This document shows, one piece after another, positions 1 through 64,000 of a stretch of DNA of 64,000 nt. This DNA is from Chitinophagaceae bacterium (GTDB taxonomy: Bacteria; Bacteroidota; Bacteroidia; Chitinophagales; UBA10324). Numbering within the stretch: position 1 is the stretch's first letter; every line of letters begins with the position of its first letter. The stretch is taken from contig JADJAG010000005.1 of the NCBI GenBank assembly GCA_016704325.1, forward strand, positions 135,860 to 199,859, in the 5' to 3' direction. Both the position numbers and the translations under genes were made by a program. Under the pieces are notes generated by a model. That model made no database searches. It worked only from the letters and a program-made list of their open reading frames with translations, and was not told the origin of the DNA.

Positions 1-1914
1 CTGATCGTAGGCTATTGTTCCAATAGAAGATGCTATTTCGAGACTACCATTACCTAAAATGCTAACTGATGATGCTCCTGTGAATTTCAGTTGTATGTCT
101 GATGGTCGACTACCAACATCGCAAATGAAGTACTCTTTCGCACCTGCATTATTGCCATACCACATCAAGTCGACATTATTATACAATTCAGGATATAGTA
201 ATCGTTGAAAACCTTGGACATTGATTACACCTGTTGAACAATGGGGAAGAAAATAATTTCTGTATCCAGCAACTTGTGGAGAAATTTTATAAACTTTTGT
301 GTTTAGGGAATTTTGATAAGACTGATCAATGCGATGCAAGGCGTCAGAAGTTGAACTCGATATATCACGTTTTGAAAATACGTATGATGTTTTTGAATTC
401 AGAAAGTATAGAGTTGGATGATGATTATCGCAAAAGAACTTAATTTCCGGATGTAACGCGGCATCTGTACCGACTAATTGCCCTTTATTCTCATAGTATC
501 CAAATCCGGTAGGACAAATCTCATTATCTGGCGGGGTTATATAATCAATCATTTCGTATTTAACTGTCAAATAGGAGTACTGTGTACCCGTCCACACTCT
601 GCCTGTCACATACAATAAATTATCCACGCCTACTTTTACGGCCATTGGGGTATCATCACCATTTCCAATACCTTCGTACCACTCTTCCCATTTTACATTT
701 CCACTTGCGTCATATGCGAGAGTTAAGAAATCCTTGTTTCCTATATTGTACACATCACCGGTCACCAGAATATCTCCGTAAGGAGCAATGTCGAGTTTTC
801 TTGCTATAGCGGTTTTTGTTTCGTCTGGTGCAGAGTAAAACTTCTGCCACTGCAGCGCACCGCTATTGTTGTATTTAATTGTTATGAAATCACTGCCACT
901 ATTTGCTTTTTTTGTATATCCAGTCAGATACACGTAGCCATCAGCATCCACTCCGATAGAATTAGCCTGATCATCTAATCCTACATTATCCCAGGTTACT
1001 GACCACACCGTGTTCAATTCTTCATCAAACTTTACAGTTTTTATATCATAGTGCGTACCATTTGTTGCTGCACCGGTCACGTAAATGTTATCGTATAGAT
1101 CTTTAGCTAAAGCAGTAGGATGATCTAACCCTAAACCGGAAGAAGAATTACGAGTTACTGTTATTTGCGCTCCTGTAGTTGCATTGTACTTAACTGTAGC
1201 AAAGTCCCAATTGCTAAATGAACTCGCACTTCCACCGGTTACATACACCCGCGCACTGCTTCCTAGAGTGATAGCTGCCGGAATATCAAGTAGACTCGTA
1301 TAATCATATCTTGCTTCCCAGATGAAAGTTCCGTTAGATGCACTGTACTTGCGCGTGCAATAGTCACTCAAAGATGTTGTTCCGTAGCTTGCACCCACTA
1401 CATAAAGAGCACCTGCTCCGTCCAATACCATATCAGTTGGAACATCGTAGCTACTCCCGGGACCATTGTATTGTTCTTCCCAAATTAAAGTGCCTCCATC
1501 GTCATATTTTTGAATGACCCAATCATACCCATTCCCCGAGGAAGTGATTGAAGTTCCCGCTACATAAATATCGTCCGAAGCGTCAATAGAGACCGCTACC
1601 CCGTAGTCCCTGTTGTTGTTGGTGTGATTATACTGAATCTGCCAAAGTACTGTTCCATCCGTTGCATACTTTGTAATAAGCATATCAGTGTTATTGGTAG
1701 TTACCATGGTATTACCAACTACAATTAGATTACCCGATCCGTCCAAGGCAGAAGAGCTCCAGTCTATGGTGTCAGGTGTCCCAGTCGTGTGTTCCCACAA
1801 CTTAGACACCAAAGTGGAATTGTTAAACTGAGCATTTGAAGTAAGAGAATTGGCGAAAGAAATGACCAGTAGCACAAAAGTGCTTACAAATGAAAATGTG
1901 TTGATGCTTTTCAT
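1..1914 (-). CDS. Secreted SBBP/beta-propeller-repeat protein. The N-terminus is complete and the C-terminus runs off the window edge, which is why it is absent from the ORF track (no stop in window).
   Basis: A reverse-strand ATG at 1914-1912 gives MKSINTFSFVSTFVLLVISFANSLTSNAQ, a signal peptide. I hand-translated the frame and found it open at 600-541, 480-421 and 60-1. Recurrent units such as DMLITKYATDGTVLWQ and YDWVIQKYDDDGGTLIWEEQYNG are typical of SBBP repeats. Confidence 0.75.
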   Translation of the reverse strand, partial: MKSINTFSFVSTFVLLVISFANSLTSNAQFNNSTLVSKLWEHTTGTPDTIDWSSSALDGSGNLIVVGNTMVTTNNTDMLITKYATDGTVLWQIQYNHTNNNRDYGVAVSIDASDDIYVAGTSITSSGNGYDWVIQKYDDGGTLIWEEQYNGPGSSYDVPTDMVLDGAGALYVVGASYGTTSLSDYCTRKYSASNGTFIWEARYDYTSLLDIPAAITLGSSARVYVTGGSASSFSNWDFATVKYNATTGAQITVTRNSSSGLGLDHPTALAKDLYDNIYVTGAATNGTHYDIKTVKFDEELNTVWSVTWDNVGLDDQANSIGVDADGYVYLTGYTKKANSGSDFITIKYNNSGALQWQKFYSAPDETKTAIARKLDIAPYGDILVTGDVYNIGNKDFLTLAYDASGNVKWEEWYEGIGNGDDTPMAVKVGVDNLLYVTGRVWTGTQYSYLTVKYEMIDYITPPDNEICPTGFGYYENKGQLVGTDAALHPEIKFFCDNHHPTLYFLNSKTSYVFSKRDISSSTSDALHRIDQSYQNSLNTKVYKISPQVAGYRNYFLPHCSTGVINVQGFQRLLYPELYNNVDLMWYGNNAGAKEYFICDVGSRPSDIQLKFTGASSVSILGNGSLEIASSIGTIAYDQ

Positions 1915-2107
1915 AGTCAATAGGGAAATTAGATTTGTGAGAAAAAAAAGAAATGCTTGGATTTTATTCCGGTACCCTCATATGAGTAATTCGTTAAAGA
2001 TAATTATTTTACGACATGGTTGCAATACTCAAAAAGGGTGATTTTTGAGGATTCTGAAAAAAAATCAGAACAACTGAAAATTGAAAGTTTTTATAGATAT
2101 TTAGTCC

Positions 2108-2737
2108 ATGACTTCCCTCGATAAGGTAAGTGGTCTTCTTCTTTCACTGGCTAATTATCAGCAATTTGACGGTGAGTTCTTTCGTTTAAGACTCGATGAG
2201 AATCATATATTTTTAAAGGAAAATCAAATTAAGTTTGATGAATGTCACTTTTATTTCAGTACACTGAAAAACCTCAATTGGATAGCGATAACTAGCTTGC
2301 AAACAACAAATGCAGGTACGTATGCTGCCGAGTTTTCATTAACCTTTGAAGGAATTAAACAAGCACTATTGCTTCAGTCAGAAGGAATCACTTCAAACAA
2401 TTGCTTTGTGGCTATGTCTTTTCGAAATGAAACAAAGGCGATTAGACAGGCTATCAAAAACGCAATTTTTAGCACAGGCTTCAATGCAATACTTATTGAT
2501 GAATTGCATCACGATAGTGTTCAGCCGATTAATGATGCAATTATTACAGCTTTGAAAAAATCCCGATTTTGCTTTGCAGACTTTAACAATCAAGCAAGCG
2601 GCGTTTACTACGAGAGCGGCTTTGTAGCGGGTCAGAGTAAAAAGGTAATTTATTGTTGTCAGCAAGATCATTTTCAAAATTCACATTTTGATACAAATAA
2701 CTGTAGTCCAAATAAATTTATTTATGGCTATTCCTGA
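2108..2737 (+). CDS. Two-domain protein: an unknown N-terminal domain of about 95 aa plus a C-terminal nucleoside 2-deoxyribosyltransferase-like / TIR-like Rossmannoid domain.
   Basis: CFVAMSF...ILIDEL...INDAIITALKKSRFCFADFNNQASGVYYESGFVAGQSKKVIY...HFDT matches the FVxMxF ... D..(N)..VyYE.G.A...gK.vI pattern of the NDT/TIR-like clade, and the Glu of YYESG is retained. The gene is AT-rich: my hand count of two 60-nt lines gave 33-37% GC. Confidence 0.6.
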   Translation: MTSLDKVSGLLLSLANYQQFDGEFFRLRLDENHIFLKENQIKFDECHFYFSTLKNLNWIAITSLQTTNAGTYAAEFSLTFEGIKQALLLQSEGITSNNCFVAMSFRNETKAIRQAIKNAIFSTGFNAILIDELHHDSVQPINDAIITALKKSRFCFADFNNQASGVYYESGFVAGQSKKVIYCCQQDHFQNSHFDTNNCSPNKFIYGYS

Positions 2738-2792
2738 AATTGTGACGGATCATTTCTATTTTCATGATCGGTAAAATTTAAATGGATTATTT

Positions 2793-3638
2793 ATGGAGGA
2801 AACTGTAAAAAGAAAAAGCCGGGCGCATGAGGAACCGCGATTCAGGCAATACCTAGGAACGGTAATAAGTGGTTTTGTTTTGTTTGGCACAGTAGCCTTT
2901 ATTGTGATGGGTTTCTGGATCATCAATATTGTAGTAACGCACAATCCACCCGGTGAAGATCCAACTGATAAACTGATTAAAGTCCTTCAGACACTATTTA
3001 CAGCAATCCTGCCGCTTTTCGGAACCTGGATCGGAACGGTGTTGGCTTTTTATTATACAAAGGAGAACCTGCAGGCAGCCAATGAGAGCATCAGGGACCT
3101 GGTAGATAAGGTGACTTCTGCCAAGAAATTGGAATCCATAAAAGCAAAGGATGTAATGATACCGGTAGAGAAGCTGATCTATCTGGAGTTTAATTCAACC
3201 GATGACCCTGCGAAGTTCAGGCTGAAAGAAGATTTTCACGATTATGTGGTGAGAGAAAAAATTCAACGGGTAATTCTGTTGAATGAAAACAAGAATGCCC
3301 GTTATGTACTGCACAGCAGCCTTATTCAGCGATTTATTACGCTACAATATTTTAAGCGGGTAGCGAATCAACCTGCAGAGCATGGTGCAGAAAATAGCGA
3401 ACCGCTGACCGCTGCTACTTTTGCAGATATGCTGCAATCGGAAGATGAGCAGATCAAAGGTGTGATCAGGGAAGGTATTAATTTCATCAGTTTGGAAGCA
3501 ACCCTTGCCGTAGCGAAGTCGTTGATGAATAACAAATATTGCCAGGACGTCTTTATTACAAAAGGCGGACAGTCCAATGAGCCGGTCCTGGGTTGGATCA
3601 CCAATAAAACCATTGAGGATAACAGCATTGTTGATTGA
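2793..3638 (+). CDS. Membrane protein with two N-terminal TM helices followed by a CBS-domain pair.
   Basis: The hydrophobic segments are YLGTVISGFVLFGTVAFIVMGFWIINIVV and LQTLFTAILPLFGTWIGTVLAFYY. CBS1 is SIKAKDVMIPVEKLIYLE...VILLNENKNARYVLHSSLI and CBS2 is TFADML...INFISLEATLAVAKSLM...VFITKGGQSNEPVLGWITNKTI. Confidence 0.7.
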   Translation: MEETVKRKSRAHEEPRFRQYLGTVISGFVLFGTVAFIVMGFWIINIVVTHNPPGEDPTDKLIKVLQTLFTAILPLFGTWIGTVLAFYYTKENLQAANESIRDLVDKVTSAKKLESIKAKDVMIPVEKLIYLEFNSTDDPAKFRLKEDFHDYVVREKIQRVILLNENKNARYVLHSSLIQRFITLQYFKRVANQPAEHGAENSEPLTAATFADMLQSEDEQIKGVIREGINFISLEATLAVAKSLMNNKYCQDVFITKGGQSNEPVLGWITNKTIEDNSIVD

Positions 3639-3682
3639 TATTTCTCCTATAGTGCCTTCTGTTTTTTTATCAACTTTCGAAC

Positions 3683-5745
3683 ATGCATCCATTTGTAATA
3701 TATGTTACCTGGCATCCCTTGTTTGAAGATGGGAAACACTATGCAGAACGAATTTATCAAACCTTTAACAGAAATTTTGCTGATCCATTCAGCCGGAGCA
3801 TAGGCATTCCCGTCTTTTACAGATCCATCAGCAATACCGGAAGTGAAGAGGAAGTACCTGCTGCTATAGATCCCGATGGCGCTGAACACACCGCAATTGT
3901 ATTACTGGTAGATGATTGCATGGTCATTCACCGGCAACAATGGGCAGACTACCTGCAGCAACTGGTAGCTTTAGATAAGGGAAATCATCAGGTGAGAATC
4001 TATCCTGTCGCCATCTCGAAGACTGCATTCAGTGTGAGTGATGTGGTGAATGATAAGAATTTTGTAAGGGTATTTGAGAAAGAGACGACGGAACAGAAAG
4101 CGCGGTTTTTAACGGTAACCCTTGCTCACGAATTTTGCAGGCTGATACTTGGTTTTCAGAGAGCAACGGATCCTAAACAAGATTCATTACCAAGACTTAA
4201 GCTTTTTCTCAGCCATTCAAAAGCAGATGGAGTGGAGATCACCAAACTGTTGAAATACTGGATACAGGAATTCACCGGATTGGAGACCTTTTTTGATGCA
4301 ACCGATATTTCACCGGGAGAATTGTTTGCCGAAGCGATTGACAAAGGAGTGGGCAATTCAAGTTTGCTGGTGGTTCAGACCGATATCTTCAGTAGCCGTG
4401 AATGGTGCCGTGCAGAAGTGCTGGAAGCCAAGAGACACAATCGCCCGGTGGTGGTAGTGAATGCCCTTGATAAAGGAGAGTCCAGGAGTTTTCCATATAT
4501 GTGTAATGTTCCGGTTATACGTTGGAAAAATGAGAGTGCTGCTGATTTTTCATCATTGATTGAACGTATCATTTTAGCGGTGTTGCTCGAAACGCTGCGG
4601 CATGCTTACCAGGGCAAACTGATTGAACATCAGTTTAAGACGTTTCTGAAACCCGGAACAGATTACAAGTTGCTAAAGAATGCACCGGAATTACTCGACC
4701 TGGTAAATACAGAAGAAGCATCAGTCAATTTGAATCGACACTTCATTTATCCTGATCCTCCATTGGGTAATGGCGAGCTGCAGATCCTCAGGCGCTGCAT
4801 GCCGGGTGCGCAATTCAGCACACCCATTCAGCTGATTCGCGATGAAGCAAAAAAAAGTGCCTCACGGGATAAGTTTACAATTGGGCTCTCTATTTCGGAA
4901 TCTGAAAAAATGGAAGTGCGCGGATTGAGTACCGATCACCTGAAAGATGTAATGGTGGAAGCTGCACGTTACCTGTTGGCTTCAGGCTATTCTCTTGCAT
5001 ATGGTGGCGATATACATTACAGTGCGGGCTTCAATTTTGCCATGTTGCTGAAGGAGATGGTGATGACTTACCGTGCCGATTATAAAGGAGAAAACGCCAG
5101 GGTTACCAACTATGTGGCCTATCCAATCTTTCATACGATCAGCACTGCTTTGGAAGCGGAATTAATTGACGTGGTGCGCTTTATCCGTGTTCCCCGCCTG
5201 TTGACCTGGCCATAAATAAGAAGGACGACTGGCAACGGATTTTGAAAGCGGAAACGGTGCACGACCAATACCTTTTTGCCCGGTGCCTTACAGAAATGCG
5301 TTTGATTATGAATGAGTCTATTGATGCGCGAATAATCCTTGGCGGAAAGCAGACCGGGTATAAAGGTCGCTACCCCGGATTGATGGAAGAAGTATTGATA
5401 GCGATGACTTCTCATAAGCCGGTATTTATCATTGGTGCATTCGGAGGTTGTGCGGCGTCTGTTATTCAGGCTCTGCTTGGAGAGACACCGGAAACTTTAA
5501 CAAAAGAGTATCAATACAAAGTAGCACAATACAAAACGCTTGCAAACTATTATCAACAACAGGATGCTGGTGCGGTAAATGAAATCAACTACGAGAAGGT
5601 GGTTGGATTCTTCAACAGTGCAGGCATAGAAGGACTAAACAACGGATTGTCGCCTGATGAAAATAAAATGCTGTTTACCAGTGTTGATGCCGGGCTTGTG
5701 ATCTCTTTGCTTTTGAAAGGGCTGAGCAGTTGTGTAAACAAATGA
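3683..5745 (+). CDS. TIR-like / TIR / SLOG three-domain protein. As assembled it is split by a 1-nt frameshift at the C-run 5192-5195 (ORFs 3683..5215 and 5242..5745).
   Basis: Residues 1-100 are TIR-like (PFVIYVTWHP...GIPVFYRS...IVLLVDD). The central domain is a canonical TIR (KLFLSHSKADG...ETFFDATDISPGE...SSLLVVQTDIFSSREWCRAEVLEA; the WCRAE codons are 4403-4417). The C-terminal domain is SLOG-like (FTIGLSISESE...LAYGGD... in the first ORF and ARIILGGKQTGYKGRYPGLMEE...PVFIIGAFGGCAA in the second). The second frame is open from 5170, and adding one C gives ...RFIRVPPPVDLAINKKDDWQRILKAE... Confidence 0.75.
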
Positions 5746-5870
5746 CAGGCTTTTAGGTGTTCGGGAAGCAGCTTGCATAATAAATGTGCTGCCTGGCATT
5801 TTTGCCACCGCTCAACAAGCTTGTACTCCTGCTAATTTTGTATTTTCATCACAGCAATTAAAATAGATCT

Positions 5871-6921
5871 ATGCAGGAGCAGTCTTCAGGACGGACAAAC
5901 CGGGAACCAACCACTGCAAAACGCGGGCATTTTTTTGATTTTTTCTCAGGGATAGATCCTGAGATCAGGAATGAATTACCACCTGCCGATCATTTTCCAT
6001 ATATCCTTATCGGGTTCAGTAACCTTTTTGCCTCTGTATTGATAGGTATGTCGGCGTACCTGTTTTTTGAATCCATCCTGCATACGTATTATCTCGCCAT
6101 TTTTTTTGCCTGGCTCATTTTCAGCCTTGTCGTAATTGTGTTGCGGGCAATTACTACTTCCTTTCTTTCTAAAACCTACCAGTCAGTCAGGTATGTTTAC
6201 CTTATTTGCATTCCTGTTATCGCCATTGTATGCAGCCAGCCGGTTGGTATGTTTATTTCAGAAGTGAACCTTGTGCGGGAGAAACGAACCACCTTGATCA
6301 GTGATACCGTTCAGTGGACCAATGATACAGCTCAATTCAGACTAACAGCTGAAGCGTACCAGGATTCCGTTAAGTTGTTTGAAATGAGTGGCGTAAATGC
6401 AAGGATGAAAGCTGATTCGCTGTATAAAGTTATTGTGTCAAAGAAAAAGGATTCCATTGCCATTCAAAAAAGTATTCGCGCACTTCAGAACAACCTGCAG
6501 ATTGAGGAAAAAAAAGGCAAGAGCCCTGAGCAGACCAATAACAATAATTATGCAGCAGCAGTGGAAGAGACGAAGAAACTAAAACAACAACTTGATCAGC
6601 AAACAGGGGCATTGGAGTTGCTGAAAAGGGATTTGAGTAATGTGAGGATCTCCTACCAGATACTCAGCAACCCGATCAGTGAATTGCCGTATGTAAAGGA
6701 GTTGTACATCAATAAATACCAGGATTCAATTGCTTCTCAGAAGAAGCAGGCTGAAATGTTGGTATCGCGGATCAAAAGAGAATCGAGCACAGATTGCTGC
6801 GCTCGAAGGAGTAACCACCTGCACTACCTGTACCTTCAGTGAAAAGTTTGCTTATTACCGGCAACATGTATTTTCCAGTTGGCTACTTCTTTTCGTTAGC
6901 ATCACGTTTTTTTACTGTTAA
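5871..6921 (+). CDS. DUF4407-like membrane coiled-coil protein. As assembled it is broken by frameshifts at the A-run 6773-6776 and the T7 run 6907-6913, and its C-terminal limit is unresolved.
   Basis: The N-terminus FFDFFSGIDPEIRNELPPADHFPYILIGFSNLFASVLIGMSAYLF, the further TM segments, the long coiled coil, and then ...AQIAALEG...WLLLFVSITFF / LILPPYIISRSRNDLYHQLL follow the DUF4407 layout as I remember it. The third frame, open from 6900, has no stop before the ATG at 7065. Confidence 0.55.
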
Positions 6922-7064
6922 TTCTTTTCTTAATCCTTCCTCCGTATATTATTAGCAGGAGCCGGAATGACCTTTACCATCAGTTACTTGCTACGAAAGA
7001 GAACAGTGAAACCATTTCCATACGCAGAAAGGAGATAGAAGAAAAGTTTAAGATTGAAACGGAA

Positions 7065-8845
7065 ATGAAAACCGTAAAAGACCTGCTGCAAAAATTTGAC
7101 GGCGGAGGCAATGAGACCACACAGGACATCACCAACAATCTAACTTCAACCAATGATCCCAAATCGTATGAAGCTTTGGGTGATGTTCAGGTGAAGCTGG
7201 GTGACTATTTCAGAGCCGTGGAATTCTATGACCGCGCTATTTTCCTCGATCCGGAAGCTTCAGCGCCATGGAGAAAGAAAGCAGATGTTTATTCCGTTAT
7301 GGGAAGATATGCCGAAGAGCAACAGGCAAAGGCACGATATACGGAATTGTTGAGTGTGGAACGCTTTCGCAATAATCTCACACGTGCCACCAGGTTGTAT
7401 GCTGTGGAAGTAGCGAACCTGCCTTTCTATGGTTCTTTTTCCTGGCACTTGCGCGGCAGCATGAATATTATGCTGGGAAAAAACGGTTATGGAAAAAGTC
7501 ACCTCATGTCGATCATGCTGGCCTTATTGCAGGAAGAAGAGAAGTTATTGCGTGACCTGACCATGATGGACAAAGCCTCTCCAACTCCTGCTCCCTATTT
7601 TAAAATCTCTTTTCAGTCGGATCATGAGCGCGATGTGCCCTTGATGGAATCGTTGCAGCAACAGGTGGAGGAAAATCAAAATTGCGATCAGCGTTTCTTG
7701 CACGGCAGCGTGCGGCGAGGACTCCTGCTGATCAGACTGTAACAGAAATTGCACCACCTGTTACAACGGAATGGGATGGTGAATTGATCAGGCTGCAAAA
7801 GCAACTAGAACTGTTGGAAGGAATAGCTTACTTTGATAAGCTGGGTATTCAGTCTTCCTATGGTAAAATCCCTGTACTGGCAATTCCTGATTCGAGGTTC
7901 ATAAATAAATCAGCGGAGTCCACTTCCATTAGAAATGATGAACGATCTAAGAAAATACTGGAAAACGGAGCATACCAGTTTATGCTGCAGGTACCGTATG
8001 AAGATGTGATTCAGAATTTATTGAATACCATCTCTACCATCTACCTTGATGAAAGGAATTTTGAGGATGAAATATTTCAGCTCATCCGCCGTGTTTTCAA
8101 ACGCCTTACCGGAAGTGAATTTGTGTGGGATACTATTCAGCGTACAGAAGATAATTCCGGTTTTATTATCAGGGTGAAGACAGAAGGCGCAGATACTTCG
8201 CTTCCGATACAGAAAGCCTCGCAGGGCACATTATCCGTTGTCGCGATGATTGGAACGATGTATCATTATATGTCGCTTCGTTATCCTGCTGTTTCGCGCA
8301 AACAGGTGACCCGGCAACCGGCTATTATTTTTATTGATGAGATTGATGCGCACCTGCATCCGAGCTGGCAGCAAAAGATTATCGGAATTTTGCGTAATGA
8401 GTTTCCGAATGTACAATTCATTATTTCAGCGCACAGCCCGCTGGTGATAGCCGGATGCAAAGAAGAAGAAGTGTGTGTGCTGCGAAAGCGCGACAAAGGA
8501 TTTACGATGGAGATCATTGAATCTAACCTGATTGGTAAACCCATCGCCGATATCTTCAGGATGATTTTTGAAGTGGAAGAAAAGAATGAAATGTATTTGC
8601 AGCTGGCAGCGCTGATGCCCTTTAAAAATTCCATTAAATCGAAAGCGCAGGCTCTCCGTGAAAAAACGACACGCGATGAAAAGGAAGAGCAACAACTGCA
8701 GGAGTTAGAGCAGCAGATTGAGAATTTTGTTTACCTCGAACAGTTTGATACCATCCGTTCTACCTTTGAAGAACTGGAAGATTTGAAGAATGCGAATGAG
8801 ACGTTGAAGATGGAGGTGGAGCGGTTGCGGGCGAGGTTGGGGTGA
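7065..8845 (+). CDS. TPR-containing ABC-type (AAA_15/AAA_21-like) ATPase with a C-terminal coiled coil. As assembled it is split by a frameshift at the A-run 7678-7681 (ORFs 7065..7742 and 7682..8845).
   Basis: A TPR-like segment is YEALGDVQVKLGDYFRAVEFYDRAIFLDPEA. The Walker A motif GKNGYGKS is at 7475-7498. Walker B and the D-loop are AIIFIDEIDAHLHPSWQ, followed by FIISAHSPLVI. Adding one A restores ...QQQVEENQKLRSAFLARQRAA... Confidence 0.7.
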
Positions 8846-9157
8846 ATGGTTAAATTGTTGAATTGTTGAATTGTTAAATGGTTAAATGGTTAAATGGTTA
8901 AATGGTTAAATGGTTAAATGGTTAAATGGTTGAATGGTTGAATGCTTAAATTGTTAAATGGTTGCAGCGAAGCTGATGCGATGGGGAGGTTGATGAAAAT
9001 TTTAAATTTGAAAATATTGAATATTGAATATTGGATATTGGATATTGAGTGTTGAATATTCAATATTCAATATTCAACACTCAATATTCAACACTCAATA
9101 CTCAATACTAACGACTTCCGACTAATTACTTCCGACTAACTACTAACTACTAACTAC
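8845..9157. repeat. Nested low-complexity block: 15 units of the 8-mer AATGGTTA, the hairpin CAGC-GAA-GCTG, a 7-mer array ATTGAAT mirrored by ATTCAAT (a palindrome with arms of about 45 bp), then CGACTTCCGACTAA x2 and ACTAACT x3 abutting the next ATG.
   Basis: I counted the units directly. The 8-mer units run 8845-8964, the palindrome is centred near 9057/9058, and the ACTAACT run ends at 9157. The block has the same architecture as the 195-202 bp MITE at 28749 and 56538, but greatly expanded. Confidence 0.85.
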
Positions 9158-10149
9158 ATGGATACCAAAGTAGAATCTCTCGTAAAAATGTTTGGTGAAA
9201 ATGCCCTGACGGACATTGAAACCAACATTGAGCCGTTGATAAAAAAGTATTTTAATGCAGAGTGGGATGCTGTGTATCAACAGGAGTTTTTTACAAAGCA
9301 TTATGAACTGATTCGCGGTTACCGGAAGAAGCTGGATGAGCTGACGGGCAATGCGTTGAATACAAAGGAAAAGATTATTGCCGCATTGAGTTTCTGCTGG
9401 AAGGAAGCTAATTTCAATAAATCGGAGGCCACGATATTTTATTCAAAAATGGAATTATTTCACCGGCTGGTGAATGAAATGTTGAAGAACGAATGGACGC
9501 CGAAACAGCAGGAACACTTCAATACGGTTGCCGTGATATTCCGTGATTATCACAATTATTTTCTTTCCTATACCAACCATCTTTCGCAGGCCATCAACCA
9601 GGCATACAAGATTATCTATGAAGCGATTTTGAATAAGGAAGATTATTCCGGCGAAGATTTCAGCAAGCGCAACCTGCTGGCCAAAGCCTTTCACCGTTTC
9701 CTTCACCTGAAAAATATCCGCAAGGGTTTCTTCGACCTCGACTCCATCCGGCTGGCGCAGGGCATTGACGATAAAGTGACTGCCAATGCCAGCAAATCCA
9801 TAGCCTTTATTCAATTGATTTCCATGGCATCTTTTGAATACAATGAACCCAACTGGAGTTATATTGAATACCTGACGTATACAAAAGCAAGAGACGTTTT
9901 CAAACAGCAAAACGACCACCGTTCCGGTTTCTCTCCTTTACTTTTTATGTTTTCACAGAAAAGAATGCATTACCGCCTGAATCGCTGATCCCCGACGATT
10001 ATAAAGTTTGGTCTGCCTCCACGAATGAGAAGCTGCACTGCGATCTTACGGCTATCAATACCTACGAAGATTTTGTGAAGGAAATTGAAAGACTGATCAA
10101 TGCCATTATCAATTATAAATCTGAAATGGTGAATAGTATTCCGGATTGA
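9158..10149 (+). CDS. Helical N-terminal domain plus a TIR-like domain. As assembled it is frameshifted near the T-run 9950-9953, and the track ORF 9158..9988 continues in another frame to a TGA at 10147-10149.
   Basis: NYFLSYTNHL...KGFFDLDSIRLAQGIDDKVTANASKSIAFIQLISMASFEYNEPNWSYIEYL follows the TIR pattern F.SY...FfD...i..G..i...i..S...i.liS......W...E (the WSYIE codons are 9854-9868). The alternative frame reads FTEKNALPPESLIPDDYKVWSASTNEKLHCDLTAINTYEDFVKEIERLINAIINYKSEMVNSIPD*. The gene is AT-rich: my hand count of two lines gave about 33-35% GC. Confidence 0.55.
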
Positions 10150-10193
10150 AAGGAGGCAGCATGGGGGACTATTTTTATGTGCGCAGCCTCTTT

Positions 10194-10336
10194 AGTCATC
10201 GGATGACTATAATTCAATGTATTGATTGAGCAGTTTTACTTTAAGTCATCCGATGACTTTCGGCCGGTTGTAGTCATCGGATGACTTGTATTCAGTAGGT
10301 TGATTTTCCAAATTTGTTATAAGTCATCCGATAACT
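10194..10336. repeat. Four copies of the 15-bp palindrome AGTCATC[G/C]GATGACT, arranged as two tandem units of about 78 bp.
   Basis: The copies are at 10194-10208 (centre G), 10244-10258 (centre C), 10272-10286 (centre G) and 10322-10336 (degenerate, centre C). The spacings are 50, 28 and 50 bp. The inner segments are related (attcaatgtattgatt versus attcagtaggttgatt). Confidence 0.85.
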
Positions 10337-10376
10337 ATCATTGAGACAAGATGTAAGTAAAATTTGGAATAGGAAA

Positions 10377-11087
10377 CTAAATAAACTCCTCCACAGAAAT
10401 CTTCAATACCTCAAACGCTTTTTTAGCAGCCAATTTCTCCGCGTTTTTTTTATTCGTGTCTTCGCCTTCTCCGTATTCTTCTCCATCAATTATTGCCGCA
10501 ACTTTATACAAAGCACGATGGCGGTGACGGGAGTGGTTTTTACGGCGAAAGTGAGGAGCGTCCTGATTTCTGCGCCCATTCCAGCAGCTTGCTTTTATAA
10601 TTGAATTCGCTGATCTCCAACTCCCCGATATCGAGAAATGGTTTCACAATTTTTTTGATGATAAAATTGTGCGCGCTCTTATATCCTTTGTCGAGATAGA
10701 CTGCTCCTACCAGGGCTTCCAGCGCATTGCCGGTAAGTGACTTTTTATTGATCAAGGGATCTGCTGAACTATAGGAAAGATATAAGTCAATGCCCATCTT
10801 ATGAGAAACGGTCTTCAATTGGCTCCTGCTTACCATTTTTGAGCGGATATCAGTCAGGTAGCCTTCATCTTTGTAGGGGAATTTTTAAATAGGTAATCAG
10901 CTATTACGGCACCGAGTACGGCATCGCCTAAAAATTCGAGGCGTTCATTGCTTTCGTATATTTCTTCGGCAGAAGAACTGTGGCGAAAGGCCATTTCATA
11001 CAATAACAGGTTGGAAGGCGAAATGCCGGTGAGTTCCTTTACCTGCGAGTAGAACGCTTTCTTTCCTGAAAATAATCGTCGAATCAA
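10377..11087 (-). CDS. rnc: Ribonuclease III. As assembled it has at least two frameshifts.
   Basis: The signature [20 protein letters not shown] is present. Adding one base at the T5 run 10882-10886 restores [25 protein letters not shown]. The C-terminal dsRBD (...[45 protein letters not shown]) lies in a third frame that ends at the stop 10379-10377. Confidence 0.85.
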
Positions 11088-11116
11088 ACGAACGGCTTGT
11101 GTGGTATCCTAAAATG

Positions 11117-11149
11117 AAAAAACCCCGGCAGAAATAAATCCTGCCAGGG
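11117..11149 (-). terminator. Rho-independent terminator between fabF and rnc.
   Basis: The minus strand reads CCCTGGCAG-gatttattt-CTGCCGGGG followed by TTTTTT. The stem is 9 bp with one G-U pair. Confidence 0.6.
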
Positions 11150-11169
11150 TAAAAGGTAGAAAAAAATTA

Positions 11170-12426
<1,257 letters not shown>

Positions 12427-12438
12427 GTAAAATTCGGA

Positions 12439-12678
12439 TTAAGACTTTGCGTACTGCTCGATGTAAGCGATGGCCTGGCCAACTGAAGTGATAGTTTCAG
12501 CCTGCTCGTCAGGGATGGAGATATTAAACTCTTTCTCGAACTCCATGATCAACTCAACCGTGTCGAGAGAATCGGCACCAAGATCATTGGTAAAGGTTGC
12601 TTCAGGCGTAACCTCGCTTTCATCAACGCCTAATTTGTCAATGATGATCTTCTTAACTCTTGCTGCGATGTCTGACAT
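12439..12678 (-). CDS. acpP: Acyl carrier protein.
   Basis: The 79-aa product carries [16 protein letters not shown] with the phosphopantetheine Ser, and the gene lies immediately upstream of fabF. Confidence 0.95.
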
Positions 12679-12840
12679 AAAAAATTATTGGTTTATGTGG
12701 ATTAATTTTTGGCAAAGTAAGGGATTTCAGTTTTTATACGCAATCTTTTGATCAATTATTTTCAGACACTTGTTTTGAGTCATTTTACTGTGAATACACT
12801 GAAGTAACAGGTATGCCGTATTGGTCAATGTCTCTACAAT

Positions 12841-13329
12841 TTGTTTAAGTCACTCCAATCGTGTAGGTTTGAAAGGCATCAGCCAACAAAAAGGGGAATA
12901 GCGAGTGTCGAAGAAAAAACAATTGCGCTCGAAGAGCAATTTACCGGACTTTTATGGGCCATTGTTGCACCGCTGAAGGAGTATCAGTTGGGATGGCATA
13001 TAAATAAAGTGCTGGGATTTGAACTGAAGAAGGCTGATGATATGGAACTGATACATAAGAAGCGCCATAAGACATCAGTTTACAGTTGTTACAAATACGA
13101 GAGTGAACTGGATAAATGGCTGGTGTACGTAGTTTCGAATAAAAATTCAGGCGAGTTCCTGGTACCTGAAGTGAGGCAGGCGGATTATTTTCTGATTATC
13201 CGTGGTGAAATTTCTGTGCAAAGGGAAGAGGAGCTGTTTGTTAAACTAAGGAGCATACCGGTTATTCAACTAGTAGTGAAGATGAACTTTGATCATTTGA
13301 AATCGAAGGCCAACCTGATGATTGATTAG
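12841..13329 (+). CDS. IPExxxVDY family protein. The start is uncertain: the track uses TTG and there is no in-frame ATG near the expected N-terminus.
   Basis: The motif LVPEVRQADYFLIIRG is present and the gene is divergent from acpP, which is the usual Bacteroidota context. Confidence 0.65.
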   Translation: MFKSLQSCRFERHQPTKRGIASVEEKTIALEEQFTGLLWAIVAPLKEYQLGWHINKVLGFELKKADDMELIHKKRHKTSVYSCYKYESELDKWLVYVVSNKNSGEFLVPEVRQADYFLIIRGEISVQREEELFVKLRSIPVIQLVVKMNFDHLKSKANLMID

Positions 13330-13362
13330 CTTATCAATAACTGCGAATTATTTATTGAATCT

Positions 13363-13541
13363 GTAACTACTCAGTAGATGAACATTTAAGAAATAGAACA
13401 CGGATAACACTGATCAAACGGATTCTTACGGATTTTTATCTGATCATTTGATAAGTGTGCTTTGAATGATCACTGTTATAATCTGTGGTTATCAGTTAAA
13501 TCTGTGTCATCCGTGTGCCATTTTTCTTTTCTGCTTAGTAG
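13363..13541. repeat. Dispersed intergenic repeat, family B (CACGGAT-word element), copy 1.
   Basis: Nearly the full length aligns to the reverse complement of 28944-29120. A shared stretch is ...ctactcagtagatgaa.atttaagaaatagaacacggataacactgatca.acggattc.tacggattt... tctgtgtcatccgtgtgcc. Confidence 0.8.
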
Positions 13542-13576
13542 ATCCTTGAATCTTAATACTGTTAAAACAAAAAAAT

Positions 13577-13816
13577 ATGTGGAAAGAACATGATAACAAA
13601 CTTCAAAGAACATTCCTGTTCAGCGATTTTGTGATGGCCTTTGGCTTTATGACAAAAGTTGCCCTGGTAGCGGAGAAAATGAACCATCATCCAAAATGGA
13701 CCAATGCCTGGAACAAGGTAGAAATAACACTTTCCACGCATGATGCCGGCGATGTGATAACAGAGAAGGATCGAGCGCTCGCCGATGCCATAGACAAAAT
13801 ATACGTTGATGAATGA
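13577..13816 (+). CDS. 4a-hydroxytetrahydrobiopterin (pterin-4-alpha-carbinolamine) dehydratase.
   Basis: The 79-aa product contains [41 protein letters not shown], the PCD signature. Confidence 0.85.
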
Positions 13817-13874
13817 TTCTTTTGGCTAACTTTGAATTTAGCCGTTACTTGTGTAAATCGATCAAACTAATCTG

Positions 13875-15979
13875 TTGAAAGTTAAAATATACGCTGTACT
13901 ATTCCTGCTAGTCCTGGCTGCACTTTCAGCAAATGCACAATTGCCTGAACAGGATTGCAGCGGCGCGATACCGGTTTGTCAGAATGTGTATGTGCAACCG
14001 AACTCGTATGCAGGTGAAGCAACACAGGAATTGACTTTCGGTAATTCTTCCTGCCTTTCGCAGGGAGAAGAAAATTCCGTATGGTATATCTGGACGGTGA
14101 ACGTATCCGGAACGCTTGAATTTCAGATAACACCCATCAATAACAATGATGACTATGACTGGGCTGTGTATGATTTAACCAATGCCACCTGTGCTGATAT
14201 TATTACCGGGGTTGCACCGGAAGTACGCTGTAACTACTCCGCTATTCCCGGAGCAACCGGATTGTCAAATCCATATGTGCTTACTTCCGTAGGAGCAGGC
14301 GGGCCCAATCAATGTCAGCCGATGAATGTAGTGGTTGGCGAAACGTATGTGTTGGTCATCAACAATCACGACGGGCTTATCGGAGGTTATACCTTATCGT
14401 TTAGCGGAACGGCCGTTATATTCGACAATATTCCACCTGCACCTGTTTCCATAGATCCATTTCCTTGTACACCTCCTTCCGTTTTGCACATCACTGTTTC
14501 GGAACAGGTACGTTGCAATACGATTGCTGCTAATGGGAGTGATTTTTATGTGACAGGCCCTTCTGCAGTGGGCATTATCGGGGCATCTTCAACAGGCTGT
14601 GTTGGCGGAACATTTACCAATAATTTTGATGTGTTGCTGTCGGGACCCATTACTGTCAATGGCTCGTATGTCCTGAATTTCAAACAAGGTACTGATGGCA
14701 ACGTGATACTCGACAATTGCGGCAATGAATTGTCGGATACGAATAAGGTGCCCTTCACGGTAGCGATAGCTGATGCAGAGTTTAGTTATGAAATCATAAA
14801 AACCTGTACCGGCGATTCGCTTGTCTTCACCGACCTTTCTGTAGGTGATACTACCATTACCTGGTCGTGGGATTTTGGAGATGGTACTACATCAACAGAT
14901 ATTAATCCCGGCCATATGTTTCCGGGTACGGGTACTTTTGATATCATACTTGCCATTACGGATAGTGGCGGCTGTTTCAACCAGGATACTGTTACGATCA
15001 ATACTTATTTAGAGCCTCCGGTAGCAGGATTTTCTGTATCACCACCACCTTATTGCACCAATATTCCCATTTCTTTTTTCAACTCATCAACCGGGCAGGG
15101 GCTGGTATATGAATGGATTTTTGGAACTGCCACTACCAATGAGTTTGAACCGGTTTTCACATTCACCGCTTCCGGATTGTATACCGTTTACCTGGTGGTG
15201 ACGGACAGTATAGGATGTAAGGATACCGTTTCCGCCAACTTAACAATTAATCCCGGTGTAATTGCGGCTTTTAATTTTGAACCGGATGTATTATGCACCG
15301 GCGATATGATAACATTTAACAATGTTTCTGCCGGTGATTTTAGCGGCGTCCACTGGGATTTCGGAAATGGTACCACAGATACCAGTTCCACTGAAGTAAC
15401 TCTTGTTTACAACAGCAGCGGTACGTACGAGGTAACCATAATCATTCAGCATGATGTATGTCTGCCGGATACTTTTTCCGAGACGGTTACGGTATATGAC
15501 TATCCTTTTGTTACGTTGGGAGCCGATACCAGCATTTGCATCGGAGAATCAATTGTGCTGGATTCGGACAACCCAAATTACCAGCACGACTGGTCAACCG
15601 GTGAACAAACACAGGCTATTGTAGTGAGCCTGGTTCCTCAAACAGTAGTCGTATATGTAAGTAATAATGGTTGTATCGGTAAGGATACCATTTTTGTAGA
15701 AAATGCCTGTCCGTTTTTGTGCCCACAGCGTTTACTCCAAACAATGACGGTATCAATGATGTTTATAAAATTATTACCGATGGAACGAATGAATTTGATT
15801 TAAAGATCTTCAACCGTTGGGGGCAATTGGTTTATATTTCTTCCGATCCGGATGGCTATTGGGACGGTAATTTCGAAGGGTTACCGGAAGAGATGGGAGC
15901 GTTTATTTATTCGCTCAGCATCCGGTTCAGCAATGGCATATCAAGGGTTATGAATGGAAACATTACACTGATCAGGTAA
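13875..15979 (+). CDS. PKD-repeat cell-surface protein with a T9SS type B (gliding motility-associated C-terminal) sorting domain. As assembled it is frameshifted at the T5 run 15714-15718.
   Basis: The signal peptide is MKVKIYAVLFLLVLAALSANAQ. PKD cores WDFGDGTTS and WDFGNGTTD are present. Adding one T gives ENACPFFVPTAFTPNNDGINDVYKI...FNRWGQLVY...GNITLIR. Confidence 0.85.
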
Positions 15980-15988
15980 TTCTGGGTG

Positions 15989-16110
15989 CCCTTCGGCTGC
16001 GCTCAGGGTAAGCCCTTCGGCTCCGCTCAGGGTAAAGAAAATCCGGTCGCTGAGCGGAGCCGAAGCGCCGGATTTTCGGGAAGAACGAAATAAATTTTTG
16101 CACCCTTCGG
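15989..16110. repeat. REP-like cluster with the word CCCTTCGGCT(G/C)CGCTCAGGGTA twice direct, once inverted and once degenerate.
   Basis: The direct copies are 15989-16010 and 16013-16034. The inverted copy tcgctgagcggagccgaagcg is flanked by gaaaatccgg/ccggattttc. The cluster lies between the convergent genes ending at 15979 and 16163. Confidence 0.8.
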
Positions 16111-16162
16111 CTTAGCCTCTCAGCAACCTCTTATTTTTTGATATCAAATCAGCATCCAGGTA

Positions 16163-18151
16163 CTAACGTTTCCTGGTAAGATCCGTCAGATCTTCTTCCT
16201 GCATATTACCGATTCGTTTAAGCCTCAGATCGCGGGGAGGTGTAAGGATAAGCGGAATTTTTTCCAATGTTACAGTACTTGAATCCAATCCGAATTCACG
16301 GCCTTCCGACAACGATATTTTTTTAAGGAAGAAGTAAATGTCCATTACCAGTTTTTGCAGGAAGGGCAGTTCATTCTCAAATGAAAGAAATTTCTCCATC
16401 ACCACGAAACGGAAGTCGCCGGGCAACTGGTATTTGTTAAGTGATTCATAGCGGCTGGTGATATCCACCTCGCCACGTTCCACCATATCTTCAATCACCT
16501 TGCGGAGAAACAGGTTAACCCTTGGCTCAATTCTGAATCCCAGCCTGAAATCGATGCGGTAAGCAAGGTTGGGTTCCAACACATCCACTTCATACTCCAT
16601 GGTATAGGGCTCATCAATTACATCTACGTGCACAAACCAATAGGTATCGGCCCGCTTGGGTTGCTTCTTAAATATAGAAAAGAAAAATTTTGATTCTATC
16701 TGTGAAGGGTAGTTGGCACTGGTCATAAAGATGACATGCGATGCATACTTGGGAATACTCTGGTCTTCGCTTAATTCCGCCAGCTTCGGCAGCAGGTCTT
16801 TCATGGAATCGAATTCCAGGAAGCGGTTTTTTATTTTGCGTGCTTTGTACCAGGAGTACATCACAATAATGAAAGACAGCGCGGCGATGAGGGCAACATA
16901 TCCGCCATGCGGGAACTTGATCAGGTTGGCCACCAGGAAAAAGATCTCAATACAAAGAAAGGTGATGCCAATGGCAAGGGTAATGGTGTAAGAACCTCTT
17001 CTCACATAGGAGTAGGTGCTGATGAGGATGGTGGTAACAATCATGGTAAGATTGATGGCCAGTCCATAAGCCGCTTCCATGTATTTTGATTCGCCGAAAT
17101 ACAAAACAACACCAATGCAACCTGCATAAAGGATCCAATTGATAGAAGGTACATAAAGCTGGCCGCGGAGATCTGTTGGATGCACTACTCTTACCTTGGG
17201 CCAGAGGTTCAATCGCATGGCTTCGTTGATAAGGGTAAATGCACCGGTAATCATGGCCTGGCTGGCGATTACGGTTGCTACGGTGGCAATACCTATTCCG
17301 AAGATCAGGAACCATTCCGGCATAATACCATAAAAAGGGTTGGAGATAGGAAGGTCTACCTGTTTCAGACCCTGGTGTTGCATGAGCCAGGCAGCCTGCC
17401 CAAAATAGTTTAGCAGGAGACAGATCTTAACGAAGATCCAGCTAACGCGAATGTTATTTTTTCCGCAATGTCCCAGATCGGAATAGAGGGCATCGGCACC
17501 GGTAGTACACAAAAACACAGCACCCAGCAGCCAGAAGCCACCGGGATATTCTATTAATAACCTGATGGCATACATCGGGTTTAGTGCATGCAGAATTTCT
17601 GTGTGATCGATAATTTTACAGATGCCAAGAATGCCCAGCATCAGGAACCAAATGACCATAATAGGCCCGAAAGAACTTCCGACAATACGTGTTCCGGCAC
17701 GCTGAAACATGAATAGTATGGTGATGATAAATATGACAATGGGCACCGTATTGATCTCACTGTTCAGGTATCGCAATCCTTCTACAGCGGAAGAAACTGA
17801 GATGGCAGGCGTAATCATGCCATCAGCCAGCAAGGTAGAGCCGCCAATTATGGCCGGTATTACCAGCCATTTAGCTCTTTTTCTTACCAGGGCATATAAA
17901 GCGAAAACACCGCCTTCCCCTTTGTTGTCGGCACGTAAAACAAGGAGGATATACTTAAACGAAGTAATGAGCGTCATTGCCCAGAAAACACAGGAGATGC
18001 CACCGTAGATGAGGCTTTCTGTAATCGCCCTTTCTCCAATGATGGCAGACATCACATATAAAGGAGACGTACCGATATCTCCGAATACAATGCCAACGGT
18101 GATCAATAACATTCCGACAGAAATGCCGGATACCTGCTTACTGCTGCTCAC
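16163..18151 (-). CDS. kup: KUP/HAK/KT family potassium transporter.
   Basis: GDIGTSPLYV is present near the N-terminus, there are about 12 TM segments, and the product is 662 aa. Confidence 0.92.
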   Translation of the reverse strand: MSSSKQVSGISVGMLLITVGIVFGDIGTSPLYVMSAIIGERAITESLIYGGISCVFWAMTLITSFKYILLVLRADNKGEGGVFALYALVRKRAKWLVIPAIIGGSTLLADGMITPAISVSSAVEGLRYLNSEINTVPIVIFIITILFMFQRAGTRIVGSSFGPIMVIWFLMLGILGICKIIDHTEILHALNPMYAIRLLIEYPGGFWLLGAVFLCTTGADALYSDLGHCGKNNIRVSWIFVKICLLLNYFGQAAWLMQHQGLKQVDLPISNPFYGIMPEWFLIFGIGIATVATVIASQAMITGAFTLINEAMRLNLWPKVRVVHPTDLRGQLYVPSINWILYAGCIGVVLYFGESKYMEAAYGLAINLTMIVTTILISTYSYVRRGSYTITLAIGITFLCIEIFFLVANLIKFPHGGYVALIAALSFIIVMYSWYKARKIKNRFLEFDSMKDLLPKLAELSEDQSIPKYASHVIFMTSANYPSQIESKFFFSIFKKQPKRADTYWFVHVDVIDEPYTMEYEVDVLEPNLAYRIDFRLGFRIEPRVNLFLRKVIEDMVERGEVDITSRYESLNKYQLPGDFRFVVMEKFLSFENELPFLQKLVMDIYFFLKKISLSEGREFGLDSSTVTLEKIPLILTPPRDLRLKRIGNMQEEDLTDLTRKR

Positions 18152-18318
18152 TCAGTATTATTTGCGGCCAAAGGTAATTGGAATGTTAACATTGATAATA
18201 GGGTAACGCTACTATTCTTTTTCAAAACCACTGCATCATTAAAAATGGGTTAACGACCACTGATCGGCTGTCGAAGTATTTTAACACTAAAGTAAATGTA
18301 AGGCAATTTGTAAATCGC

Positions 18319-19737
18319 TTAGAAACCATAAACCACGCCAATATTCCATCCCAACCAATAAGGATGTGCAGATACAGGAATTTCAGAAAGCGTGACACTG
18401 GTGAGGTAATATTTAAACTGAAGACCTGTGGTGATTTTGAAATGATTGGAAATCGTATGGTAATAGTTAAGTCCTGCTAATCCGGTAAGCTGGTAATTGT
18501 GAAAGACAGGAGGCTGCTGTTCATTCTTGAAAAAGGAAGTATTCACAATGCTGGCTTCTCCGTTTCCGGGTACACTAAGGGTATATTTCATGAAGTGGGA
18601 GACCCCTGCACCGGTGCTTAATGAAAACCGGCTTAACGGATGGTTATAAAAAAACCATTCCCCTTTCAGCGACCAATCGAGCCAGCTATAACGGGCAGAC
18701 GCTAGCGTTTCGGATGAATTAGCTGCTGTAGTCGGGCCGCCTCCGGAATTGTTCACCGATCCAAATTCTGTGGCATAGAAGTCCTGCAGTCCGGATTGCA
18801 GCACCTGGTTTTTTTCTCCTGTTTTTGAAAAATGGAACCCTGTACTGAGTGCGAATCTCTCGGAAATTCGGTAGCTGCCACTGATACCGGTAGAGAAGCC
18901 GATGAGTGGTTTACTGTTGGATTGGTTGAGGCTTGAAACTGAATCAGCCATCAATTGATCAGAGGATGTTAATCCAAGCCCTGACTGATTACCATAGTTG
19001 ATCCAGGAGATCAAAGGAGTTATTTCGCCGCTGATACTGAAGCGGGAAGGCTTAAAACTTGGTATGGGAATTTGATTTGCTGATGGCTGCAAAACAGCAA
19101 CCGGATTTTCATAAGCAAGCTTACTTTCTGAAGGGGGCAATGGTTCAATGGCCATTATTGATAGATTGTTGTTGTCTTGCTGCTGTGGTGATGCTTGTGA
19201 CGGATCAGCAGCCTGAATGTATTTAAAAGTAAGTGATCCGTTTTCTGCCTTATCAGGAATAGCAGCATCTTTAGAAGTAACAGATTTAAGTATTGCGGAA
19301 GCACCTTTCAATCCGGTAGTGGTGGTTACTTTTTTATGGATGGGTGCCGCTTCTTTTTCTGCAGCAGGTAACAAAGGTTTTGTTTCATTAACCTGTAGCG
19401 CTGTTTCAGGATTATGCGAAGGTTCCTTTTCAGTAATTATGGATTGTTTATCGGGAAGCGGTATTTCCTTTGAAGTTGTTTCTTGGTCTGTAATTTCAGT
19501 GATTGTTGCAGTTTTTTTAACATCGGTATCCGATAAAAAATACAGCGTAGCAGAACCGGCGCCGATCAATAATCCGACTGCAGCAGCCCATAGCCAGAGG
19601 TAACGTTTTTTATGTTTATTGCTTTGTAATGAATTACTCACGGCAGTCCATACGCCGGCAGTTGGCTTTAATTGAAAGCCATCCGCTTTTTCACGCAAAA
19701 GCTTTTCAAAATTATTTTCCAGATCCTGTTCTTCCAT
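18319..19737 (-). CDS. Anti-sigma-like single-pass protein with a low-complexity linker and a C-terminal outer-membrane-beta-barrel-like domain.
   Basis: It overlaps the stop of the upstream ECF sigma gene. The TM segment is YLWLWAAAVGLLIGAGSATLYFL, and the C-terminus has alternating beta-strand patterns and ends in ...VVYGF. Confidence 0.55.
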   Translation of the reverse strand: MEEQDLENNFEKLLREKADGFQLKPTAGVWTAVSNSLQSNKHKKRYLWLWAAAVGLLIGAGSATLYFLSDTDVKKTATITEITDQETTSKEIPLPDKQSIITEKEPSHNPETALQVNETKPLLPAAEKEAAPIHKKVTTTTGLKGASAILKSVTSKDAAIPDKAENGSLTFKYIQAADPSQASPQQQDNNNLSIMAIEPLPPSESKLAYENPVAVLQPSANQIPIPSFKPSRFSISGEITPLISWINYGNQSGLGLTSSDQLMADSVSSLNQSNSKPLIGFSTGISGSYRISERFALSTGFHFSKTGEKNQVLQSGLQDFYATEFGSVNNSGGGPTTAANSSETLASARYSWLDWSLKGEWFFYNHPLSRFSLSTGAGVSHFMKYTLSVPGNGEASIVNTSFFKNEQQPPVFHNYQLTGLAGLNYYHTISNHFKITTGLQFKYYLTSVTLSEIPVSAHPYWLGWNIGVVYGF

Positions 19738-20281
19738 TTGCTGATCCGATTGAATGCATGTGTGTTAATTTTTTAAATAGCCATTGTTTGGCGCGTGCAT
19801 ACTGAGAACGCGAAGTGCTTTCTCCGATATCCAGCATCTCGCCGATTTCTTTATGGGAATAGCCTTCTATCGCGTAGAGGTTAAGTACGGCACGGTAACC
19901 GGGCGACAATTGCTGAATGAGTGCCATGAGTTCCGCATTCTCCATTCTTTCCAGGGCATCCAGTTCTTCGGCGCTTTCTTCCTTTGCAATCGTAATTTCA
20001 AATTCCGCCCTGAAATTTTTCTGGCTCTTGATGTAGTTAAGTGCGGTAGTCACCATGATGCGCCGCAGCCATCCTTCCAGGGAACCATCGCCACGAAAAT
20101 CTTTCAGGTAACGAAATACCCTGATGAATCCTTCCTGTAACACATCCTCTGCTTCATGCACATTCTGCACATAACGATAGCATACCCCGAGCATAGGTGG
20201 GGCAAAGCGGTCGTAGAGTTGTTGCTGAGCCTGCGAATTGCCGGCCAGGCAGCAATTCACCAGCTCGAGGTCCGGGTTCAT
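19712..20281 (-). CDS. ECF-type RNA polymerase sigma-70 family factor.
   Basis: Region 2 is DVLQEGFIRVF. Region 4 is LSPGYRAVLNLYAIEGYSHKEIGEMLDIGESTSRSQYARAK. Confidence 0.9.
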   Translation of the reverse strand: MNPDLELVNCCLAGNSQAQQQLYDRFAPPMLGVCYRYVQNVHEAEDVLQEGFIRVFRYLKDFRGDGSLEGWLRRIMVTTALNYIKSQKNFRAEFEITIAKEESAEELDALERMENAELMALIQQLSPGYRAVLNLYAIEGYSHKEIGEMLDIGESTSRSQYARAKQWLFKKLTHMHSIGSANGRTGSGK

Positions 20282-20374
20282 ATGAACAACTTTCGCCAGC
20301 GTTTTTTTGTGAGGTAGACAACGGTGCCGGCGCTAATGCTGCATGTCAAAAGTAGACATGATATTTTGATCCTT

Positions 20375-20922
20375 ATAATAGAAAGATTGAATGGATGTAC
20401 TACAATTAGTACTTTCTGAAAAGTGGAAAAATCAGCGCTAAGACGCAAAGCCGCCAAGACTACCTCTTAGCAGCTTTTCGCTTAATAAGCTTTTTTACAA
20501 GGAAGTATAATATAATAGAAAGATTGAATGGGTGTACTACAATTAGTACTTTCTGAAAAGGGGAAAAATCAACGCTAAGACGCAAAGCCGCCAAGACTAC
20601 CTCTTAGCAGCTTTTCGCTTAATAACCTTTTTTACAAGGAAGTACATTATAATAGAAAGATTGAATGGGTGTATTACAATTAGTACTTTCTGAAAAGGGG
20701 AAAAATCAACGCTAAGACGCAAAGCCGCTAAGACTACCTCTTAGCAACTTTTCGCTTAATAACCTTTTTTACAAGGAAGTACATTATAATAGAAAGATTG
20801 AATGGGTGTACTACAATTAGTACTTTCTGAAAAGGGGAAAAATCAGCGCTAAGACGCAAAGCCGCTAAGACTACCTCTTAGTAACTTTTCGCTTAATAAC
20901 CTTTTTTACAAGGAAGTACATT
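20375..20922. repeat. Tandem array of four 137-bp units.
   Basis: Unit starts (ATAATAGAAAG) are at 20375, 20512, 20649 and 20786. Each unit contains GGGTGTACTACAATT, which resembles the MITE terminus, and GCGCTAAGACGCAAAGCCGC(C/T)AAGAC. Confidence 0.9.
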
Positions 20923-21184
20923 TTATCGTAACCCAAAGAAATGATGTTCTTTAATGCGATCAAGGGATTAAAGCATCGTTCCAATACATTTCGAGTGAGT
21001 AACTTTAAAAGGACGAACCTAAGCACAGTGGAATAGTTGGACGATTTAGAATAATTTGCCAATAATTTTTTTGACGATTAACATCAGTAAAGGAGCGGCA
21101 GGCGTTTCCATTATTGATTGATGCGTATTTGCTTTAAATGAAGTTGAGCTGCTGTGATTCGCTCTTTCTGTTTAGAAGGGTATC

Positions 21185-21215
21185 AAAAAAAACTGCCCAC
21201 CGGTTTAGTGGGCAG
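21185..21215 (-). terminator. Rho-independent terminator downstream of the T9SS cargo gene.
   Basis: The minus strand reads CTGCCCAC-taaaccg-GTGGGCAG followed by TTTTTTTT. Confidence 0.65.
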
Positions 21216-21240
21216 TAGCATAAATTTAAAGAAGCGCCTC

Positions 21241-22844
21241 TTACTGTATGATAATTTTAGAAGTGAATTGTTGATTTGGTGAAGACAATTGCAAAAGGTA
21301 CACGCCATCAGGCAATTCGTTTCTGTTTAAATTAACAGAGGTTTGATGAGCAATCTGTTGTTGAAAAACTACCCTTCCTGTAATATCCATAAGTTTCAAA
21401 ATTTCAAATTTGCCATTGAAACGGACAGTGGTAAAATCATGAAATGGATTAGGTGAGATAGTTATTTCAACTGCTTCAAATTCCGGTTGGTTTGCAGAAG
21501 TGATCGTTCCGTTCTTAAAGAGATCAATGATAGATTGTACGGAGTTTGAAAGTGCCAATCTTCCCTCCCCATCTTCATCGCTGCCATTGTAAGGCAAAAA
21601 GTTATAGACGAAATCAAGGCTTATTACTCCTTGCGACAGAAGATTAAAAGGGCCGATAGAACCAATCATTCGGATATCAGTAGGATCGAGGTTGGCATTC
21701 CACCACCAGTTGGAGGGCTGACCTGAAACAGAAGAGTCGGAAGTGCCGGGGAAATAGAAATCTACTGTATCGGCACCCTGATACCCATCTGGATTTAAAG
21801 AATCAACAGCAAGGGTGATCCGTCTTTCCATATTGCGCGGAGGTAATCATAATAGTCGTCGCTTGTTTCAGGATTTCCAAGCACCGAAAAATCGTTGTGG
21901 TAACCGATTGATTTAGTAATTGGATGACTGAGCCAGGTAGCTGCCAATGCAGGCGGGTCAACTCCATAAGATGGATTTCCGCAGGAAATGTCTCCGTCAA
22001 TAGAATCCTGGTTAATAACAAAAATGGTGTTCTTTGCCACATCGGTACCAACATAATCGTCGGCATAACAGCCGAGATCAAAATCATTCCACAATCCAAA
22101 ATACAGGTCGTGATAATTGTTACCTGACTTGTTTTTGAGTGTATAATTAAAGAAGACAGAATTTTCCAGGAGTAGATTTGTAGCAGCATTAAAAGCATAT
22201 GCCATGCCGTGTACTTCAAATCCCAAAGGGAGGGCATTGGTTTCTGTATGTGGAAGGGCCAGGTCGTTAAATATAAAATACACTGCCTGGTCGCCATAAA
22301 TAGCAGGATAGTCGCCGGCTGAAGGTTCGTAGATGCCATTGTTGTTAAGGTCTGCAAATGGCGCCATGATCGCATCAAAACCTGCCGGTCCGTTGCCGGG
22401 CCAGTTTGCTATACGCTGTGGCACTACATATCCTGCATCGGTATAGTGTGTTTTATGATGTGCTATCTCTGCTTTGCCGACTTTCCAAAGTTGATCCCAG
22501 GTTTCTATATCACCGGCCGCACCATTTGTTGCAATCGGTCCGGGAAAAAAATCATCGCCTGTCTGACGATAGGTAGATGCGGCGAGATGCAATTGACCAC
22601 CGTCATCCAAACCTCCCATCCATAGATTCGCTGCGAAGGTCGCATGAACACCTCCACCTTTCGGGGCTTCGAATCCATTGTCATAAGGGAATTGTTCAAA
22701 CAATGTTCCATTAGAGTTGATCATTGCCCTGATGTTTCCGGTATCTATTGTTTCTGTTGCATCGTATTGTTGCGCATGAAGCGCATCCAAAATGAAAAGG
22801 CAGCATAGGGTCGTAATTATTTTTTGCAGCGTAATAGTTTTCAT
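21241..22844 (-). CDS. Secreted protein with a T9SS type A (Por) C-terminal sorting domain. As assembled it is frameshifted at the G-run 21813-21815.
   Basis: A signal peptide is present (LFILDALHAQQ). The C-terminus is ISPNPFHDFTTVRF...DITGRVVFQQ...LPDGVYLLQLSS...KIIIQ. Adding one C on the coding strand gives AIWKDGSPLAVDSLNPDGYQG. Confidence 0.8.
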
Positions 22845-22934
22845 GATAATCAGTTTTAGTTGTTAATGAATAAACAGATGAACCGGTTTCGTTGTATTGA
22901 TTCATCAACTAAATCAAATGTTGCCTGCTTTTTT

Positions 22935-24422
22935 TCAGAATGAATATTTAATACCGGTATTCAGTCCGAACTGATGTAATCTTTGTTCAACCGGTGCAGC
23001 ATCCGTAGTGATGGGTTTTAGTTGCCATTGAAAATAGGGTTCTGCGAATATGCCAAAATGCTTATTGAAGCGATACTCATTAATTACACCGGCATAAAGA
23101 CTCAGTGATGCACGGTTGCGGAAAAAGGAAGCGCTGTTTTCAGGCAGGTTAACCGGTTCCAGGGTTTGTGGGTCTATGCTGCTTCCCTGTTTTGTAAATT
23201 TTGCATTGATGACCACACCGGATTGAATACCAATTTCAAATTTATTCAGTTCCCATGCATATCCCAACAGCAATGGAACATTCAAATAGGAATAGGTAAT
23301 AGAAGAAGCATAAGTGGCCATTGAATCGCGGGACGTAATAATCGTATCGCTGAAAAAAACATATAGCGGATCTTCGAATGGAGACCAGATAGTATAATAA
23401 TAACTGCTGTCAAGTATTACCGGCACTTTCCAGGCTTTTTGCATGGTAAAGGATGATTGCTCTTTAGAATACGTAATACCGGATTTCAGGAATACGCCAC
23501 CGTCAAAATTCAATGCAAAGCGCAAGCCTGCAGTAAACGATTTTTCCATGCGCTTGTTCCAATTGGTAAGCGTGAGTGAATCACCATCGATATCTGTGAG
23601 TTGCTGGAAAGCAAGGTCGGGGGAGAAGAAGGCTTCCACCGATCCATGCAGGCCCCAGGAAGTGGGAGAGATTTCTATCGCCGCTGTTGAATCAATTACT
23701 TTGTTTGAAGAAGGTGTAGTCAGGGATGATTTTTTTAATGGTGTTGCATAATTTTCTTTATACAGGTAATTTGAGTTAACCGGTAAGGAGGAAATCGAAA
23801 ATATTTCCGCGTTTTGTCCGGCTGACTCTGTTTTTGAATTTGTAATACCTGCTGAATTTGAATCTTCTACATTCATCATATTCAAAAGCGCTGCTGGTGT
23901 AGCAAATGTTGCAGGTATTTCATTTGAATTATTAGATGTGTTTTTGAAACTGCCAGAGTAATTGATTTCATTTGAAATATCAGGTGTTGCCTGCTTTTGT
24001 GATGCAGTTGTTGTTTCTGATGGTTGTTTGTTAGATTCTTTTTTCCGGACTTTGTTTTTTTCTGCATTATTTAATTGCTGAGCAGATTGGCTATTCTCTG
24101 CTTTGACGGGTTGGTTAATTGATGTAATGCTATTTGATCCTGTTGGATAGGATAATTTAGTATCAGTTGTGCTTTGTTCCCTGTTGTTTACTAAATTTTC
24201 TATTGCCGGAGTGGTGTTGTTTCTTAAATAGGTACAGGTAAATGGTACCAGCAGCAAAAGCAAAAGCCATAAGCCGCGGCTTTTTTTGCGAAGTGCAACC
24301 ATCCATTTTCTTTGTTCCCTTTTCTTCATTGCAGCATTAAAAAGGTCATCAGATACAGGTGATTCCAACTCACCCAATCTTTCCCTGAGCTTTTCATCCC
24401 AATTTTTGACAGGTGTTTTCAT
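22935..24422 (-). CDS. Anti-sigma-like single-pass protein with a C-terminal beta-barrel-like domain, a paralogous architecture to 18319..19737.
   Basis: There is a 4-bp ATGA overlap with the upstream sigma gene. The TM segment is GLWLLLLLLVPFTCTYL, the linker is rich in N/S/T, and the beta-rich C-terminus ends in ...GIKYSF. Confidence 0.55.
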   Translation of the reverse strand: MKTPVKNWDEKLRERLGELESPVSDDLFNAAMKKREQRKWMVALRKKSRGLWLLLLLLVPFTCTYLRNNTTPAIENLVNNREQSTTDTKLSYPTGSNSITSINQPVKAENSQSAQQLNNAEKNKVRKKESNKQPSETTTASQKQATPDISNEINYSGSFKNTSNNSNEIPATFATPAALLNMMNVEDSNSAGITNSKTESAGQNAEIFSISSLPVNSNYLYKENYATPLKKSSLTTPSSNKVIDSTAAIEISPTSWGLHGSVEAFFSPDLAFQQLTDIDGDSLTLTNWNKRMEKSFTAGLRFALNFDGGVFLKSGITYSKEQSSFTMQKAWKVPVILDSSYYYTIWSPFEDPLYVFFSDTIITSRDSMATYASSITYSYLNVPLLLGYAWELNKFEIGIQSGVVINAKFTKQGSSIDPQTLEPVNLPENSASFFRNRASLSLYAGVINEYRFNKHFGIFAEPYFQWQLKPITTDAAPVEQRLHQFGLNTGIKYSF

Positions 24423-24955
24423 AAGGCAGTCACCTCCTTGTGACTCAGCTTTGCGCGGAGCGCTTTGCGTGCTTTAAAAAATTGTGTTCTGGATGTTGCT
24501 TCTGTTATTTTCAACAGACCGGCAATCTCTTTATGACTGTATCCTTCCAATGCAAAAAGGTTGAATACAATGCGGTAACCTGCCGGCAGTTCAGCAACGA
24601 GTTCGAGCAGTTCTTGTGCAGCATAGTGATCAATCAGTGAAGGATCTTCAGGCTCTGCGGTTACTTCATCGAGCGAAGCATTTTCATACTTAACATGTGA
24701 TTTGCGAAGGTGGGCCAAAGAGGTATTCACAAAGATGCGACGTATCCAGCCTTCAAAAGGGCCCTGATTCCGGAAGTCGCCGATGTGATCAAATAGCTTG
24801 ATAAACCCTTCCTGCAATACATCCTGGGCATCTTCCCTGTTACCGCAATAGCGGATACATAAGGTCATCATGCGGTTAGCAAAACGATTGAAGAGCGCTT
24901 GCTGGCAGCTACGATTCTCTGTAATGCATCCTTGAATCAGTTCATCCAGTTCCAA
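24419..24955 (-). CDS. ECF-type RNA polymerase sigma-70 family factor.
   Basis: DVLQEGFIKLF is present, together with LPAGYRIVFNLFALEGYSHKEIAGLLKITEATSRTQFFKARK. Confidence 0.9.
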   Translation of the reverse strand: MELDELIQGCITENRSCQQALFNRFANRMMTLCIRYCGNREDAQDVLQEGFIKLFDHIGDFRNQGPFEGWIRRIFVNTSLAHLRKSHVKYENASLDEVTAEPEDPSLIDHYAAQELLELVAELPAGYRIVFNLFALEGYSHKEIAGLLKITEATSRTQFFKARKALRAKLSHKEVTAL

Positions 24956-25164
24956 TATTGCAGTATTTCCTGTGTAAGAGGATGCATTAAGGTATGAAAA
25001 TGTTGCCTGGGGGAAATAGTTTTATTGCTGCGGCTAATACTTCTAATAGGATCCAACTATCCAGTTAAATAAACCATTTTATGATCACAGAAACCGATTA
25101 AACCACGACCTGTTCAGCGCTCCGGGCAAGAACTGACAATCAGCAGATCCTAATCACAGGTGTT

Positions 25165-25908
25165 TCACAAATGGCTTTCCACATAAGTACGGTATGATGG
25201 TTTGGCCGGTGACTCAATCATAAAGAGGGTACTTGGTTCTGAGCAATTTAATTCAATAGCATCGCTGTCTTCCAGCTTAAAAAAGTCTTCTTCATTCAAA
25301 TGTTCCATTCCAATCTTCAATGCTCCTTCCATTATAAAGATGGAATAGATGGAAGTTGGTGTAAGCGTTAACTGATGCTTTCCTGTTTCAAGTATAATTT
25401 TTTTGATATTAACACCTTCCGTATCCATTGCAATAGGTGCGCCTTTGCCTTTAAAGACCACGGTGCTGATTCCATTTTTCTTTTCAACCGGGAAATTTTC
25501 ACCCATGTAATCGTCATAAGTAGCTGGCTGTTGCATCGAATGATCGAGATTCGGATCAAACCATATCTGGAAGATGGCAGAACCGGGAAGCAGTTTTTCT
25601 GCATGGGAAATACCATTGCCGGAACGGATGATCTGTACGTCACCGGCTTTCAGTTTCAACCACGTTTTATTTTTGGTGTCGTAATGTTCAATCTCACCTT
25701 TCAGCACAAAAGAAAGGATTTCAAAACCCTGGTGCGGATGTAATCCGATGGTGCTGCCTTTATCGCTCCAGGCATGGGCCCAATAAAAAAGATTTGAGTA
25801 TGGAAAGGTTTGCGCCTTTTGATAGAACACCGGTCTTTTTTCCCGTACGGCGCCGCCATTAAACTGGCCATCTGCCTGGTCTTCTCTTCGAATAATTTGG
25901 GTTGTCAT
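25165..25908 (-). CDS. Pirin family protein.
   Basis: GLHPHQGFEILSFVLKGEIEHYD is a cupin metal-binding motif typical of pirins. Confidence 0.85.
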   Translation of the reverse strand: MTTQIIRREDQADGQFNGGAVREKRPVFYQKAQTFPYSNLFYWAHAWSDKGSTIGLHPHQGFEILSFVLKGEIEHYDTKNKTWLKLKAGDVQIIRSGNGISHAEKLLPGSAIFQIWFDPNLDHSMQQPATYDDYMGENFPVEKKNGISTVVFKGKGAPIAMDTEGVNIKKIILETGKHQLTLTPTSIYSIFIMEGALKIGMEHLNEEDFFKLEDSDAIELNCSEPSTLFMIESPAKPSYRTYVESHL

Positions 25909-26077
25909 AGTGAATTTATTTTACCCGTTGTTAAACAGCTATTGTGGTTATTAGTTCAATCTATTTCTCTTACTTTGTTTACGGTGGAATAAAAATAAAC
26001 GCTTAACCGTTTCCTGAAAATGGGCTTACGGTATCCTGTTCTTATTTATTTTATTTTTGACCCATACCCATTTTATT

Positions 26078-27346
26078 ATGATTGAAACATTGATGAGCTT
26101 GTTGTTTATTATCGGTTATGCCGTTATTTCATTTGAGCATCCTTTAAAGATCAATAAGACAGGTACAGCAGTCTTATTGGGTGTGGTGATATGGACGGTG
26201 TACATTCTGACTACCCAAACCGGTACAGCAGCTGTAACGGATGAATTGAGCCATCACCTGGCATCTATTGCGGAGATTCTCTTTTTTCTGATGGGCGCCA
26301 TGACGATTGTGGAACTGATTGATACGCACCAGGGATTCCGAATCATCACCAGTGTCATCAAAACCAATTCAAAAGTAAGGTTACTATGGATCATTAGTAT
26401 ACTCACCTTTTTTCTGTCTGCTGTACTGGATAACCTCACGACTTCCATCGTTATGGTTTCGCTTATCAGGAAATTGGTAGATGACAAAAAGGACAGGCTT
26501 ATGATGGCCAGTATGATCATTATTGCAGCCAATTCCGGCGGCGCCTGGAGTCCGATTGGTGACGTGACCACTACCATGCTTTGGATTGGAAGCAGGGTGA
26601 CAGCCGGTAATATTATCTCTGAATTATTTGTGCCCTCCCTGGTAAGTTTGTTAGTTCCTTTGATCTATCAGTCATTTTTCCTCAAAGGATCATTTCGTAA
26701 TGCTGGCATGCATGAAAGGCAACAACCTCCTGTACCATTTTCAAACACTATTTTCTTTCTTGGTATCGGCGTATTAATTTCAGTGCCTTTCTTCAAAACC
26801 ATCACACATCTTCCACCTTATATGGGTATCTTGTTTGGACTTGGCTTGTTATGGGTGATTACGGAGATTTTGCATGCAGGCAATGAAGAGCGAAAACATC
26901 TTCGCGTTACCAGTGTGCTGGCAAAGATTGATCTGTCCAGCATCTTGTTTTTCCTGGGAATCCTGCTTGCTGTTGCCGGACTTGAATCGATAGGATTGCT
27001 GAATGCTACGGCAAGCTGGCTGGATACAACGGTTGGTAACAAAGATGTTATTGTAACGATTCTGGGCTTGCTCTCTGCGGTGATTGACAATGTACCCATG
27101 GTAGCAGCTACTATGGGCATGTATTCATTGCAGGATTTTCCAACAGATCATAAGTTGTGGGAGATGATTGCCTTTTGCGCCGGAACAGGTGGCAGCTTAC
27201 TTATTATTGGTTCTGCCGCAGGCGTAGTGGTGATGGGCATGGAGAAAATTGACTTTATCTGGTACCTGAAAAAAATCAGTTTTACTGCTTTGCTGGGTTA
27301 CCTTGCAGGTGTGGGTACTTATCTTCTGTTGTATCAATTATTTTAG
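26078..27346 (+). CDS. nhaD: NhaD/ArsB-family Na+/H+ antiporter. I prefer the ATG at 26078 to the track's TTG at 26057.
   Basis: It is a polytopic membrane protein with LSAVLDNLTTSIVM and LSAVIDNVPMVAA, the duplicated motif of the NhaD family. Confidence 0.8.
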   Translation: MIETLMSLLFIIGYAVISFEHPLKINKTGTAVLLGVVIWTVYILTTQTGTAAVTDELSHHLASIAEILFFLMGAMTIVELIDTHQGFRIITSVIKTNSKVRLLWIISILTFFLSAVLDNLTTSIVMVSLIRKLVDDKKDRLMMASMIIIAANSGGAWSPIGDVTTTMLWIGSRVTAGNIISELFVPSLVSLLVPLIYQSFFLKGSFRNAGMHERQQPPVPFSNTIFFLGIGVLISVPFFKTITHLPPYMGILFGLGLLWVITEILHAGNEERKHLRVTSVLAKIDLSSILFFLGILLAVAGLESIGLLNATASWLDTTVGNKDVIVTILGLLSAVIDNVPMVAATMGMYSLQDFPTDHKLWEMIAFCAGTGGSLLIIGSAAGVVVMGMEKIDFIWYLKKISFTALLGYLAGVGTYLLLYQLF

Positions 27347-27387
27347 ACTTGTTCGGAAATGACAACCACCTATTACCGGACAGACAT

Positions 27388-28290
27388 ATGTTGAAAATAG
27401 CCTTTGCTCCTGAATATGTTTTGCCTTTGCCGGTAAATCACCGCTTCCCCATCAGCAAGTATGAATTGATACCATTGCAACTCCTGCATGAAGGAACAGC
27501 GACAGCGGATAATTTTTTTGAGCCAAAGATCCTTGACCCTGAAATTGTTGCACTCACACATACGCGGGCGTACATTCAACGGTTGCAGAACCTGGAGATG
27601 ACAGCATCGGAAATGAGGAAGATCGGATTTCCGCAAACACCTGAATTGATGAAACGTGAATTCATCATTGCAGGAGGTACCCTGGAATGCTGTGAGTTTG
27701 CCGGGCAGTTTGGCGTTGCATTAAATGTGGCCGGTGGCACCCATCATGCATTCGCGGACAAAGGAGAAGGATTCTGTTTGCTGAATGATTGTGCAATTGC
27801 TGCTAACTATTTATTGCACAAAAATAAAACGGAGAAGATATTGATTGTCGATCTCGACGTGCACCAGGGACAAGGCACAGCCAAAATATTTGAACGGGAG
27901 CCTCGTGTATTCACCTTTAGCATGCATGGTAAAAACAATTACCCGTTGCATAAAGAAAAATCAACACTGGATGTTGAATTACCAGATGGAATGATTGATG
28001 AAGATTATTTAGCATTGCTTTATAATCATTTACCGGCTATCATTGATTCATTCCAACCTGATTTTGCATTTTACATCAGTGGTGTTGATATTATTGCCAC
28101 CGATCGCTTCGGTAAACTGCATGTTTCGATGGAAGGATGCAAGCGGCGGGATGCCTTTGTTTTTGAAACGATGAAGAAGCACAATATTCCAGTAGTGGTA
28201 TCGATGGGTGGTGGTTATTCACCGGATATCAGGGAAATATTGGAAGCGCATTGCAATACCTTCAGGATAGCAAAGGAGATTTATCTGTAG
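27388..28290 (+). CDS. Histone deacetylase-family (acetoin utilisation/HDAC-like) zinc hydrolase. I prefer the ATG at 27388.
   Basis: The motifs GGTHHAFADKGEGFCLLND, LIVDLDVHQGQGTA and SMHGKNNYP are present. Confidence 0.85.
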   Translation: MLKIAFAPEYVLPLPVNHRFPISKYELIPLQLLHEGTATADNFFEPKILDPEIVALTHTRAYIQRLQNLEMTASEMRKIGFPQTPELMKREFIIAGGTLECCEFAGQFGVALNVAGGTHHAFADKGEGFCLLNDCAIAANYLLHKNKTEKILIVDLDVHQGQGTAKIFEREPRVFTFSMHGKNNYPLHKEKSTLDVELPDGMIDEDYLALLYNHLPAIIDSFQPDFAFYISGVDIIATDRFGKLHVSMEGCKRRDAFVFETMKKHNIPVVVSMGGGYSPDIREILEAHCNTFRIAKEIYL

Positions 28291-28322
28291 GCTGCAAGTA
28301 CCGGTTAGTGACTTTAAACATT

Positions 28323-28685
28323 CTAAGTCGCATTTAACTTCTCCAACTTCTTCACCTTCTCAATAAACTCTTTGGCAAACTGCCTGATGTCGTCACTCAG
28401 TTCTTTGTTTTTGGTGGCGCGGAAAAAGGTATCACCCATTGTGTTCAGGGTCTGGTAGAAAAACAGGTTCATTTCAGGAACGGTCATGTCTTTCGTCCAG
28501 ATGTCGATACTCATGCCGGTCTTTGCCTGGTGATCCCATAAGGCCAGCAGCATGGCATTGGATTGATGCCTGCCTGGTTCGGCATCAGTAGCTTCCCAGT
28601 TAATTTGTTCCGGAATATTGCTCTTGTCAAGCCCGATGGTAAGATGGATGGTGCTTACCCGGGCCGGTTTTTTCTCTTCACTCAT
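28323..28685 (-). CDS. gldC: Gliding motility protein GldC.
   Basis: The 120-aa product has ...MLLALWDHQAKTGMSIDIWTKDMTVPEMNLFFYQTLNTMGDTFFRAT..., which closely parallels Flavobacterium GldC as I recall it (WD.K.....DLWTKDM.V.EM..FF.QTL..M.DTF.RAT). Confidence 0.8.
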   Translation of the reverse strand: MSEEKKPARVSTIHLTIGLDKSNIPEQINWEATDAEPGRHQSNAMLLALWDHQAKTGMSIDIWTKDMTVPEMNLFFYQTLNTMGDTFFRATKNKELSDDIRQFAKEFIEKVKKLEKLNAT

Positions 28686-28748
28686 GTGGTATTATCTTTT
28701 GGCAAAGGTGTTGAAATATTGGCAAATGGTTCTTTTGTCTAGTCAACA

Positions 28749-28943
28749 GGGTGTACGACAATTCATGCATCTTGTCAAGCAATGGTTGGTGGGTTAAATG
28801 GTTAAATTGCTAAATGGTTAAATTGTTGCGGCGAAGCCGATTACTTGGCATTCTGTAATCACTACCCTGCTTTACTCACTTACTCAAATACTTAATACTC
28901 AAATTCAACACCCAATAATCTATATCCAGTTTGTCGTACACCC
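28749..28943 (+). mobile_element. MITE family A, 195 bp, with terminal inverted repeats GGGTGTACGACAA / TTGTCGTACACCC.
   Basis: The 13-bp terminal repeats are perfect. The interior has (GGTTAAAT)n, the hairpin GCGGCGAAGCCG and ACTCAAATACTTAATACTCAA words. It is roughly 90% identical by eye to the reverse complement of 56538-56739. No clear target-site duplication is visible here, and another repeat abuts its right end. Confidence 0.8.
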
Positions 28944-29120
28944 TCCTCAGCAGGAAAGAAAAACGGCACACGGATGACACAGAATTGACTGACAACCACA
29001 GATTAGTAAAGTGTTCAATCAGAATACTCTTTACAAATGATCTAATAAATCCGTATGAATCCGTATGATCAGTGTTATCCGTGTTCTATTTCTTAAATCT
29101 TCATCTACTGAGTAGTTACA
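28944..29120. repeat. Family B dispersed repeat, copy 2, inverted relative to 13363-13541.
   Basis: Its reverse complement aligns along its length with 13363-13541, and it directly abuts the MITE at 28943. Confidence 0.8.
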
Positions 29121-29729
29121 AATTATTGAAGATTTTCCTAACCTGATTTTTTTGATTACAACGGACACAGAATATTGGAAATGATAGATTTATAACCACT
29201 GTGAACACAAAGGTTGCTAAAATCGAACTTCATTTGTCCAAGACGAATATGCTTTGGATATAAAAAACTTTGTGTTCTCCGTGCAAAATTTCCATAACCA
29301 CTATGGATGATTTTTTTGCCTCCTGTTTTCTGCTAAGCCCAAAAACCATTTAGGGAAATTCGTTAACAGAAAGTTAACCGGTCAGACATGGTTTATAAGG
29401 TATAAAAGGATTTTTGAGATACTGTCCAAAAACTTTCCACACTCAAAATAGCTGATCTTCAAGGGTGATTTTCCGATTCCCGCATTATATCCACATTTCC
29501 GCCCACTAAATAGTGCAATTCACATTTACAGGTGCATAAAATCGAGTCGTAATGTTTGATTAAAAAGGAATTCAATTTTAATCTTGTCTTAGCAAAGTAC
29601 TGCCGGCCTGACTTGTTGCTGATTGCTGTTTCGTTCACTCCACTCAATTTTTAATACCGTCATTTTAAAGAGATAACCGATTCTACCTGACCAATTTATC
29701 CCATTACAAAAAAAACTGCACACTAACTG

Positions 29730-30722
29730 ATGACTCAACACACTGATGAACCAATATTGAAAGAGAATAAAGATCGCTTTGTATTACTGCCGATCAAGTA
29801 TCCTGATATCTGGGAAATGTATAAAAAACATGAAGCCAGTTTTTGGACAGCCGAAGAAATTGACCTCTACCAGGACCTTAAGGACTGGGATTCACTTACT
29901 AAGAATGAAAAGCATTTCATCACCCATGTGCTTGCGTTTTTCGCTGCAAGCGACGGTATTGTTAATGAGAACCTGGCCACCAATTTTATGGAAGAGGTGC
30001 AGATTCCGGAAGCACGTTGTTTCTACGGTTTTCAGATTATGATGGAAAACATACATTCAGAAACCTATGCTTTATTAATTGATACGTATGTGAAGGATGT
30101 GAAAGAGAAAGACCGGTTGTTTCATGCCATAGATACTGTTGAGTGTGTTAAGAAGAAAGCAGAATGGGCACTGAAATGGATTTCAAATGGCACCTTCACC
30201 GAAAGGCTGGTTGCTTTTGCAGCGGTAGAAGGTATCTTTTTCAGCGGCAGTTTCTGTTCCATCTTTTGGTTGAAGAAACGCGGACTGATGCCGGGCCTTA
30301 CTTTTTCCAATGAGTTGATTTCACGAGATGAAGGGTTGCACTGCGAGTTTGCGACACTACTTTATAGTAAGATTCAGAATAAACTCTCCAAAGAGCAGGT
30401 GTATAAAATGATTGGTGATGCTGTAGAAATTGAAAAGGAGTTTATCGGTGATGCTTTACCGGTTGACCTCATTGGCATGAATGCAAAACTGATGAAACAG
30501 TATATCGAATTTGTTGCCGACCGCTGGATTGTTGCACTTGGTTATCCGAAGATGTACAATGCATCTAACCCATTTGATTTTATGGAGATGATTTCCTTAC
30601 AAGGGAAAACCAACTTCTTTGAAAAACGGGTAGGTGACTATCAGAAGAAAGGGGTGTTGGGCAATGAAAAGAAAATGGAAGTATCGGGTGATAGTGCCTT
30701 TTCACTGATCGAAGATTTTTAG
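29730..30722 (+). CDS. nrdB: Class Ia ribonucleoside-diphosphate reductase beta subunit (R2).
   Basis: The di-iron/tyrosyl motifs [34 protein letters not shown] and ISRDEGLH are present, and the C-terminal tail is ...SLIEDF. Confidence 0.95.
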
Positions 30723-30835
30723 CATACTGATTGACCTTAATGGTAGATAAAACGCATCATCTGCAAAGTATAAAATAAATTACTTCGCTTTTTATGCAGA
30801 ATTAAACCCATCATCACTATTTAACACCTCCTGTT

Positions 30836-33284
30836 ATGTTTGTAATCAAAAGAGATGGCAGAACAGAAACTGTAAAGTTCGACAAGATCACTGCCCGCAT
30901 AGAGAAGTTATGCTATGGCCTCGACCAGGAACATGTGGAACCTATCCTTGTTGCCAAAAGAGTGATTGAGGGAATCTACGATGGTGTTACCACCACGGAG
31001 TTGGATAACCTTGCAGCAGAGACTGCCGCTTCTATGACGGTGCGTCATCCGGATTATGCATCACTTGCCTCACGCATAGCCGTTTCCAACCTGCATAAGA
31101 ATACCAAAGAAATCGTTTTCGGGCGCGATGTATGATTTGTATCATTACGTGAATCCGAAAAATGGCAAGAAATCACCTTTGCTTGCAGATGATGTGTTTG
31201 AGATAATTGCAACTCATGCAGATGTGCTGGACTCGAGCATTATTTACGATCGTGATTTTCAATTCGACTACTTTGGATTTAAAACACTGGAGAAGTCATA
31301 TCTCTTAAAAGTAGATGGCCGCATTGCAGAGAGGCCGCAACATATGTTTATGCGCGTCGCTATCGGCATACATCGCAACGATATTGAAGCGGCAATAGAA
31401 ACCTACAACCTCATGAGTGAACGTTGGTTCACGCATGCTACGCCTACCTTGTTCAATGCAGGTACGCCGAAACCACAGATGTCATCTTGTTTTCTATTGA
31501 CCATGAAGGAAGATAGTATCGAAGGCATTTACGACACGCTGCGTTCCTGTGCGCAGATTTCCCAATCGGCAGGCGGCATCGGATTGAGCATTCATAATAT
31601 TCGTGCAACAGGATCTTACATTCGCGGCACCAATGGCACATCGAATGGTATTATCCCCATGCTTAGGGTGTTTAATGATACTGCGCGCTATGTAGATCAG
31701 GGCGGTGGTAAAAGAAAGGGATCATTTGCTATTTACCTGGAACCCTGGCATGCTGACATCTTTGAGTTTTTAGAATTGAAGAAGAATCACGGCAAAGAAG
31801 AAATGCGTGCACGTGATTTATTTTATGCACTCTGGATTCCCGACCTGTTTATGAAACGTGTGAAGGAAAATGGCATGTGGCCATTGTTTTGTCCGAATGA
31901 AGCGCCGGGATTAGCGGAAGTACATGGAACTGCTTTTGAAACACTCTTCACGAAGTATGAAGAGGAAGGCCGCGCCCGTAAAACGGTTAAAGCGCAGGAT
32001 TTGTGGTTTGCCATAGTACAATCGCAGATTGAAACCGGCACACCTTATATGTTGTATAAGGATGCCTGCAATGAAAAGTCGAATCAGAAGAACCTGGGTA
32101 CGATCAAGAGTTCCAATCTGTGTACTGAGATTGTAGAATATACGGCGCCTGATGAAGTAGCGGTTTGTAACCTTGCTTCCATTGCACTTTCCCGTTTTAT
32201 TAAGGATGGCGCATTTGATCACAATAAATTATTTGAGGTAACGAAAGTGGTTACCCGTAATCTCAATAAGATTATTGATGGAAATTACTACCCGGTAGAG
32301 GCTGCACGCAAATCGAATATGCGGCACCGCCCGATTGGAATCGGTGTGCAGGGACTTGCAGATGCATTCATTCAATTGCGGTTAGCGTTTGATTCTCCGG
32401 AAGCGCAGCAACTGAATAAGGAAATTTTTGAGACGATCTATTATGCTGCTGTTACTGCGTCAAAAGATCTTGCAGCGGAACACGGTGCCTATGAAACGTA
32501 TGAAGGTTCGCCGATGTCGAAAGGTATTATGCAGTTTGATATGTGGAATGTAATTCCGGGCAATCGCTGGGATTGGGAATTTTTACGTGAGGAAGTGAAA
32601 AAGCATGGTGTAAGAAACTCGCTGTTACTCGCACCGATGCCTACTGCTTCTACTTCACAGATACTGGGTAACAATGAATGCTTTGAGCCTTATACTTCAA
32701 ACATCTATACACGCCGGGTTTTGTCGGGCGAATTTATTGTGGTAAACAAACACCTTCTAAAAGATCTGGTGAAACTCGGAATCTGGAATAATGCTTTGAA
32801 AAATAAAGTGATTACTGCAAATGGATCAGTGCAAAACATTCCGGAAATACCACAATCGATTAAAGACATTTACAAAACAGTATGGGAGATTAAGCAGAAA
32901 GTAGTGATAGATATGGCAGCAGATCGTGGTGCATTTATCTGCCAGTCGCAGTCGTTGAACCTGTTTATGCAGGAGCCCAGTGTTTCAAAGATCACCTCCA
33001 TGCATTTTTATGGATGGGAAAAAGGATTGAAAACAGGGATGTACTACCTGCGTACCAAGTCGGCTGCAGATGCAGTTAAATTCACGATAGAAAAAGAACA
33101 TGTGGAAGTGGTACAGCCGGCTGTAGAGGAAGAGGCAACAGTATATGCCAGTGTTACTGCAACTGCTGAGGTAACCGTTGTATCCGCAGTACAGAATGAT
33201 GTAGAAACAGAAATGGTCAATTATAAAGAAGGCGAGGCCTGTGTACTGGATGAAAACGGTAATTGCTTAATGTGTGGATCGTAA
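30836..33284 (+). CDS. nrdA: Class Ia ribonucleoside-diphosphate reductase alpha subunit (R1). As assembled it is frameshifted at GAAA 31109-31112 (ORFs 30836..31135 and 31128..33284).
   Basis: The ATP cone is [22 protein letters not shown], the catalytic motif is [11 protein letters not shown], and the C-terminus has CLMCGS. Removing one A gives [26 protein letters not shown], which parallels the eukaryote-type R1 sequence ...[23 protein letters not shown]. Confidence 0.92.
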
Positions 33285-33348
33285 TTAAGATCTCGACAAG
33301 TATCATTTTCGTATAGTAATGTGAGTTGTTTTTAGTTTTTTTTAGCAG

Positions 33349-33382
33349 CAGCGCAGCCGGAGGGTTGCGCTGTTTTTATTTT
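33349..33382 (+). terminator. Rho-independent terminator after nrdA.
   Basis: CAGCGCAGCC-ggag-GGTTGCGCTG (10-bp stem, one G-U pair) is followed by TTTTTATTTT. Confidence 0.65.
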
Positions 33383-33497
33383 ATGGCAGGTTGCCGGTAT
33401 TCTGCACCTGATATCAACTACTTCATCACAAAAATTTCGAACAATAGCCTCCCTGCAATAGCTTTCGATTTTATTATCAAACAATTGCTGCAGTGCT

Positions 33498-34385
33498 ATG
33501 GATTTAATCATTAGTAAGCTGGCGAAGACCTATTATAATGGTGTTAAGGCGCTCGACAACATTAACCTGCAAACAGGAGCCGGTATGTTTGGGTTGCTGG
33601 GTCCGAATGGCGCCGGCAAATCAACGCTGATGCGCACCATTGCCACTTTACAGCAACCGGATTCGGGTACCATTATTTTTAACGGGATTAATGTTACTGA
33701 AGAACCGGCCAACCTTCGAAAAATACTGGGTTATCTGCCGCAGGAGTTTGGAGTCTATCCGCGCATGTCGGCTGAAGAACTGCTAATTTATTTTGCTACA
33801 TTAAAAGGAATTGCATCTAAAGCAGATCGTTCCAGGATTGTTGCTGAAGTGCTGGAACTAACTAACCTGTATGATGTAAGGAAGAAAAGCGTGGAAGGTT
33901 ATTCCGGCGGTATGAAGCAGCGTTTTGGAATCGCGCAATTACTTCTCAATAATCCACGACTGATTATCGTAGATGAACCTACTGCAGGACTGGATCCGGC
34001 TGAGCGAAACCGGTTTCTGAATATTCTCAGGGAAATCGGCAACAGCAGTACTGTTTTATTCTCTACGCACATTGTGGATGATGTGAAGGAATTGTGCAAT
34101 GATATGGCTATCATGAATGGCGGCAGGTTGCTGAAACAGGCAGCACCTTCAAATGCCATTAAAGAGCTGGAGCATCAGATTTGGACAAAAGACATAGCCC
34201 GGGAGGAGTTAGCACAATTTGAAACAGCCTATATGGTGCTTTCTTCAAAATACAATGCAGACAATTCAATCAATATAAGGGTTTATGCGCAATGCGAAAT
34301 ACTGCAAGGTTTTCTAAAAGCAGCACCGCAACTGGATGATGTGTATTTCCATAGTTTAAAAAATGAGGAGGCTCGTTTAAATTAA
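33498..34385 (+). CDS. ABC transporter ATP-binding protein.
   Basis: Walker A is GPNGAGKST, the signature is YSGGMKQR and Walker B is LIIVDEPTAGLD. Confidence 0.92.
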   Translation: MDLIISKLAKTYYNGVKALDNINLQTGAGMFGLLGPNGAGKSTLMRTIATLQQPDSGTIIFNGINVTEEPANLRKILGYLPQEFGVYPRMSAEELLIYFATLKGIASKADRSRIVAEVLELTNLYDVRKKSVEGYSGGMKQRFGIAQLLLNNPRLIIVDEPTAGLDPAERNRFLNILREIGNSSTVLFSTHIVDDVKELCNDMAIMNGGRLLKQAAPSNAIKELEHQIWTKDIAREELAQFETAYMVLSSKYNADNSINIRVYAQCEILQGFLKAAPQLDDVYFHSLKNEEARLN

Positions 34386-34392
34386 ATCATTC

Positions 34393-37300
34393 ATGTTCAT
34401 TACGATCTATTGGTTCGAAATAAGGTATTGGCTGCGTAATCCTTCGGTTTACATCTATTCCATAATCTTATTGCTGATGGCAACGGTTATTATGGCCGCT
34501 TCCGGAGGCATCTTTGGTGAAGGATCTTCTTCCGGAAATATTGCCAATACGCCAATGAGTCTGTATTCACTGACGGCCTTCTTTACGAAGTTTCTGTTGC
34601 TGTTGATTCCTTCAGTTATTGGAAATGCTGTTTACAGAGATTATAAGCATGAGGTGCATCCGGTTTTGTATTCTTATCCGATAGGGAAGCGTGCTTATTT
34701 GTTTGGGAAGTTTCTGAGTGCATACACGGTGGTATGCCTGATTGCTTCCATGGTTGGAATAGGATTGTTTATCGGCACACAGTTACCGGGAGTTGATAGC
34801 AAATTGATTCTGTCGTTTGATTTCAGTGTTTACCTCCACCTTTATTTTGTTTACCTGTTTCCGAACCTGCTTTTTTTTGGAGTAGTGGTGTTTACCATCG
34901 TCATTGTTTCCAGGAATAGTTATGCTGGTTTCATTTCCATTGTTGTCTTGCTCATTGCAAGGGAGATATTGACGCGCATCATCGGATCAACTGCGGACGG
35001 AAACTTCATGTATATGCTTGAGCCACTCGGTGAATCAGCCACGGATTTTTATTTGCAGGGGCTCACTAACTCAGAACAGCAGCAAATGAGTCTTCCTTTT
35101 GGCAGGACCATACTGTTAAACCGGTTATGCTGGATAGCCATCACACTCACGCTGTGGGGTATGATGGTCCGCAGTTTTTCATTCAGTCAGCATGGCATTA
35201 TTTTTTGGAGCATGAGCAGGAAAAGCGAACGAAATACCAGGAACAACTTTGGTAGTCTTGCTAAGATAAAATTAGCTGAAGTCGCATTGCGCTTTGATTT
35301 TTTTCAACAACTAATAACTGCCTGGCGTCTGTCTGCATTTGATTTTAAATACATCATCCAAAGCAGATCTTTTATGATTGTATTAGCGGTCGGAATTTTG
35401 TTTACACTGCTGTTGCTGTTGCAGATGAATCCGCAATACGAAACGCATATCAGGCCACTTACCTGGGTTATGCTGGCATTCCCTGTTTTCTTTTTTTCAT
35501 TGTTTATCAATTTAATGACCTTTCTGTATGCAGGTGTTTTAGTGCACCGGTCAAAAATTGCAGGTATGCATCAGTTGGCAGATGCAACAGCAGTAAGCAA
35601 TTGGGTGTTGACATTTTCAAAGTTTTTGGCATTGATAAAGATGCAGGTCCTGCTGCTGGCGATTATTATGGTTGCCGGTATTGTTGTACAGGCATACAAC
35701 AGTTACTATCGGTTTGAGATCGGCCATTACCTGTTTGATCTGTATGGAATTCACTTCGCAGGTTTCCTGATATGGGCATTTGCAGCATTGTTTATACAAA
35801 CAATTTTTACCAATCCATTCCTTGGCTTGTTCATGCTGATACTCTTTTCTTTTGGAATGAATGAATTGCCGCAACTTGGAATTGAGAAGGCTGTTTTCAG
35901 GTTTAATCAAAACCCTGAGCCGGATTTTTTTCTGAAGTATTCTGATCTCAGTGGATATGGATTTTCTTTAATTCCTTACTTCCTGTATAAAGCATATTGG
36001 TTGTTGTTAGGGATGGTACTTTTTTTTGGAAGTGTATTATTATGGCAAAGAGGTTTGATGGAATCTTTTAGGGAACGATGGGATGTTTTTAAGTTTCGCT
36101 TCACCGGTTCAATTGCTTTTGCTATTGTTGTGCTGTCTGTTTTGTTTCTTTTGATGGGTTGGAAAATTTATTGTGAAGAGAGAAGAAGTGTCACCATGCT
36201 TTCTGACCGAGAAGAAAGGAAGATAACAGAGGAAGCGGATATCAGGTATAAGCAATACATCTTGTTCACGCAACCAAGAATTGAAAAGGTGAAGGTTAAT
36301 ATGGATATTTTCCCGGCATCACTCAGTTTTTCGGCTTCAGGTATTTATTCAATAAGAAATAATTCCAACAAAAGTATTGACACGTTGCTGGTCAACTACG
36401 CTTTAAATGTGACTACCCAATACAAACTCAACCGGCCATTTCAGATTGTAAGCAGGGATACCGTTGCACATTTTGACATTTTACGTTTACCTGCCAGCTT
36501 ATCACCCGGCGACAGTATGGAATTAATATTTGAAGTGTGTAATATTCCAAATACACTTCTTCATAAGAATTCAATAGTAGAGAAGGATGGTACTTTTATC
36601 ACATCTGCCATTTTTCCGGGATTAGGTTATCGTCCTGCACATTCCAATTTTGATCCGGCTGATAGTGCAGCGCTTAATAATCACTACCGCTCGATAGATG
36701 CAGACCGGTTGGACTTTGAAGCGATAGTCAGTACGGCTGATGACCAGCTGGCCATTACTACCGGTATTTTGAAAAGGGAATGGAAGCATCGTGGAAGAAA
36801 TTATTTTCACTACAAATCAGAAGGAAAAGTCACCAATGATTTTTCTTTTAACTCAGGTTGTTATGAAATTGAAAGGGATAACTGGAGGGGCATTGACCTT
36901 GAAATTTATTATCACAAAAGCCATACGTACAATTTAAATCACATGATGGCCGGCATGAAAGCATCACTGGCTTACAATGAGAAATATTTCAGTCCATACC
37001 AGCACAGTATATTGCGTATTGTTGAATATTCACGTACGAAAGGAGATTATGCGCAATCTTTTGCAGGTACCATGCCATTTTCTGAGGTTGGCTTTATCAC
37101 AGATGTAATTGATTCAGGAAAAACAGGATTAAATCTTCCTTTCCTGGGTGCAGCACATGAAACAGCCCATCAATGGTGGGGAATGCAGGTTACGCCGGCA
37201 GATGTATTGGGAAGCAGGATGGTGACGGAAAGTATGGCGGAGTATGTTTCTCTTAAAGTGTTGGAACATAAGTATGGAAAAATCCGGGCACAGCAATTTC

Positions 37301-37998
37301 TGAAAAAAGCGCTGGAAATTTACCTGAGCAGAAGAATGACGGATGAAGAAACCGAGCAGCCGTTGATGTATAATACCGGACTCAACAAAAGCCATATTCC
37401 TTACCAGAAAGGAGCACTGGTGTTATTTGCTATGAGTGAGTATCTTGGAGAAGATAAGCTGAATGAAGCACTGAAGTTGTATTTGGAGAAAGTGAAATTT
37501 CAACATGCTCCTTATACCAATTCAATTGAGATCGTAAATGCTATCGATAGTGCTACACCGGACTCGTTGAAATATCTGATCAACGATTTCTTCAAAACGG
37601 TTACATTATATGATAATAGTATTCGCTCAGCCAACTCCACTGCCCTGGAAGATGGTAAATTCGCGGTAGAGATAGATTTTTTGATCGCTAAATACAACAC
37701 AACAAGAGCTGGAAAAAGAAATTATCAGGATACTTCATGTCAATCGTTGAACTATAAATCACAAGACATGGAGAAGCCTTTTTACTCACTACCTTTGGCT
37801 GACTACATAGAAATCGGTGTCTTGGTGGAAGGAGCAGCAAATGAAAGGGAAGGTAATTACACGGTGAAGCGGTTTAAGATCAATAAGATGCTTAATAACG
37901 CAACGATCATCACAGAAGGTAAACCGTTGGAAGTTTTCATCGACCCATACCTGAAGCTGATTGATGTAAATCCGGCAGACAACAGTCAAAAACTTTAA
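34393..37998 (+). CDS. ABC-2-type permease fused to an M1-family (gluzincin) aminopeptidase domain, 1201 aa.
   Basis: The N-terminal roughly 600 aa are polytopic membrane segments. The zinc site is HETAH at 37156-37170, followed by ...VTESMAEY (HExxH-x18-E). Confidence 0.85.
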   Translation: MFITIYWFEIRYWLRNPSVYIYSIILLLMATVIMAASGGIFGEGSSSGNIANTPMSLYSLTAFFTKFLLLLIPSVIGNAVYRDYKHEVHPVLYSYPIGKRAYLFGKFLSAYTVVCLIASMVGIGLFIGTQLPGVDSKLILSFDFSVYLHLYFVYLFPNLLFFGVVVFTIVIVSRNSYAGFISIVVLLIAREILTRIIGSTADGNFMYMLEPLGESATDFYLQGLTNSEQQQMSLPFGRTILLNRLCWIAITLTLWGMMVRSFSFSQHGIIFWSMSRKSERNTRNNFGSLAKIKLAEVALRFDFFQQLITAWRLSAFDFKYIIQSRSFMIVLAVGILFTLLLLLQMNPQYETHIRPLTWVMLAFPVFFFSLFINLMTFLYAGVLVHRSKIAGMHQLADATAVSNWVLTFSKFLALIKMQVLLLAIIMVAGIVVQAYNSYYRFEIGHYLFDLYGIHFAGFLIWAFAALFIQTIFTNPFLGLFMLILFSFGMNELPQLGIEKAVFRFNQNPEPDFFLKYSDLSGYGFSLIPYFLYKAYWLLLGMVLFFGSVLLWQRGLMESFRERWDVFKFRFTGSIAFAIVVLSVLFLLMGWKIYCEERRSVTMLSDREERKITEEADIRYKQYILFTQPRIEKVKVNMDIFPASLSFSASGIYSIRNNSNKSIDTLLVNYALNVTTQYKLNRPFQIVSRDTVAHFDILRLPASLSPGDSMELIFEVCNIPNTLLHKNSIVEKDGTFITSAIFPGLGYRPAHSNFDPADSAALNNHYRSIDADRLDFEAIVSTADDQLAITTGILKREWKHRGRNYFHYKSEGKVTNDFSFNSGCYEIERDNWRGIDLEIYYHKSHTYNLNHMMAGMKASLAYNEKYFSPYQHSILRIVEYSRTKGDYAQSFAGTMPFSEVGFITDVIDSGKTGLNLPFLGAAHETAHQWWGMQVTPADVLGSRMVTESMAEYVSLKVLEHKYGKIRAQQFLKKALEIYLSRRMTDEETEQPLMYNTGLNKSHIPYQKGALVLFAMSEYLGEDKLNEALKLYLEKVKFQHAPYTNSIEIVNAIDSATPDSLKYLINDFFKTVTLYDNSIRSANSTALEDGKFAVEIDFLIAKYNTTRAGKRNYQDTSCQSLNYKSQDMEKPFYSLPLADYIEIGVLVEGAANEREGNYTVKRFKINKMLNNATIITEGKPLEVFIDPYLKLIDVNPADNSQKL

Positions 37999-38000
37999 GG

Positions 38001-39041
38001 ATGCAGCGTGGCGGACAATTTATTATGAAGGAATGGATGGTAATGAGTTTATTCTGGGCATTCTACTTTTTTATGGCAGTATTTGGGCGCGGAACGTACT
38101 GGACTGAAATGGGTACCATTAATCTTATCATGATCGTTGTTTCATTTCCGGCTACTTTTTATGTTAATGCCTATGGCCTGATGCCGGCATTACTTAAAAA
38201 GAAGCGATGGATAGTCTATGTATTGACACTGATTTTATTCTTGATTTTTCTCGAGTCTGTCAGAGTTTTGATGTACGGCTTTGATGCGCAATCTTTGAAT
38301 GCGGATGGAACACAACAGGCAGCCGCTTCATTCTTTGGCAGACAAAATATTTTTCCATCTTTCTTCCTGGGATTTATTTGTTCAATGGGATATGTTACCA
38401 TGCGTGACTGGTTGCTAAATATTGGAATCATTGAAAGATTGAAATCTGAGAAGATGACTGCAGAGCTGGCTTTCCTAAAATCGCAGGTTGATCCACACTT
38501 CTTATTTAATACGCTTAACAACCTGTATGCCATGGCCCTGGAAGAGAAGGGTTTTAAGACAGCTGATGGCATTGCACAACTGGGAGGCTTAATGCGTTAT
38601 AACCTGCATGATGCACAGGAAGAATTTATCAGTATCGGTAAGGAGATTGAATACATTGAGAAGTATATTGCTTTGCAACAGTTAAGGACCAATAGTAATA
38701 ACGTGATCAAAGTGACTATTCAAAAAAATGATCCTTCCGGTTACGCGTGTAAAATAGCACCCATGTTGCTGATACCTTTCATTGAGAATGCATGTAAGTA
38801 TGGTATTAGTCCTTCCGAAGAAACATTGGTTATTATTCAATTGAGAGTTGAGATTAAGCGCCTGTTATTGACAACGGAGAATACGATTGTAGCAGGCATG
38901 AAAATTATGAAAGGCAAGGGTATTGGACTTCAAAACGTAAAAAGCCGGCTTGAACGATTGTATCCCGGCAAGCATTCACTTGAAATAGCTGAACGCAAGG
39001 GAGTGTTTATTGCTAAACTGGAAATAAATTTAGCATCATGA
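38001..39041 (+). CDS. LytS/YehU-type membrane sensor histidine kinase.
   Basis: There are N-terminal TM helices, the phospho-acceptor region is QVDPHFLFNTLNNLYAMA, and the ATPase-domain motif IPFIENACKYG is present. Confidence 0.85.
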   Translation: MQRGGQFIMKEWMVMSLFWAFYFFMAVFGRGTYWTEMGTINLIMIVVSFPATFYVNAYGLMPALLKKKRWIVYVLTLILFLIFLESVRVLMYGFDAQSLNADGTQQAAASFFGRQNIFPSFFLGFICSMGYVTMRDWLLNIGIIERLKSEKMTAELAFLKSQVDPHFLFNTLNNLYAMALEEKGFKTADGIAQLGGLMRYNLHDAQEEFISIGKEIEYIEKYIALQQLRTNSNNVIKVTIQKNDPSGYACKIAPMLLIPFIENACKYGISPSEETLVIIQLRVEIKRLLLTTENTIVAGMKIMKGKGIGLQNVKSRLERLYPGKHSLEIAERKGVFIAKLEINLAS

Positions 39042-39727
39042 TTAAATGTATTGCTGTAGACGATGAACCCATGGCACTTGAGGTGATCAGGAATCACATC
39101 TCAAGAGTAGATTTCCTTTCATTGGAAGAAACTTTTACCGACCCTTATAAGGCCATCTCCTATGTGAATGATCATGAAGTTGACCTTGTGTTCCTGGATA
39201 TCAGCATGCCCGGCATTAACGGTATGCAACTTTCAACCTGTTTTACTAGACAACCTTACCTCATTTTTACTACAGCACACAGCGAGTATGCATTGGCAAG
39301 TTATGAATTAAAAGCAATCGATTATTTATTGAAGCCATTTGATTTTCCACGTTTCCTGGCTGCTGCAAATAAAGTAAAGGAAAGGATGAGTGAAACGGTA
39401 AAGTCAGCCGCCGAGTTCTTTTTTGTGAATACAGGAAATCAAAGGCAGCGGATTTTTTACAAAGAAATTACACATATTAAAGGAGATGGAAATTATGTTA
39501 CCTACTATACTGCTAAAGGTAAAATACTTGTAAGGGCATCCATGTCGGAAACAGCAGTACAATTACCGGCATCTATGTTCGTACAAATCCACCGTTCAAC
39601 CATTGTAGCCCTTCAATGGATCGAGAAAATTGAGGACCAGCATGTTTACATTGAAAAAGAGAGGTTGCCGGTTAGCGCTACCTACCGTGACAAGTTTATG
39701 GATGTTGTAAATTCATTGCAGAAATAG
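39038..39727 (+). CDS. LytTR/AlgR-family response regulator.
   Basis: The receiver domain is IAVDDEP...DLVFLDISMPG...KPF. The C-terminal LytTR domain is ...ITHIKGDGNYVTYYT...HRSTIV. The start overlaps the kinase stop by 4 bp. Confidence 0.9.
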   Translation: MIKCIAVDDEPMALEVIRNHISRVDFLSLEETFTDPYKAISYVNDHEVDLVFLDISMPGINGMQLSTCFTRQPYLIFTTAHSEYALASYELKAIDYLLKPFDFPRFLAAANKVKERMSETVKSAAEFFFVNTGNQRQRIFYKEITHIKGDGNYVTYYTAKGKILVRASMSETAVQLPASMFVQIHRSTIVALQWIEKIEDQHVYIEKERLPVSATYRDKFMDVVNSLQK

Positions 39728-39788
39728 TAAGAAGCTTAGCACAAAATGGTATAGACTTCCATCTTATATTCCGAAGTGAAGGTCAATT

Positions 39789-40259
39789 TCAATTTACATA
39801 TTTCTTCAGTTCCTCAAAAAACAATTCAAAGTCGCCGGTTTCACGATGCAGAATAAGATTGCTTTTGGTATCGCTGAAAACCAGCGTGAAATATTCATTG
39901 TCTTCAAAATCGCTGAAATGGAATTCCTTAACATCATTCCATAAAAATGTTTTGGCAACATTTGTATGTTCTTTTTTAGCATTGATGCATTGCAGGTGCA
40001 GGCCGGAATCGGTGATAGTAAATTGGTAAGTTTTTGCAAGAGAGTGGTAAACTACCAATCCAATAAATACCGATGGCAGAAAAAGAAAGAAGATCCAGGG
40101 AACAATGAGAATGACTGACTGTTGCACGAGCAGGTTCCAGTCGAGCAAAACAGGTTGAAGCGCCTGGATGAGTATTGCATTCAATATCACAATTACCAAT
40201 AGTGCCAATGCAAACCATTGATACGATTTAGGTTTATGTGCTCGAAATTCAAAGGACAT
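39789..40259 (-). CDS. Hypothetical membrane protein with two TM helices and a small C-terminal domain.
   Basis: The only evidence is the ORF and its hydrophobic segments (WFALALLVIVILNAILI and ILIVPWIFFLFLPSVFIGLVVY). I recognise no family. Confidence 0.5.
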   Translation of the reverse strand: MSFEFRAHKPKSYQWFALALLVIVILNAILIQALQPVLLDWNLLVQQSVILIVPWIFFLFLPSVFIGLVVYHSLAKTYQFTITDSGLHLQCINAKKEHTNVAKTFLWNDVKEFHFSDFEDNEYFTLVFSDTKSNLILHRETGDFELFFEELKKYVN

Positions 40260-40296
40260 AGAACAATGTACCGATGATTGGCGGAAGAAAAAAATA

Positions 40297-40677
40297 TTAT
40301 TGAACAGGCTGTATCATTACCGACGTGTCACCCGTGGCCCGTGCAGAATCAATAATGTGTTGTATTTTCCGGTAGGTACTGCTGATATCGGTATCAATGG
40401 CATTCACTGTATCATTTACGATTACGATCAGTTGATTTTCGCCATAATACCATTCTTCCGTTTTTGTCTGCAAACCGGTTTCATCAGTTACAGTTCCAAC
40501 GAAAATTTTCTTATCAGGAATTCCTGCTGTTTCCAGGACCTCGATATAATTCATACCGATTTTAACTTTTGACAAGGAAGATGGAGCAGATCCGGATTTA
40601 TTGCCGGTGTTATTACAGGAAAAACAAAACAGTGTCATTGCAACGGAGAAGAAGATGATTCTGATAGAACAATTCAT
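40297..40677 (-). CDS. Hypothetical lipoprotein.
   Basis: The signal peptide has a lipobox-like motif: FFSVAMTLFCFSC. Confidence 0.5.
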   Translation of the reverse strand: MNCSIRIIFFSVAMTLFCFSCNNTGNKSGSAPSSLSKVKIGMNYIEVLETAGIPDKKIFVGTVTDETGLQTKTEEWYYGENQLIVIVNDTVNAIDTDISSTYRKIQHIIDSARATGDTSVMIQPVQ

Positions 40678-40710
40678 AAAAGCTCATTCACATTCATGTA
40701 AACTAATTTT

Positions 40711-41724
40711 TCAGAAACGCGGACAAGGCACATCAATAGAATTTCCCCTTTGTTTTCTATACCAACCTGTATACACAATAGAAAGCTCAAACGCGCCTTT
40801 GCCACCGGATGCTGCCTTTAAAGAAGAGGTGTTGACATCATAGTTCAGCACTGCACGCCATCTTTCAAACTGATAGCCGATAGTGGGTATCACTGCATCA
40901 CCAAACCTGGCAAACAGGCCGGCAAACAATTGATTGGAAGAAGCAGTATTGAGTGCATAACTCAACATTCCACCTGCCAGGAACTCATGTGCTTTCTTCT
41001 GCGACATGTAGATCATACTGGGATAGATATAGACCTGGTCAGATAGGCGGATACTTGCTCCGGCATTTAATGCAGGACGTATACCTAACCGGTTTTCTGT
41101 ATTGCCATAAAATGAATCGCTGGGTCTGAACACATGGAATACAGCTATACCGGCATATAAACCAATATTGTCTGAACCGCTGTAAGAATAAGAGATGCCG
41201 GCATTCACATCGGTGTATCCGGTTTGCTGCGCTTCATAATTTTCTCCACTGGGTAAGCCCAGGTCGAAGCCTGCATCAGCCCACTGATTGTCGAAATAAA
41301 ATTTAGAGAAGTCAACAGATTTCTGAACAAAACCTGCCTGCAAGCCAAAAGACAGGTAATTGGTTTTCTCTTCGTCAAAGGCAATATGATAAGATGCCGA
41401 TGCCATGATTTTTGTAACGGACAGGTCGCCATCACCTGCACGGTCAGAGATCATATATAGTCCGGTGGAAAAGTAGTTGCGGTGAATGAAATTTTTATTG
41501 AAAGACATATCACCATAAAAATCAAATGACTTGTAAGGAACCGTAACGCTGCCCCATTGTTGCCTGTAGTTAAGACCGGCGCGATAATCTCCAACGAAAC
41601 TGCCGGTATAAGATGGATTGATTGTTAATGGTGTAGAAAAGTACTGGGAGAAATGAATATCCTGAGCCTGCAGTTGGCCAACTGCGGCATGCATGAATAA
41701 GAGTATGACAACAACCCGCATCAT
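40711..41724 (-). CDS. PorP/SprF-family type IX secretion system membrane protein.
   Basis: AQDIHFSQYFSTPLTINPSYTG is the hallmark N-terminus. The gene lies directly downstream of a T9SS type B cargo gene. Confidence 0.88.
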   Translation of the reverse strand: MMRVVVILLFMHAAVGQLQAQDIHFSQYFSTPLTINPSYTGSFVGDYRAGLNYRQQWGSVTVPYKSFDFYGDMSFNKNFIHRNYFSTGLYMISDRAGDGDLSVTKIMASASYHIAFDEEKTNYLSFGLQAGFVQKSVDFSKFYFDNQWADAGFDLGLPSGENYEAQQTGYTDVNAGISYSYSGSDNIGLYAGIAVFHVFRPSDSFYGNTENRLGIRPALNAGASIRLSDQVYIYPSMIYMSQKKAHEFLAGGMLSYALNTASSNQLFAGLFARFGDAVIPTIGYQFERWRAVLNYDVNTSSLKAASGGKGAFELSIVYTGWYRKQRGNSIDVPCPRF

Positions 41725-41820
41725 GCCGGTTGGTTTGTATTTATTCCTGGATTCATTTAAAACGTTGCTTAAAAATGATCATATCTAAGTTGCCACTAAT
41801 TTTATAAATCATTGAATCTT

Positions 41821-44800
41821 CTATTTCAAAAGCGTGACATTTCCACTTCTTTGACTTACAGTACCGTTGCTGAATGTCGCAGTCAGCATCCATACATACA
41901 CTTCCATTTCCTGTTGCACTCCTTTATAATAGCCATCCCAGCCATTGTTGATATTGTTTGTTTCATAAACTAATTCTCCCCAGCGATTGAAAACCTTAAA
42001 TCCTAAGGTTTTGATATCCTGTCCTCTTACATACAGAATATCATTTTGCCCGTCGCCATTTGGAGAGAATGCATTGGGAACATCTACAACAGGCAATAAC
42101 CGGACTGTGATATACGTACACGCCTGATCCGGACAACCACCTTCATTGTTTGCGGTAAGGCAAGCCAGGTAATCACCACTCAATAAATAAGTATGCTTGG
42201 GATTCACTTCTTCACTGGTACCACCATCTCCAAAACTCCAGGAATAATATAGTGCACCGGTTGACTGATTAAGAAATTGTACTTCTGAAACATAGTCTTG
42301 TATCACGGTCGGATCTGCTGTGAAAGCGGCAACAGGCGGATAAGGTAATACCGTGACTGTGAAGAAAGCAGTATCAAAAACATTGCAGGCAGCAGGGTCA
42401 CCAATGATCATCATTCCTTCATAAATTCCAGGTATGGAATAGACATGTGTCGGGCTTGGATCAGTCGAAGTTTGTCCGTCACCAAAATCCCAGAAGAAGG
42501 TAATACCTCCATATCCGGTATTGGAAAAATTAGCGGTGTAAGGCGGACACCCAAAGAAATCGTCGCTGCTGATCTCCGCAATAAGCACATGGGTAAAATC
42601 GATTACCTGCTCAATCGTATCAAACTGATTGCACGACAGTGGATCGCTCACAATGAGGTATACCGTATACAATCCGGGCACCGTATAAGTATGACTAACG
42701 TTTAGCCCGGATGCTGTGGTGCCATCACCGAAATCCCAGGAAAAAGAGGTAACGGTACCGCTTGATACAGCCGCAAAATCTACTTTCAGTGAATCGCAGT
42801 AATCTGTAATGGTAGTTGTATAACTGGCATTTACGGTGGTATTGTAAACCACCACCGTAGTATAAGCCGTGTCAATCGGTACACAGGCAGTAGGATCGGT
42901 AGCAATGAGCATCACCACGAAGGTTCCTGTATCGGTGAATACATGGGTAGGTGTATTTTCTGTTGAGGTGGCGCCATCTCCAAAATCCCAGAAATACTGT
43001 GTGGCGTTTACACTGCTGTTGCTGAAACTTACATTCAGCGGCACACAACCTGTGGCCGTTGGAAAAGCTGCAAGGTCTGCCGTAACTACAAACAAGTTGA
43101 TCTCCATTTTGAATCCAAGCTGATTGCAGTTAAAACTTCCATTCACTTCACTTAATGCTCCTTGTGTAGTAGGTGTAAGAGAAGTGCCTCCGCACCCTGC
43201 ACATACGGCCTGGTATACATAGCCATTCTTATCGAATCTGCTCGTGCCACCATCTACATGTTCTGTTCCCAGATCAGAACCCGGAGCGCTGTAGCCACCA
43301 AAGTAGGTGGCATACATTAATTGCGTCATATCCTTTTTGAAAACTGCCAGGTAAAAATCATTGCCATCGGTTGTTGTCTGCAAGGCGCCTGAGGTAATCG
43401 GCATGTTTAGCATGTTCATGGTAAACTGTGGCCAACCGGTAAAAACGGTGCCGCCCCATCCGGATACGTAAATATTTTCACAGGTATCTACCAGGAATGC
43501 AGTAGGGGAAATGTTAGGACTGCCATTGCCATTGCCAAATACCGTAGAATAGATGGTGGTAGAAAGGGTAGGGTCGAGTTTATGAATGAACTGTCCGCTA
43601 TTGGCATTGCTGTAAACACCGCCAGTTACCGGGTAATTGCCGGCAGTCTGTCCGAAAAAATAAGCGTTGGCCAAATCATCCAGCTTAATAAAATAGACCT
43701 GGTCCGCTTCACCCGTTCCAATAAAAGATGATTGTAAAAGAGCAGTGCCGGTGGTATTGATATGCGCAACAAATCCATCTGATTCACCTCCCTGGAAATT
43801 ACTGTGCAATGCCCCTGATGTAGCGGGAAAGTTGCTGCTCATGGTTCCTCCGCAGGTGTATACTTCATTATTAAAAATATCCAGTGAATAACAGGCATCT
43901 TCATCCGATCCTCCAATGAAAGAAGAAAAAAGCAGTGTGGAAAGCGAACTGTTAAATTTGAAGACACAGCCATCTTGCGCGCCACCTATGCTGCCTTGAA
44001 AAGCATTTGAAGTGGTAGGGAAATTGGCGGATTTTGTACAGGTGGCAACATATACATTATTGCTTGCATCGGCGATAATCTCTCCCCGGGCATCATCGCC
44101 ATAATTGGCTTTCAATTTCCCCTGTACCGGTTCCGACACACTAAAATTAACGCCATCATCACTGCTGCCTCCCAAATACGTAGATGCCAGTAAGGCATTA
44201 CCGGCGGCATTAATTTTTGACACTACAATATCAGCACCGCCATTGGATACAGGATCATAGGCACCTGTTACAATGGGGAAGTTATTAGAGTATGTTCTTC
44301 CATAGATCAGTAAGTCACCATTGTTATCGACAAATAAGCTATGTGGTGTTTCATTGTGGCTGCCGCCAAGGTAGGTAGACCAGATCATGGCATTCCCTGC
44401 GCCGGTCAGTTTGGTAATACCCATATCGCAGGCATATTGCTGGTTAAAGATGTCCTGGCCCCCGGCATAGTTGATCTGCACTGCGCCCGTACTTACAGGG
44501 TAACCGGCACTGTGTACCAATCCACCGAGATACATAGAACCCGCTGCATCATAAGTAGCAGTGAATCCGAAATTATCTGCAGTGCTTCCGGTATAGGTTG
44601 AAAAGATCAGTGTGGGATCGATGATGAGTGGTAAAGCGCGGTCATAATTTTTGTCGATAGAAAAAGTAAGGGTGGTTCCTTTCAAAACAAATTTACAGGA
44701 TACTTCTTTTTTGTTTCCATTGATCACCTGGTAAGCATAAGGTTTTTGTTCTGTAAAGTCACCCACAGAAGTAGCTATCACAAGGTTGCCATTTTGAAGG

Positions 44801-45363
44801 GATAGTTTATCAGCCCCTTCGTATGCTATTTGTATCTGTTCGGCATCGGCAAAAGGAGTAACAATGAAATCATATTTCAGGTTAGGGCCAAAGGCATACA
44901 CATTCATGTCAATCCCTTTATACAATTCATCATAGGTTACCTGTGCATAATCCTTTACTCCTGTAGCCCATCGTTGCGGATCGTTGCCAAGAAAGTAATT
45001 AAAGTGGTAGAGAGAAGGTGATACGGCACTCGTTTGTACGCTGGGGTTGGCATTCACAAAAATCTCTTTGAAGGCATGGGCGTGAATTACAAAGCTGCCG
45101 GTATCGTGAGCATGGTGTACCTTTTTAAGGTCTTCGGGGTTGAAGAAATAATAGGTAAAAGCATTTTTTTCAAGAAAAAGGTCGCCGGCCCACAATTTTG
45201 CATTGTATAGTATCTTTTCGTCCCATTGCTTCTTGTTTTCTATAAATCGCAACTGTCCCGAAGGAATGACTGATGGCGGATAATCTACTGCAAGCAAACG
45301 CAAGGGTGCTATACATAGCATCCATATTATCCAAGGGGATATCTGCGGTGTAAAGAACTTCAT
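41821..45363 (-). CDS. Large (1180 aa) SBBP-repeat and PKD-repeat surface protein with a T9SS type B sorting domain.
   Basis: SBBP-like repeats are present (YLGGS..D....), as are four PKD cores (WDFGDG.TS). The C-terminus is VPNAFSPNGDGQNDILYV...FNRWGELVY...GNVTLLK. Confidence 0.88.
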   Translation of the reverse strand: MKFFTPQISPWIIWMLCIAPLRLLAVDYPPSVIPSGQLRFIENKKQWDEKILYNAKLWAGDLFLEKNAFTYYFFNPEDLKKVHHAHDTGSFVIHAHAFKEIFVNANPSVQTSAVSPSLYHFNYFLGNDPQRWATGVKDYAQVTYDELYKGIDMNVYAFGPNLKYDFIVTPFADAEQIQIAYEGADKLSLQNGNLVIATSVGDFTEQKPYAYQVINGNKKEVSCKFVLKGTTLTFSIDKNYDRALPLIIDPTLIFSTYTGSTADNFGFTATYDAAGSMYLGGLVHSAGYPVSTGAVQINYAGGQDIFNQQYACDMGITKLTGAGNAMIWSTYLGGSHNETPHSLFVDNNGDLLIYGRTYSNNFPIVTGAYDPVSNGGADIVVSKINAAGNALLASTYLGGSSDDGVNFSVSEPVQGKLKANYGDDARGEIIADASNNVYVATCTKSANFPTTSNAFQGSIGGAQDGCVFKFNSSLSTLLFSSFIGGSDEDACYSLDIFNNEVYTCGGTMSSNFPATSGALHSNFQGGESDGFVAHINTTGTALLQSSFIGTGEADQVYFIKLDDLANAYFFGQTAGNYPVTGGVYSNANSGQFIHKLDPTLSTTIYSTVFGNGNGSPNISPTAFLVDTCENIYVSGWGGTVFTGWPQFTMNMLNMPITSGALQTTTDGNDFYLAVFKKDMTQLMYATYFGGYSAPGSDLGTEHVDGGTSRFDKNGYVYQAVCAGCGGTSLTPTTQGALSEVNGSFNCNQLGFKMEINLFVVTADLAAFPTATGCVPLNVSFSNSSVNATQYFWDFGDGATSTENTPTHVFTDTGTFVVMLIATDPTACVPIDTAYTTVVVYNTTVNASYTTTITDYCDSLKVDFAAVSSGTVTSFSWDFGDGTTASGLNVSHTYTVPGLYTVYLIVSDPLSCNQFDTIEQVIDFTHVLIAEISSDDFFGCPPYTANFSNTGYGGITFFWDFGDGQTSTDPSPTHVYSIPGIYEGMMIIGDPAACNVFDTAFFTVTVLPYPPVAAFTADPTVIQDYVSEVQFLNQSTGALYYSWSFGDGGTSEEVNPKHTYLLSGDYLACLTANNEGGCPDQACTYITVRLLPVVDVPNAFSPNGDGQNDILYVRGQDIKTLGFKVFNRWGELVYETNNINNGWDGYYKGVQQEMEVYVWMLTATFSNGTVSQRSGNVTLLK

Positions 45364-45584
45364 TGACTAAAATTATAAAGAATAGACCATTTCATGAATT
45401 TAAGTGCTGCAAAGGAGCCAAACGATGAAGAGGTGACAATGTTATGACGTGTGAAACAGGATATTGGCCTTTTTGTAGTCCTTCTATCGAAAGGACTGAG
45501 TATGAAATGCTTTATGCATAGAATAAAGGTGGTTGAAACCGACGTATATCATGCTTTCTGCTATTTTTGTTTCAAAGGATTTGC

Positions 45585-47768
45585 ATGAAAAAATATTATT
45601 TGCTGAGCGTTGCTTTCTTTTCTTTTCTGGCTTCCGCCGCACAGTCTCCACTTACCCTCGAAGATATCTGGAGTAAACCCACATTCTCCGGTAAATCAGT
45701 TGCCGGCTATACTTCCATGAAGGATGGAGAACACTATAGTGCTGTGCAGTATAATGCTGACAATTTGCAAAATTATCTGGTCTATTCATTTGCAACAGGG
45801 ATGGTTACTGATACCATTGCCCTCGGGAAAAAACTGGTACCGGTTGATTCTTCAAACGTTATTTCACCGGAAAGTTTTGTGCTCAGTAATGATGAAGAGC
45901 GTGTTTTGTTTGAAACGGAACCGGAGGCTATTTACCGGCATTCATCCCTGTCTTCCTGGTTTGTTTATGACAGGATCACAGGTCAGCTCAAACCTGTTTC
46001 CAATGGTGGCAAACAACAGGTGCCGGCATTTTCTCCGGATAATAATAAGATAGCTTTTGTTCGTAGTAACAATATTTTCTACAGGGATCTGATAACAGGC
46101 AAAGAAATTCAGGTAACAACGGACGGGCAACAGAATGTAATTATTAATGGTATTGCCGATTGGGTCTACCAGGAAGAGTTCGCATTTGTGCAGGCATATC
46201 AATGGTCGCCCGATGGCAAATACATTGCTTATTATCGCTTTGATGAAAGCGAAGTTCCGGAGTATACGGTGCAATATTTCACCGGCTTGTATCCTGAAAA
46301 CTATACCTATAAGTATCCAAAAGTTGGAGAAAAAAATGCTGTGGTTTCCATACATATCTATGAAGTGGCTTCCGGTAATCAGGTAAAGGTTGATCTCGGT
46401 ACTGAAACCAATCAATATGTTCCACGAATAAAATGGACGCTGGATGCAACTACATTATGTGTGTTCAGGATGAACCGTTGGCAGAATACATTGGAACTAT
46501 TGCTTGCTGATGTTACCTCCGGCAAAACAAAACTTATGTATAAAGAGGTGAATGACCGATACCTCGAAATCAATAATCACCTCACTTTTTTCAATGCCAA
46601 TAATAATTTTATCTGGATGAGTGAAAGGGACGGCTACAATCATCTTTACATTGGTAATGTTAGCGACGGAAAACTGACACAGGTAACCAGGGGCACCTGG
46701 GATGTTACTGATTTTTATGGTATGGATGAGAAAAGCAAACAGTTATTCTATCAATCAGCGGAAGTCTCACCGATGGAACGGTATGTCTATGCAGTATCTT
46801 TTGATGGAAAAAAGAAGCGCCGGCTTTCACCTGCACCTGGCTGGAATGAGGCATCGTTTAACAATACCTTCACGTACATGATGATAAAACATTCCTCCGC
46901 GAATATGCCGGCAGATTTTGTATTGTATGGTAAAAAAGGAGAAGTGGTTCGTCAATTAGAAGACAATAACAAACTGAAAGAAAAGCTGAAGCAATATCCG
47001 TTAAGTAAAAAGGAATTTTTCTCGTTCACTACTTCTGAAGGCGTTACCCTGAACGGATGGATGATCAAACCCTGGAACTTCGACAGCACCGGGAAGTACC
47101 CTGTTTTCATGACGGAATATGGCGGGCCCGGAAGCCAAAAGGTGTTGGATCAATGGGGCGGAAGCGATTACCTGTTTCATCAGTACCTGGCACAGGAAGG
47201 TTATATGGTGGCTTGTATTGATAATCGTGGTACCGGTGCGCGTGGCGAAGAATTTAGAAAGATGACCTATCTGCAATTGGGAAAATATGAAACGATTGAT
47301 CAGATAGAAGGTGCAAAATACTTAGGTACACTACCTTTTGTTGACGCCGGCCGCATAGGCATTTTTGGATGGAGCTATGGCGGATATCTTTCAGCCTTGT
47401 GTATGGAACTTGGCGCTGATATTTTTAAAGCAGGAATTTCTGTGGCTCCTGTTACAGATTGGAGATACTATGATAGTGTATACACCGAACGATACATGCG
47501 TGACGGAAAAGAGAATGAATCAGGTTATGTGAATGGCTCACCGGTTACGTATGCCGGAAAAATCAAGGGCAATTTTCTATTGATAGCCGGCCTTGCAGAT
47601 GATAATGTCCATTACCAGAATACAGCTGTTTTTATAAAAAAACTCTATGAAAACAATGTCCAATTTGATCAAATGACTTTTCCTGATAAGAACCATAGTA
47701 TAAGGGGAGGAAATACACGATATTATTTATACACCCGGATGACATCGTGGATTAAGGAGCATCTTTAG
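45585..47768 (+). CDS. Dipeptidyl-peptidase IV (S9B prolyl oligopeptidase family). I prefer the ATG at 45585.
   Basis: The signal peptide is MKKYYLLSVAFFSFLASAAQ, a DPP-IV N-terminal propeller is present, and the catalytic motif is GWSYGGY with downstream D and H. A TATTTTTG motif at 45562-45569 fits the Bacteroidota -7 consensus TAnnTTTG. Confidence 0.9.
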   Translation: MKKYYLLSVAFFSFLASAAQSPLTLEDIWSKPTFSGKSVAGYTSMKDGEHYSAVQYNADNLQNYLVYSFATGMVTDTIALGKKLVPVDSSNVISPESFVLSNDEERVLFETEPEAIYRHSSLSSWFVYDRITGQLKPVSNGGKQQVPAFSPDNNKIAFVRSNNIFYRDLITGKEIQVTTDGQQNVIINGIADWVYQEEFAFVQAYQWSPDGKYIAYYRFDESEVPEYTVQYFTGLYPENYTYKYPKVGEKNAVVSIHIYEVASGNQVKVDLGTETNQYVPRIKWTLDATTLCVFRMNRWQNTLELLLADVTSGKTKLMYKEVNDRYLEINNHLTFFNANNNFIWMSERDGYNHLYIGNVSDGKLTQVTRGTWDVTDFYGMDEKSKQLFYQSAEVSPMERYVYAVSFDGKKKRRLSPAPGWNEASFNNTFTYMMIKHSSANMPADFVLYGKKGEVVRQLEDNNKLKEKLKQYPLSKKEFFSFTTSEGVTLNGWMIKPWNFDSTGKYPVFMTEYGGPGSQKVLDQWGGSDYLFHQYLAQEGYMVACIDNRGTGARGEEFRKMTYLQLGKYETIDQIEGAKYLGTLPFVDAGRIGIFGWSYGGYLSALCMELGADIFKAGISVAPVTDWRYYDSVYTERYMRDGKENESGYVNGSPVTYAGKIKGNFLLIAGLADDNVHYQNTAVFIKKLYENNVQFDQMTFPDKNHSIRGGNTRYYLYTRMTSWIKEHL

Positions 47769-48004
47769 CAGGGAAATTTCTATTGGATGGTTATCCGTTA
47801 AAAGTTGGCAGAATGGCGTACTACTTTTGTAATGGTTGTTTTGAAGTATTACAAAGCATACCTAAAGGTTTATTTTGAATACTATCTTATGTAATCCAAC
47901 TATTGCTAACAGCCGATACGTGTCGCAAATTGCAAACTGTCGATAACCCAAATTATCTTTTTCTGATAATTCTGCTATTTTTACCATGAACCAAAAAAAT
48001 CATC

Positions 48005-49684
48005 ATGTCTGCACCTGCTATTAAGAAAGGCCATCCAAAAGCGCTGTATATTTTGTTTTTCACAGAGATGTGGGAACGATTTGGTTATTACCTGATGGTG
48101 GGAATTTTCCTTTTGTACCTTATTGATCCTTCAGGCAATGGCGGTAAGGGTCTCGACAATGCCAATGCCGCAGATATCGTAGGTTCCTTTATTGCACTGG
48201 TCTATCTTACTCCTTTCATCGGCGGCTTAATTGCAGATCGTTACCTGGGATATCGAAAATCAATTTTGATTGGAGGTGCATTAATGGCCCTTGGGTACCT
48301 GGGCTTGTCGTTTCCAGGGGATACTGCAATGTATCTTTCATTGCTGTGCATTATTATCGGCAATGGATTTTTTAAGCCGAATATTTCTACCCTGCTTGGT
48401 AATATTTACAGCGCGGATGAACTCAAACCGCAAAAGGATGCAGCATATGGTATCTTCTACATGGGTATAAATATTGGGGCATTCTTCTGCAATTTTGTCG
48501 CGGCATACCTGCGTAACTATTATGGCTGGGGATATGCTTTTGCTGCAGCCGGTGTAGGTATGGTGATTGCATTGATAATTTTTGCGATTAACTATAAAGA
48601 TGAAAAGATAGTAGGTGGCGATGTGAAGAAACCACTGCAAAAGGAAGACATGCCGATCAGTAAGATATTGGCTTCTGTATTTCTTCCGGCTATACTGGCC
48701 GGCATTCTGGGCTGGAACATCAGTTCGATCATCGGCAGCACCATCTTTGGAACTAAATCTAACGATGCATTTATGTTTGCCTGCGTACCCATTATTATTT
48801 TCTATGCAGGACTTTTAATAAGAGCTTCCAAAGAAGATAAGCGCGGTCTTGGTGCATTGCTTGCATTTTTTGCAGTGTCCATCGTTTTTTGGGTAATCTA
48901 TAATCAAAACAGCACGGCACTTACCATCTGGGCGCAAACTTATACAGACCGCAACATGCCTGAATCCGGTGTTGCCTGGACCAAACCTTTCGGCATGTTA
49001 CAAACAGTGACCTCTGATACGGTAGACATAACCAAAGTAGATAAGTATTTTGCCGCTGTGCTGGATGAGAATGGAAATACCATCCAAACAAAAGGAGTTG
49101 ATCCATATCTTCAGAATCTTCCGAAAGAAGAATGGCCTGCTCCCGGAGAAGAGAAGAAACTCATATCACCTGAATTATATCAATCCGTCAATCCATTTTT
49201 TATAGTGTTGTTTACCCCGTTAATCGCAGTATGGTTTTTCGGATGGTTAAGAAGAAGAAATAAAGAACCATCAACACCTTCCAAAATTGGCATAGGCATG
49301 GTGCTTGCAGGACTTTCTTCGCTGATGATGATTGCGGCGGTTATGTCCACCAACATTTATGAAGACAAATCGCACATGCTTTGGCTGATTTGTACGTATG
49401 CTATCTTTACGATGGGTGAATTGTTGATCAGTCCGATAGGCTTATCGATGGTTTCCAAATTGTCACCACCGCGCCTTACCGCTTTGATGATGGGCGCCTG
49501 GTTCCTGATAAATTCTATAGCCGGAAAAATATCCGGTCTCATGGCAACATTCTGGGATGAGTTTCCTGATAAGAAAGATTATTTCCTGATCTTGTTTGTA
49601 GCCGCCATGTTTGCCGCAGTCATCTTATTCTCTATGGTGAAGTGGCTTCGGTCAGTGGTACGTGAGAAGACGGGTACTGATTAA
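48005..49684 (+). CDS. POT/PTR2-family di-/tripeptide:proton symporter.
   Basis: FFTEMWERFGYYLMVGIFLLYL is present and the protein has 14-TM MFS topology. Confidence 0.88.
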   Translation: MSAPAIKKGHPKALYILFFTEMWERFGYYLMVGIFLLYLIDPSGNGGKGLDNANAADIVGSFIALVYLTPFIGGLIADRYLGYRKSILIGGALMALGYLGLSFPGDTAMYLSLLCIIIGNGFFKPNISTLLGNIYSADELKPQKDAAYGIFYMGINIGAFFCNFVAAYLRNYYGWGYAFAAAGVGMVIALIIFAINYKDEKIVGGDVKKPLQKEDMPISKILASVFLPAILAGILGWNISSIIGSTIFGTKSNDAFMFACVPIIIFYAGLLIRASKEDKRGLGALLAFFAVSIVFWVIYNQNSTALTIWAQTYTDRNMPESGVAWTKPFGMLQTVTSDTVDITKVDKYFAAVLDENGNTIQTKGVDPYLQNLPKEEWPAPGEEKKLISPELYQSVNPFFIVLFTPLIAVWFFGWLRRRNKEPSTPSKIGIGMVLAGLSSLMMIAAVMSTNIYEDKSHMLWLICTYAIFTMGELLISPIGLSMVSKLSPPRLTALMMGAWFLINSIAGKISGLMATFWDEFPDKKDYFLILFVAAMFAAVILFSMVKWLRSVVREKTGTD

Positions 49685-49708
49685 AAAGTTTAGAAACCGG
49701 AATAATGT

Positions 49709-49741
49709 AAAGGGTGACTTCAATAAAGTCACCCTTTTTAA
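49709..49741 (+). terminator. Hairpin terminator between the convergent POT and alpha-2-macroglobulin genes.
   Basis: AAAGGGTGACT-tcaataa-AGTCACCCTTT is followed by TTTA. Confidence 0.6.
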
Positions 49742-49760
49742 TTTGGGACCTGCTGGCTGG

Positions 49761-52700
49761 CTATTTCACAATTACCCTGACGCCTTCCGAATGGCTGGTA
49801 AACTCCGGTGCATACATGCATTGAATAGTGGTGATGCCATTTGAAAAATCACCTTTCAATTGCACGCGCAGTGGATATTCAAACACATAGGTTCCTTTAC
49901 GTAAATAATCAAAGAAGAAATTTGTTGCGGCATCCCGGGTCTCTTCATAGTATCCTAATCCATCCTGCCATTGATACCCGCTCAATACATTCATTGGTTC
50001 AAAACAGGCTGCCCGCATATCTTTCATATGAACGTACTCCATATCACGGTCTGTCCGCAATTCTACAACAACTTTTACAAGATCACCGGGATGGAGGATC
50101 GTGGAAGTAGTGATAGGTTCAAGCACCGGGCCGGCAGCACTGTTACGTTGCAGGTATAATTTCTTTTTCAATGAAAGCGGTGTTGCTGCTGGTGTAATTT
50201 TATCGAGTTGCTCAAAATACTGCCAGTAAACAGCACCCCAGCTTACACCATCCTCACTGCTTTTGCGGACAACTTTTATTGATCCCATTTGCGGTGTGAT
50301 CTCATTTTCCTTCCAGGAAGTTTTGTAATAGCCTGTTCCGGGCTCTGCATTCGTCTTTGCTAAATCAACTACCTGCTTGCCAAGCGAAACCGTTATCGCA
50401 GGTTCATTCATCAGCCAGGTGCTGCCTCTGAGTAATAAGGCATATACAGCCTCTGCTGTTGCCTTGGTGGATTTCCATTCATTGGTTTGCTTCTGCTTCA
50501 GCAACCAAAGTTTCATTGCATCAACAGATGCCACGTCATTGCCTGCTTCATCAAAGGCTTCAATCAGCAAAGCCTGTGTTTCAACAGGAGCTTCATACCA
50601 ATAATAGCCACTGCTGTTGCTTTTCCAATACATGCCAAGCTCTTCATGTACGATAGCATTTTCTTTCAGTGATTTAAGAATGGAAGCCGCAGTTTTTTTA
50701 TCACCGGATCTGTACAATGCAAGGGCAATCATTCCCTGTGCATAGATGCCTTGCTTGGTCCAGTATTGCTGCACCTGCGATTTGTAGTAGTCGGATGCTT
50801 TTTTATTTTTTTCGGCAATAGGAATATCATTGAAATAACTTCTCGCATAAAAATAATACGCAGCATGATAACTGAGATTATTCTGATCTGTATTCACTTT
50901 ATATTTAATGAGGTTATCGTAATCTTCCTGTATTCGAGCATCAAGATATGGAATAGCCCTTTCCACCATTGTGCGTGTTTTAATTTCTGTGCCGGCAATA
51001 TTTAATTGTTGCAGATGACCAATGCCGGCAAGTATGTATTGTGTTATATAACGGTTGTCAGGCCCTCCTGCAAACCACGCCCAGCCTCCGTTTGGTGTCT
51101 GCAGTTGCTCGAGTTGCTGTAATGCCGCACTCATTTCACTGCTCATCCGGTTAAGATCGAAGAGCAGGGCAATTCTTTTTTTGCGTTCCGATTCGTCCTG
51201 CGATTGTAATACCCAGGGTGTTTCCTGCAAAAGCAATGATTTCAGCTCCTGGTTTTTTTCGAGATTGGATAGGAGGGCATCCGGGTTTAAGTTTCTCCAT
51301 TGGTCAAACACCTGCTTAATCTTTGGATTTGAATTCGCGATGTGACTTGCCAATGCATTTGCATAGAAACGATTGAAGGTTTGCTCCGAACATTGATACG
51401 GATATTCCATCAGGTAAGGCAATGCCTGCACAGCATACCAGGCAGGATTGCTGGTGAATTCTAAGGTGAGATGGTAATTTTTTAGAGTTGAGGAAGCTCC
51501 GGACTGCAGCAACTTCGTGAAAGAATAATTCTTTTCGGCATTGCCACGAATGTTTATTGGTAATGATTCAGTCACTAACATTTTATTGGATAAAACCGGC
51601 AGTACATTTTCTTCACCGTCTGATTGATTGCCTGCTTTTGCAATCAACCGGTATGCAATTGCTTCAAAGCCTTCCGGCACGGTGAGGGCCCATGACAATG
51701 CCGTACTTTGTCCTTTCTCAACAGTGAATGCCAAAACATTGCTTGTATTTCCAAAATCCATATCCACAGGTTGCATGGTAAGGGCGTCAAACAATTGCAG
51801 CGTGGCTGTTCCTGATAATGCATTGCCGGATAGATTCGTGACTTTTCCTGCAAATTGTATTTTATCGCCTTCGCGGAAAAAGCGTGGTGCGTTTGGAATG
51901 GCCATTAACTCTTTTTGCGTTACCAGTTCTTTAGAGGTTTGCGCATAGCGGAGATCTGCTGTATGTGCAAATCCAAGCAGCTTCCAGCGGGTGAGTGCTT
52001 CGGGAATGGTAAAAGAGATGATGACATTGCCTGCTGAGTCAGTTCGCAGTTGGGGGAAGAAGAAAGCCGTCTCCTGCAAATTTTTGCGTACAGCCACGGT
52101 CTCTAAGCCGGTATCTTTCTTTACCTCCGTTACAGCAACGGAGTCTTCAGCACTTTTGTCCTCAGATTTACGCACCGCATTCTTTGAAACTACATTGTTG
52201 TCAAACAGCATCATTTCTGCTTGCGAGCCCCCATCCATAGCCGCTTCGCTTCGCATCAGGTATCGCTGCCTCATTTCCAGCCCAAACCAGTTCAATTGGT
52301 TATAGGAAGGCATAAAATAAGTGGCAGCGCCGGAACCGTCAACATCAAAAAATTCACTGCCTACATCACTAAAGCAGTTTCCGGGTTCCCATCTGGCATA
52401 TGGATAATAACGCTGGTAAATATCAAATTCCCAGCTAGGTGTCCGAAACGCATCCAACGATGCATCATAGAGTGTGGCAACCATTTCAGCCGAAACAGCT
52501 TCACCTTTTGCTCCTGATATTTTCAGTTTCCATTCTTCATTTTGTCCGGGTAACAATTTATCACGGAATGATTCGAATGATATTTTTAATTCTTTGCAGG
52601 TATATGGAACGGCAATGGTTTGATTGAATGAATAAACCCTTCCATGTTTTACAGCGAAGGCACTCACATAAATTCCACCGGCCATGTTTTCAGTAACAGG

Positions 52701-55700
52701 TATTTCAAACGTCTCTTTGCCCTTTTTCCAATCCATCAGTTTTAGGTCGTTGATATTTTTACCTGACACCTGGTAGATAACAGTAAGATCTTTCTCACTT
52801 GTGCCAGCCTGGAAGTTGATGGTGGTGCCTGCTATTGCTTTTTCAGTTAATGCAGGAAACCAAAAAGTTTGCAATAATGGAAGCTGCTTGTCTTTCGCAG
52901 CATATACCGTGAAGTATTTATGCATTACAAAATCTTCCCCATACGTATCCTTGCTCTTCAATTCAAGATGGTATTTACCTTGTGGCAATGCGGGTAAGGC
53001 TATTTTGTTTGTGTTGCCTGTGTTAAAGGCAATGTCATCATAAGTTGATTTTACATTCCATTTGGTGAAGTCATCTTCCTGGTCATATATATCATATGGA
53101 AATGATTTATAGAACGCTTCTTTTGTCATCACAAACTGATCCGGATTTTTCCAAAGACGCTTGCGAAAAATCCTGTCAGGCTGTTCCAATCCATAGATGA
53201 CAATTGTTCCGGAAGCAGGCTCAAATACCTGGTTCAGGTTCACTGAAGTGATCATGATATTAGAAAGTGAATCTGCTGATACTTCATCCGGGATGGTCAG
53301 TTCCACATTAACAGATACATAACCAACTGCTACATTGGTTTCTGAACTATGTGTTTCACCACTGATGTCCGCTACATCAGCGATGATGCTGTATTCAAAT
53401 TGCGGTTTGTCTTTTGCCGGAATTTTTAAATCAGGAATAGCCTTAAAGGAAACGGTAAAAGCACCATTAGCATCGGTAATGCTGGTTCCGTTCGCGATTT
53501 CCATTTCCGGTGCGAACCGGTCATAACCGGAACGCTTCCCGTAATAATACCATATGGGTAACCTAGCCCGCCTTACCACACGATAATTTACCGTTGCTCC
53601 ATCAATATTTGCACCTGCATATGATTTTGCACTTCCTGTTACGGTTACCATTTCATTCAGCCGCCAACTGCCTTTCAATGAATCGAACACCACTTCAAAC
53701 TTCGGTCGTTTGTATTCCTCAACCGAGAACGAAGTGCTTCCCGAACCATTTGTCAACGACATTTCTCCATTTAATCCACTGCCGGGCGCAGTAAAGGAAC
53801 CCTGGAAACTCCCGAAATCATTGGTGGTGAGCGAAAGTTGATGGACTTTTTGTCCATTCACATCATTAAAAACAACAACTGAATTGAAACCTGTTTTCAA
53901 GGCATGCTCATCACCTGTTTCTTCCAGAACAATTCCTTTGAAGTAAATAGTTTGTCCGGGCCGGTAGATGGCGCGGTCGGTAAAGAAAATGGTGCGCAGG
54001 GTCTTTTGATTTTCCTCACGTTCTTTATAGAGGTAGAAATAATCATCGCAGCGCAATTTATCCTCACCGGATGAAAATTCGACCTGGAAATTGTGTTGGT
54101 CAGTAAGTGCCGGTATCTCAAGATATCCTTGTTGATTGGTCACATAGTTTCCAATTTCTTTCCAGAGATAGGTTCTGTTTTGGCTTTCATATTCCCTGAC
54201 CAGCAATTTCGCTCCGGCTTTATAGATGGGTTTGCCGGATTCGCGGTTCAAAACATAAAAACTGTAATGGTCCTTATTGCGTTTGCTGAGATAACTTAAG
54301 TTGGAAATGTAAGTGGCTGCTTTGGTGATACCACTTTCTGTCATCGAAAAATTTTCAGCAGCAGATGAAAGAATAAGGTAACGTCCAAGCGGCAATGCCG
54401 GAATTTTTATCTCTGCCGCATGCATTTGATAGTCACCTGCATCGGGGAAAGTTTGCGACCAGGATAATACCGCCGGTTCCTGCAAATAGCGTTTCATCCC
54501 TTCTTCCGGATTTGCACGATCCTCACTTGCTGCAAGTTCCGGAGTATACTTTATAATCCGGTAGAATATTTTATTGACATTTTTGTATTCCATGAGGCCA
54601 CGGAAAGGATGGCCTGGTTGATTGATCCGCTCTATAGTGAGTGAAAAAGCTTTACGCGTAATTTCTATGCGCAACGCTTTACAACTTTTTGCCGCATTGG
54701 ATGCAGGAAAACGGGTTAGTACTTTGTCGCAATAACTCAAAGCTATCACCTTATCATTCCGGAAGCCCGGCGCAGTTTCCGGATCATACTTATTGCCATT
54801 TGCTGCATAAAATGCTGCCAGCTGGTAAGAAACGGTTGCACTTGCCGAGTCGTTCTGAAAGCGTTGTTCTAATTCCTTTAAACCATCTGCATACAACGAA
54901 TCTTTTAATTCGTACACGCTGTTTGTGTGTAAAAAGAAGAAACGCTTTAATTCGGCATCCACCAATGCATCAGGCGAAGCGTCGTGCAGGTGAAACGAAA
55001 TCAATTTCTGAAGGGTTTGTAAAGCGAGGAGTTTTCCGGAAAGTGAATCCTTGCTGGTAATATTCAATCTTGTAAACTGTGCTGAAGGCTGGAAAACTTC
55101 TGTTCCTTCAAGTGTAAACTTATAAGCCGGTTGCGTGACATATGCTTCTTCATTCATGAAAAAATCTATTGCCCGATGTGCGAGAAAATCATACAAGGTC
55201 GGACGATAAACAACAGACATATTTCCTTCTTGCAGGATGGCTGCAAAGGGTTCGATAGCCGTTTGCTGCAATGAATCAGAGTTTTCCAGTGAAGCACGGT
55301 ACAAGGTGGTAGCATGCTGCGTAATGTGATGCAAATCCCAGGTTTCAATATCTTTTGATTCAGGGTCTGCCATTTGTGTCCGTTCTGAAAAGCGCCAGCG
55401 GTTCTCTTCGTAATAACTCCAGTAGAGTTCTGCTGCGGCAGACTGCAAAATGTTCTTTGCCGGGAAATCACTTTTACTGATTGCAGTTTCAAAACTTTCC
55501 AATACTTTTTCAAATCCGCCTTCTTCCAGCACCTGCTTGTATTTCACAGTATAGATCAGTGATTTTACAGTTTGTGGTGCGTTCTCTGATTTGTTTGCCA
55601 GGTCATAAATCTCCAGTGCTTTTTCCAGAGCAGATTTTGTGAGGTTCTGCGCTTCCAGCGAATCCACTTTTTTCCAAAGTTTTTCGTACCGGTCATAATT

Positions 55701-55826
55701 TATGGGTGGTGGCATATGGTTTTTTTTGGATTCAAAAGCAAAAAGCAGTAACAGGTTAAACAGCAACAGGCCAATCAAGGTCCCGCCTGCAACTTTTGAT
55801 GAAGCGGATAGGGAATATTTTTTCAT
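49761..55826 (-). CDS. Alpha-2-macroglobulin family protein, 2021 aa, with a CxEQ thioester motif.
   Basis: YPYQCSEQTFNRF (the CSEQ codons are 51392-51381) parallels the YPYGCLEQ of enterobacterial A2M. The protein has a long array of MG-like beta domains and an N-terminal membrane anchor. Confidence 0.85.
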   Translation of the reverse strand: MKKYSLSASSKVAGGTLIGLLLFNLLLLFAFESKKNHMPPPINYDRYEKLWKKVDSLEAQNLTKSALEKALEIYDLANKSENAPQTVKSLIYTVKYKQVLEEGGFEKVLESFETAISKSDFPAKNILQSAAAELYWSYYEENRWRFSERTQMADPESKDIETWDLHHITQHATTLYRASLENSDSLQQTAIEPFAAILQEGNMSVVYRPTLYDFLAHRAIDFFMNEEAYVTQPAYKFTLEGTEVFQPSAQFTRLNITSKDSLSGKLLALQTLQKLISFHLHDASPDALVDAELKRFFFLHTNSVYELKDSLYADGLKELEQRFQNDSASATVSYQLAAFYAANGNKYDPETAPGFRNDKVIALSYCDKVLTRFPASNAAKSCKALRIEITRKAFSLTIERINQPGHPFRGLMEYKNVNKIFYRIIKYTPELAASEDRANPEEGMKRYLQEPAVLSWSQTFPDAGDYQMHAAEIKIPALPLGRYLILSSAAENFSMTESGITKAATYISNLSYLSKRNKDHYSFYVLNRESGKPIYKAGAKLLVREYESQNRTYLWKEIGNYVTNQQGYLEIPALTDQHNFQVEFSSGEDKLRCDDYFYLYKEREENQKTLRTIFFTDRAIYRPGQTIYFKGIVLEETGDEHALKTGFNSVVVFNDVNGQKVHQLSLTTNDFGSFQGSFTAPGSGLNGEMSLTNGSGSTSFSVEEYKRPKFEVVFDSLKGSWRLNEMVTVTGSAKSYAGANIDGATVNYRVVRRARLPIWYYYGKRSGYDRFAPEMEIANGTSITDANGAFTVSFKAIPDLKIPAKDKPQFEYSIIADVADISGETHSSETNVAVGYVSVNVELTIPDEVSADSLSNIMITSVNLNQVFEPASGTIVIYGLEQPDRIFRKRLWKNPDQFVMTKEAFYKSFPYDIYDQEDDFTKWNVKSTYDDIAFNTGNTNKIALPALPQGKYHLELKSKDTYGEDFVMHKYFTVYAAKDKQLPLLQTFWFPALTEKAIAGTTINFQAGTSEKDLTVIYQVSGKNINDLKLMDWKKGKETFEIPVTENMAGGIYVSAFAVKHGRVYSFNQTIAVPYTCKELKISFESFRDKLLPGQNEEWKLKISGAKGEAVSAEMVATLYDASLDAFRTPSWEFDIYQRYYPYARWEPGNCFSDVGSEFFDVDGSGAATYFMPSYNQLNWFGLEMRQRYLMRSEAAMDGGSQAEMMLFDNNVVSKNAVRKSEDKSAEDSVAVTEVKKDTGLETVAVRKNLQETAFFFPQLRTDSAGNVIISFTIPEALTRWKLLGFAHTADLRYAQTSKELVTQKELMAIPNAPRFFREGDKIQFAGKVTNLSGNALSGTATLQLFDALTMQPVDMDFGNTSNVLAFTVEKGQSTALSWALTVPEGFEAIAYRLIAKAGNQSDGEENVLPVLSNKMLVTESLPINIRGNAEKNYSFTKLLQSGASSTLKNYHLTLEFTSNPAWYAVQALPYLMEYPYQCSEQTFNRFYANALASHIANSNPKIKQVFDQWRNLNPDALLSNLEKNQELKSLLLQETPWVLQSQDESERKKRIALLFDLNRMSSEMSAALQQLEQLQTPNGGWAWFAGGPDNRYITQYILAGIGHLQQLNIAGTEIKTRTMVERAIPYLDARIQEDYDNLIKYKVNTDQNNLSYHAAYYFYARSYFNDIPIAEKNKKASDYYKSQVQQYWTKQGIYAQGMIALALYRSGDKKTAASILKSLKENAIVHEELGMYWKSNSSGYYWYEAPVETQALLIEAFDEAGNDVASVDAMKLWLLKQKQTNEWKSTKATAEAVYALLLRGSTWLMNEPAITVSLGKQVVDLAKTNAEPGTGYYKTSWKENEITPQMGSIKVVRKSSEDGVSWGAVYWQYFEQLDKITPAATPLSLKKKLYLQRNSAAGPVLEPITTSTILHPGDLVKVVVELRTDRDMEYVHMKDMRAACFEPMNVLSGYQWQDGLGYYEETRDAATNFFFDYLRKGTYVFEYPLRVQLKGDFSNGITTIQCMYAPEFTSHSEGVRVIVK

Positions 55827-55919
55827 GATGATGGAGCTATGCGTGATGAGCTAAAATAGTTGAATGTTATTTCGACAGTGAGCAAGATGAGGTAAGTTTG
55901 ACTTTTCCATAAAAGTTGT

Positions 55920-56420
55920 TCAAAAAATTACGTTTATTTTTTCTCTTACCAGGATTTCAAATTCTTCGTATTTGCCGTCTTCAAAGTTGTTCTTAGGAAA
56001 AATATAGAACATCTTTTCCGTGGGATACAACAGGATCATATCCGGTACAATCAGTGCTTTCTTTAATGCTGTCCAGGGCATTTCATAGGTGCTGCCGCCT
56101 ATGGTCATCTCTATGTTATCGTTGTTGATTTCCATAAGAAAGGGTTCATGATAATCTTTCAATCGTTTATAAACCCTTGTACCTGTTGTTTTCATTAGCC
56201 AGAAATAGATTCCGATCGCCAAAATTCCTGACAAAACAAGAGATAAACTCAAAAACCGGTTTCCATCGGAGCCCAGAATAACAAAAAGCAATAAGCCTGC
56301 CCAGATTGCCAATATGCCCATCAGCATCGGTAACCTCGACTGAAAAAGAAAAAACTTGCGATAATGTAAAGTATGCGCACGCTGCAATATGGCCGGTGAA
56401 TATTGAAAGTTAATTTGCAT
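55920..56420 (-). CDS. Hypothetical 2-TM protein with a C-terminal bPH/YcxB-like domain.
   Basis: There are two adjacent TM helices (MLMGILAIWAGLLLFVIL and LSLVLSGILAIGIYFWL), followed by ...YEMPWTALKKALIVPDMILLYP.... Confidence 0.5.
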   Translation of the reverse strand: MQINFQYSPAILQRAHTLHYRKFFLFQSRLPMLMGILAIWAGLLLFVILGSDGNRFLSLSLVLSGILAIGIYFWLMKTTGTRVYKRLKDYHEPFLMEINNDNIEMTIGGSTYEMPWTALKKALIVPDMILLYPTEKMFYIFPKNNFEDGKYEEFEILVREKINVIF

Positions 56421-56537
56421 GAATTTTGTAACTGGCTTTTTGACTTATTAATTTTTTGAATCAGAATGTATTGCTAACAGTTCAGCAAACTGCAAATTTC
56501 CCAAAAAATGCATTAGCGGGTATTATCAGGTAATAAT

Positions 56538-56739
56538 GGGTGTACGACAAATTGAATATAGATTATTGGGTGTTGAAATTGAGTATTAAGTATTTGAGTA
56601 AGTGAGTAAAGTAGAGTAGTGATTACAGAATGGCAAGTAATCGGCTTCGCCGCATCAATTTAACCATTTAGCAATTTAACCATTTAGCAGTTTAACCTCC
56701 AACCATTGCTTCACAAGATGCACGAATTGTCCCACACCC
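56538..56739 (-). mobile_element. MITE family A, 202 bp, flanked by a perfect 8-bp target-site duplication GTAATAAT.
   Basis: The termini are GGGTGTACGACAA (56538-56550) and TTGTCCCACACCC (56727-56739). The duplication is at 56530-56537 and 56740-56747. The copy is inverted relative to 28749-28943. Confidence 0.88.
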
Positions 56740-56800
56740 GTAATAATTGTATGATTCTGCCAACCTTAAATTAACCGTAACTTCGCCGCAAAAAAAGAGA

Positions 56801-57844
56801 ATGGAAGAAGAACCCCGGACAGAGATCAGTGAATTGGGTGAGTTTGGCTTGATTCGACACCTCACTAAAAACATTGAATTGCGGAATGAATCCAGCAGGA
56901 TAGGCGTGGGTGATGATGCTGCTGTTATTGAGTATGATTCCGGTATGCAGACGGTGGTCACTACCGACTTGTTGACGGAAGGCATTCATTTCGATCTCAT
57001 CTATGTTCCGCTGAAGCATCTTGGTTATAAATCGGTAGTCGTAAATCTATCCGACATCTATGCAATGAATGCGACGCCAAAACAAGTGACGGTGTCCATT
57101 GCCATCAGCAATCGGTTCTCACTGGAAGCGATCAGTGAATTGTATGAAGGGATATACTTTGCCTGTGAAAAGTATGGTGTCGACTTGGTAGGTGGTGACA
57201 CCACTTCCAGCTTAAAAGGACTTACCATTTGTATAACAGCAATAGGAGAAGTGAAACCTGATCATGTGGTAATGAGAAACGGAGCGTTGGAGAACGACTT
57301 GTTGTGCGTAACCGGTGACCTTGGAGGTGCTTATGTTGGATTGCAGTTGCTGGAACGGGAGAAAAGGGTATACCTGGAAAATCCGGAAGTGAAGCCTGAC
57401 CTCGAACAACAAACCTATATTGTTGGCAGGCAATTGAAACCCGAAGCAAGGAAGGATATCATTGAACTCTTTGAGCAAATGCAGCTGAAACCTACTTCCA
57501 TGATTGATATCTCTGATGGGCTTTCTTCAGAGATACTTCACCTCTGCGAAGCATCTGAAGTAGGCTGTGACTTGTATGAAGCCAAAATTCCCATAGCGGA
57601 AGAAACGTATAACATGGCGCTTAAATTTAACCTTGACCCTACTACCTGTGCTTTAAGTGGAGGAGAGGATTATGAGTTGCTGTTTACTATTGCCCCCGGT
57701 GATTTTGATAAAGTGAAGAACAATCCGGACATCTCTGTAATAGGGCATATTACCGCAAAGGAAAAAGGGGCACACCTCATTACCAAAGGAAATAATGTGC
57801 ATCCATTGACTGCACAGGGCTGGAATGCACTGTTGAAAGGTTGA
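56801..57844 (+). CDS. thiL: Thiamine-monophosphate kinase. I prefer the ATG at 56801, because the track start at 56747 lies within the MITE target-site duplication.
   Basis: The sequence has the AIR-synthase-like fold: ELGEFGLIRHL...GVGDDAAVI...TTDLLTEGIHF...GGDT. Confidence 0.88.
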   Translation: MEEEPRTEISELGEFGLIRHLTKNIELRNESSRIGVGDDAAVIEYDSGMQTVVTTDLLTEGIHFDLIYVPLKHLGYKSVVVNLSDIYAMNATPKQVTVSIAISNRFSLEAISELYEGIYFACEKYGVDLVGGDTTSSLKGLTICITAIGEVKPDHVVMRNGALENDLLCVTGDLGGAYVGLQLLEREKRVYLENPEVKPDLEQQTYIVGRQLKPEARKDIIELFEQMQLKPTSMIDISDGLSSEILHLCEASEVGCDLYEAKIPIAEETYNMALKFNLDPTTCALSGGEDYELLFTIAPGDFDKVKNNPDISVIGHITAKEKGAHLITKGNNVHPLTAQGWNALLKG

Positions 57845-57860
57845 ATTTTTGTAGAATTTG

Positions 57861-58040
57861 GGGTGTATGACAAATTGCATTTCTCAGCGATAAAATAATA
57901 CAAGCGCGAAGCCGCCAGGACGCCAAAAAACGTAGCATATTGATCCTTTGTGATTTTCTTCGCGACTTCGCGTCTTGGCGCTAAAAAAGCAAGGCGCTAA
58001 GATAAACGCTACAGCATTAAGTGTAATTTGTCATACACCC
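57861..58040. mobile_element. MITE family A2, 180 bp, with terminal inverted repeats GGGTGTATGACAAATT / AATTTGTCATACACCC and a perfect 8-bp target-site duplication AGAATTTG.
   Basis: The duplication is at 57853-57860 and 58041-58048. The 16-bp termini are perfect and related to those of family A. The interior carries GCGCGAAGCCGCCAGGACGCC and GCGTCTTGGCGCTAAAA words, which recur in the 137-bp tandem array. Confidence 0.9.
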
Positions 58041-58102
58041 AGAATTTGTAATCGATGGTCGTTTGTTTTTGATTTCATAATTTCGCCTTCAAACATACCT
58101 TA

Positions 58103-59689
58103 ATGTATTGTCGTTGTACGCTTGTTTTATTGATGTTTTTAATAACAGCCAATGCAAATGCACAGGAATCAGTTCCTGAAATTCAGTTTCAACATGCCAT
58201 GGGAGGCACACTGGATGATATTTCATATGAAGTAATAGTTACGCAGGACGGTGGTTACTTTGTGGTAGGTGGATCCACCTCCAGTGATGGTGACCTGTTG
58301 AAAACAACAGAGGTGCAACATGGCGGAAATTATGATTACTGGTTTGCAAAGCTGGACCCTACATTAAATTTTCAATGGAAAAAACACCTGGGCGGCACCG
58401 GCAGCGATCTGGCCCGCAAATCATTGCAACTGAGTGATGGTGGTTTTGTAATTGGTGGAAGCAGCAATTCTCCCGATCTCGATGTTTTTGGGAACCATGG
58501 AGATTATGATTTTTGGGTGGTCAGGCTTTTTCCTTCCGGCACCGTGCAGTGGAATAAAAGCTATGGAGGTGCAGACTATGATGATTTTGGGTCAATGCTC
58601 AATACACCTGACGGAGGATTTATTTTGGCAGGAGGTTCACAATCCAACGATGGGGATGTGAGTGGCAATCATGGCAGCAGCGATTTTTGGATGGTTAAAA
58701 CAGATGCGAATGGTAACGTGCAATGGCAAAAGTGTTATGGCGGAACCAACTACGAAAAAGCTGCCAGTGTAAAACTGTGTCCGGATGGTGGGTTTATCCT
58801 AGTCGGATTTTCAGAATCAAATGATGGTGATGTTACAGGAAATCACGGCGACTATGATGTTTGGGTGGTGAAAACAGACGCTTCCGGAAACCTGCAATGG
58901 CAACGGTCTTTAGGAGGCAGCGGATATGATGCTGCCAATAGTGTGGTATCATTAAGTGATGGCAGCTTTATAATCAGCGGGTATACCGGATCCGTTGATG
59001 GAGATGTTACCGGTAATCACGGCGAAGATGATGCATGGATTGTTAAACTGAATGCTTCCGGAGCAGTGGTCTGGTCGAAGTGCCTGGGCGGAACTGCTAC
59101 GGATGTTTCGACAGAAATCATGCAGGTAGGAGATGAAGGTTTTATCCTGGCCTGCTATTCCCGATCTTTAGATGGTGACGTAGGCGGTAACTATGGTTTT
59201 TGGGATTATTGGTTGGTAAGAACAGATATGGAAGGCATTATTGAATGGCAGCAGCATTTTGGGGGTTCATTGAATGATGTTTGTTATGGGGCTAAACCAA
59301 CAAGCGACGGAGGTTACATTCTCACCGGCTATTCCGAATCACAGAATTTTGATGTGTCCGGCAATCATGGAAAAAAGGACTATTGGGTGGTGAAATTGCA
59401 AGGCACTGTGGGAGTGGAGGAAGTAGCTTTGCCGGAGATAGTAATAAATGTCTATCCTCAGCCGGCAAAAAACATGGTGTACCTGAAACTACCGGATGAG
59501 CAAATGCCGGACTATAATAAACTGATCATGCATATTTATGACGTAACAGGAAGAAGAATCCATTCAGGGCCCGTCGGTTTTGATCCTCTTGTCAAAATAG
59601 ATTGCAGTTTATGGGGTAGTGGTATTTATTTTTTCCGCCTGATGAGTAACGGGACTGAATTGGCTAATGGGAAAATTGCCATTCAATAG
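58103..59689 (+). CDS. Secreted protein with seven repeats (about 58 aa each, probably a 7-bladed propeller) and a T9SS type A sorting domain.
   Basis: There are seven units of GG..D......(T/S)DGGF(I/V)L.G.S.S.DGDV(S/T)GNHG..D.W(V/M)VK.D..G...W.K. The C-terminus is VYPQPAKNMVYLKL...GIYFFRL...KIAIQ. Confidence 0.8.
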   Translation: MYCRCTLVLLMFLITANANAQESVPEIQFQHAMGGTLDDISYEVIVTQDGGYFVVGGSTSSDGDLLKTTEVQHGGNYDYWFAKLDPTLNFQWKKHLGGTGSDLARKSLQLSDGGFVIGGSSNSPDLDVFGNHGDYDFWVVRLFPSGTVQWNKSYGGADYDDFGSMLNTPDGGFILAGGSQSNDGDVSGNHGSSDFWMVKTDANGNVQWQKCYGGTNYEKAASVKLCPDGGFILVGFSESNDGDVTGNHGDYDVWVVKTDASGNLQWQRSLGGSGYDAANSVVSLSDGSFIISGYTGSVDGDVTGNHGEDDAWIVKLNASGAVVWSKCLGGTATDVSTEIMQVGDEGFILACYSRSLDGDVGGNYGFWDYWLVRTDMEGIIEWQQHFGGSLNDVCYGAKPTSDGGYILTGYSESQNFDVSGNHGKKDYWVVKLQGTVGVEEVALPEIVINVYPQPAKNMVYLKLPDEQMPDYNKLIMHIYDVTGRRIHSGPVGFDPLVKIDCSLWGSGIYFFRLMSNGTELANGKIAIQ

Positions 59690-59803
59690 CATTCTGAAAA
59701 TTAATAATCACAGATTGAAATATATTCAACTATCCATTTAAAGAATCAGTATGGTCCGGCTAGAATATTGGGGTTTAGGCTAAAACACAATACTCTCACG
59801 TAT

Positions 59804-59836
59804 CCTATAGCCCCACGCTTCAGCGTGGGTTATAGG
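59804..59836. repeat. REP-like perfect hairpin CCTATAG-CCCCACGC-ttca-GCGTGGG-TTATAGG.
   Basis: The inverted repeat is visible directly. It is intergenic, about 115 bp after the stop at 59689. Confidence 0.6.
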
Positions 59837-59960
59837 GTGAAACCCGGGCCTGGCAGGCTTTAGCCCATGTTAGTCGGACAATCAGTGTAAAAAAATAGTT
59901 GTATTGGATTCAGATCGGTACCGAAATAAAAAGTTTTGCTAATAACTATTAATCTTATTC

Positions 59961-60605
59961 ATGAAAAAAATCTGCTTAGTTCTTCTCCTTGCATTTTCTT
60001 TCACAACAAAATCTAATGCACAGTTGACTGACCAACAAATTGCCGGTATTTATTTCCTGGAAGGTGTGATGGAGGTGGGTTCCGGATTCCGGTTATTGGA
60101 AGACCATACATTTGAGTTCTTCTTTACTTATGGAGGATTGGACCGCACTGGGCAAGGAACATGGAAAGCAGCAGGTAACAACATAGTGTTTGACAGTGAA
60201 CCGTGGCCCGGAGCAGACTTTAAGATTATCCGACAGGATCATAAAAAGCAAAAGGGCATTGTGATTCAGGTTACTGATAAGAACACCATGCTTTTAGCGT
60301 ATGCAGGCGGAATTGTTTCCGGCGATGGCAATAAAATGGAATTTCAAACTGATCAACAGGGGAATGCAATTGTAAATCTGCAAACCGCTGATACGATTTC
60401 ATTATATCACCAGTTTTACTCCGATCAGCTATCGGTATTTCCCGTCCAGGATAAAAAGCACAACTATTTTGAATTTGCTTTTATGCCTCATCTTGGAACG
60501 GTCTACTTTAAAAATTTCATATTAGAATGGAAGGACCAGGAGTTATCAGGTGGTAATCCTTTACTTAAGGAAGAAGCAGCTTATCACTATAAAAGGAGTG
60601 AGTGA
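59961..60605 (+). CDS. Hypothetical secreted protein.
   Basis: The signal peptide is MKKICLVLLLAFSFTTKSNAQ. I recognise no family. Confidence 0.55.
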   Translation: MKKICLVLLLAFSFTTKSNAQLTDQQIAGIYFLEGVMEVGSGFRLLEDHTFEFFFTYGGLDRTGQGTWKAAGNNIVFDSEPWPGADFKIIRQDHKKQKGIVIQVTDKNTMLLAYAGGIVSGDGNKMEFQTDQQGNAIVNLQTADTISLYHQFYSDQLSVFPVQDKKHNYFEFAFMPHLGTVYFKNFILEWKDQELSGGNPLLKEEAAYHYKRSE

Positions 60606-60655
60606 GCAGAAGGGTTACTGACTGGAACTTCTTGAAAAAGCCGATGCTTTTGTCA

Positions 60656-61020
60656 ATAAAAGGAAGCACAGAGCCCACCAAGAAAATTATTGACATAGAC
60701 CCGGTTTGAAGCAATTCCACCTCTGTGTACTTTGTGGTTTCAAAAAAAAGTAACCACAAAGCCCACAAAGAAAATTATCAATAAAAACCCCGTTTGAAGC
60801 ACTTCCACCTCTGTGTACTTTGTGGTTTCAAAAAAAGTAACCACAATGCCCATAAAGAAAGTTATTATCATAGGCCTGGTTTGAAGCACTTCCACCTCTG
60901 TGCACTCTGTGGTTTCAAAAAAAGGAAACCACAAAGCCCACCAAGAAAATTCTTAATAAAGACCTCGTTTGAAACAATTCCACCTCTATGGTTTCAAAAA
61001 AGGTAAACACACAGAGCACA
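60656..61020. repeat. Tandem array of about 4.2 units of 87-88 bp.
   Basis: The CCACCTCT landmark recurs at 60717, 60805, 60892 and 60980. Each unit junction can fold as CTTTGTGGTTtcaaaaaaagtAACCACAAAG. The array abuts the stop of the minus-strand gene at 61024. Confidence 0.88.
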
Positions 61021-61023
61021 ATC

Positions 61024-61911
61024 TCATATCATATGTTCAAATCCATTCCAACCCTGCAAACCTCCTGTATGGATGGCGATAATTATGCTACCTCTTTCAA
61101 AGTAATCCATGCGGATAAGATCATTTAATCCAAATAGCATCTTGCCTGTATAAACAGGGTCGAGTAGAATATTATTCTTTAGCAAAAATGTTTCAATGAA
61201 ATCGAATAATTCAGGTGGCAGTTTAGCATAACCTCCAAAATGATATTGATGGTTGACCGACCAGTTGGTAAATTGTTTACCTGAACGGGTCATCACCAAT
61301 GCGCTGATTTTATCTTCCATATCCTGAATTCCTTTTAATGCAGAAAACCCCAGCAATTGGTGATGGCCCTGATCTGCGGTAATCAATCCTGCCAGCGTTC
61401 CGCCTGTGCCACAGGAGCAACAGAGATAATCATAATCAATAGTTATTTCATTTGCTATTTCTTCACACCCTTTTACGGCAAGATCATTTGTTCCACCTTC
61501 CGGCAGTAAATAAAAATCACCAAACGTAGTATACAACTGATCAATGAAATCGCTGTTTTCTTTTTCCCGGTAGGAAGCACGGCTAATAAAATGGAGTTGC
61601 ATGCCTTGTTCAACAGCCTGCATCAAGGTTTTATTCTGAATCGCAGCTTCTTCACCCCTGATGATGCCAATGGTAGCAAATCCAAACGCAGCACCTGCTG
61701 CTGCGACAGCTGCAATATGATTGGAATAGGCACCGCCAAATGTAAGTAGGGTTTCTTTACCGGCTGATTTTGCTGCCTGCAGATTGTACTTCAGCTTTCG
61801 CCATTTATTGCCCGGTAGTGTGGGGTGATTGAGATCCTCCCGTTTCAACCAAAACTGTACCTTCTTTTCCTCGAAGAGCGGATCAAACAATTGCTGCAAG
61901 GGACTGTTCAT
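61024..61911 (-). CDS. PLP-dependent 1-aminocyclopropane-1-carboxylate deaminase / D-cysteine desulfhydrase family protein.
   Basis: LKREDLNHPTLPGNKWRKLKYNL (PLP Lys) and FGGAYSNHIAAVAAAG are present. Confidence 0.82.
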   Translation of the reverse strand: MNSPLQQLFDPLFEEKKVQFWLKREDLNHPTLPGNKWRKLKYNLQAAKSAGKETLLTFGGAYSNHIAAVAAAGAAFGFATIGIIRGEEAAIQNKTLMQAVEQGMQLHFISRASYREKENSDFIDQLYTTFGDFYLLPEGGTNDLAVKGCEEIANEITIDYDYLCCSCGTGGTLAGLITADQGHHQLLGFSALKGIQDMEDKISALVMTRSGKQFTNWSVNHQYHFGGYAKLPPELFDFIETFLLKNNILLDPVYTGKMLFGLNDLIRMDYFERGSIIIAIHTGGLQGWNGFEHMI

Positions 61912-62061
61912 TGGCTTTAGTTTAAGTTTGCAGTTTCAAAGGTCTTCAATATGCAAATCAGGTGTTTCTATTTTTGTAAAGAAAGTGAAATGGTTGGCTG
62001 ATTGATCATTGTTTTTGAAACAGTACTATTTTAAATCGTTTGACTAACTAAAAACTACTTC

Positions 62062-62409
62062 ATGAAAATATACCTGCTGATTGTGAGCGCCATGCTGTTA
62101 TTGGACGCTAAAAGTTGTGATAAAAAGGCGATTTCCACAACGCCGGAGTGCATCCTGCAAATGATTGCCGAACTTCAAAATAAACCAAAACAAAATCCCG
62201 CTGCTTCCATTTATCAGTATGACTACCAGGGACAGAAAGTATATTATGTGAATGCACCATGCTGTGATCAATGGAATAAATTGTACACTGCCGATTGCAC
62301 GGTCCTTTGTCATCCCGATGGTGGAATTACCGGAAAAGGTGATGGCAAATGCACTGACTTTAACAATTCAAAAACTAATGAAGTATTAATCTGGAAAGAT
62401 GATCGTTGA
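62062..62409 (+). CDS. Hypothetical small secreted Cys-rich protein.
   Basis: A signal-like N-terminus is present, and the six conserved-looking Cys residues include the pair in APCCDQW. Confidence 0.5.
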   Translation: MKIYLLIVSAMLLLDAKSCDKKAISTTPECILQMIAELQNKPKQNPAASIYQYDYQGQKVYYVNAPCCDQWNKLYTADCTVLCHPDGGITGKGDGKCTDFNNSKTNEVLIWKDDR

Positions 62410-62414
62410 TTCAA

Positions 62415-62475
62415 CAGTTAAACAGTTTAGCCATTTAACCATTTAACCATTCAGCCATTCAACCATTTTACCATG
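62415..62475. repeat. An 8-mer microsatellite with seven units of CCATTTAA-like sequence, the reverse complement of the GGTTAAAT word of MITE family A.
   Basis: The units are cagttaaa, cagtttag, ccatttaa, ccatttaa, ccattcag, ccattcaa and ccatttta. Confidence 0.8.
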
Positions 62476-62552
62476 TAATCATCCCCACATCTCAACCCAC
62501 ACTCTAAAAGCAAAACTTTTCCTACTTTTATTTCACAAATCAACAATACCCC

Positions 62553-62939
62553 ATGATTACCAAGATCACCGAAGGCGTTAAAATTTCGGTAGAAACTTTT
62601 TACCAGGATGAATACTCGCAGCCATTGAACAATGAGTTCATGTTTGCCTACCGCATTACCATTGAAAATGGAAGTGACCGGACCGTGAAGCTTTTGCGTC
62701 GTCACTGGTACATTTTTGATTCCTGCGGAATTACCAGGGAGGTAGAAGGTGAAGGTGTTGTTGGACTGCAACCGGTGATTGAACCGGGCAAATCGCATCA
62801 ATATGTTTCAGGTTCCCACCTGAAAACAGAGATGGGCCGCATGCATGGAACGTACCTGATGGAACGTATGGTAGATGGGAAACAGTTTTATGTTAACATC
62901 CCGGAATTTCAACTGGTAGCTCCTTTTAAGTTGAATTGA
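62553..62939 (+). CDS. apaG: ApaG (DUF525) protein.
   Basis: The 128-aa product has ...FAYRITIENGSDRTVKLLRRHWYIFDSCG...EGEGVVGLQPVIEPG..., the ApaG signature. Confidence 0.88.
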   Translation: MITKITEGVKISVETFYQDEYSQPLNNEFMFAYRITIENGSDRTVKLLRRHWYIFDSCGITREVEGEGVVGLQPVIEPGKSHQYVSGSHLKTEMGRMHGTYLMERMVDGKQFYVNIPEFQLVAPFKLN

Positions 62940-63037
62940 ACGAATACGGGAACCGATTCAATTTGCAGCACAACTTTCTTAATAATGAAAAAAATATCCT
63001 TTGTGCTGCAACGGCCTTTCGCAATTGACAAATACAG

Positions 63038-63111
63038 TGGGCCCACCAGGACTTGAACCTGGGACCTGCGGATTATGAGTCCGACGCTCTAACCAACTGA
63101 GCTATAGGCCC
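63038..63111 (-). tRNA. tRNA with anticodon CAU. It is an elongator Met or a lysidine-modified Ile2, not an initiator.
   Basis: The reverse complement is GGGCCTATAGCTCAGTTGGTTAGAGCGTCGGACTCATAATCCGCAGGTCCCAGGTTCAAGTCCTGGTGGGCCCA. It folds as a 74-nt cloverleaf with a 7-bp acceptor stem (one G-U pair), a paired 1:72 position, and no GGG/CCC at the base of the anticodon stem. Confidence 0.9.
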
Positions 63112-63205
63112 TGCATTTTACATCTTGTTAATGTAAAACGGGGCAAATTTAACATTCTCAGCATAGAATGGAAAATTGAATTTTGTGCCTTCCGTTTATA
63201 TAGCA

Positions 63206-63284
63206 GCAATTTAACCATTTAGCCATTTAACAATTTAACCCACCAACCATTGCTTAACATGCTAAACGATATGTAGTACACCCC
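63206..63284 (-). mobile_element. Half copy (one arm) of MITE family A.
   Basis: gcaatttaaccatttagccatttaacaatttaacccaccaaccattgcttaacatgc...gtagtacacccc parallels 56661-56739. The opposite arm is missing. Confidence 0.65.
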
Positions 63285-63347
63285 ACTGTTTCGGCATAAT
63301 GGATATGGAGGGGTAAAAATTATCTTTGACAATTCAAAAATTGATCC

Positions 63348-63980
63348 ATGCGTAATCAGCCTGCTATTCGTAACATTATTTTCGATTACGGTGGTGTTAT
63401 TGTTGACCTGTATCCTCAACGAACGGAGAATGCTTTCAGTGAGCTCGGTATTGTGGATTTCAACAGGCACTTTAACATATTGAAGCAAACCACTTTATTC
63501 GACAGGCTGGAAACCGGAAAAGTGACTGCTTCTGAATTCAGGAATCAACTGAACCTCGCACTCCATGCAAATTTCACCGATCAGCAGATAGACGATGCCT
63601 GGAATGCCATGCTTGGTGGCATTCGTAAAGAGAAGTTTGATTTATTACAGGAAGTGAAAAGCAATTACAGGACTTTCCTGTTAAGTAATACTAACTGCAT
63701 CCACCTGGAAAAACTCACCGGTTACCTGATGGAAGCACATGGTCGCCATGACCTTGATGCTTTTTTTGAGAATGTATATTATTCATTCTTGGTAGGCCTC
63801 AGAAAACCTGATGCTGCGATTTTCCTTAAAGTAATCCGTGACAATAACCTGTTGCCCGGGGAAACATTATTTATTGATGACAGTCCGCAGCATGTTGCAG
63901 GAGCCAAAGCCGCAGGATTACAGGCTTTGCTTTTTCCTGCCGGAGATGATTTGCGTTTGTTTCTCAGCAAGCACTTATAG
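63348..63980 (+). CDS. HAD-superfamily hydrolase (subfamily IA-like).
   Basis: Motif I is IIFDYGGVIV, motif II is LLSNT, and motifs III/IV are ...K.......LFIDDSPQHVAGAKAAG. Confidence 0.85.
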   Translation: MRNQPAIRNIIFDYGGVIVDLYPQRTENAFSELGIVDFNRHFNILKQTTLFDRLETGKVTASEFRNQLNLALHANFTDQQIDDAWNAMLGGIRKEKFDLLQEVKSNYRTFLLSNTNCIHLEKLTGYLMEAHGRHDLDAFFENVYYSFLVGLRKPDAAIFLKVIRDNNLLPGETLFIDDSPQHVAGAKAAGLQALLFPAGDDLRLFLSKHL

Positions 63981-64000
63981 TCATACACCAGGATGCATGA

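What the first reader, a model, noticed from the sequence alone, without database searches (positions are those of the whole stretch)
2108..10149. An 8 kb co-directional island of TIR / NDT-like / SLOG / 2TM-CBS / DUF4407 / ABC-ATPase genes, a candidate uncharacterised nucleotide-signalling defence locus
All the plus-strand reading frames between 2108 and 10149 sit between a minus-strand SBBP gene and the conserved minus-strand rnc-fabF-acpP block. Together they contain four TIR or NDT-type Rossmannoid domains, one SLOG domain, one CBS pair on a 2-TM anchor, one membrane coiled-coil protein and one ABC-type ATPase. This is the vocabulary of NAD-derived-signal immunity: in Thoeris, TIR makes the signal and SLOG senses it. 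None of the canonical partners is present (no SIR2, Macro, CD-NTase, cyclase or nuclease), so it does not match Thoeris I/II, CBASS or Pycsar as I know them. The two stand-alone TIR/NDT-like genes at the edges (2108-2737 and 9158-10149) are visibly AT-rich. My hand counts of single 60-nt lines gave 33-37% GC there, against 45-53% for lines from the TIR-SLOG, CBS and ATPase genes and from fabF. That suggests a mosaic of separately acquired modules. The locus may be one system, or two adjacent ones: the TIR/SLOG/CBS genes, and the DUF4407/ATPase genes.
Basis: partly seen in the sequence, partly recalled or inferred. Interest (0 to 1): 0.85.

Follow-up and report, generated by a model that had tools for sequence, protein, structure and literature searches.

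The report
ABC-ATPase, TIR, CBS and TIR-SLOG defence operon
Four of these genes (a membrane CBS protein, a TIR-SLOG protein, a membrane-anchored ABC ATPase and a divergent TIR protein) recur together in unrelated bacteria in shuffled, fused and split forms, so they are probably one undescribed NAD-signalling anti-phage system, untested so far.

Summary

- **Sequencing errors:** the window carries homopolymer indel errors. With these corrected, TIR-SLOG is one 687-aa gene. DUF4407, TPR and the ABC ATPase are one 991-aa gene.
- **GC content:** only the first gene (2108-2737) is AT-rich, and a same-species contig lacks it. It is not part of the system.
- **Conserved cassette:** 2TM-CBS (2793-3638), TIR-SLOG (3683-5745), DUF4407-TPR-ABC ATPase (5871-8845) and a 330-aa helical plus TIR-like protein (9158-10149).
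- **Core pair:** the ATPase and the 330-aa protein occur in every related locus found. One locus adds only 2TM-CBS. One adds a different membrane protein.
- **Key locus (L102):** one locus has all four parts in another order, with a second CBS pair fused to the ATPase and TIR-SLOG split into two genes.

PADLOC and NCBIfam name no system here. They give only sub-threshold PtuA and Thoeris type III ThcB4 matches.

The most likely mechanism is that the ATPase senses infection and controls the TIR partner, whose NAD-derived product activates the CBS and SLOG effectors. This is inferred, not shown.

The parts
2108..2737 (+). ORF1, 209 aa. A possible NDT/TIR-like Rossmannoid protein. It is strain-specific and not part of the conserved cassette.
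   Evidence: Pfam Nuc_deoxyrib_tr E 0.015, below the cut-off. PADLOC TIR effector E 0.027. phrog_16139 (unknown function) E 6.5e-18. GC 35.2%, GC3 30.5%. Same-species contig L087 shares DNA with the window only from position 2713 onward. No homologue in any fetched locus.
2793..3638 (+). ORF2, 281 aa: two N-terminal transmembrane helices plus a C-terminal CBS pair (2TM-CBS).
   Evidence: TM segments at residues 19-51 and 67-86. The family has 1248 representatives. 12 of 36 hit Pfam CBS, and the profile hits the IMPDH/AMPK-gamma CBS regions. Homologues sit directly upstream of the ATPase in L098 (38% identity) and L102 (47%). The CBS part is fused to the ATPase C-terminus in P0152/L102.
3683..5745 (+). 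TIR-SLOG gene, 687 aa after correcting a one-base C-run deletion near 5192. It has an N-terminal Rossmannoid domain (aa 1-160), a TIR domain (about aa 170-300, catalytic-type Glu245), a helical linker and a SLOG LD_cluster2 domain (about aa 397-687).
   Evidence: Pfam hits. P0001 is 100% identical at 687 aa. The indel is shown. Invariant residues F175/S177/H178, W241/C242/E245, G441/G442, P565/G566/E569/E570. AF2 pLDDT 86.8. Foldseek TIR matches. PDB profile hits to bacterial TIR NADases.
5871..8845 (+). A single gene of about 991 aa (three indels corrected). It has four TM helices with a long coiled coil (DUF4407, aa about 36-365), TPR (aa about 425-500), a PtuA-like ABC ATPase (aa about 505-900: Walker A GKNGYGKSH, Walker B IDEIDAHLHP) and a C-terminal coiled coil.
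   Evidence: Read-through in L002, which is 99.8% identical. Full-length homologues of 991, 993, 994 and 1008 aa and of 891, 914 and 999 aa. Pfam. PADLOC PtuA E 2.6e-37. NCBIfam PtuA 101 bits against a cut-off of 500. PDB PtuA/retron ATPases E 1e-13 to 1e-18. TM segments.
8845..9157 (.). AT-rich intergenic block of short tandem repeats between the ATPase gene and ORF8.
   Evidence: Tandem Repeats Finder: AATGGTTA x14.9, AATATTC x13.6, and a 14-mer x3.6. 29.2% GC. The repeat units differ in L087. Other lineages have only 3-65 bp here.
9158..10149 (+). ORF8, 330 aa after correcting a T-run deletion near 9943. It has an N-terminal helical domain (aa 1-135) and a divergent TIR-like domain (aa about 130-260) with invariant YFxSYT, FFD and NWxxxE motifs. 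It is the constant partner of the ATPase.
   Evidence: Indel shown. Family alignments. hhalign against the TIR of the TIR-SLOG family: probability 82.6%, E 9.7e-6, with controls at 0.1-0.2%. Pfam TIR E 1.1e-3 (P0131) and 9.4e-3 (L098 protein). AF2 is confident only for aa 1-135. It lies directly downstream of the ATPase in every locus.
10194..10336 (.). Four copies of the 15-bp palindrome AGTCATC(C/G)GATGACT downstream of the cassette. Whether it belongs to the system is unknown.
   Evidence: 4 local matches, one with a mismatch, against 0.07 expected. Conserved in L087.

Best explanation
Window 2793-10149 encodes one four-gene, defence-type system.

**Core.** The core is a membrane-anchored ABC ATPase of the PtuA type (DUF4407-TPR-ABC) and, directly after it, a 330-aa protein with a helical domain and a divergent TIR domain that keeps the catalytic-type glutamate.

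**Accessory genes.** Two nucleotide-sensor genes accompany the core. One is a 2TM protein with a CBS pair. The other is a TIR-SLOG protein.

**Proposed mechanism.** Every step below is inferred by analogy, none is shown.
- The ATPase, through its TPR or membrane part, senses infection and releases or activates its TIR partner, as PtuA and AriA do with their partners.
- The TIR partner converts NAD+ into an ADP-ribose-derived signal.
- The CBS pair of the 2TM protein and the SLOG domain of TIR-SLOG bind that signal.
- They then trigger membrane damage and TIR-mediated NAD+ depletion, which aborts the infection.

ORF1 (2108-2737) is a separate, recently acquired gene. The frame breaks are sequencing errors.
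For: **Linkage across lineages**
- The order CBS | TIR-SLOG | ATPase | ORF8 is kept at 72% TIR-SLOG identity (L083).
- At 58% identity the order is TIR-SLOG | ATPase | ORF8 (L085).
- An unrelated contig, L102, has CBS | ATPase-CBS | ORF8-like | N+TIR | SLOG, with gaps of 10, 23, 36 and -1 bp. Identities to the window proteins are 47%, 44%, 28%, 37% and 31%.
- L098-L101 have CBS | ATPase | ORF8-like, with a gap of 22 bp between the CBS and ATPase genes and 9 bp between the ATPase and ORF8-like genes.
- L092 has another TM protein | ATPase | ORF8-like.

**Fusion and fission**
- The ORF2-type CBS pair is fused to the ATPase in P0152.
- TIR-SLOG is split into two genes in L102.

**Rarity**
- Relatives of TIR-SLOG were found in only 438 stretches of a collection with one genome for each of 185,579 species.
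- The ORF8 family gave 6 clusters in 5.8 billion proteins.
- Repeated adjacency by chance is therefore very unlikely.

**Enzymatic competence**
- The TIR Glu245 and the SLOG GG / PGxxEE motifs are invariant in 68 sequences.
- ORF8 Glu237 is invariant in 8 sequences.
- The ATPase has Walker A and B motifs.

**Defence character**
- PtuA-type ATPase.
- Cassette proteins are 58-73% identical where fabF is 94-95% identical.
- The core pair is missing in relatives L001 and L003.
- A putAbiC gene lies beside the L098 operon.
Against: - No experiment exists. Neither the signal, nor NADase activity, nor a phage phenotype has been shown.
- Each accessory gene also occurs alone. TIR-SLOG stands without the ATPase in 80 of 80 GTDB loci and in L001/L003. 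2TM-CBS stands alone on plasmids.
- Only about four independent lineages of the core pair were found, so the co-occurrence statistics are thin.
- The TIR assignment of ORF8 rests on profile comparison. The AF2 model of that domain failed (pLDDT below 50).
- CBS pairs often sense ATP/AMP, so the CBS part could be a regulator rather than a signal receptor.
Confidence: 0.55

Rival explanations
1. Two or three independent defence modules sit side by side in a chromosomal hotspot. They would be an autonomous single-gene TIR-SLOG NADase, an autonomous 2TM-CBS gene, and a Septu/PARIS-like two-gene system (ABC ATPase plus TIR-like effector). They would share no signal.
For: - TIR-SLOG occurs without the other genes in L001/L003 and in all 80 GTDB loci, often with quite different partners (ThsB_TIR, Nmad2, MazG, HMUDK).
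- The ATPase + ORF8 pair occurs without TIR-SLOG in L092 and L098.
- 2TM-CBS is stand-alone on plasmids, for example as Tn3 cargo.
- Window, L083, L085 and L087 are related genomes with the cassette at the same locus. That part of the synteny could be inheritance alone.
Against: - L102 repeats all four components in another order at 28-47% identity, as a tight operon. It has a CBS-ATPase fusion and a split TIR-SLOG.
- L098 repeats CBS + ATPase + ORF8.
- Given how rare TIR-SLOG and the core pair are, independent adjacency in separate lineages is improbable.
Confidence: 0.25
2. This is not an immune system. It would be a membrane-associated nucleotide or energy-state signalling module. CBS would sense adenylates, a LOG-like SLOG enzyme would process nucleotides, and the ABC ATPase would act as a membrane-stress sensor in housekeeping physiology.
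For: - CBS pairs commonly bind AMP/ATP, which is established knowledge of the family.
- The SLOG domain keeps a LOG-like PGxxEE motif.
- The 2TM-CBS family is large (1248 representatives). Neither its members nor the window protein match any PADLOC model.
Against: - The cassette is present or absent between close relatives and diverges far faster than fabF.
- The nearest named relatives of the ATPase are all anti-phage ATPases.
- The TIR domains have conserved catalytic-type residues.
- The cassette is very rare and patchily distributed.
Confidence: 0.1
3. The island is a decaying set of pseudogenes, because most of its genes are frameshifted in the window.
For: At least six frame breaks lie within 8 kb of the window.
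Against: - Every break is a one-base length change in a homopolymer relative to independent assemblies that are 91-99.8% identical and read through.
- Conserved rnc is broken in the same way.
- Intact full-length copies exist in several samples.
Confidence: 0.03

Closest known systems
Thoeris type I (ThsB TIR + ThsA SIR2-SLOG)
   Same: TIR proteins are combined with a SLOG sensor domain. The SLOG here gives weak STALD/ThsA matches (Pfam STALD E 3.6e-4, PADLOC ThsA E 1.9e-3). A likely NAD-derived signalling logic is shared.
   Different: There is no SIR2. The SLOG is of the LD_cluster2 family and is fused to a TIR with an extra N-terminal Rossmannoid domain. An ABC ATPase and a CBS protein are added. 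No ThsB_TIR (PF08937) protein is in the window.
Thoeris type III (P. aeruginosa L0872: four TIR proteins + a non-STALD SLOG effector; van den Berg 2024, as cited in 10.64898/2025.12.03.692087 and PMC13276650)
   Same: Several TIR-domain proteins occur together with a SLOG domain that is not of the STALD type.
   Different: The NCBIfam ThcB4 model scores only 27-39 bits against a cut-off of 220, and only over the TIR core. No other type III model is hit. Published type III TIR sequences are only marginally similar. ATPase and CBS components are not mentioned in the brief descriptions of type III that I could read.
Septu / retron Ec78 PtuA-PtuB, and PARIS AriA-AriB (ABC ATPase + effector pairs)
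   Same: A PtuA-type ABC ATPase (AAA_15/AAA_21) is followed immediately by a partner gene. The best PADLOC, NCBIfam and PDB matches of the ATPase are PtuA proteins.
   Different: The partner is a helical + TIR-like protein, not an HNH or Toprim nuclease. The ATPase carries an N-terminal 4-TM/coiled-coil DUF4407 module and TPR repeats. It scores far below the PtuA equivalog cut-off (101 against 500 bits).
Membrane effectors of CBASS, Pycsar and Thoeris type II/VII (TM helices + nucleotide-binding domain)
   Same: 2TM-CBS has the same layout: a short TM anchor plus a small-molecule-binding cytoplasmic domain.
   Different: The sensor is a CBS pair. CBS does not occur in the text or held supplements of the Thoeris survey. 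No PADLOC model matches.

Membership tests
Thoeris type I | ThsA effector with SIR2 + STALD-type SLOG | tested here: not met
   No SIR2 domain in any product. The SLOG is LD_cluster2; STALD scores only E 3.6e-4, below its cut-off.
Thoeris type I | ThsB protein with a TIR-like domain (PF08937 or TIR) | tested here: inconclusive
   No PF08937 hit in the window. ORF8 is TIR-like only by profile-profile comparison.
Thoeris type II | TM + Macro effector | tested here: not met
   No Macro domain in any product.
Thoeris type III | Proteins reaching the NCBIfam Thoeris_type3 equivalog models | tested here: not met
   ThcB4 scores 27.4 bits (window TIR-SLOG) and 39 bits (L102 TIR half) against a cut-off of 220. 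No other type III model has E <= 1 for the window proteins, or E <= 0.1 for the L102, L098 and L092 proteins.
Septu (PtuA + PtuB) | PtuA ABC ATPase | tested here: inconclusive
   PADLOC PtuA models score up to E 2.6e-37 over the C-terminal half. The NCBIfam PtuA equivalog scores 101 bits against a cut-off of 500. The protein is related but not an equivalog.
Septu (PtuA + PtuB) | PtuB HNH nuclease next to PtuA | tested here: not met
   The downstream gene (ORF8) has no HNH or PtuB hit in Pfam, PADLOC or NCBIfam.
CBASS / Pycsar | CD-NTase or pyrimidine cyclase | tested here: not met
   No such domain in any product.
SLOG LD_cluster2 (PF18163) TIR-SLOG family | Pfam PF18163 above the gathering score, with TIR upstream in the same protein | tested here: met
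   LD_cluster2 scores 96 and 171 bits against a cut-off of 25.3. TIR_2 scores 37.2 against 28. There are 292 relatives with the same architecture.
DUF4407 (PF14362) | Pfam PF14362 above the gathering score | tested here: met
   36.7 bits against a cut-off of 31.3 on residues 36-305 of the window fragment. Precomputed PF14362 on P0121 and P0122.
CBS-pair proteins (PF00571) | Two CBS motifs detectable by profile | tested here: inconclusive
   The window protein has no Pfam hit. 12 of 36 family members hit PF00571, best E 2.7e-8. The family profile hits the CBS regions of IMPDH and AMPK-gamma at E 0.005-0.01.

The most novel reading that the evidence does not exclude
This would be a Thoeris-like immune pathway with two new features.
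- The signal-producing TIR enzyme is held and switched by a membrane-anchored ABC ATPase.
- Its NAD-derived product is read by a CBS pair, as well as by a TIR-SLOG NADase. I found no mention of a CBS receptor in the Thoeris survey or the defence-model libraries I searched.
Probability: 0.25. Interest if true: 0.8.

Novelty: new variant of a known kind. Interest (0 to 1): 0.65.

Why it matters
If the four genes work together, this would be a four-part TIR system not found in any resource I could search. It would give TIR signalling a new upstream controller, an ABC ATPase of the Septu/PARIS type anchored in the membrane. It would also add a new candidate receptor, the CBS pair.

It would give the widespread but uncharacterised TIR-SLOG (LD_cluster2) family its first testable context. 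That family has relatives in hundreds of species.

The natural variants are a ready-made dissection series for experiments. They comprise the core pair alone with CBS, the core pair with another TM protein, the core pair with TIR-SLOG, and the fused and split forms.

Tried and rejected
1. **Pseudogene island.** Rejected. All frame breaks are homopolymer indels relative to independent assemblies.
2. **Direct co-conservation test.** I ran tblastn and HMM searches with the window's neighbouring genes against 80 GTDB loci holding TIR-SLOG homologues. None was found. This, together with L001 and L092, first suggested two unrelated adjacent systems. I revised that view after finding L098 and L102.
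3. **Thoeris type III membership.** NCBIfam scores are far below the cut-off.
4. **Structure of ORF8.** With 6 sequences, the TIR-like half had pLDDT below 50, so the Foldseek output is meaningless.
5. **Further searches for ORF8 relatives.** The metagenome scan only re-found L092. The viral scan found nothing. Plasmids gave nothing.
6. **ORF1.** No hit in the phage records.
7. **The 'ATPase' Thoeris class** in the supplement of 10.64898/2025.12.03.692087. Its TIRs are canonical and only marginally similar to ORF8.
8. **Papers not held.** Burroughs 2015 (definition of SLOG families) and van den Berg 2024 (Thoeris type III) are not in the library. Comparison with them is second-hand.
9. **N-terminal domain of TIR-SLOG as a second TIR.** The profile match is only weak (hhalign E 0.036). 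The AF2 secondary structure is Rossmannoid. I left it as 'TIR-like, unproven'.
Full report
**What is in the sequence**

The + strand between 2108 and 10149 carries a run of ORFs. A minus-strand gene with SBBP repeats lies upstream. A broken rnc, then fabF and acpP, lie downstream.

Several ORFs end abruptly and resume in another frame. A Logan contig (L002) is 99.8% identical to window 3321-7246. It differs by four one-base length changes, all in homopolymer runs. Contig L087, from the same species (fabF 99.8% identical), shows the same kind of difference in the last gene and in rnc. The frameshifts are therefore sequencing errors in the window.

After correction there are five genes:
- ORF1 (2108-2737, 209 aa)
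- ORF2 (2793-3638, 281 aa)
- TIR-SLOG (3683-5745, 687 aa; identical to database protein P0001)
- one long gene at 5871-8845 (about 991 aa)
- ORF8 (9158-10149, 330 aa)

It reads through in L002. It exists as single proteins of 991-1008 aa in four database clusters, and of 891, 914 and 999 aa in distant relatives.

**Domain checks**

*TIR-SLOG.*
- Pfam TIR_2 has E 4.8e-9. LD_cluster2 has E 3.6e-27 and 4e-50 on the two fragments.
- A 68-sequence alignment has invariant FxSH and WCxxE in the TIR, and GG and PGxxEE in the SLOG.
- The AF2 model is confident (pLDDT 86.8, pTM 0.87). Its best PDB matches are NAD-cleaving TIR domains: SPARTA TIR-APAZ, SARM1, AbTir and SpbK.
- A sequence profile also hits bacterial TIR NADases.
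- Residues 1-160 form a further beta-alpha-beta domain. It matches TIR only weakly (hhalign E 0.036).

*The long gene.*
- DUF4407 is above Pfam's cut-off. TPR_2, AAA_15 and AAA_21 are also found.
- It has four predicted TM helices around a roughly 200-aa coiled coil.
- Walker A and B motifs are present.
- Its nearest named and solved relatives are PtuA ATPases of Septu and retron systems. It scores far below NCBI's PtuA equivalog cut-off.

*ORF2.*
- It has two TM helices.
- The window protein gives no Pfam hit.
- Its family has 1248 representatives. 12 of 36 sampled members hit Pfam CBS, and the family profile hits the CBS regions of IMPDH and AMPK-gamma.

*ORF8.*
- No library recognises the window protein.
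- With distant relatives added, the invariant residues form the pattern YFxSYT ... FFD ... NWxxxE.
- hhalign matches the C-terminal half to the TIR domain of the TIR-SLOG family. Probability is 82.6% and E is 9.7e-6. The invariant Glu237 aligns with the TIR catalytic Glu. Three unrelated control profiles score 0.1-0.2%.
- Two distant members hit Pfam TIR at E 1e-3 and 9e-3.
- The AF2 model is good only for the N-terminal helical domain.
- I call ORF8 'helical domain plus probable divergent TIR'.

*ORF1.* The NDT-like match is below threshold. The only solid hit is a phage family of unknown function.

**Composition**

ORF1 is 35.2% GC (GC3 30.5%). The other four genes are 41-45% GC and the window mean is 41.9%. 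ORF8 is 41.1%.

DNA similarity between the window and same-species contig L087 starts only at position 2713. ORF1 is therefore a strain-specific insertion and not part of the cassette.

**Do the genes belong together?**

The TIR-SLOG family is widespread. It gave 292 database hits and 438 stretches in a collection with one genome per species.

In 80 of those loci, none has a relative of ORF1, ORF2, the ATPase or ORF8. Many carry other partners instead: ThsB-type TIRs, Nmad2, MazG, HMUDK or a thymidylate-synthase-like gene. About 16 carry an unannotated TM protein that I call c3.

Close relatives of the window show these arrangements:
- ORF2 | TIR-SLOG | ATPase | ORF8 at 72% TIR-SLOG identity (L083)
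- TIR-SLOG | ATPase | ORF8 at 58% identity (L085)
- TIR-SLOG alone at 59-60% identity (L001 and L003)

All of these lie in the same chromosomal region. Their fabF genes are 94-95% identical, while the cassette proteins are only 58-73% identical.

This fits a fast-evolving or exchanged accessory block. By itself it could also be mere inheritance.

The decisive loci are the distant ones.

| Locus | Gene order | Identity to the window proteins |
|---|---|---|
| L092/L093 | c3-type TM protein, ATPase, ORF8-like | 38%, 32% (ATPase, ORF8) |
| L098-L101 | 2TM-CBS, ATPase, ORF8-like; gaps 22 and 9 bp; putAbiC gene nearby | 38%, 38%, 28% |
| L102 | 2TM-CBS, ATPase with a second CBS pair fused to its C-terminus, ORF8-like, N-domain+TIR, SLOG; gaps 10, 23, 36 and -1 bp | 47%, 44%, 28%, 37%, 31% |

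All four window components thus recur in an unrelated contig in a different order, with one fusion (CBS to ATPase) and one fission (TIR | SLOG). Both the core pair and TIR-SLOG are rare. Chance adjacency in separate lineages is very unlikely.

The constant core is the ATPase plus the ORF8-type protein. The slot beside it holds one or more proteins with a small-molecule-sensor domain: 2TM-CBS, TIR-SLOG or c3.

**How it most likely works**

*Shown:*
- the domain content
- the conserved catalytic-type residues
- the operon-like linkage
- the PtuA-type nature of the ATPase

*Inferred by analogy with Septu/retron PtuAB, PARIS and Thoeris:*
- The membrane-anchored ATPase senses infection and controls its TIR partner.
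- The TIR partner makes an NAD-derived nucleotide.
- CBS and SLOG domains bind it. CBS pairs bind adenosyl ligands. SLOG binds cyclic ADPR isomers in ThsA (10.64898/2025.12.03.692087).
- The 2TM protein and the TIR of TIR-SLOG then damage the membrane and deplete NAD+.

*Alternative wirings cannot be excluded:*
- TIR-SLOG could be the signal maker.
- CBS could be an ATP/AMP regulator of the ATPase.

**Comparison with known systems**
- No PADLOC model other than PtuA-type ATPases and generic TIR models is hit.
- The NCBIfam Thoeris type III ThcB4 model scores 27-39 bits against a cut-off of 220, and no other type III model is hit.
- Types I and II fail for lack of SIR2 and Macro.
- Septu fails for lack of an HNH partner.
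- The recent Thoeris survey lists 29 putative effector classes. Its text and held supplements do not contain 'CBS' or 'DUF4407'. Its 'ATPase' class has canonical TIRs unlike ORF8.
- The held literature has nothing on LD_cluster2, and nothing on DUF4407 in defence.
- Two key papers were not available.

**Verdict**

The finding is real and mostly correctly read, with corrected gene boundaries and a different module structure. It is a new variant of a known kind. It is built from the TIR/SLOG signalling vocabulary and the ABC-ATPase-plus-partner vocabulary, combined in an arrangement that I could not find described. Function is untested.

Noticed in passing
window 10194-10336: Four copies of the 15-bp palindrome AGTCATC(C/G)GATGACT lie within 145 bp, one with a mismatch, between the end of ORF8 and the end of rnc. 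0.07 matches were expected by chance. They are conserved in L087. They could be operator sites or terminator/REP-like elements.
   Followed up: partly
window 8845-9157: An AT-rich (29% GC) intergenic block is made of 7-, 8- and 14-bp tandem repeats between the ATPase gene and ORF8. The repeat units differ in same-species contig L087. Other lineages have only 3-65 bp here. It may be a hypervariable or regulatory spacer.
   Followed up: partly
loci L033, L037, L042, L043, L053, L054, L058, L061, L062, L064, L065 and others (about 10-16 kb in each): In many genomes the TIR-SLOG homologue heads a different conserved cassette: ThsB_TIR + Nmad2 + MazG/MazG_C + ThsB_TIR + HMUDK_hel, sometimes with a thymidylate-synthase-like gene. 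Some lie beside type I R-M genes. This links TIR-SLOG to predicted nucleotide-modification enzymes.
   Followed up: partly
L092:653-1321; L004, L005, L006, L008, L016, L018, L022 and others next to TIR-SLOG: A membrane protein family ('c3') of about 170-250 aa has no Pfam, PADLOC or NCBIfam match. It sits directly beside TIR-SLOG in about 16 of 80 loci. It also sits directly upstream of the ATPase + ORF8-like pair in L092 (HMM E 5e-45). It is a candidate alternative effector.
   Followed up: partly
window 10377-11087 (rnc) and throughout: The window has frequent one-base homopolymer indels, about one per 1-1.5 kb in the region studied. They break even rnc. Any ORF-based reading of this window needs frame correction.
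   Followed up: yes
L013, L025, L026, L082, L102: The TIR-SLOG protein also exists as two adjacent genes: N-domain+TIR of about 390 aa, and SLOG of about 320 aa. This is natural evidence that the two halves are separable modules.
   Followed up: partly

What the first reader, a model, noticed from the sequence alone, without database searches (positions are those of the whole stretch)
2793..3638. A 2-TM protein fused to a CBS pair directly upstream of the TIR-SLOG gene, a possible ligand-gated membrane effector
CBS pairs are adenosyl-ligand sensors (AMP/ATP, SAM, NAD-related compounds, c-di-AMP). Two-TM modules next to SLOG or SMODS genes are the predicted pore-forming SLATT-type effectors. 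A 2TM+CBS protein sits 44 bp upstream of a TIR-SLOG gene and 55 bp downstream of an NDT/TIR-like gene. I do not recognise this combination from described defence systems. It could couple a TIR-derived nucleotide, or NAD/ATP depletion, to membrane permeabilisation.
Basis: inference. Interest (0 to 1): 0.7.

Follow-up and report, generated by a model that had tools for sequence, protein, structure and literature searches.

The report
Membrane CBS-sensor protein leading TIR defence operons
This gene encodes an uncharacterised two-helix membrane protein with a nucleotide-sensing CBS pair; its close relatives almost always head operons of TIR or SIR2 immune enzymes, so it is probably a new nucleotide-gated membrane-damaging arm of bacterial anti-phage defence, although the partner genes in this genome are broken.

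Summary
ORF 2793-3638 (+) is an intact 281-aa protein with two transmembrane (TM) helices, a long stalk helix and a cytoplasmic CBS pair. The model has pLDDT 89.8 and its best PDB matches are all CBS pairs. The sequence itself misses Pfam's CBS threshold.

The gene sits 44 bp upstream of a TIR-SLOG gene. It belongs to an unnamed family of about 1,300 clusters at 50% identity, with a fixed architecture. The family is absent from phage collections, PADLOC and the searched literature.

Among relatives at least 38.5% identical, 14 of 16 loci with adequate flanks carry a TIR or SIR2 gene within 5 kb. The gene order and partner types vary. The rate falls to 19% at 34-38.5% identity and 2% below that.

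A second recurring module pairs the protein with a lipoprotein, a small helical protein and a cell-wall hydrolase that lacks a signal peptide. This resembles a phage lysis cassette.

I read the protein as a CBS-gated, holin-like membrane effector acting downstream of NADase activity (confidence 0.45). SLATT homology is not supported. The upstream NDT-like gene is a truncated, strain-specific neighbour. In this window the TIR-SLOG gene, the ATPase and its partner are all disrupted. I class it as a new variant of a known kind.

The parts
2793..3638 (+). Intact gene for the 281-aa 2TM + CBS-pair protein (called T in this report)
   Evidence: ORF. Aligns end to end with a 282-aa orthologue at 78% identity. 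AF2 pLDDT 89.8.
2850..2936 (+). TM helix 1 (residues 20-48). It is strongly hydrophobic and poorly conserved. The N-terminal tail before it has 6 K/R and 4 D/E, which suggests it faces the cytoplasm.
   Evidence: Hydropathy and conservation; helix 14-50 in the model.
2973..3056 (+). TM helix 2 (residues 61-88), the most conserved segment of the family: LPLFGTWIGTVLAFYY. P74, G81, T82, L84 and A85 are invariant, and the segment carries a GxxxGxxxA packing motif.
   Evidence: Alignment A1. Mean majority fraction is 0.64, against 0.36 for TM1.
3057..3140 (+). Conserved cytoplasmic stalk helix (residues 89-116) that joins TM2 to the CBS pair as one continuous helix.
   Evidence: Helix 58-115 in the model; conservation 0.54.
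3141..3635 (+). CBS pair (Bateman module): CBS1 at about residues 117-190, a variable linker at 191-214, and CBS2 at 215-281. Conserved residues are R159, H174, D252, T256, G267, W268 and T270.
   Evidence: The 50 best Foldseek hits shown are all CBS pairs. The family profile hits CBS proteins in the PDB. 20 of 57 members hit PF00571.
3683..5745 (+). TIR-SLOG gene (SLOG cluster 2, LD_cluster2). It is 77% and 61% identical over two segments to an intact 688-aa orthologue. Here it is split by a 1-nt deletion in a run of C at about 5192.
   Evidence: Pfam; tblastn to the L081 orthologue; comparison with the 95%-identical contig L096, where the frame stays open.
5871..8845 (+). Membrane-anchored TPR + ABC-type ATPase (AAA_15/AAA_21, PtuA-like), 994 aa in the orthologue. 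Here it has in-frame stops at 6840-6842 and 6897-6899 and a frameshift near 7690. The ORF that hits 'DUF4407' is only its N-terminal TM and coiled-coil part.
   Evidence: tblastn to the L081 ATPase; translation; Pfam and PADLOC.
9158..10146 (+). Partner gene of the ATPase. It is 330 aa in the orthologue and has no known domain. Here it is frameshifted near 9900.
   Evidence: tblastn: residues 1-269 map to 9158-9961 and residues 246-330 map to 9874-10146, in another frame. No Pfam or PADLOC hit.
2108..2737 (+). Truncated nucleoside 2-deoxyribosyltransferase-like gene. It is a strain-specific neighbour and not part of the cassette. Sister-strain contigs diverge from the window upstream of position 2713.
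   Evidence: Homologues are 311-339 aa with PF05014. The window copy covers only residues ~97-297. The breakpoint lies at 2713.

Best explanation
T is an inner-membrane protein with both ends in the cytoplasm. It has two TM helices, and the second runs on as a rigid stalk into a cytoplasmic CBS pair.

I propose that it is the membrane-damaging output of a modular anti-phage system built around NAD-consuming TIR or SIR2 enzymes. In the resting state the CBS pair holds the TM hairpin inactive. When the neighbouring NADase fires, an adenine-nucleotide ligand changes. This could be a rise in ADPR or a cyclic ADPR isomer, or a fall in NAD+ or ATP. The CBS pair then changes its ligand state or its dimer geometry. 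The stalk passes this to the highly conserved GxxxG-bearing TM2, and the protein oligomerises or opens. The membrane is depolarised. In loci that also encode a cell-wall hydrolase without a signal peptide, the hydrolase is let through, as with a holin, and the infected cell dies.

Shown: the architecture, the family, and the gene linkage.

Inferred: the effector role, the ligand, and the gating mechanism.

In this window the system is probably inactive, or the assembly is faulty in this stretch. T is intact, but the TIR-SLOG gene, the ATPase and its partner are all disrupted.
For: Architecture.

Linkage. T is followed on the same strand, at gaps from 3 bp to 246 bp, by one of three modules:
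- TIR-SLOG, fused or split (window; L001; L081; L087).
- A PtuA-like ATPase plus a ~320-aa partner, with TIR and SLOG genes nearby (L084; L088; L089; L090).
- SIR2-TIR or TIR plus an nSTAND1 NTPase (L085; L086; L002 and L015).

In L091 the order is TIR, SLOG, T, TIR, with T overlapping its neighbours at both ends. L093 lies in an island with GmrSD, DndB, AbiTii and an integrase.

Counts: 14 of 16 loci at >=38.5% identity have a TIR or SIR2 gene within 5 kb. SIR2 + nSTAND1 partners also occur in Acidobacteriota and Gammaproteobacteria.

Support for the effector role. In 11 loci among the first 94 examined, and in 13 of 91 with adequate flanks, T follows a lipoprotein and a small helical protein. 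Nine of those 11 loci (10 of the 91) also have a GH46-like, Amidase_2 or GH19-like enzyme with no signal peptide next to the module.

The CBS pair behaves as a portable sensor module. In L084 the same type of CBS pair is fused to the C-terminus of the ATPase (44% identity, E 1e-42).

The family looks accessory and mobile:
- It occurs in 241 of 185,579 species genomes, across many phyla.
- One copy lies directly after a Tn3 transposase and resolvase on a Thauera plasmid.
- None was found in phage collections.

Precedent: TM effectors with a cytoplasmic signal-binding domain are established partners of TIR proteins, as in Thoeris types II, V, VI and VII (preprint 10.64898/2025.12.03.692087).
Against: - There is no experiment, and the ligand is unknown.
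- The window protein falls below Pfam's CBS threshold.
- The position of the canonical ribose-binding Asp (GhhTxxD) is Thr in the TIR-linked clade and variable elsewhere.
- Most distant family members have no detectable NADase neighbour. Any ligand common to the whole family must therefore be a general metabolite, or the function has diverged between clades.
- In type IX Thoeris a TIR-SLOG protein is itself listed as the effector, so a second effector is not obviously needed.
- No separate ThsB-like TIR gene accompanies the window cassette.
- A two-helix hairpin forms a pore only if it assembles into higher oligomers. I could not model this.
Confidence: 0.45

Rival explanations
1. T is an input or regulatory subunit and not the killing device. 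It would be a membrane-anchored nucleotide sensor that tethers, licenses or restrains the TIR/SIR2 enzymes or the membrane ATPase. It might report energy state or envelope perturbation at phage entry.
For: In every characterised protein the CBS pair is a regulatory module. This is established knowledge, and the Foldseek matches are CorC, AMPK gamma, DarB and IMPDH-type pairs. In 14 of the 15 TIR/SIR2-linked arrangements read in detail, T precedes its downstream partner module; the exception is L091, where TIR and SLOG come first. The same CBS pair is fused to the ATPase in L084, where it must regulate an enzyme and not a pore. TIR-SLOG is already listed as an effector in type IX Thoeris.
Against: The most conserved part of the family is TM2 and the stalk, not a surface for a variable partner. 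The partners are unrelated proteins (TIR-SLOG, SIR2-TIR, ATPase), which is hard to reconcile with a specific protein-protein regulator. The loci with signal-less muralytic enzymes and no NADase fit a membrane-opening role better.
Confidence: 0.25
2. T is a housekeeping membrane protein, for example a small CBS-regulated ion or solute channel. Its position next to TIR genes reflects shared residence in variable genomic islands and not a shared function.
For: At the thresholds used, 70 of 91 well-flanked loci (77%) have no TIR, SIR2 or SLOG gene within 5 kb. The Pfam scan of 140 immediate neighbours lists 198 families, and those shown are mostly metabolic or housekeeping. CBS-regulated transporters such as CorC, MgtE and ClC are common.
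Against: The linkage is 88% within the orthologous clade. It survives changes of gene order, partner type, flanking genes and phylum. Start and stop codons overlap in L091. The distribution is patchy: 241 of 185,579 species. One copy is Tn3 cargo on a plasmid. No conserved housekeeping neighbour was found.
Confidence: 0.12
3. The N-terminal hairpin is a highly divergent SLATT domain. T would then be a SLATT effector that has acquired a CBS sensor.
For: It has two TM helices and is linked to TIR, SLOG and SIR2 genes. SLATT_fungal is the single best-scoring Pfam family for the isolated N-terminal region, hit by 3 of 40 sequences with a best E of 1.7e-4. S_4TM is hit by 3 of 40 (also 2 of 57).
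Against: None of the bacterial SLATT_1 to SLATT_6 models appears among the 25 most frequently matched families listed. The SLATT_fungal hits are rare. They sit among comparable hits to unrelated TM families: DUF2207_C in 11 of 40 sequences, plus DUF1345, DUF996 and a holin family. The window sequence itself does not hit SLATT. The N-terminal profile retrieves only 2TM+CBS proteins among its best 150 matches.
Confidence: 0.1

Closest known systems
Type II Thoeris effector (TM helices + Macro domain, activated by His-ADPR to form a membrane pore)
   Same: N-terminal TM helices are joined to a C-terminal cytoplasmic domain from a family that binds ADP-ribose or adenosine-type ligands. The gene lies next to a TIR gene. 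Killing is predicted to occur at the membrane (for the description).
   Different: The sensor is a CBS pair and not a Macro domain, and there is no sequence relationship. The ligand is unknown. T also occurs with SIR2 + STAND partners and without any NADase.
SLATT 2TM effectors (CBASS; type VII Thoeris ThsH)
   Same: Both have a two-helix membrane hairpin, are linked to TIR or SLOG genes, and are predicted to be gated by a nucleotide.
   Different: There is no significant profile match. T carries a discrete, recognisable sensor domain, which SLATT proteins lack.
CBS-regulated membrane proteins (CNNM/CorC, MgtE, ClC, OpuA/OpuC)
   Same: A cytoplasmic Bateman module is coupled to a membrane domain. 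CorC/CNNM CBS pairs are among the best structural matches. The ATPase-CBS fusion in L084 mirrors the ATPase + CBS layout of OpuA and OpuC (the comparison rests on general knowledge).
   Different: The membrane part is a minimal two-helix hairpin unrelated to DUF21, MgtE or ClC folds. The genomic context is defence-like and not transport-like.
Phage holin-endolysin-spanin lysis cassettes
   Same: In 11 of the first 94 loci examined, a small membrane protein (T) lies next to a lipoprotein and a small helical protein. In 9 of these it also lies next to a GH46-like, Amidase_2 or GH19-like enzyme with no signal peptide.
   Different: T was not found in 2.9 million viral contigs or 50,697 phage genomes. 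It carries a CBS sensor. The Bacteroidales operon is chromosomal and syntenic.
Type IX Thoeris (ThsB + TIR-SLOG effector ThsJ) and type III Thoeris (several TIRs + SLOG effector)
   Same: The downstream neighbour is a TIR + SLOG protein. Some T loci carry multi-TIR + SLOG operons.
   Different: This comparison concerns the neighbour and not T. The window has no separate ThsB gene. The SLOG belongs to Pfam cluster 2. The NCBIfam type III hit is far below its cut-off (28 against 220 bits).

Membership tests
CBS pair (Bateman module, Pfam PF00571 x2) | Sequence match to the CBS profile | tested here: inconclusive
   The window protein has no hit at E<=0.1. 20 of 57 family members hit PF00571 at E<=0.01, with a best E of 2.1e-8. 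The family profile hits CBS proteins in the PDB at E 7e-5.
CBS pair (Bateman module, Pfam PF00571 x2) | Two tandem beta-alpha-beta-beta-alpha units that fold into one module | tested here: met
   The AF2 model has pLDDT 96-98 over most of residues 111-280. The 50 best Foldseek PDB hits shown are all CBS pairs (MJ0922, KpsF, CorC, CNNM, AMPK gamma, DarB), with probability 1.0 and target-normalised TM-score up to 0.74.
CBS pair (Bateman module, Pfam PF00571 x2) | Binds an adenosine-containing ligand in the cleft | not testable with these tools
   Conserved residues R159, H174, D252, T256 and T270 are candidate cleft residues. The canonical Asp of GhhTxxD is Thr in this clade.
SLATT (SMODS- and SLOG-associating 2TM effector) | Significant match to a SLATT profile | tested here: not met
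   Only SLATT_fungal is hit, by 3 of 40 N-terminal sequences (best E 1.7e-4), among comparable hits to unrelated TM families. SLATT_1 to SLATT_6 are not among the 25 families listed. The window sequence has no SLATT hit.
SLATT (SMODS- and SLOG-associating 2TM effector) | Two TM helices and gene linkage to SLOG, TIR or SMODS genes | tested here: met
   for the two TM helices. for the linkage.
Thoeris-type TIR signalling system (T as its effector) | A TIR-domain gene in the same operon | tested here: met
   The gap is 44 bp in the window. 14 of 16 orthologous loci have a TIR or SIR2 gene within 5 kb. T overlaps its neighbours at both ends in L091.
Thoeris-type TIR signalling system (T as its effector) | The TIR makes a signal molecule that binds and activates the effector, and the system defends against phage | not testable with these tools
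   This needs biochemistry and phage assays. The TIR of the neighbour keeps the SxWCxxE motif (SREWCRAE, read from the translation).
Holin | Small membrane protein encoded beside an endolysin that lacks a signal peptide | tested here: inconclusive
   This holds in 9 of the first 94 loci examined (GH46-like in 6, Amidase_2 in 2, GH19-like in 1) and in 10 of 91 well-flanked loci. It does not hold in the window.
Holin | Encoded by phages or prophages | tested here: not met
   No relative was found in IMG/VR viral contigs or in INPHARED phage genomes.

The most novel reading that the evidence does not exclude
The 2TM-CBS family is a new class of immune effector in which a CBS pair acts as receptor. 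The signal would be either a TIR- or SIR2-derived ADP-ribose molecule or the NAD+/adenylate collapse those enzymes cause. The receptor would gate a holin-like hairpin that depolarises the cell. In some lineages it would also release host-encoded cell-wall hydrolases that lack signal peptides, making a host-owned, nucleotide-triggered lysis cassette. This would be the first CBS domain shown to read an anti-phage signal, and it would add an effector type to the Thoeris-like systems.
Probability: 0.35. Interest if true: 0.8.

Novelty: new variant of a known kind. Interest (0 to 1): 0.62.

Why it matters
TM effectors gated by a cytoplasmic signal-binding domain recur in bacterial immunity: CBASS, Pycsar, type III CRISPR, and Thoeris types II, V, VI and VII. 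None of the sources searched uses a CBS pair, which is one of the most widespread adenine-nucleotide sensors in biology.

A CBS-gated effector would widen the set of domains known to read immune nucleotides. It might also show how NAD+ depletion is coupled to a second killing step.

The family of about 1,300 clusters currently has no name, no Pfam model for its membrane half and no annotation, so this work gives it a testable function. The link to muralytic enzymes without signal peptides hints at host-encoded programmed lysis in Bacteroidota, where lysis mechanisms are poorly known.

For this particular genome the practical importance is small, because the partner genes are damaged.

Tried and rejected
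1. SLATT membership. Pfam scans of full-length and N-terminal sequences gave only sparse sub-threshold SLATT_fungal hits among generic TM noise. I could not run a profile-profile comparison because no SLATT sequences were available.
2. Apparent long T proteins (400-650 aa) in GC-rich loci. These are artefacts of ORF extension upstream of the true start and not fusions. The genuinely longer members carry extra TM helices, a duplicated hairpin or low-complexity linker inserts, and no new domains.
3. Single-sequence AlphaFold2 of the upstream NDT-like protein. The model was unusable (pLDDT 37). PDB sequence search found nothing. A homologue search settled its identity instead.
4. The canonical ribose-binding Asp as a clue to the ligand. 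The position is too variable across the family to interpret.
5. Promoter and terminator scan. It found fewer sites than expected by chance and nothing between T and TIR-SLOG. The sigma-70 consensus is probably unsuitable for this organism.
6. Phage origin. None was found.
7. Other large unknown proteins downstream of T (L092, L093, L019, L029). They are unrelated to each other and have no Pfam hit.
8. Burroughs et al. 2015, the paper that defined SLATT and SLOG, is not held in the library.
9. I considered treating the 'DUF4407' ORF as a separate membrane effector. I rejected this because it is the N-terminal part of the disrupted ATPase gene.
Full report
**Observation**

The ORF at 2793-3638 (+) exists as described: 281 aa with an ATG start. 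It is a real gene. A search of 5.8 billion proteins returned 116 relatives, from 99% identity down to about 24%. The closest full-length orthologue is 282 aa and 78% identical over its whole length, so the window copy is intact.

Hydropathy gives two hydrophobic segments, at residues 20-48 and 61-88. An AlphaFold2 model built on a 57-sequence alignment has mean pLDDT 89.8. It shows helix 14-50, a short loop, and one continuous helix 58-115 that leaves the membrane and leads into a compact alpha/beta domain covering roughly residues 117-280.

The N-terminal tail has 6 K/R against 4 D/E, and the loop has 1 against 3. I therefore place both termini, and with them the CBS pair, in the cytoplasm. 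This is an inference from the positive-inside rule.

**Is it a CBS pair?**

The window protein gets no Pfam CBS hit even at E 0.1. Three further results confirm it:
- 20 of 57 family members hit PF00571 at E<=0.01.
- The family profile finds CBS proteins in the PDB, with MJ1225 at E 7e-5.
- The 50 best Foldseek PDB matches to the model are all CBS pairs: MJ0922, KpsF, CorC/CNNM, AMPK gamma, CBSX2 and DarB/CbpB. All have probability 1.0 and target-normalised TM-scores of mostly 0.6-0.74.

**The family**

The best conserved part is not the CBS pair. It is TM2 and the stalk, LPLxGTWxGTVLAxYFSKENLxAAN, with P74, G81, T82, L84 and A85 invariant and a GxxxGxxxA motif.

A profile of the N-terminal 118 residues was searched against 1.84 billion cluster representatives. 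It found 1,322 proteins at E<=1e-3 and 1,015 at E<=1e-10. Nearly all of the best 150 are either 240-300 aa or fragments. The longer ones have extra TM helices, a duplicated hairpin or low-complexity inserts in the inter-CBS linker, and never a different domain. So this is a discrete family with a fixed architecture. Neither Pfam, NCBIfam nor PADLOC gave the window protein a significant match.

The family occurs in 241 of 185,579 species-level genomes, spread over Bacteroidota, Acidobacteriota, Pseudomonadota, Actinomycetota, Planctomycetota and others. It was not found in IMG/VR viral contigs or in INPHARED phage genomes. One copy lies directly after a Tn3 transposase and resolvase on a Thauera plasmid.

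**Neighbours in the window**

*TIR-SLOG.* The downstream gene starts 44 bp after T. It carries TIR (4.8e-9) and SLOG cluster 2 (3.6e-27 and 4e-50). It is split into two ORFs. A 95%-identical sister-strain contig (L096) keeps the frame open, and the difference is a single base missing from a run of C near position 5192.

*ATPase.* The next three ORFs (5871-8845) are one gene. It is colinear with a 994-aa orthologue that has an N-terminal TM and coiled-coil region, TPR repeats and an AAA_15/AAA_21 ATPase similar to Septu PtuA. The window copy has two in-frame stops and a frameshift. The ORF that hits 'DUF4407' is simply its N-terminal part.

*Partner of the ATPase.* The following gene (9158-10146), 330 aa in the orthologue and without known domains, is also frameshifted.

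*Upstream gene.* The upstream gene is a truncated nucleoside 2-deoxyribosyltransferase-like gene. Its homologues are 311-339 aa and carry PF05014, while the window copy covers only residues ~97-297. Sister-strain contigs diverge from the window upstream of position 2713 and carry a thioredoxin gene there. The NDT-like gene is therefore not part of the cassette.

*State of the cassette.* T is the only undamaged gene between 2.1 and 11.1 kb, and even rnc is split. Long ORFs elsewhere in the window are intact. I cannot tell real decay from local assembly error.

**Are orthologues linked to TIR or SLOG genes?**

I read the genomic context of 12 further distinct homologues of 36-78% identity with precomputed Pfam annotation. 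In 11 of the 12, T is followed on the same strand, or flanked, by a TIR-containing module. Gaps range from overlapping codons to 246 bp. Three arrangements recur:
- TIR-SLOG, fused or split: L081 and L087, as in the window and L001.
- The PtuA-like ATPase and its ~320-aa partner, with TIR and SLOG genes a few kb on: L084, L088, L089, L090.
- SIR2-TIR or TIR plus an nSTAND1 NTPase: L085 (Flavisolibacter ginsenosidimutans), L086, and also L002 and L003.

In L091 the order is TIR, SLOG, T, TIR, with T overlapping its neighbours at both ends. L093 sits in an island with GmrSD, DndB, AbiTii and an integrase. SIR2 plus nSTAND1-WD40 follows T in Acidobacteriota and Gammaproteobacteria (L015, L030).

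With the genome and metagenome loci pooled and redundant copies removed, 91 loci have at least 2.5 kb on both sides of T. The share with a TIR, SIR2 or SLOG gene within 5 kb depends on identity to the window protein:

| Identity to window T | Loci with TIR/SIR2/SLOG within 5 kb |
|---|---|
| >=38.5% | 14 of 16 (88%) |
| 34-38.5% | 6 of 31 (19%) |
| <34% | 1 of 44 (2%) |
| All | 21 of 91 (23%) |

Two caveats apply. The partner profiles were seeded from the close clade, so divergent NADases may be missed. At least one pair of loci (L087 and L103) is probably the same organism. An independent Pfam scan of 140 immediate neighbours in the genome set found SIR2_2 six times, TIR_2 three times and FRG three times among 198 families, most of those listed being housekeeping.

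The linkage is strong and survives rearrangement within the orthologous clade. It is not a property of the whole family.

**A second recurring context**

In four close-clade loci (L087-L090) and seven Bacteroidales loci, T is preceded by a 155-199-aa lipoprotein with a lipobox cysteine and by an 88-111-aa helical protein. The L089 pair is homologous to the Bacteroidales pair.

Beside this trio lies a small cell-wall-hydrolase-like enzyme with no signal peptide or TM segment. It is GH46-like (224 aa, directly downstream of T) in six Bacteroidales loci, Amidase_2 (191 aa) in L088 and L090, and GH19-like (193 aa) in L089. A membrane protein next to a signal-less muralytic enzyme and a lipoprotein is the layout of a phage lysis cassette, yet T has no phage relatives. 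I take this as independent, circumstantial support for a membrane-opening role.

**A domain fusion**

In L084 the PtuA-like ATPase ends in a CBS pair of the T type, including the end of the stalk. It is 44% identical to the window protein (E 1e-42), and a separate T gene lies just upstream. The CBS pair is therefore a portable module that can be attached to a different output. This fits a sensor domain that reads a ligand shared by the system.

**Mechanism**

I propose that T is a CBS-gated, holin-like effector. A change in an adenine-nucleotide ligand linked to TIR or SIR2 activity alters the CBS module. The stalk passes this to the conserved TM2, and the hairpins assemble or open.

T occurs with unrelated NADases and also without any. 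The simplest ligand is therefore a general one, such as ADPR, NAD+ or ATP, and not a dedicated cyclic isomer. I hold this only loosely.

The main rival is that T is a regulator or sensor acting upstream of its partners. Lesser rivals are a housekeeping channel that merely lives in islands, and a divergent SLATT domain.

**Comparison with known systems**

The closest functional analogue is the type II Thoeris effector, which has TM helices and a Macro domain that binds His-ADPR. Thoeris types V, VI and VII also use TM effectors (preprint 10.64898/2025.12.03.692087). That survey lists 29 predicted effector types. The word 'CBS' does not occur in its text or supplements.

TIR-SLOG proteins are listed in the same survey as the effector of type IX Thoeris. 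This complicates a simple 'TIR makes the signal, T kills' model.

SLATT membership is not supported. Three literature searches pairing CBS with defence-related terms found nothing relevant, and a search for 'TIR-SLOG' returned only one review.

**Verdict**

The association with NADase defence genes is real for the orthologous clade, and the effector role is plausible but untested.

It is a new variant of a known kind: a sensor-domain-plus-TM effector in a TIR or SIR2 system, here with a CBS pair as the sensor. The interest lies in the family and not in this decayed locus.

Noticed in passing
window 2108-11087: Every gene in this stretch except T is damaged. The NDT-like gene is truncated at both ends. 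TIR-SLOG has a 1-nt deletion in a run of C near 5192. The ATPase has two in-frame stops (6840-6842, 6897-6899) and a frameshift near 7690. Its partner is frameshifted near 9900. rnc (10540-11087, minus strand) is split into two ORFs. Long ORFs elsewhere in the window are intact, so this is either local gene decay or a low-quality stretch of assembly.
   Followed up: partly
window 2713: Sister-strain metagenome contigs (95% identical) match the window only from position 2713 onwards. Upstream of it they carry a thioredoxin gene in place of the NDT-like gene. This marks a recombination or insertion junction 80 bp before T.
   Followed up: yes
L084:8878-11877: A PtuA-like membrane ATPase carries a C-terminal CBS pair of the T type (44% identity, E 1e-42). 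A separate T gene lies immediately upstream.
   Followed up: yes
L008:7379-9677; L088:6494-8897; L089:5977-8526; L090:5517-7951: A recurring module consists of a lipoprotein (155-199 aa), a small helical protein (88-111 aa), T, and a muralytic-like enzyme without a signal peptide (GH46-like, Amidase_2 or GH19-like). It resembles a lysis cassette but is chromosomal.
   Followed up: partly
L085:13192-16912 and L090:11998-14951 (minus strand): A convergent operon (TIR, LD_cluster2 SLOG, HMUDK_hel, ThsB_TIR, Nmad2) lies next to the T cassette. It resembles the multi-TIR plus SLOG layout reported for type III Thoeris.
   Followed up: no
L094 (Thauera aminoaromatica plasmid pTha01, record 11522-12298): A T homologue (30% identity) lies directly after a Tn3-family transposase and a resolvase, which suggests it is transposon cargo. 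About 2 kb after it has no listed gene.
   Followed up: no
L074 (Rhodococcus koreensis) 7319-7876 and 9644-10591: Two T paralogues lie about 2 kb apart in one genome.
   Followed up: no
L002:2327-10362: Four genes are tightly packed on one strand in a Parafilimonas MAG: T, SIR2-TIR, nSTAND1 NTPase and TIR-SLOG. This joins two of the three partner modules in one operon-like block.
   Followed up: partly
window 49761-55826 (minus strand): A very long intact ORF (2,021 aa) that I did not examine.
   Followed up: no

Follow-up and report, generated by a model that had tools for sequence, protein, structure and literature searches.

A divergent TIR–SLOG protein from a Chitinophagaceae bacterium, predicted to be a ThsJ-like Thoeris effector

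The TIR–SLOG gene of the window (the whole 64-kb stretch of DNA analysed here) codes for a protein of 687 aa built from four parts, namely an N-terminal flavodoxin-like domain, a TIR domain, a conserved linker and a SLOG cluster2 domain. We favour, with a probability of about 0.6, the reading that this intact protein is a divergent, ThsJ-like TIR+SLOG effector of the Thoeris kind, in which a ligand-gated NADase would lead to abortive infection. The TIR+SLOG architecture is already known, such fusions having reportedly been predicted computationally by Burroughs in 2015, and the window protein is a new, divergent member. Its family is sister to that of ThsJ, but has more members and far stronger conservation.

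The locus codes for one intact protein

As assembled, the locus holds two ORFs in different frames, at 3683–5215 (510 aa) and 5242–5745 (167 aa), the first of which ends in a stop codon at 5213–5215. If this frameshift were real, the gene would be a true pseudogene yielding only the 510-aa product without half of the SLOG domain, a reading that the broken frame of the assembly favours but that we find hardly credible. One additional C in the C4 run (Table 1) fuses both ORFs into a continuous 687-aa product, and a protein from Logan run SRR28060555 (P0001) matches this product with 100% identity across 687 of 687 residues in an unbroken frame. The independently obtained short-read contig coding for P0001 (L001) is 99.8% identical with positions 3321–7246 of the window, and the differences between them include four single-base indels, each inside or adjoining a homopolymer, among them five C residues in L001 where the window has the C4 run. 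Every invariant SLOG residue downstream of the shift is still present.

Neighbouring genes in the window are broken likewise. RNase III is divided into three frame segments, a ~990-aa ATPase gene and a 330-aa gene are each split across frames, and many further homopolymer indels occur across the window. Because such indels are so numerous that even RNase III is split, we conclude that the frameshift in the TIR–SLOG gene is an assembly artefact and that the locus codes for one intact protein. The earlier note had taken the C-run for a read error and had expected a protein of about 690 aa, and it was right on both counts. With homopolymer indels this frequent in the assembly, its split genes should not be taken as pseudogenes.

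Table 1 Features of the TIR–SLOG locus in window coordinates
Feature	Position	Strand	Remarks
Upstream predicted membrane protein	2793..3638	+	281 aa; ends 44 nt before the TIR–SLOG start
TIR–SLOG gene	3683..5745	+	687 aa after frame correction; 5745 is the last base of the stop codon
N-terminal domain	3683..4186	+	Residues 1–168; flavodoxin-like fold from alignments and domain model
TIR domain	4190..4537	+	About residues 170–285; Pfam TIR_2 match
WCRAE (WxxxE motif)	4403..4417	+	Residues 241–245; Glu245 is the putative catalytic glutamate
Linker region	4538..4870	+	Residues 286–396; long helix, then small beta-alpha units
SLOG cluster2 domain	4871..5673	+	Residues 397–664, frame-corrected; PF18163 match
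C4 homopolymer	5192..5195	+	One C missing, apparent frameshift site; CCCC compared with CCCCC in contig L001

Domain organization

The full-protein modelling that the earlier note had proposed gave a confident, compact AF2 model with a pLDDT of 89.9 and a pTM of 0.90. When this model was used in a Foldseek search, the top matches were the TIR domains of SARM1, MyD88 and SPARTA, and the best structural matches were NADase TIRs.

The TIR domain was recognized by Pfam TIR_2 (PF13676) at 36.1 bits, above the gathering cut-off of 28, and a PDB sequence-profile search with this region returned bacterial TIRs only (PdTIR, AbTir, TcpB and Cat1). Within its LFLSHxK motif, Phe175, Ser177 and His178 are invariant, and Trp241, Cys242 and Glu245 of the WCRAE motif are invariant in 100 homologues. 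The WxxxE motif aligns in register with Trp204 and Glu208 of AbTir, which have been described as the cyclization residue and the catalytic residue respectively (bioRxiv 10.1101/2022.05.07.491051). The domain is thus supported by its sequence as a member of the enzymatic class, predicted to cleave NAD and with the catalytic glutamate that had been proposed for it, and Trp241 is the putative counterpart of the aromatic residue linked to ADPR cyclization in bacterial TIRs.

The N-terminal domain, modelled with a pLDDT of 87.6, is kept throughout the family and has no Pfam match. It contains the QWADYL motif (residues 86–91), and its invariant residues are Ile42, Pro43, Trp87, Pro108 and Arg153. 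No invariant acidic residue was found in this domain in the family alignments, and therefore it is probably non-catalytic. Its best Foldseek match was the TcpB TIR (E 1.9e-3, probability 0.99, TM 0.45–0.54), and the top matches, all of them weak, comprised TcpB, BtTir, MAL, PdTIR and AbTir, with WrbA, flavodoxins and Rab GTPases interleaved among the TIRs in the list. Comparison of the N-terminal and TIR domains by hhalign gave an E of 0.025, as against 0.14 for a reversed control; the profile similarity that would point to a TIR duplication is thus not significant. Of the TIR-like/TIR/SLOG fusion described previously, the TIR and SLOG parts are therefore upheld by Pfam, while the N-terminal part resembles TIRs weakly in the fold comparison.

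The linker carries residues that are invariant and specific to the family, namely Pro335-Glu336, Tyr356-Pro-Asp-Pro-Pro360, Glu365 and Thr380. The conserved motifs of the linker region are YPDPPLGxEE and ExRSFPYxGN, the latter lying at residues 266–275, in the last part of the TIR domain and just upstream of the linker proper.

The C-terminal half had been proposed to be a SLOG domain, and the proposal held. It matches PF18163 (LD_cluster2, by its Pfam name the SLOG cluster2 family) with an E of 1.5e-84 and 284.1 bits, the cut-off being 25.3; the match takes in profile positions 4–264 of 264 and runs across the frameshift site. Since LD_cluster2, over its full profile and across the frameshift, and TIR_2 both pass their thresholds, the TIR–SLOG architecture is not a product of chance. 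The match to STALD was weak (E 0.0034, 17.3 bits compared with a cut-off of 24). The SLOG motifs are LAYGGD (438–443), ILGG...G..PG..EE (552–570) and GAFGG (585–589); these, like WCRAE and QWADYL, were found where the earlier note had placed them. Gly441, Gly442, Arg540, Gly555, Pro565, Gly566, Glu569, Glu570 and Gly589 are invariant in 100 sequences, and the glycine-rich loops together with the PG..EE motif would form a putative nucleotide pocket. No solved homologue of the SLOG domain was detectable by sequence in the PDB sequence-profile search, and literature text searches for SLOG cluster2, PF18163 and LD_cluster2 gave nothing relevant. With residues so sharply defined as invariant and a confident model, the protein offers good targets for mutagenesis.

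Relation to ThsJ of type IX Thoeris

The earlier note knew of no functional study of a TIR–SLOG fusion, a statement outdated since December 2025, when a TIR+SLOG Thoeris effector was reported to defend against phage (bioRxiv 10.64898/2025.12.03.692087). In that work type IX Thoeris consists of ThsB and a 'TIR and SLOG' effector, ThsJ (Yirmiya et al., Table S2, bioRxiv 10.64898/2025.12.03.692087). ThsB plus ThsJ of Bacillus cereus VD021 protects B. subtilis against phage, the P. macerans 8244 type IX system was negative in B. subtilis, and 3'cADPR is made by the type IX ThsB yet does not trigger toxicity of the effector; ThsJ counts there as a signal-responsive effector (bioRxiv 10.64898/2025.12.03.692087).

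Alignment of our family against ThsJ with hhalign gave a probability of 99.5% and an E of 1e-22 over 460 columns at 19% identity. Judged from these profiles, the window protein is a remote homologue of ThsJ and a divergent member of the TIR+SLOG Thoeris effectors, which lends substance to the analogy with ThsA that had been drawn beforehand. The two proteins have the same order of parts (first an extra N-terminal domain, next the WxxxE-bearing TIR, then the linker, and the SLOG at the C terminus) and a common SLOG motif string, MR...GGK...PG..EE...G(A/S)xGG; the YEPHPQLG of the ThsJ linker is a partly conserved counterpart of the YPDPP motif of our family. ThsJ also matches LD_cluster2 in Pfam, as the window protein does, although its best match is LD_cluster3 and LD_cluster2 is covered only in part, whereas our family covers the whole of LD_cluster2. 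ThsJ is shorter (623 aa compared with 687 aa), and ExRSFPYxGN and YPDPP are invariant motifs of our family's own, unlike ThsJ. ThsJ adjoins a ThsB-type TIR gene, as do many members of our family, but no ThsB accompanies the window copy in its 64 kb. Because the VD021 ThsB sequence found no match in any of the family loci analysed, the link to type IX rests on the effector itself.

Family distribution and genomic neighbourhood

An alignment-based scan found the TIR–SLOG family in 373 of 185,579 species genomes, spread over more than 10 phyla and one archaeal MAG; a contig scan with the single protein as query found no relative. The distribution is patchy and island-like, and in close relatives the stretch between OsmC and rnc-fabF, where the gene sits, varies in content, some having neighbour genes there and others none. 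Of the more distant related loci, 54 have complete flanks, and in 25 of these a ThsB-like TIR gene lies no more than 3 kb off, in many cases closer than 100 bp; one example is the B. toyonensis operon, with the order TIR / ThsB_TIR / TIR-SLOG / TIR.

When the 64-kb window was searched in all six frames with a ThsB-like HMM and the family's own TIR HMM, no ThsB-like or other TIR ORF was found besides the gene itself. The window copy is therefore an orphan without a local ThsB partner, and the Thoeris signal source is missing locally. A ThsB-like TIR gene is likewise absent from the four closest relatives (L082–L085). The lack of a nearby ThsB partner had gone unremarked in the earlier note.

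These orphan loci bring to mind an autonomous system in a single protein. Such a protein would detect infection unaided, perhaps by way of the N-terminal pseudo-TIR, and the cyclic ADPR isomer made by its TIR would be bound by the SLOG of the same protein. The switch would thereby amplify itself until NAD+ is fully depleted, and no ThsB would be needed. Besides the lack of a TIR partner in the window, in the closest relatives and in about half of the family loci, L082 speaks for this arrangement, its TIR–SLOG gene standing alone between housekeeping genes; so do the family-wide conservation of the extra N-terminal domain and the invariant tryptophan four residues before the catalytic glutamate, a position tied to cyclic products in the TIRs that have been characterized. 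However, a tryptophan at the WxxxE position also occurs in purely hydrolytic TIRs, the other half of the family adjoins ThsB-type genes, the homologue ThsJ acts in a ThsB-containing operon, and the genome could hold a ThsB gene beyond the 64 kb. We consider the autonomous arrangement rather unlikely. The bolder proposal that the orphan family members, the window copy included, are a self-contained one-protein Thoeris, with the pseudo-TIR as sensor or autoinhibitor, the TIR as source of a cyclic ADPR-type messenger and the protein's own SLOG as its reader, so that positive feedback would drive NAD+ to collapse, is to our mind quite unlikely.

Other genes lie next to the TIR–SLOG gene. The upstream predicted membrane protein (Table 1) gave no family match; both L084 and L085 have a 282-aa gene with 78% identity at the corresponding place, L082 and L083 have none, and whether the membrane protein is part of a TIR–SLOG system is uncertain. 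Downstream, on the same strand, a ~1000-aa ATPase gene and a 330-aa gene follow in the window, L083, L084 and L085. The former, ~990 aa in the window, is a DUF4407-TPR-ABC ATPase that resembles PtuA of Septu. A scan for sigma-70 promoters and terminators found no more sites than in shuffled sequence, with a model ill-suited to Bacteroidota.

Such neighbours, recurring downstream in three of the four closest relatives and upstream in two, would fit a TIR–SLOG protein acting as a signal generator, whose ADPR-derived messenger would activate either the ATPase with its 330-aa partner or the membrane protein. We hold this to be highly improbable: the solitary gene of L082 has no such neighbour, L083 lacks the membrane protein, none of these neighbours recurs in 80 more distant loci, and the resemblance of the ATPase to PtuA points to Septu, a separate system.

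A different setting was found in about 20 of the 80 related loci, where a same-strand cassette comprises ThsB_TIR, Nmad2, MazG/MazG_C, ThsB_TIR, a 5-hmdU-DNA-kinase-like gene and TIR-SLOG; judged from their sequences, some of these cassettes also hold thymidylate-synthase-like, dNMP-kinase-like or radical-SAM genes. Because one clade sits in such Nmad2/MazG/5-hmdU-kinase cassettes, the cluster2 SLOG may have as its ligand not 3'cADPR but some modified nucleotide, which, if true, would account for the failure of 3'cADPR to activate type IX Thoeris.

The same nucleotide-modification cassette could instead indicate that the SLOG is an enzyme and not a sensor. LOG enzymes have a catalytic arginine and a PGGxGTxxE motif, which the invariant Arg540 and Pro565, Gly566, Glu569 and Glu570 resemble. 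A LOG-like N-glycosidase or nucleotide-processing domain would then form a two-enzyme module with the TIR, making, trimming or destroying a nucleotide and perhaps acting on modified phage nucleotides; catalytic roles have been proposed for some SLOG domains by the Aravind group (PMC9503650). Yet the same motifs bind ligand in the non-catalytic SLOG of ThsA, where Gly399 and Glu403 contact 3'cADPR, neither the window nor its close relatives contain the cassette, and the validated homologue ThsJ is placed among effectors that respond to a signal. A catalytic SLOG seems to us decidedly unlikely.

Proposed mechanism

For the preferred reading, a ThsJ-like effector, we propose that the SLOG domain would bind an ADP-ribose-derived or related nucleotide signal arising in phage infection. 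By analogy with ThsA, TIR-SAVED, TIR-STING and Cat1, binding would change the oligomeric state, and this change would bring the TIR domains together head-to-tail to create a composite active site. The active TIRs would then consume NAD+, and the infected cell would be arrested (abortive infection). The N-terminal pseudo-TIR would most likely keep the TIR inactive or offer a surface for assembly. In the absence of a neighbouring ThsB gene, the source of the signal would be a TIR from another part of the genome, a different system or the TIR of the protein itself.

Several observations stand against this reading, namely the missing local signal source, the low identity to ThsJ, the SLOG score below the STALD threshold, the failure of the profile search to find a solved homologue of the SLOG, and the fact that 3'cADPR is no trigger in type IX, the nearest studied relative. 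The natural variants with ThsB and without ThsB provide a way into the control of a TIR NADase by its SLOG domain.

Comparison with known systems

Type III Thoeris, reportedly described by van den Berg et al. in 2024 as several TIR proteins with a SLOG effector, likewise combines TIR with a SLOG-domain effector. Its SLOG is DprA/SMF-like according to a review. The only NCBIfam type III model to match the window protein was ThcB4, in the TIR region only and at 27.4 bits compared with a cut-off of 220, and membership of type III was rejected on this far lower score and the lack of a match to any other type III model. A preprint on BcTir/Tpr was set aside as it concerns a different system.

TIR-SAVED (7QQK), TIR-STING and Cat1 (CARF-TIR, 9MUD) resemble the window protein in that a sensor is attached to a bacterial TIR of the AbTir/PdTIR type, an NADase as predicted for ours, and TIR-SAVED and Cat1 were among the sequence matches of the window TIR region. 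However, their sensors (SAVED, STING and CARF respectively) are unrelated to the SLOG of the window protein, and their triggers are the cyclic oligonucleotides of CBASS or of type III CRISPR.

The type I Thoeris protein ThsA (SIR2-SLOG, PDB 6LHX) differs in its enzyme domain, which is SIR2 where the window protein has a TIR and gave no SIR2 match. It also differs in its SLOG, which is of the STALD type rather than cluster2, and the window protein has the extra N-terminal domain, unlike ThsA. With no SIR2 and a STALD score below the cut-off, type I ThsA membership was rejected. ThsA structures gave no sequence-level match in the PDB sequence-profile search, and the PADLOC ThsA model scored an E of 0.022 against the window protein; ThsA was, however, among the Foldseek matches of the full model (E 6.5e-3). 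Both proteins join an NAD-consuming enzyme domain, predicted in our case, to a C-terminal SLOG sensor. The ThsA SLOG contacts 3'cADPR through Gly289/Ser290, Arg371, Lys388, Gly399 and Glu403, and its glycine-rich loop and G...E motif have plausible counterparts in the window protein.

Reading frame of the TIR-SLOG gene

In the window the TIR-SLOG gene is split into two ORFs, with the change of frame at four consecutive C residues (5192-5195); insertion of one C there gave an uninterrupted protein of 687 residues. A search of 5.8 billion proteins revealed an identical protein with an intact frame (P0001; 687/687 residues), the source of which is a short-read contig (L001) of the Logan run SRR28060555. 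This independent contig was 99.8% identical with window 3321-7246, the differences being three substitutions and four indels of one base each. All four indels within these 3.9 kb (for example at 5192-5195, 5828, 6774 and 6906) were located in or beside homopolymers, and at 5192-5195 the contig has five C residues versus four in the window. Neighbouring genes were also broken: the downstream ATPase gene (~990 aa) occupied two frames compared with an intact homologue, the 330-aa gene likewise lay across two frames, and RNase III (rnc, window 10380-11087) was in three frame segments. The frameshift is an assembly artefact with the pattern of uncorrected long-read homopolymer errors rather than pseudogenization; a true pseudogene, which the split frame taken at face value might suggest, is extremely improbable beside the intact identical copy. 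Since indels are frequent near homopolymers over window 3321-11087 and the neighbouring genes are split, other split ORFs in the window are likely to be artefacts as well.

Features of the window (nucleotide positions), of the corrected protein (residues) and of the related cassette loci
Feature	Position	Strand	Description
209-aa ORF	2108-2737	+	C-terminal segment CFVAMSF...GVYYESGFVAGQSKKVIY
281-aa protein	2793-3638	+	Two predicted N-terminal transmembrane helices
510-aa ORF	3683-5215	+	First part of split gene
167-aa ORF	5242-5745	+	Second part of split gene, in a different frame
TIR_2	Residues 175-259		Pfam, 36.1 bits (cut-off 28)
LD_cluster2 'SLOG cluster2' (PF18163)	Residues 397-664		Pfam, E 1.5e-84
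ATPase, ~990 aa after frame correction	5871-8845	+	DUF4407, coiled coil, TPR, AAA_15/AAA_21
330-aa protein	9158-~10150	+	No family match
Tight cassette loci	e.g. L065:9950-15935		L044, L056, L065, L068, L073, L075, L077 and others

Domains and conserved residues

All of the motifs noted earlier from the sequence were found in place: WCRAE (window 4403-4417) at residues 241-245, QWADYL at residues 86-91, and LAYGGD, ILGG...PG..EE and GAFGG within the C-terminal half. The LD_cluster2 match covered profile positions 4-264 of 264, running uninterrupted over the corrected frameshift. The ThsA-type SLOG model STALD gave a marginal match under threshold (E 0.0034), and PADLOC and NCBIfam matched the TIR region only, weakly. 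In an alignment of 100 full-length homologues (30-89% identity), three blocks of invariant residues were observed: F175, S177, H178, W241, C242 and E245 in the TIR domain; R268, N275, P335, E336, Y356, P357, P359, E365 and T380 in the linker, falling in the motifs ExRSFPYxGN and YPDPPLGxEE; and G441, G442, R540, G555, P565, G566, E569, E570 and G589 in the SLOG domain. Alignment of the TIR region paired W241 and E245 with the W...E of AbTir, in which E208 is catalytic and the aromatic residue W204 occupies the position linked to ADPR cyclization (bioRxiv 10.1101/2022.05.07.491051). AlphaFold2 on the family alignment produced a compact and confident model (pLDDT 89.9, pTM 0.90), the top PDB structure matches of which were TIR domains (SARM1, MyD88, SPARTA, AbTir and SpbK), with ThsA (6LHX) further down the list (E 6.5e-3). 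A PDB sequence-profile search matched bacterial and plant TIRs only, with no match for the N-terminal or SLOG domain.

Residues 1-168 had no Pfam match. Modelled alone, this domain was a beta-alpha-beta sandwich (pLDDT 87.6), for which Foldseek listed the TcpB TIR first (E 1.9e-3, probability 0.99), followed by BtTir, MAL, PdTIR and AbTir; the TM-scores were just ~0.45-0.55, and flavodoxins, WrbA and small GTPases were mixed among the TIRs. When its profile was compared with that of the TIR domain of the same family, the alignment was collinear and paired W87 with W241, at a score that was not significant (E 0.025 versus 0.14 for the reversed control). The invariant residues of the domain are I42, P43, W87, P108 and R153, none of them acidic. 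The proposal in the earlier note that this domain is TIR-like and non-catalytic is thus reasonable but weakly supported: it is in keeping with the TIR matches and the lack of an invariant acidic residue, and limited by the low TM-scores, mixed folds and non-significant profile score.

Distribution and gene neighbourhoods

Relatives were identified in 373 of 185,579 genomes by a pattern scan in which each GTDB species was represented by a single genome; they come from Bacteroidota, Bacillota, Cyanobacteria, Verrucomicrobiota, Planctomycetota, Myxococcota, Acidobacteriota, Pseudomonadota and Chloroflexota, with one Promethearchaeota MAG among them. When the flanking ORFs of 80 loci were clustered, the most frequent neighbour was a 160-200-aa ThsB_TIR protein (PF08937) with its W..E motif intact. 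By phmmer, a gene of this type lay within 3 kb in 32 of the 80 loci, mostly less than 100 bp away. Of the 54 loci flanked on each side by 3 kb or more, 25 had a ThsB-like gene according to HMM analysis of six-frame translations. The B. toyonensis operon runs TIR_2, ThsB_TIR, TIR-SLOG, TIR. Across all frames of the 64-kb window, no ThsB-like ORF was present, nor any TIR ORF besides the gene itself. This local solitude would suit an autonomous self-signalling protein, a reading that we consider rather unlikely when set beside the frequent ThsB neighbours of the family.

Several other neighbours were observed. In the Promethearchaeota (Asgard) MAG (L016; JAUWGH010000006.1, a 269-kb contig), a full-length family member (37% identity) has a ThsB_TIR-like gene upstream of it at a distance of 4 bp, a pair reflecting either horizontal transfer into archaea or a contaminated MAG. 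A ~340-aa trypsin-like peptidase directly follows the TIR-SLOG gene in five loci of Saprospiraceae and other Bacteroidota (L041, L042, L049, L051 and L074; Trypsin_2, E 2.3e-17 for the L042 copy), and a 170-aa protein of no assigned family (cluster c4) recurs near some of these and at other loci. In L018, L022, L027 and L040 the gene adjoins very large ORFs (1600-1860 aa) and a ~520-aa protein that recurs among the loci (cluster c15).

A distant clade, 31-34% identical with the window protein, has a same-strand cassette in ~20 loci, comprising ThsB_TIR, Nmad2, MazG+MazG_C, a second ThsB_TIR and a 5-hmdU-DNA-kinase-like (helical-domain) protein; some cassettes add genes judged by eye to be thymidylate-synthase-like, dNMP-kinase-like or radical-SAM-like. 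The cassette ties a Thoeris-type effector to a nucleotide or base-modification toolkit, a combination of which we found no published description. It could also be taken to indicate a catalytic, LOG-like SLOG domain working with the modification genes, which appears quite unlikely.

In the clade of the window itself (Chitinophagales, 58-100% identity) the neighbourhood differs: the gene occupies a variable slot flanked on one side by an OsmC/rhodanese cluster and on the other by rnc-fabF-acpP. It is alone in this slot in L082, whereas in the window and the other three closest relatives (L083, L084 and L085) it is followed by the ~1000-aa ATPase and then the 330-aa protein. The ATPase begins with a DUF4407 membrane region, followed by a coiled coil, another stretch predicted to be transmembrane (hydrophobic), TPR repeats and an ABC-type ATPase domain that is PtuA-like (PADLOC E 2.6e-37); the two genes probably form a defence module of their own, Septu-like but with an unusual architecture. 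The ~281-aa membrane protein precedes the gene directly in the window, L084 and L085 (78% identity in the latter two) and is missing from L082 and L083; its soluble C-terminal part looked CBS-like by eye and had no match in the domain-library search. That TIR-SLOG is the signal maker for the adjacent ATPase or membrane protein would fit these recurrent neighbours, and is very unlikely in view of the gene standing alone in L082. The 209-aa ORF has no counterpart beside the gene in the relatives; its C-terminal segment gave weak matches at E 0.015 (nucleoside 2-deoxyribosyltransferase) and E 0.027 (a TIR effector in PADLOC), and on this similarity may be a DrHyd/TIR-class nucleotide-targeting domain.

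Proposed mechanism and relationship to known Thoeris effectors

We propose that the SLOG domain would bind an infection-induced nucleotide, and that binding would reorganize or oligomerize the protein so that the TIR domains build a composite active site, use up NAD+ and abort the infection, with the N-terminal pseudo-TIR as a putative autoinhibitory or assembly module. The observations behind this model are the domain composition, the conservation of catalytic and nucleotide-loop residues, homology to ThsJ, the island-like distribution and the frequent ThsB neighbours. Its weak points are that the signal generator is absent locally and that, even for ThsJ, the 3'cADPR made by its ThsB did not trigger toxicity. 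The window alone adds no new principle; the family is well placed to show by what means SLOG gates TIR and which ligand the type IX class uses.

The earlier note knew of no functional study of TIR-SLOG fusions, a statement overtaken by a preprint of December 2025 (Yirmiya et al.) that defines Thoeris types V-XI and in which type IX consists of ThsB and ThsJ, an effector annotated 'TIR and SLOG' (Table S2, bioRxiv 10.64898/2025.12.03.692087). Type IX of B. cereus VD021 protected B. subtilis and that of P. macerans 8244 did not; type IX ThsB produced 3'cADPR upon infection, and 3'cADPR did not trigger toxicity (bioRxiv 10.64898/2025.12.03.692087). Our literature search found no paper naming PF18163 or SLOG cluster2.

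The ThsJ genes of both systems were recovered by using the published ThsB sequences as queries and reading the adjacent gene. ThsJ is 623 residues long; its TIR_2 match spans residues 147-235, and its C-terminal SLOG domain matches LD_cluster3 (4.4e-19), LD_cluster2 (4.3e-14) and STALD (3.5e-7). Pairwise BLAST alignments with the window protein were weak in both domains: identity was 31% across 99 aa of the SLOG domain (E 4e-8) and 23% across 146 aa of the TIR domain. A much stronger result came from comparing the profile of the 100-sequence family with the two ThsJ sequences, at a probability of 99.5% (E 1e-22, 460 columns, 19% identity). This alignment starts halfway into the N-terminal domain, takes in the TIR domain and the linker and reaches into the SLOG domain, and the window protein is therefore a remote ThsJ homologue of the same architecture in a distinct sister family. 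This homology to a validated TIR+SLOG effector supports the analogy drawn earlier with a ThsA in which TIR replaces SIR2. The type III Thoeris protein ThcB4 was ruled out (27 bits versus a cut-off of 220). Identity with ThsA was likewise ruled out, as the window protein differs from ThsA in having no SIR2 domain and a sub-threshold STALD match, whereas its architecture is common to ThsJ. The window protein is a divergent, locally orphan TIR+SLOG Thoeris effector, of a category already known.

What the first reader, a model, noticed from the sequence alone, without database searches (positions are those of the whole stretch)
5871..8845. A DUF4407-like membrane coiled-coil protein whose reading frame runs without a stop into a TPR-ABC ATPase
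After correcting two homopolymer shifts (6773-6776 and 6907-6913), the DUF4407-like C-terminal segment (LILPPYIISRSRNDLYHQLL...) continues in a frame that is open from 6900 through the ATG at 7065 into the TPR plus Walker-A (GKNGYGKS) ATPase. There are two readings. One is a fusion of about 990 aa: membrane coiled coil, TPR, ABC ATPase, coiled coil. The other is two tightly coupled genes whose boundary is hidden by another sequencing error. ABC/AAA_15/AAA_21-type ATPases are the sensor or motor subunits of several defence systems (Septu, PARIS, Gabija). I do not know of a characterised system that pairs one with DUF4407.
Basis: partly seen in the sequence, partly recalled or inferred. Interest (0 to 1): 0.65.

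Follow-up and report, generated by a model that had tools for sequence, protein, structure and literature searches.

The report
Membrane-anchored ABC ATPase paired with TIR
The broken reading frames are one 991-residue gene, a membrane-anchored DUF4407-TPR-ABC ATPase, which across several phyla always sits next to a previously unrecognised TIR protein and so looks like the core of an uncharacterised, probably antiviral, signalling system.

Summary
Window 5871-8845 reads as four ORF pieces in frames 0/1/0/2. Three 1-bp changes in homopolymers (6773-6776, 6906-6913, 7672-7675) give a 991-aa protein. It is 95% identical to, and colinear with, uninterrupted 991-1008-aa proteins from other metagenomes, so the fusion reading is right and the two-gene reading is wrong.

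Every 1-bp indel against a 93%-identical syntenic contig lies in or next to a homopolymer. These indels also break the neighbouring genes, including rnc. dN/dS is 0.08, so sequencing error is more likely than decay.

The architecture is a 4-TM DUF4407-like module, a short TPR, then a PtuA-like ABC ATPase.

The main new result concerns context. This ATPase clade is followed directly by a ~330-aa gene in 22 of 24 genome loci and in every metagenome locus checked. That protein is a helical domain plus a TIR domain with an invariant catalytic Glu.

In this lineage the cassette also carries a TIR-SLOG protein (the domain pair of the type IX Thoeris effector) and a 2-TM protein.

I found no described system that matches it. 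It is probably an ATPase-gated TIR signalling system. Its function is untested.

The parts
2793..3638 (+). 'fam281': 281-aa protein with two N-terminal TM helices and a C-terminal domain that looks like a CBS pair (weakly supported). First gene of the cassette in this lineage.
   Evidence: Intact ORF. Conserved next to the ATPase in L001, L002, L006 and L007. Its soluble domain is fused to the C-terminus of the ATPase homologue P0009 (my HMM, 5.6e-63; alignment A4). No hit in Pfam, PADLOC or the PDB. The only CBS hint is a weak match to the CBS region of IMP dehydrogenase (E=0.067).
3683..5745 (+). TIR-SLOG protein (687 aa when intact): N-terminal domain, TIR_2, then SLOG cluster 2 (PF18163). 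Split here by a 1-bp loss in the C-run near 5190-5193.
   Evidence: Pfam gives TIR_2 4.8e-9 and LD_cluster2 3.6e-27 on piece 3683-5215, and LD_cluster2 4e-50 on piece 5242-5745, at consecutive profile positions. The intact 687-aa orthologue is present in L001 and L005. Indel position. TIR and SLOG are separate adjacent genes in L006 and L007.
5871..8845 (+). The finding: one gene for a 991-aa DUF4407-like / TPR / PtuA-like ABC ATPase fusion, interrupted in this assembly by three 1-bp homopolymer indels.
   Evidence: stitching. (uninterrupted homologues P0002-P0005; 95.1% identity to P0002). (indels against L001). (dN/dS 0.079).
5871..6950 (+). N-terminal membrane module (residues 1-360). Hydrophobic helices at about 44-62, 76-94 and 111-129, a charged insert of about 200 aa that is poor in Pro and Gly (130-337), then a fourth helix at about 338-356. 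DUF4407-like. The charge distribution suggests N-in/C-in, which would put the insert outside the cytoplasm (inferred).
   Evidence: Pfam DUF4407 36.4 bits against a gathering score of 31.3, residues 36-353. DUF4407 is hit by 6 of 20 N-terminal modules of the clade, best 3e-51. TM scan. Charges and heptad test.
6773..6776 (+). Frameshift site 1: AAAA run with one A too many relative to L001.
   Evidence: Junction ...MLVSRIKENRAQIAAL... matches P0002.
6906..6913 (+). Frameshift site 2: G followed by a T7 run, with one base missing relative to L001.
   Evidence: Junction FVSITVFLLLILF against P0002 FVSTTVFLLLLLF.
7672..7675 (+). The neighbouring A-run at 7678-7681 is the alternative position.
   Evidence: One search places the gap at 7666-7675. 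The corrected junction VEEKSKLRSAF matches P0002 IEEKSKLRAAF.
7152..7385 (+). Short TPR region (about 2-3 repeats, residues 428-505) between the last TM helix and the ATPase.
   Evidence: Pfam TPR_2 2.6e-5 plus other TPR families. PDB consensus-TPR chains match residues 427-505.
7398..8842 (+). ABC-type ATPase of the AAA_15/AAA_21 (PtuA-like) kind. Motifs: Walker A GKNGYGKS (nt 7476-7499), signature QKASQGT, Walker B IIFIDEID, H-loop SAHSP. About 240 aa are inserted between Walker A and the signature, and the C-terminal tail is helical.
   Evidence: Pfam AAA_21 2.1e-18 and AAA_15 1.6e-17. PADLOC PtuA 8.7e-41. PDB PtuA 8ee4, retron Ec78/Ec83 PtuA and 9n69. The motif residues are invariant in A1.
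8845..9157 (.). Unusually long spacer (312 bp, against 9-56 bp in the more distant relatives L005-L009) filled with short tandem repeats: AATGGTTA x14.9 (8845-8963), AATATTC x13.6 (9013-9107) and a 14-bp unit x3.6 (9107-9157).
   Evidence: Among the length differences from L001 is an 8-bp indel at the edge of the 8-bp array. Gene spacing in other loci.
9158..10149 (+). 'fam330': 330-aa protein with an N-terminal helical domain (about 1-125) and a TIR domain (about 130-330) carrying an invariant catalytic-type Glu (E237, motif NW[CS]xxEY). It is the conserved partner of the ATPase. Split here by a 1-bp loss in a T-run near 9942.
   Evidence: HMM hits on both pieces. Indel. Intact 330-aa homologues P0122-P0126. 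AF2 pLDDT 94.3. Foldseek: nearly all of the top 50 hits are TIR domains, with AbTir at TMt 0.76. TIR_2 is hit by 64 of 134 members. Invariant S137, E237 and W285.

Best explanation
Window 5871-8845 is a single gene for a 991-aa inner-membrane protein.

Its N-terminal part is a DUF4407-like module of four TM helices, with an insert of about 200 aa between TM3 and TM4 that probably lies outside the cytoplasm. This is followed in the cytoplasm by 2-3 TPRs and a catalytically intact PtuA-like ABC ATPase.

The three frame breaks are most likely homopolymer sequencing or consensus errors, not biology.

The protein is the NTPase of a conserved two-gene core: this ATPase clade plus a downstream helical-TIR protein (fam330). 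In this Chitinophagales lineage two further genes are added, a TIR-SLOG protein and a 2-TM protein.

Proposed mechanism (inferred). By analogy with PtuA and AriA, the ABC ATPase would form an ATP-controlled oligomeric sensor or scaffold, here tethered to the membrane, that holds the TIR partner inactive. A trigger would be sensed through the N-terminal membrane/TPR part or through the ATPase cycle, and would license the TIR protein to cleave NAD+. Where receptor-type genes are present, the NAD-derived product would bind them. Here the receptor would be the SLOG domain of the TIR-SLOG protein, switching on its own TIR NADase, as in Thoeris. The outcome would be NAD+ depletion or membrane damage and abortive infection.

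What is shown: the fusion, the domain identities, the conserved ATPase-TIR adjacency and purifying selection.

What is inferred: defence function, direction of signalling, membrane topology, and whether the membrane module is a sensor or an effector.
For: Fusion. P0002-P0005 (991-1008 aa, 95-60% overall identity) and P0009, P0014, P0032 and P0104 (about 30-40%) are uninterrupted and colinear with the stitched protein.

Errors. All twelve 1-bp indels against L001 over 10.7 kb lie in or next to a homopolymer run. They also break the TIR-SLOG gene, fam330 and rnc (three pieces covering consecutive RNase III and dsRBD profile positions). All of these genes are intact in L001 and L005. dN/dS of the corrected gene against L001 is 0.079, the same in both halves.

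ATPase. The motifs are invariant. The nearest families are PtuA-like.

Partner. fam330 lies immediately downstream of the ATPase in 22 of 24 top genome loci from Bacteroidota, Acidobacteriota, Aminicenantes and Pseudomonadota. It is also there in L001, L005, L006, L007 and L009 and in L091-L093. fam330 is a TIR protein (hhalign probability 88%).

Signalling logic. The constant core is flanked in different loci by different candidate receptors or effectors:
- TIR-SLOG (window, L001, L005-L007);
- the small TM protein PDC-M50A (L025, L030, L033, L034, L091);
- a caspase-like protein (L011) or a CHAT protein (L009);
- an extra TIR (L033) and an nSTAND1 NTPase (L017).

Precedent. A signalling TIR plus a 'TIR and SLOG' effector is the experimentally validated type IX Thoeris (bioRxiv 10.64898/2025.12.03.692087).

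A membrane tether is common in the clade. About half of the top 120 ATPase homologues have two or more N-terminal TM helices.
Against: No experiment supports defence.

The cassette lies between housekeeping genes (rhodanese and thioredoxin genes upstream; rnc, fabF and acpP downstream) at the same chromosomal site in relatives as distant as 60% overall identity (L005). Several other loci are also in housekeeping surroundings rather than defence islands.

I saw no relatives on viral contigs.

fam330, fam281 and the membrane module have no PADLOC or NCBIfam model.

Many loci hold only the two core genes, so the TIR may be a terminal NADase rather than a signal generator.

Homologues also carry N-terminal TIR, kinase, lipase-like and other domains. 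That pattern fits an effector position as well as a sensor position.

Topology and coiled-coil character are inferred only; the heptad signal is weak.

The indel density (12 in 10.7 kb) is much higher than in the rest of the window, where a 2021-aa ORF is intact. A local real decay cannot be excluded without reads.
Confidence: 0.6

Rival explanations
1. There are two separate, translationally coupled genes: a DUF4407 membrane protein ending before 7065, and a TPR-ABC ATPase starting at ATG 7065. The boundary would be hidden by a further sequencing error.
For: There is an ATG at 7065. Some family members are shorter (about 680 aa), with small N-termini.
Against: Eight homologues of about 990-1008 aa, from 95% down to about 30% identity, read straight through this point. 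P0002 itself was recovered on four independent contigs. The Met is Ile in P0003 and P0005. The segment NDLYHQLL...RRKEIEEKFKIETE that spans the supposed boundary is conserved. dN/dS is equally low on both sides.
Confidence: 0.03
2. The frameshifts are real. In this strain the cassette (and rnc) is a set of recently inactivated pseudogenes, that is, a defence system caught in the act of being lost.
For: Six or more frame-breaking indels cluster within about 7.5 kb, while long ORFs elsewhere in the window are intact. Defence genes are often lost. Homopolymer slippage is also a genuine mutational route.
Against: The indels also hit rnc three times and lie in flanking non-cassette sequence. There are no in-frame stops and no excess of non-synonymous change after correction (dN/dS 0.079). 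Every one sits in or next to a homopolymer run, and both insertions and deletions occur, which is the classic signature of read or consensus error.
Confidence: 0.2
3. The DUF4407-like membrane module is the effector, not an anchor or sensor. ATPase-driven oligomerisation would turn it into a membrane-disrupting assembly, and the TIR protein would act upstream or in parallel.
For: The N-terminal position of the clade holds typical effector domains in other members (TIR, DUF2235 lipase-like, kinase). TM effectors are common in CBASS, Thoeris and Pycsar (stated in 10.64898/2025.12.03.692087). Separate small TM proteins (PDC-M50A) accompany TM-less ATPases in some loci but also a TM-bearing one, L091.
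Against: The same position also holds repeat or ligand-binding domains (TPR, WD40, PEGA, Sel1). The TM3-TM4 insert varies from 0 to about 250 aa while the 4-TM core is kept, which looks more like a variable ectodomain on an anchor. A dedicated enzymatic partner (TIR) is always present.
Confidence: 0.25
4. This is not an immune system. It would be a housekeeping or regulatory membrane complex, for example linked to envelope or cell-wall control or to NAD metabolism, or an atypical ABC transporter.
For: The chromosomal position among housekeeping genes is stable in the Chitinophagales relatives. Peptidoglycan amidase or LysM genes lie directly upstream in several loci (L009, L017, L020, L091). 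No viral or mobile-element context was seen.
Against: The nucleotide-binding domain is of the AAA_15/AAA_21/SMC-like kind, with a long insert after Walker A, not a transporter NBD (ABC_tran E=0.0013, below threshold). There is no ABC-transporter TM domain. The domain set (TIR x2, SLOG, PtuA-like ATPase; elsewhere caspase/CHAT, nSTAND, PDC-M50A) is that of conflict systems. The distribution is patchy across four phyla and the family is small (270 clusters at 50% identity among 1.84 billion proteins), which suggests horizontal spread.
Confidence: 0.12

Closest known systems
Septu PtuA/PtuB and retron type I-A (Ec78/Ec83) PtuAB
   Same: The ATPase domain is closest to PtuA. PADLOC PtuA profiles score up to 8.7e-41. 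PDB 8ee4 PtuA and retron PtuA chains score 1e-13 to 1e-17. NCBIfam PtuA is the best hit. The layout is the same: a two-gene core of an ABC ATPase with a small partner enzyme immediately downstream.
   Different: The partner is a TIR protein, not the HNH nuclease PtuB. The ATPase carries a 4-TM DUF4407-like module and TPRs that PtuA lacks. The NCBIfam score of 101 is far below the equivalog cut-off of 500. No retron reverse transcriptase or ncRNA was noted next to the gene.
Thoeris, especially type IX (ThsB TIR + ThsJ 'TIR and SLOG' effector) and type I (ThsA SIR2-SLOG)
   Same: The window has a stand-alone TIR protein plus a protein combining TIR with a SLOG domain, the same domain pair as the validated type IX system (10.64898/2025.12.03.692087). 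SLOG acts as receptor of TIR-made cADPR isomers in type I (same paper).
   Different: Thoeris has no ATPase, whereas here the TIR protein's conserved partner is the ABC ATPase and the TIR-SLOG gene is lineage-specific. fam330 carries an extra N-terminal helical domain and is too divergent for Pfam TIR_2 to detect in about half of its members. The SLOG is of the 'cluster 2' family rather than the STALD family, which it matches only weakly (E=3.6e-4, below threshold). The NCBIfam Thoeris type III ThcB4 model scores only 27.5 against a cut-off of 220. The sequence of the type IX effector was not available for comparison.
PARIS (AriA ABC ATPase + AriB TOPRIM) and Gabija (GajA)
   Same: An AAA_15/21-type ABC ATPase acts as sensor or scaffold that releases or activates a partner effector. 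There is weak sequence similarity to AriA (E about 2e-3).
   Different: The partner is a TIR domain, not a TOPRIM/DUF4435 domain. The protein is membrane-anchored. The similarity covers only the Walker B region.
DUF4407 (PF14362) membrane proteins
   Same: The N-terminal 360 residues match the family profile over TM1 to TM4 (36.4 bits against 31.3). A clade member, P0035, matches at 3e-51.
   Different: As I recall it, the Pfam family description gives typical lengths of about 370-600 aa. Here the module is fused to TPR and an ABC ATPase. The close homologue P0002 scores just below the gathering score (29.5 bits). No function is known for the family; three papers mention it only in passing.
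PADLOC candidate system PDC-M50 (component A)
   Same: A small TM protein of about 140 aa that matches PDC-M50A (up to 6.7e-50) lies directly beside the ATPase-fam330 pair in five loci. This links the core to a previously flagged defence candidate.
   Different: It is absent from the window. The ATPase N-terminal module and fam330 have no PADLOC model. The other components of PDC-M50 could not be looked up.

Membership tests
DUF4407 (Pfam PF14362) | Score at or above the Pfam gathering score (31.3 bits) on the family profile | tested here: met
   The stitched window protein scores 36.4 bits (E=4.5e-9) over residues 36-353 and profile positions 6-273 of 297. This is borderline: the P0002 N-terminus scores 29.5 bits. 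At family level, 6 of 20 N-terminal modules match, best 3e-51.
DUF4407 (Pfam PF14362) | Architecture of three TM helices, a long helical insert and a fourth TM helix | tested here: met
   The hydropathy scan finds helices at about 44-62, 76-94, 111-129 and 338-356. The coiled-coil nature of the insert has only weak support.
Septu PtuA / retron PtuA | AAA_15/AAA_21 ABC ATPase with Walker A, signature, Walker B and H-loop | tested here: met
Septu PtuA / retron PtuA | Equivalog-level similarity (NCBIfam NF041760, cut-off 500 bits) | tested here: not met
   101.4 bits, C-terminal half only.
Septu PtuA / retron PtuA | Adjacent HNH nuclease PtuB | tested here: not met
   The downstream gene is a TIR protein in the window and in more than 30 related loci.
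Thoeris (TIR signalling plus effector) | Stand-alone TIR-domain protein with a catalytic Glu | tested here: met
   fam330: AF2 and Foldseek give a TIR fold, Pfam TIR_2 is hit by 64 of 134 members, and E237 is invariant.
Thoeris (TIR signalling plus effector) | Adjacent effector with a signal-binding domain (SLOG, Macro and others) | tested here: met
   A TIR-SLOG (PF18163) gene lies in the same cassette. It is absent from most loci of the wider clade.
Thoeris (TIR signalling plus effector) | The core operon is TIR plus effector only; the TIR senses infection itself | tested here: not met
   The conserved partner of fam330 is the ABC ATPase (22 of 24 loci). Thoeris as described has no ATPase.
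Thoeris (TIR signalling plus effector) | The TIR makes a cADPR-type signal that activates the effector; phage protection is shown | not testable with these tools
   Needs biochemistry and phage assays.
Thoeris type III (NCBIfam ThcB4 equivalog) | Score at or above 220 bits | tested here: not met
   27.5 bits on the TIR domain of the TIR-SLOG protein.
PARIS (AriA/AriB) | ABC ATPase with an adjacent DUF4435/TOPRIM AriB | tested here: not met
   No TOPRIM/DUF4435 neighbour. AriA similarity is only E about 2e-3.
ABC transporter (fused TMD-NBD) | Transporter-type NBD (PF00005 above threshold) and a transporter TM domain | tested here: not met
   ABC_tran scores 19.8 bits against a cut-off of 25, covering the Walker A region only. 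The TM part matches DUF4407 and no transporter TM family.

The most novel reading that the evidence does not exclude
The protein would be a transmembrane immune receptor with Toll-like-receptor logic in a bacterium. Its variable extracytoplasmic helical insert (between TM3 and TM4) would sense phage attack or envelope damage from outside the cytoplasm. The signal would cross the membrane to a cytoplasmic TPR-ABC ATPase switch. That switch would then license a dedicated TIR protein to make an NAD-derived second messenger, read by swappable effectors: TIR-SLOG here, and caspase-like, CHAT or small TM proteins elsewhere. This would be a new class of ATPase-gated Thoeris-like signalling system with an outside-in sensor.
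Probability: 0.15. Interest if true: 0.85.

Novelty: new variant of a known kind. Interest (0 to 1): 0.55.

Why it matters
How bacterial TIR proteins are switched on by infection is largely open; capsid sensing by staphylococcal Thoeris ThsB is one of the few known cases.

A conserved pairing of a TIR protein with a PtuA-like ABC ATPase, often membrane-anchored, would be a different solution. The TIR would be licensed by an NTPase sensor, which joins the Septu/PARIS logic (ATPase scaffold plus effector) to the Thoeris logic (TIR signal plus receptor).

It would also give DUF4407, a family with no known role, a first functional context.

The fam330 TIR family (about 270 clusters at 50% identity) is too divergent for Pfam TIR_2 to detect reliably, since only about half of its members match even at E<=0.1. 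That may explain why TIR-centred surveys would miss it.

Practically, the case shows that the broken frames in this stretch of the assembly should be repaired, not annotated as pseudogenes or as separate genes.

Tried and rejected
1. A word-indexed homologue search with the stitched N-terminal 398 aa returned only a fragment of the window protein itself. The fusion partners were found only through the ATPase half.

2. An AF2 run on fam330 with five close sequences failed for the C-terminal domain (pLDDT below 50). It succeeded with the 134-sequence alignment.

3. PDB sequence searches found nothing for fam330 or for fam281. The CBS assignment of fam281 therefore remains a weak inference.

4. 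Literature.
- DUF4407 appears in three papers, only in passing.
- 'PDC-M50' appears in none.
- Burroughs et al. 2015 (NAR), which defined the SLOG clusters, is not held.
- Kaur et al. 2020 (eLife) and the 2026 NAR domain-centric screen do not mention an ABC-TIR system.

5. The 'ATPase' putative Thoeris type in Table S1 of the Yirmiya preprint uses canonical TIRs that score at most 26 bits on my fam330 profile. It is not demonstrably the same system.

6. A viral-contig scan found only distant AAA_21 ATPases, and no fam330, SLOG2, fam281 or membrane-module hit in their flanks.

7. The fam330 alignment was too divergent for a pattern-based locus search.

8. The heptad-periodicity test of the insert was weak, so I do not assert a coiled coil.

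9. I considered and rejected an ABC-transporter reading and a Septu membership (see the membership table).


Full report
**1. What is in the sequence**

Between 5871 and 8845 the + strand carries four overlapping ORF pieces:
- 5871-6842, frame 0
- 6730-6921, frame 1
- an open frame-0 stretch from 6900, with an ATG at 7065, to a stop at 7742
- 7682-8845, frame 2

Removing one A from AAAA 6773-6776, adding one base at G/T7 6906-6913 and adding one A to AAAA 7672-7675 gives a 991-codon ORF with no internal stop. The third is also required.

**2. Fusion or two genes**

A search with the ATPase half found uninterrupted proteins of 991 aa (P0002, 95% identity), 993 aa (P0003), 994 aa (P0004) and 1008 aa (P0005). 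It also found more distant ones of about 990-1002 aa: P0009, P0014, P0104 and P0032 from Agriterribacter.

The full-length alignment A1 is colinear with the stitched window protein across all three junctions:
- MLVSRIKENRAQIAAL
- FVSITVFLLLILF
- EEKSKLRSAF

The Met encoded at 7065 is Ile in P0003 and P0005, and the segment spanning the supposed boundary is conserved. P0002 was called as one gene on four contigs from four samples.

The fusion reading is therefore established. The two-gene reading is rejected.

**3. Error or pseudogene**

Contigs L001 and L002 are syntenic with window 2713-13325 at 93-96% nucleotide identity. They carry intact versions of every gene in the stretch.

All twelve 1-bp indels between the window and L001 lie in or next to a homopolymer run, and both insertions and deletions occur. 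They break several genes:
- the TIR-SLOG gene (about 5192)
- the fusion gene (three sites)
- the downstream TIR gene (about 9942)
- rnc (three indels)

The three rnc fragments match consecutive RNase III and dsRBD profile positions.

After correction, dN/dS against L001 is 0.079, and it is alike in the membrane half and the ATPase half.

This is the signature of consensus error. I put that at about 0.8. The indel density here is higher than elsewhere in the window, where a 2021-aa ORF is intact. Only the reads can settle it.

**4. Anatomy of the protein**

Residues 1-360 hold hydrophobic helices at about 44-62, 76-94, 111-129 and 338-356. A charged insert of about 200 aa, poor in Pro and Gly, lies between the third and fourth helix.

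Pfam DUF4407 scores 36.4 bits against a gathering score of 31.3. Six of twenty N-terminal modules of the clade hit DUF4407, one of them at 3e-51.

The charge distribution is positive on the TM2-3 loop and after TM4. The ATPase must be cytoplasmic. Together these imply N-in/C-in, with the insert outside the cytoplasm. This is an inference.

The insert length varies across the clade from 0 to about 250 aa. My heptad test was only weakly positive.

Residues 428-505 are 2-3 TPRs.

Residues about 510-990 are an AAA_15/AAA_21 ABC ATPase with all catalytic motifs invariant. It is closest to PtuA of Septu and of retron I-A, but far below the equivalog threshold.

**5. Context: the main new result**

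*In the window and close relatives.* In the window, L001 and L002 the order is:
1. fam281 (2 TM plus a soluble domain)
2. TIR-SLOG (PF13676 plus PF18163)
3. the fusion gene
4. a gene of about 330 aa with no Pfam hit ('fam330')

L005 has the same order but lacks fam281.

In L006 and L007 the order is fam281, fusion, fam330, TIR, SLOG, with TIR and SLOG as separate genes.

In L009 (Agriterribacter) a CHAT/LCAT/TPR-S giant protein and an Amidase_2 protein precede the fusion and fam330.

*Across the wider clade.* I built profiles for each family and scanned the 80 loci recovered from species-representative genomes. fam330 lies immediately downstream of the ATPase in 22 of the 24 best loci. These come from Bacteroidota, Acidobacteriota, Aminicenantes and Pseudomonadota. 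The same holds in three further metagenome loci, where the ATPase carries a bona fide DUF4407 module or an N-terminal TIR.

TIR-SLOG and fam281 are restricted to the window's lineage. Many loci contain only the two-gene core.

**6. What fam330 is**

An exhaustive profile search found 270 clusters (E<=1e-3), nearly all 320-345 aa.

The 134-sequence alignment has invariant S137, E237 and W285, and a βA-like F-x-S-Y-T motif.

- Pfam TIR_2 is matched by 64 of 134 members, best 1.2e-7.
- hhalign against the TIR of the TIR-SLOG proteins gives probability 88% and aligns the WCxxE motif.
- AF2 with the deep alignment gives pLDDT 94.3 and pTM 0.90.
- In Foldseek against the PDB, all but one of the top 50 hits are TIR domains or TIR-containing proteins: AbTir 7uxu at TMt 0.76, SARM1 at about 0.72, plus SPARTA, MAL, TLR1 and plant TIRs.

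fam330 is therefore an N-terminal helical domain of about 125 aa plus a TIR domain with the catalytic-type Glu conserved.

**7. Accessory genes around the core**

- The small TM protein PDC-M50A, a PADLOC defence candidate, in five loci (up to 6.7e-50)
- A caspase-like protein in L011 and a CHAT protein in L009
- An extra canonical TIR in L033 and an nSTAND1 NTPase in L017
- Peptidoglycan amidases or a LysM protein in L009, L017, L020 and L091

The soluble domain of fam281 is fused to the C-terminus of the ATPase in P0009. This is a Rosetta-stone link between these two proteins.

In the top 120 ATPase homologues, the N-terminal position holds TM modules in about half. In the others it holds TIR, TPR, PEGA, WD40, Sel1, kinase, DUF2235, REC or P-loop domains.

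**8. Mechanism**

*Shown:* a membrane-anchored, catalytically intact PtuA-like ATPase under purifying selection, and its invariant genomic coupling to a TIR protein.

*Inferred from precedent:* PtuA and AriA are ATP-controlled oligomeric scaffolds that restrain and release partner effectors; this is my own knowledge of the Septu, retron and PARIS structures behind the PDB entries. By analogy, this ATPase would gate the TIR protein.

The constant ATPase-TIR core with swappable neighbours suggests that the TIR makes a diffusible NAD-derived signal where receptors are present. The neighbours are TIR-SLOG, caspase/CHAT and small TM proteins. The domain pairs 'TIR plus TIR-SLOG' and 'TIR plus caspase-like protease' are exactly the validated Thoeris types IX and IV (10.64898/2025.12.03.692087). 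In two-gene loci the TIR may simply deplete NAD+.

Whether the DUF4407 module is an anchor, an outside-in sensor or a membrane effector is open. I favour anchor or sensor, because of the variable insert on a conserved 4-TM core and because a separate enzymatic partner is always present.

**9. Comparison and novelty**

The system works like Septu or PARIS (ATPase plus partner) crossed with Thoeris (TIR plus SLOG). It fails defining tests for membership of each:
- no HNH or TOPRIM partner
- NCBIfam scores far below the cut-offs
- an ATPase that Thoeris lacks

fam330, fam281 and the membrane module have no PADLOC or NCBIfam model. The literature I could search describes no DUF4407-ABC or ABC-TIR system.

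The Yirmiya preprint lists an untested 'ATPase' configuration, but its TIRs are not fam330.

I rate it a new variant of a known kind.

Three caveats apply. There is no functional evidence. The surroundings are often housekeeping genes rather than defence islands. No viral-contig relatives were found.

Noticed in passing
window 10377-11087 (- strand): rnc (RNase III) is split into three ORF pieces by 1-bp homopolymer indels at about 10537, 10555 and 10882. The pieces match consecutive Ribonucleas_3_3 and dsrm profile positions. The gene is intact (237 aa) in L001. This suggests that this stretch of the assembly has an elevated homopolymer error rate.
   Followed up: yes
window 8845-9157: The spacer between the fusion gene and the TIR gene is 312 bp, against 9-56 bp in the more distant relatives L005-L009. 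It consists largely of tandem repeats: AATGGTTA x14.9, AATATTC x13.6 and a 14-bp unit x3.6. Among the length differences from L001 is an 8-bp indel at the edge of the 8-bp array. Possible slippage-prone or phase-variable control of the downstream TIR gene; untested.
   Followed up: partly
window 10190-10340; L001 14357-14455 and 18193-18291: A cluster of 4-5 copies of a palindromic element (AGTCATC[CG]GATGACT) lies downstream of the TIR gene. In L001 similar repeats flank a 3.7-kb segment carrying three Por_Secre_tail/DUF5122 genes that the window lacks. That is an indel bounded by REP-like repeats.
   Followed up: partly
window 2108-2737 (+): A 209-aa ORF lies just upstream of the cassette and is not shared with L001. 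It has a weak hit to Nuc_deoxyrib_tr (PF05014, E=0.015), a fold related to TIR and SLOG. There is no PADLOC hit. It could be a further nucleotide-processing component.
   Followed up: partly
L025:10326-10739, L030:6656-7123, L033:4241-4666, L034:3625-4050, L091:5008-5418: A small membrane protein of about 140 aa matching PADLOC candidate PDC-M50A (E down to 6.7e-50) lies directly beside the ATPase-TIR pair in five loci from different phyla. It has no Pfam family.
   Followed up: partly
P0009 / L006:7001-10000: This ATPase homologue lacks the long TM3-TM4 insert. It carries at its C-terminus the soluble domain of fam281, while a separate fam281 gene is also present upstream. This fusion implies that fam281 and the ATPase work together.
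   Followed up: partly
L011:3936-4919 and L009:631-5967: A caspase-like protein (PADLOC 'caspase', 9.9e-21) lies upstream of the ATPase-TIR pair on the same strand in L011, and a 1778-aa CHAT/LCAT/TPR-S protein does so in L009. This recalls the TIR plus caspase pairing of type IV Thoeris.
   Followed up: no
L009:6001-6966, L017:5962-6597, L020:3095-3730, L091:161-973: Peptidoglycan amidase genes (Amidase_2, Amidase_3) or a LysM gene lie immediately upstream of the ATPase in several loci, including ones whose ATPase has no TM helices. Meaning unknown.
   Followed up: no
window 21241-21831 and 21795-22844 (- strand): Two same-strand ORFs overlap by 37 bp. The downstream one ends in a Por_Secre_tail domain and the upstream one has no Pfam hit. 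This may be another gene split by a frameshift.
   Followed up: partly
window 12888 and 12914: Two further 1-bp deletions in A-runs relative to L001, near the start of ORF 12841-13329, downstream of acpP. This is the same error pattern as in the cassette.
   Followed up: no
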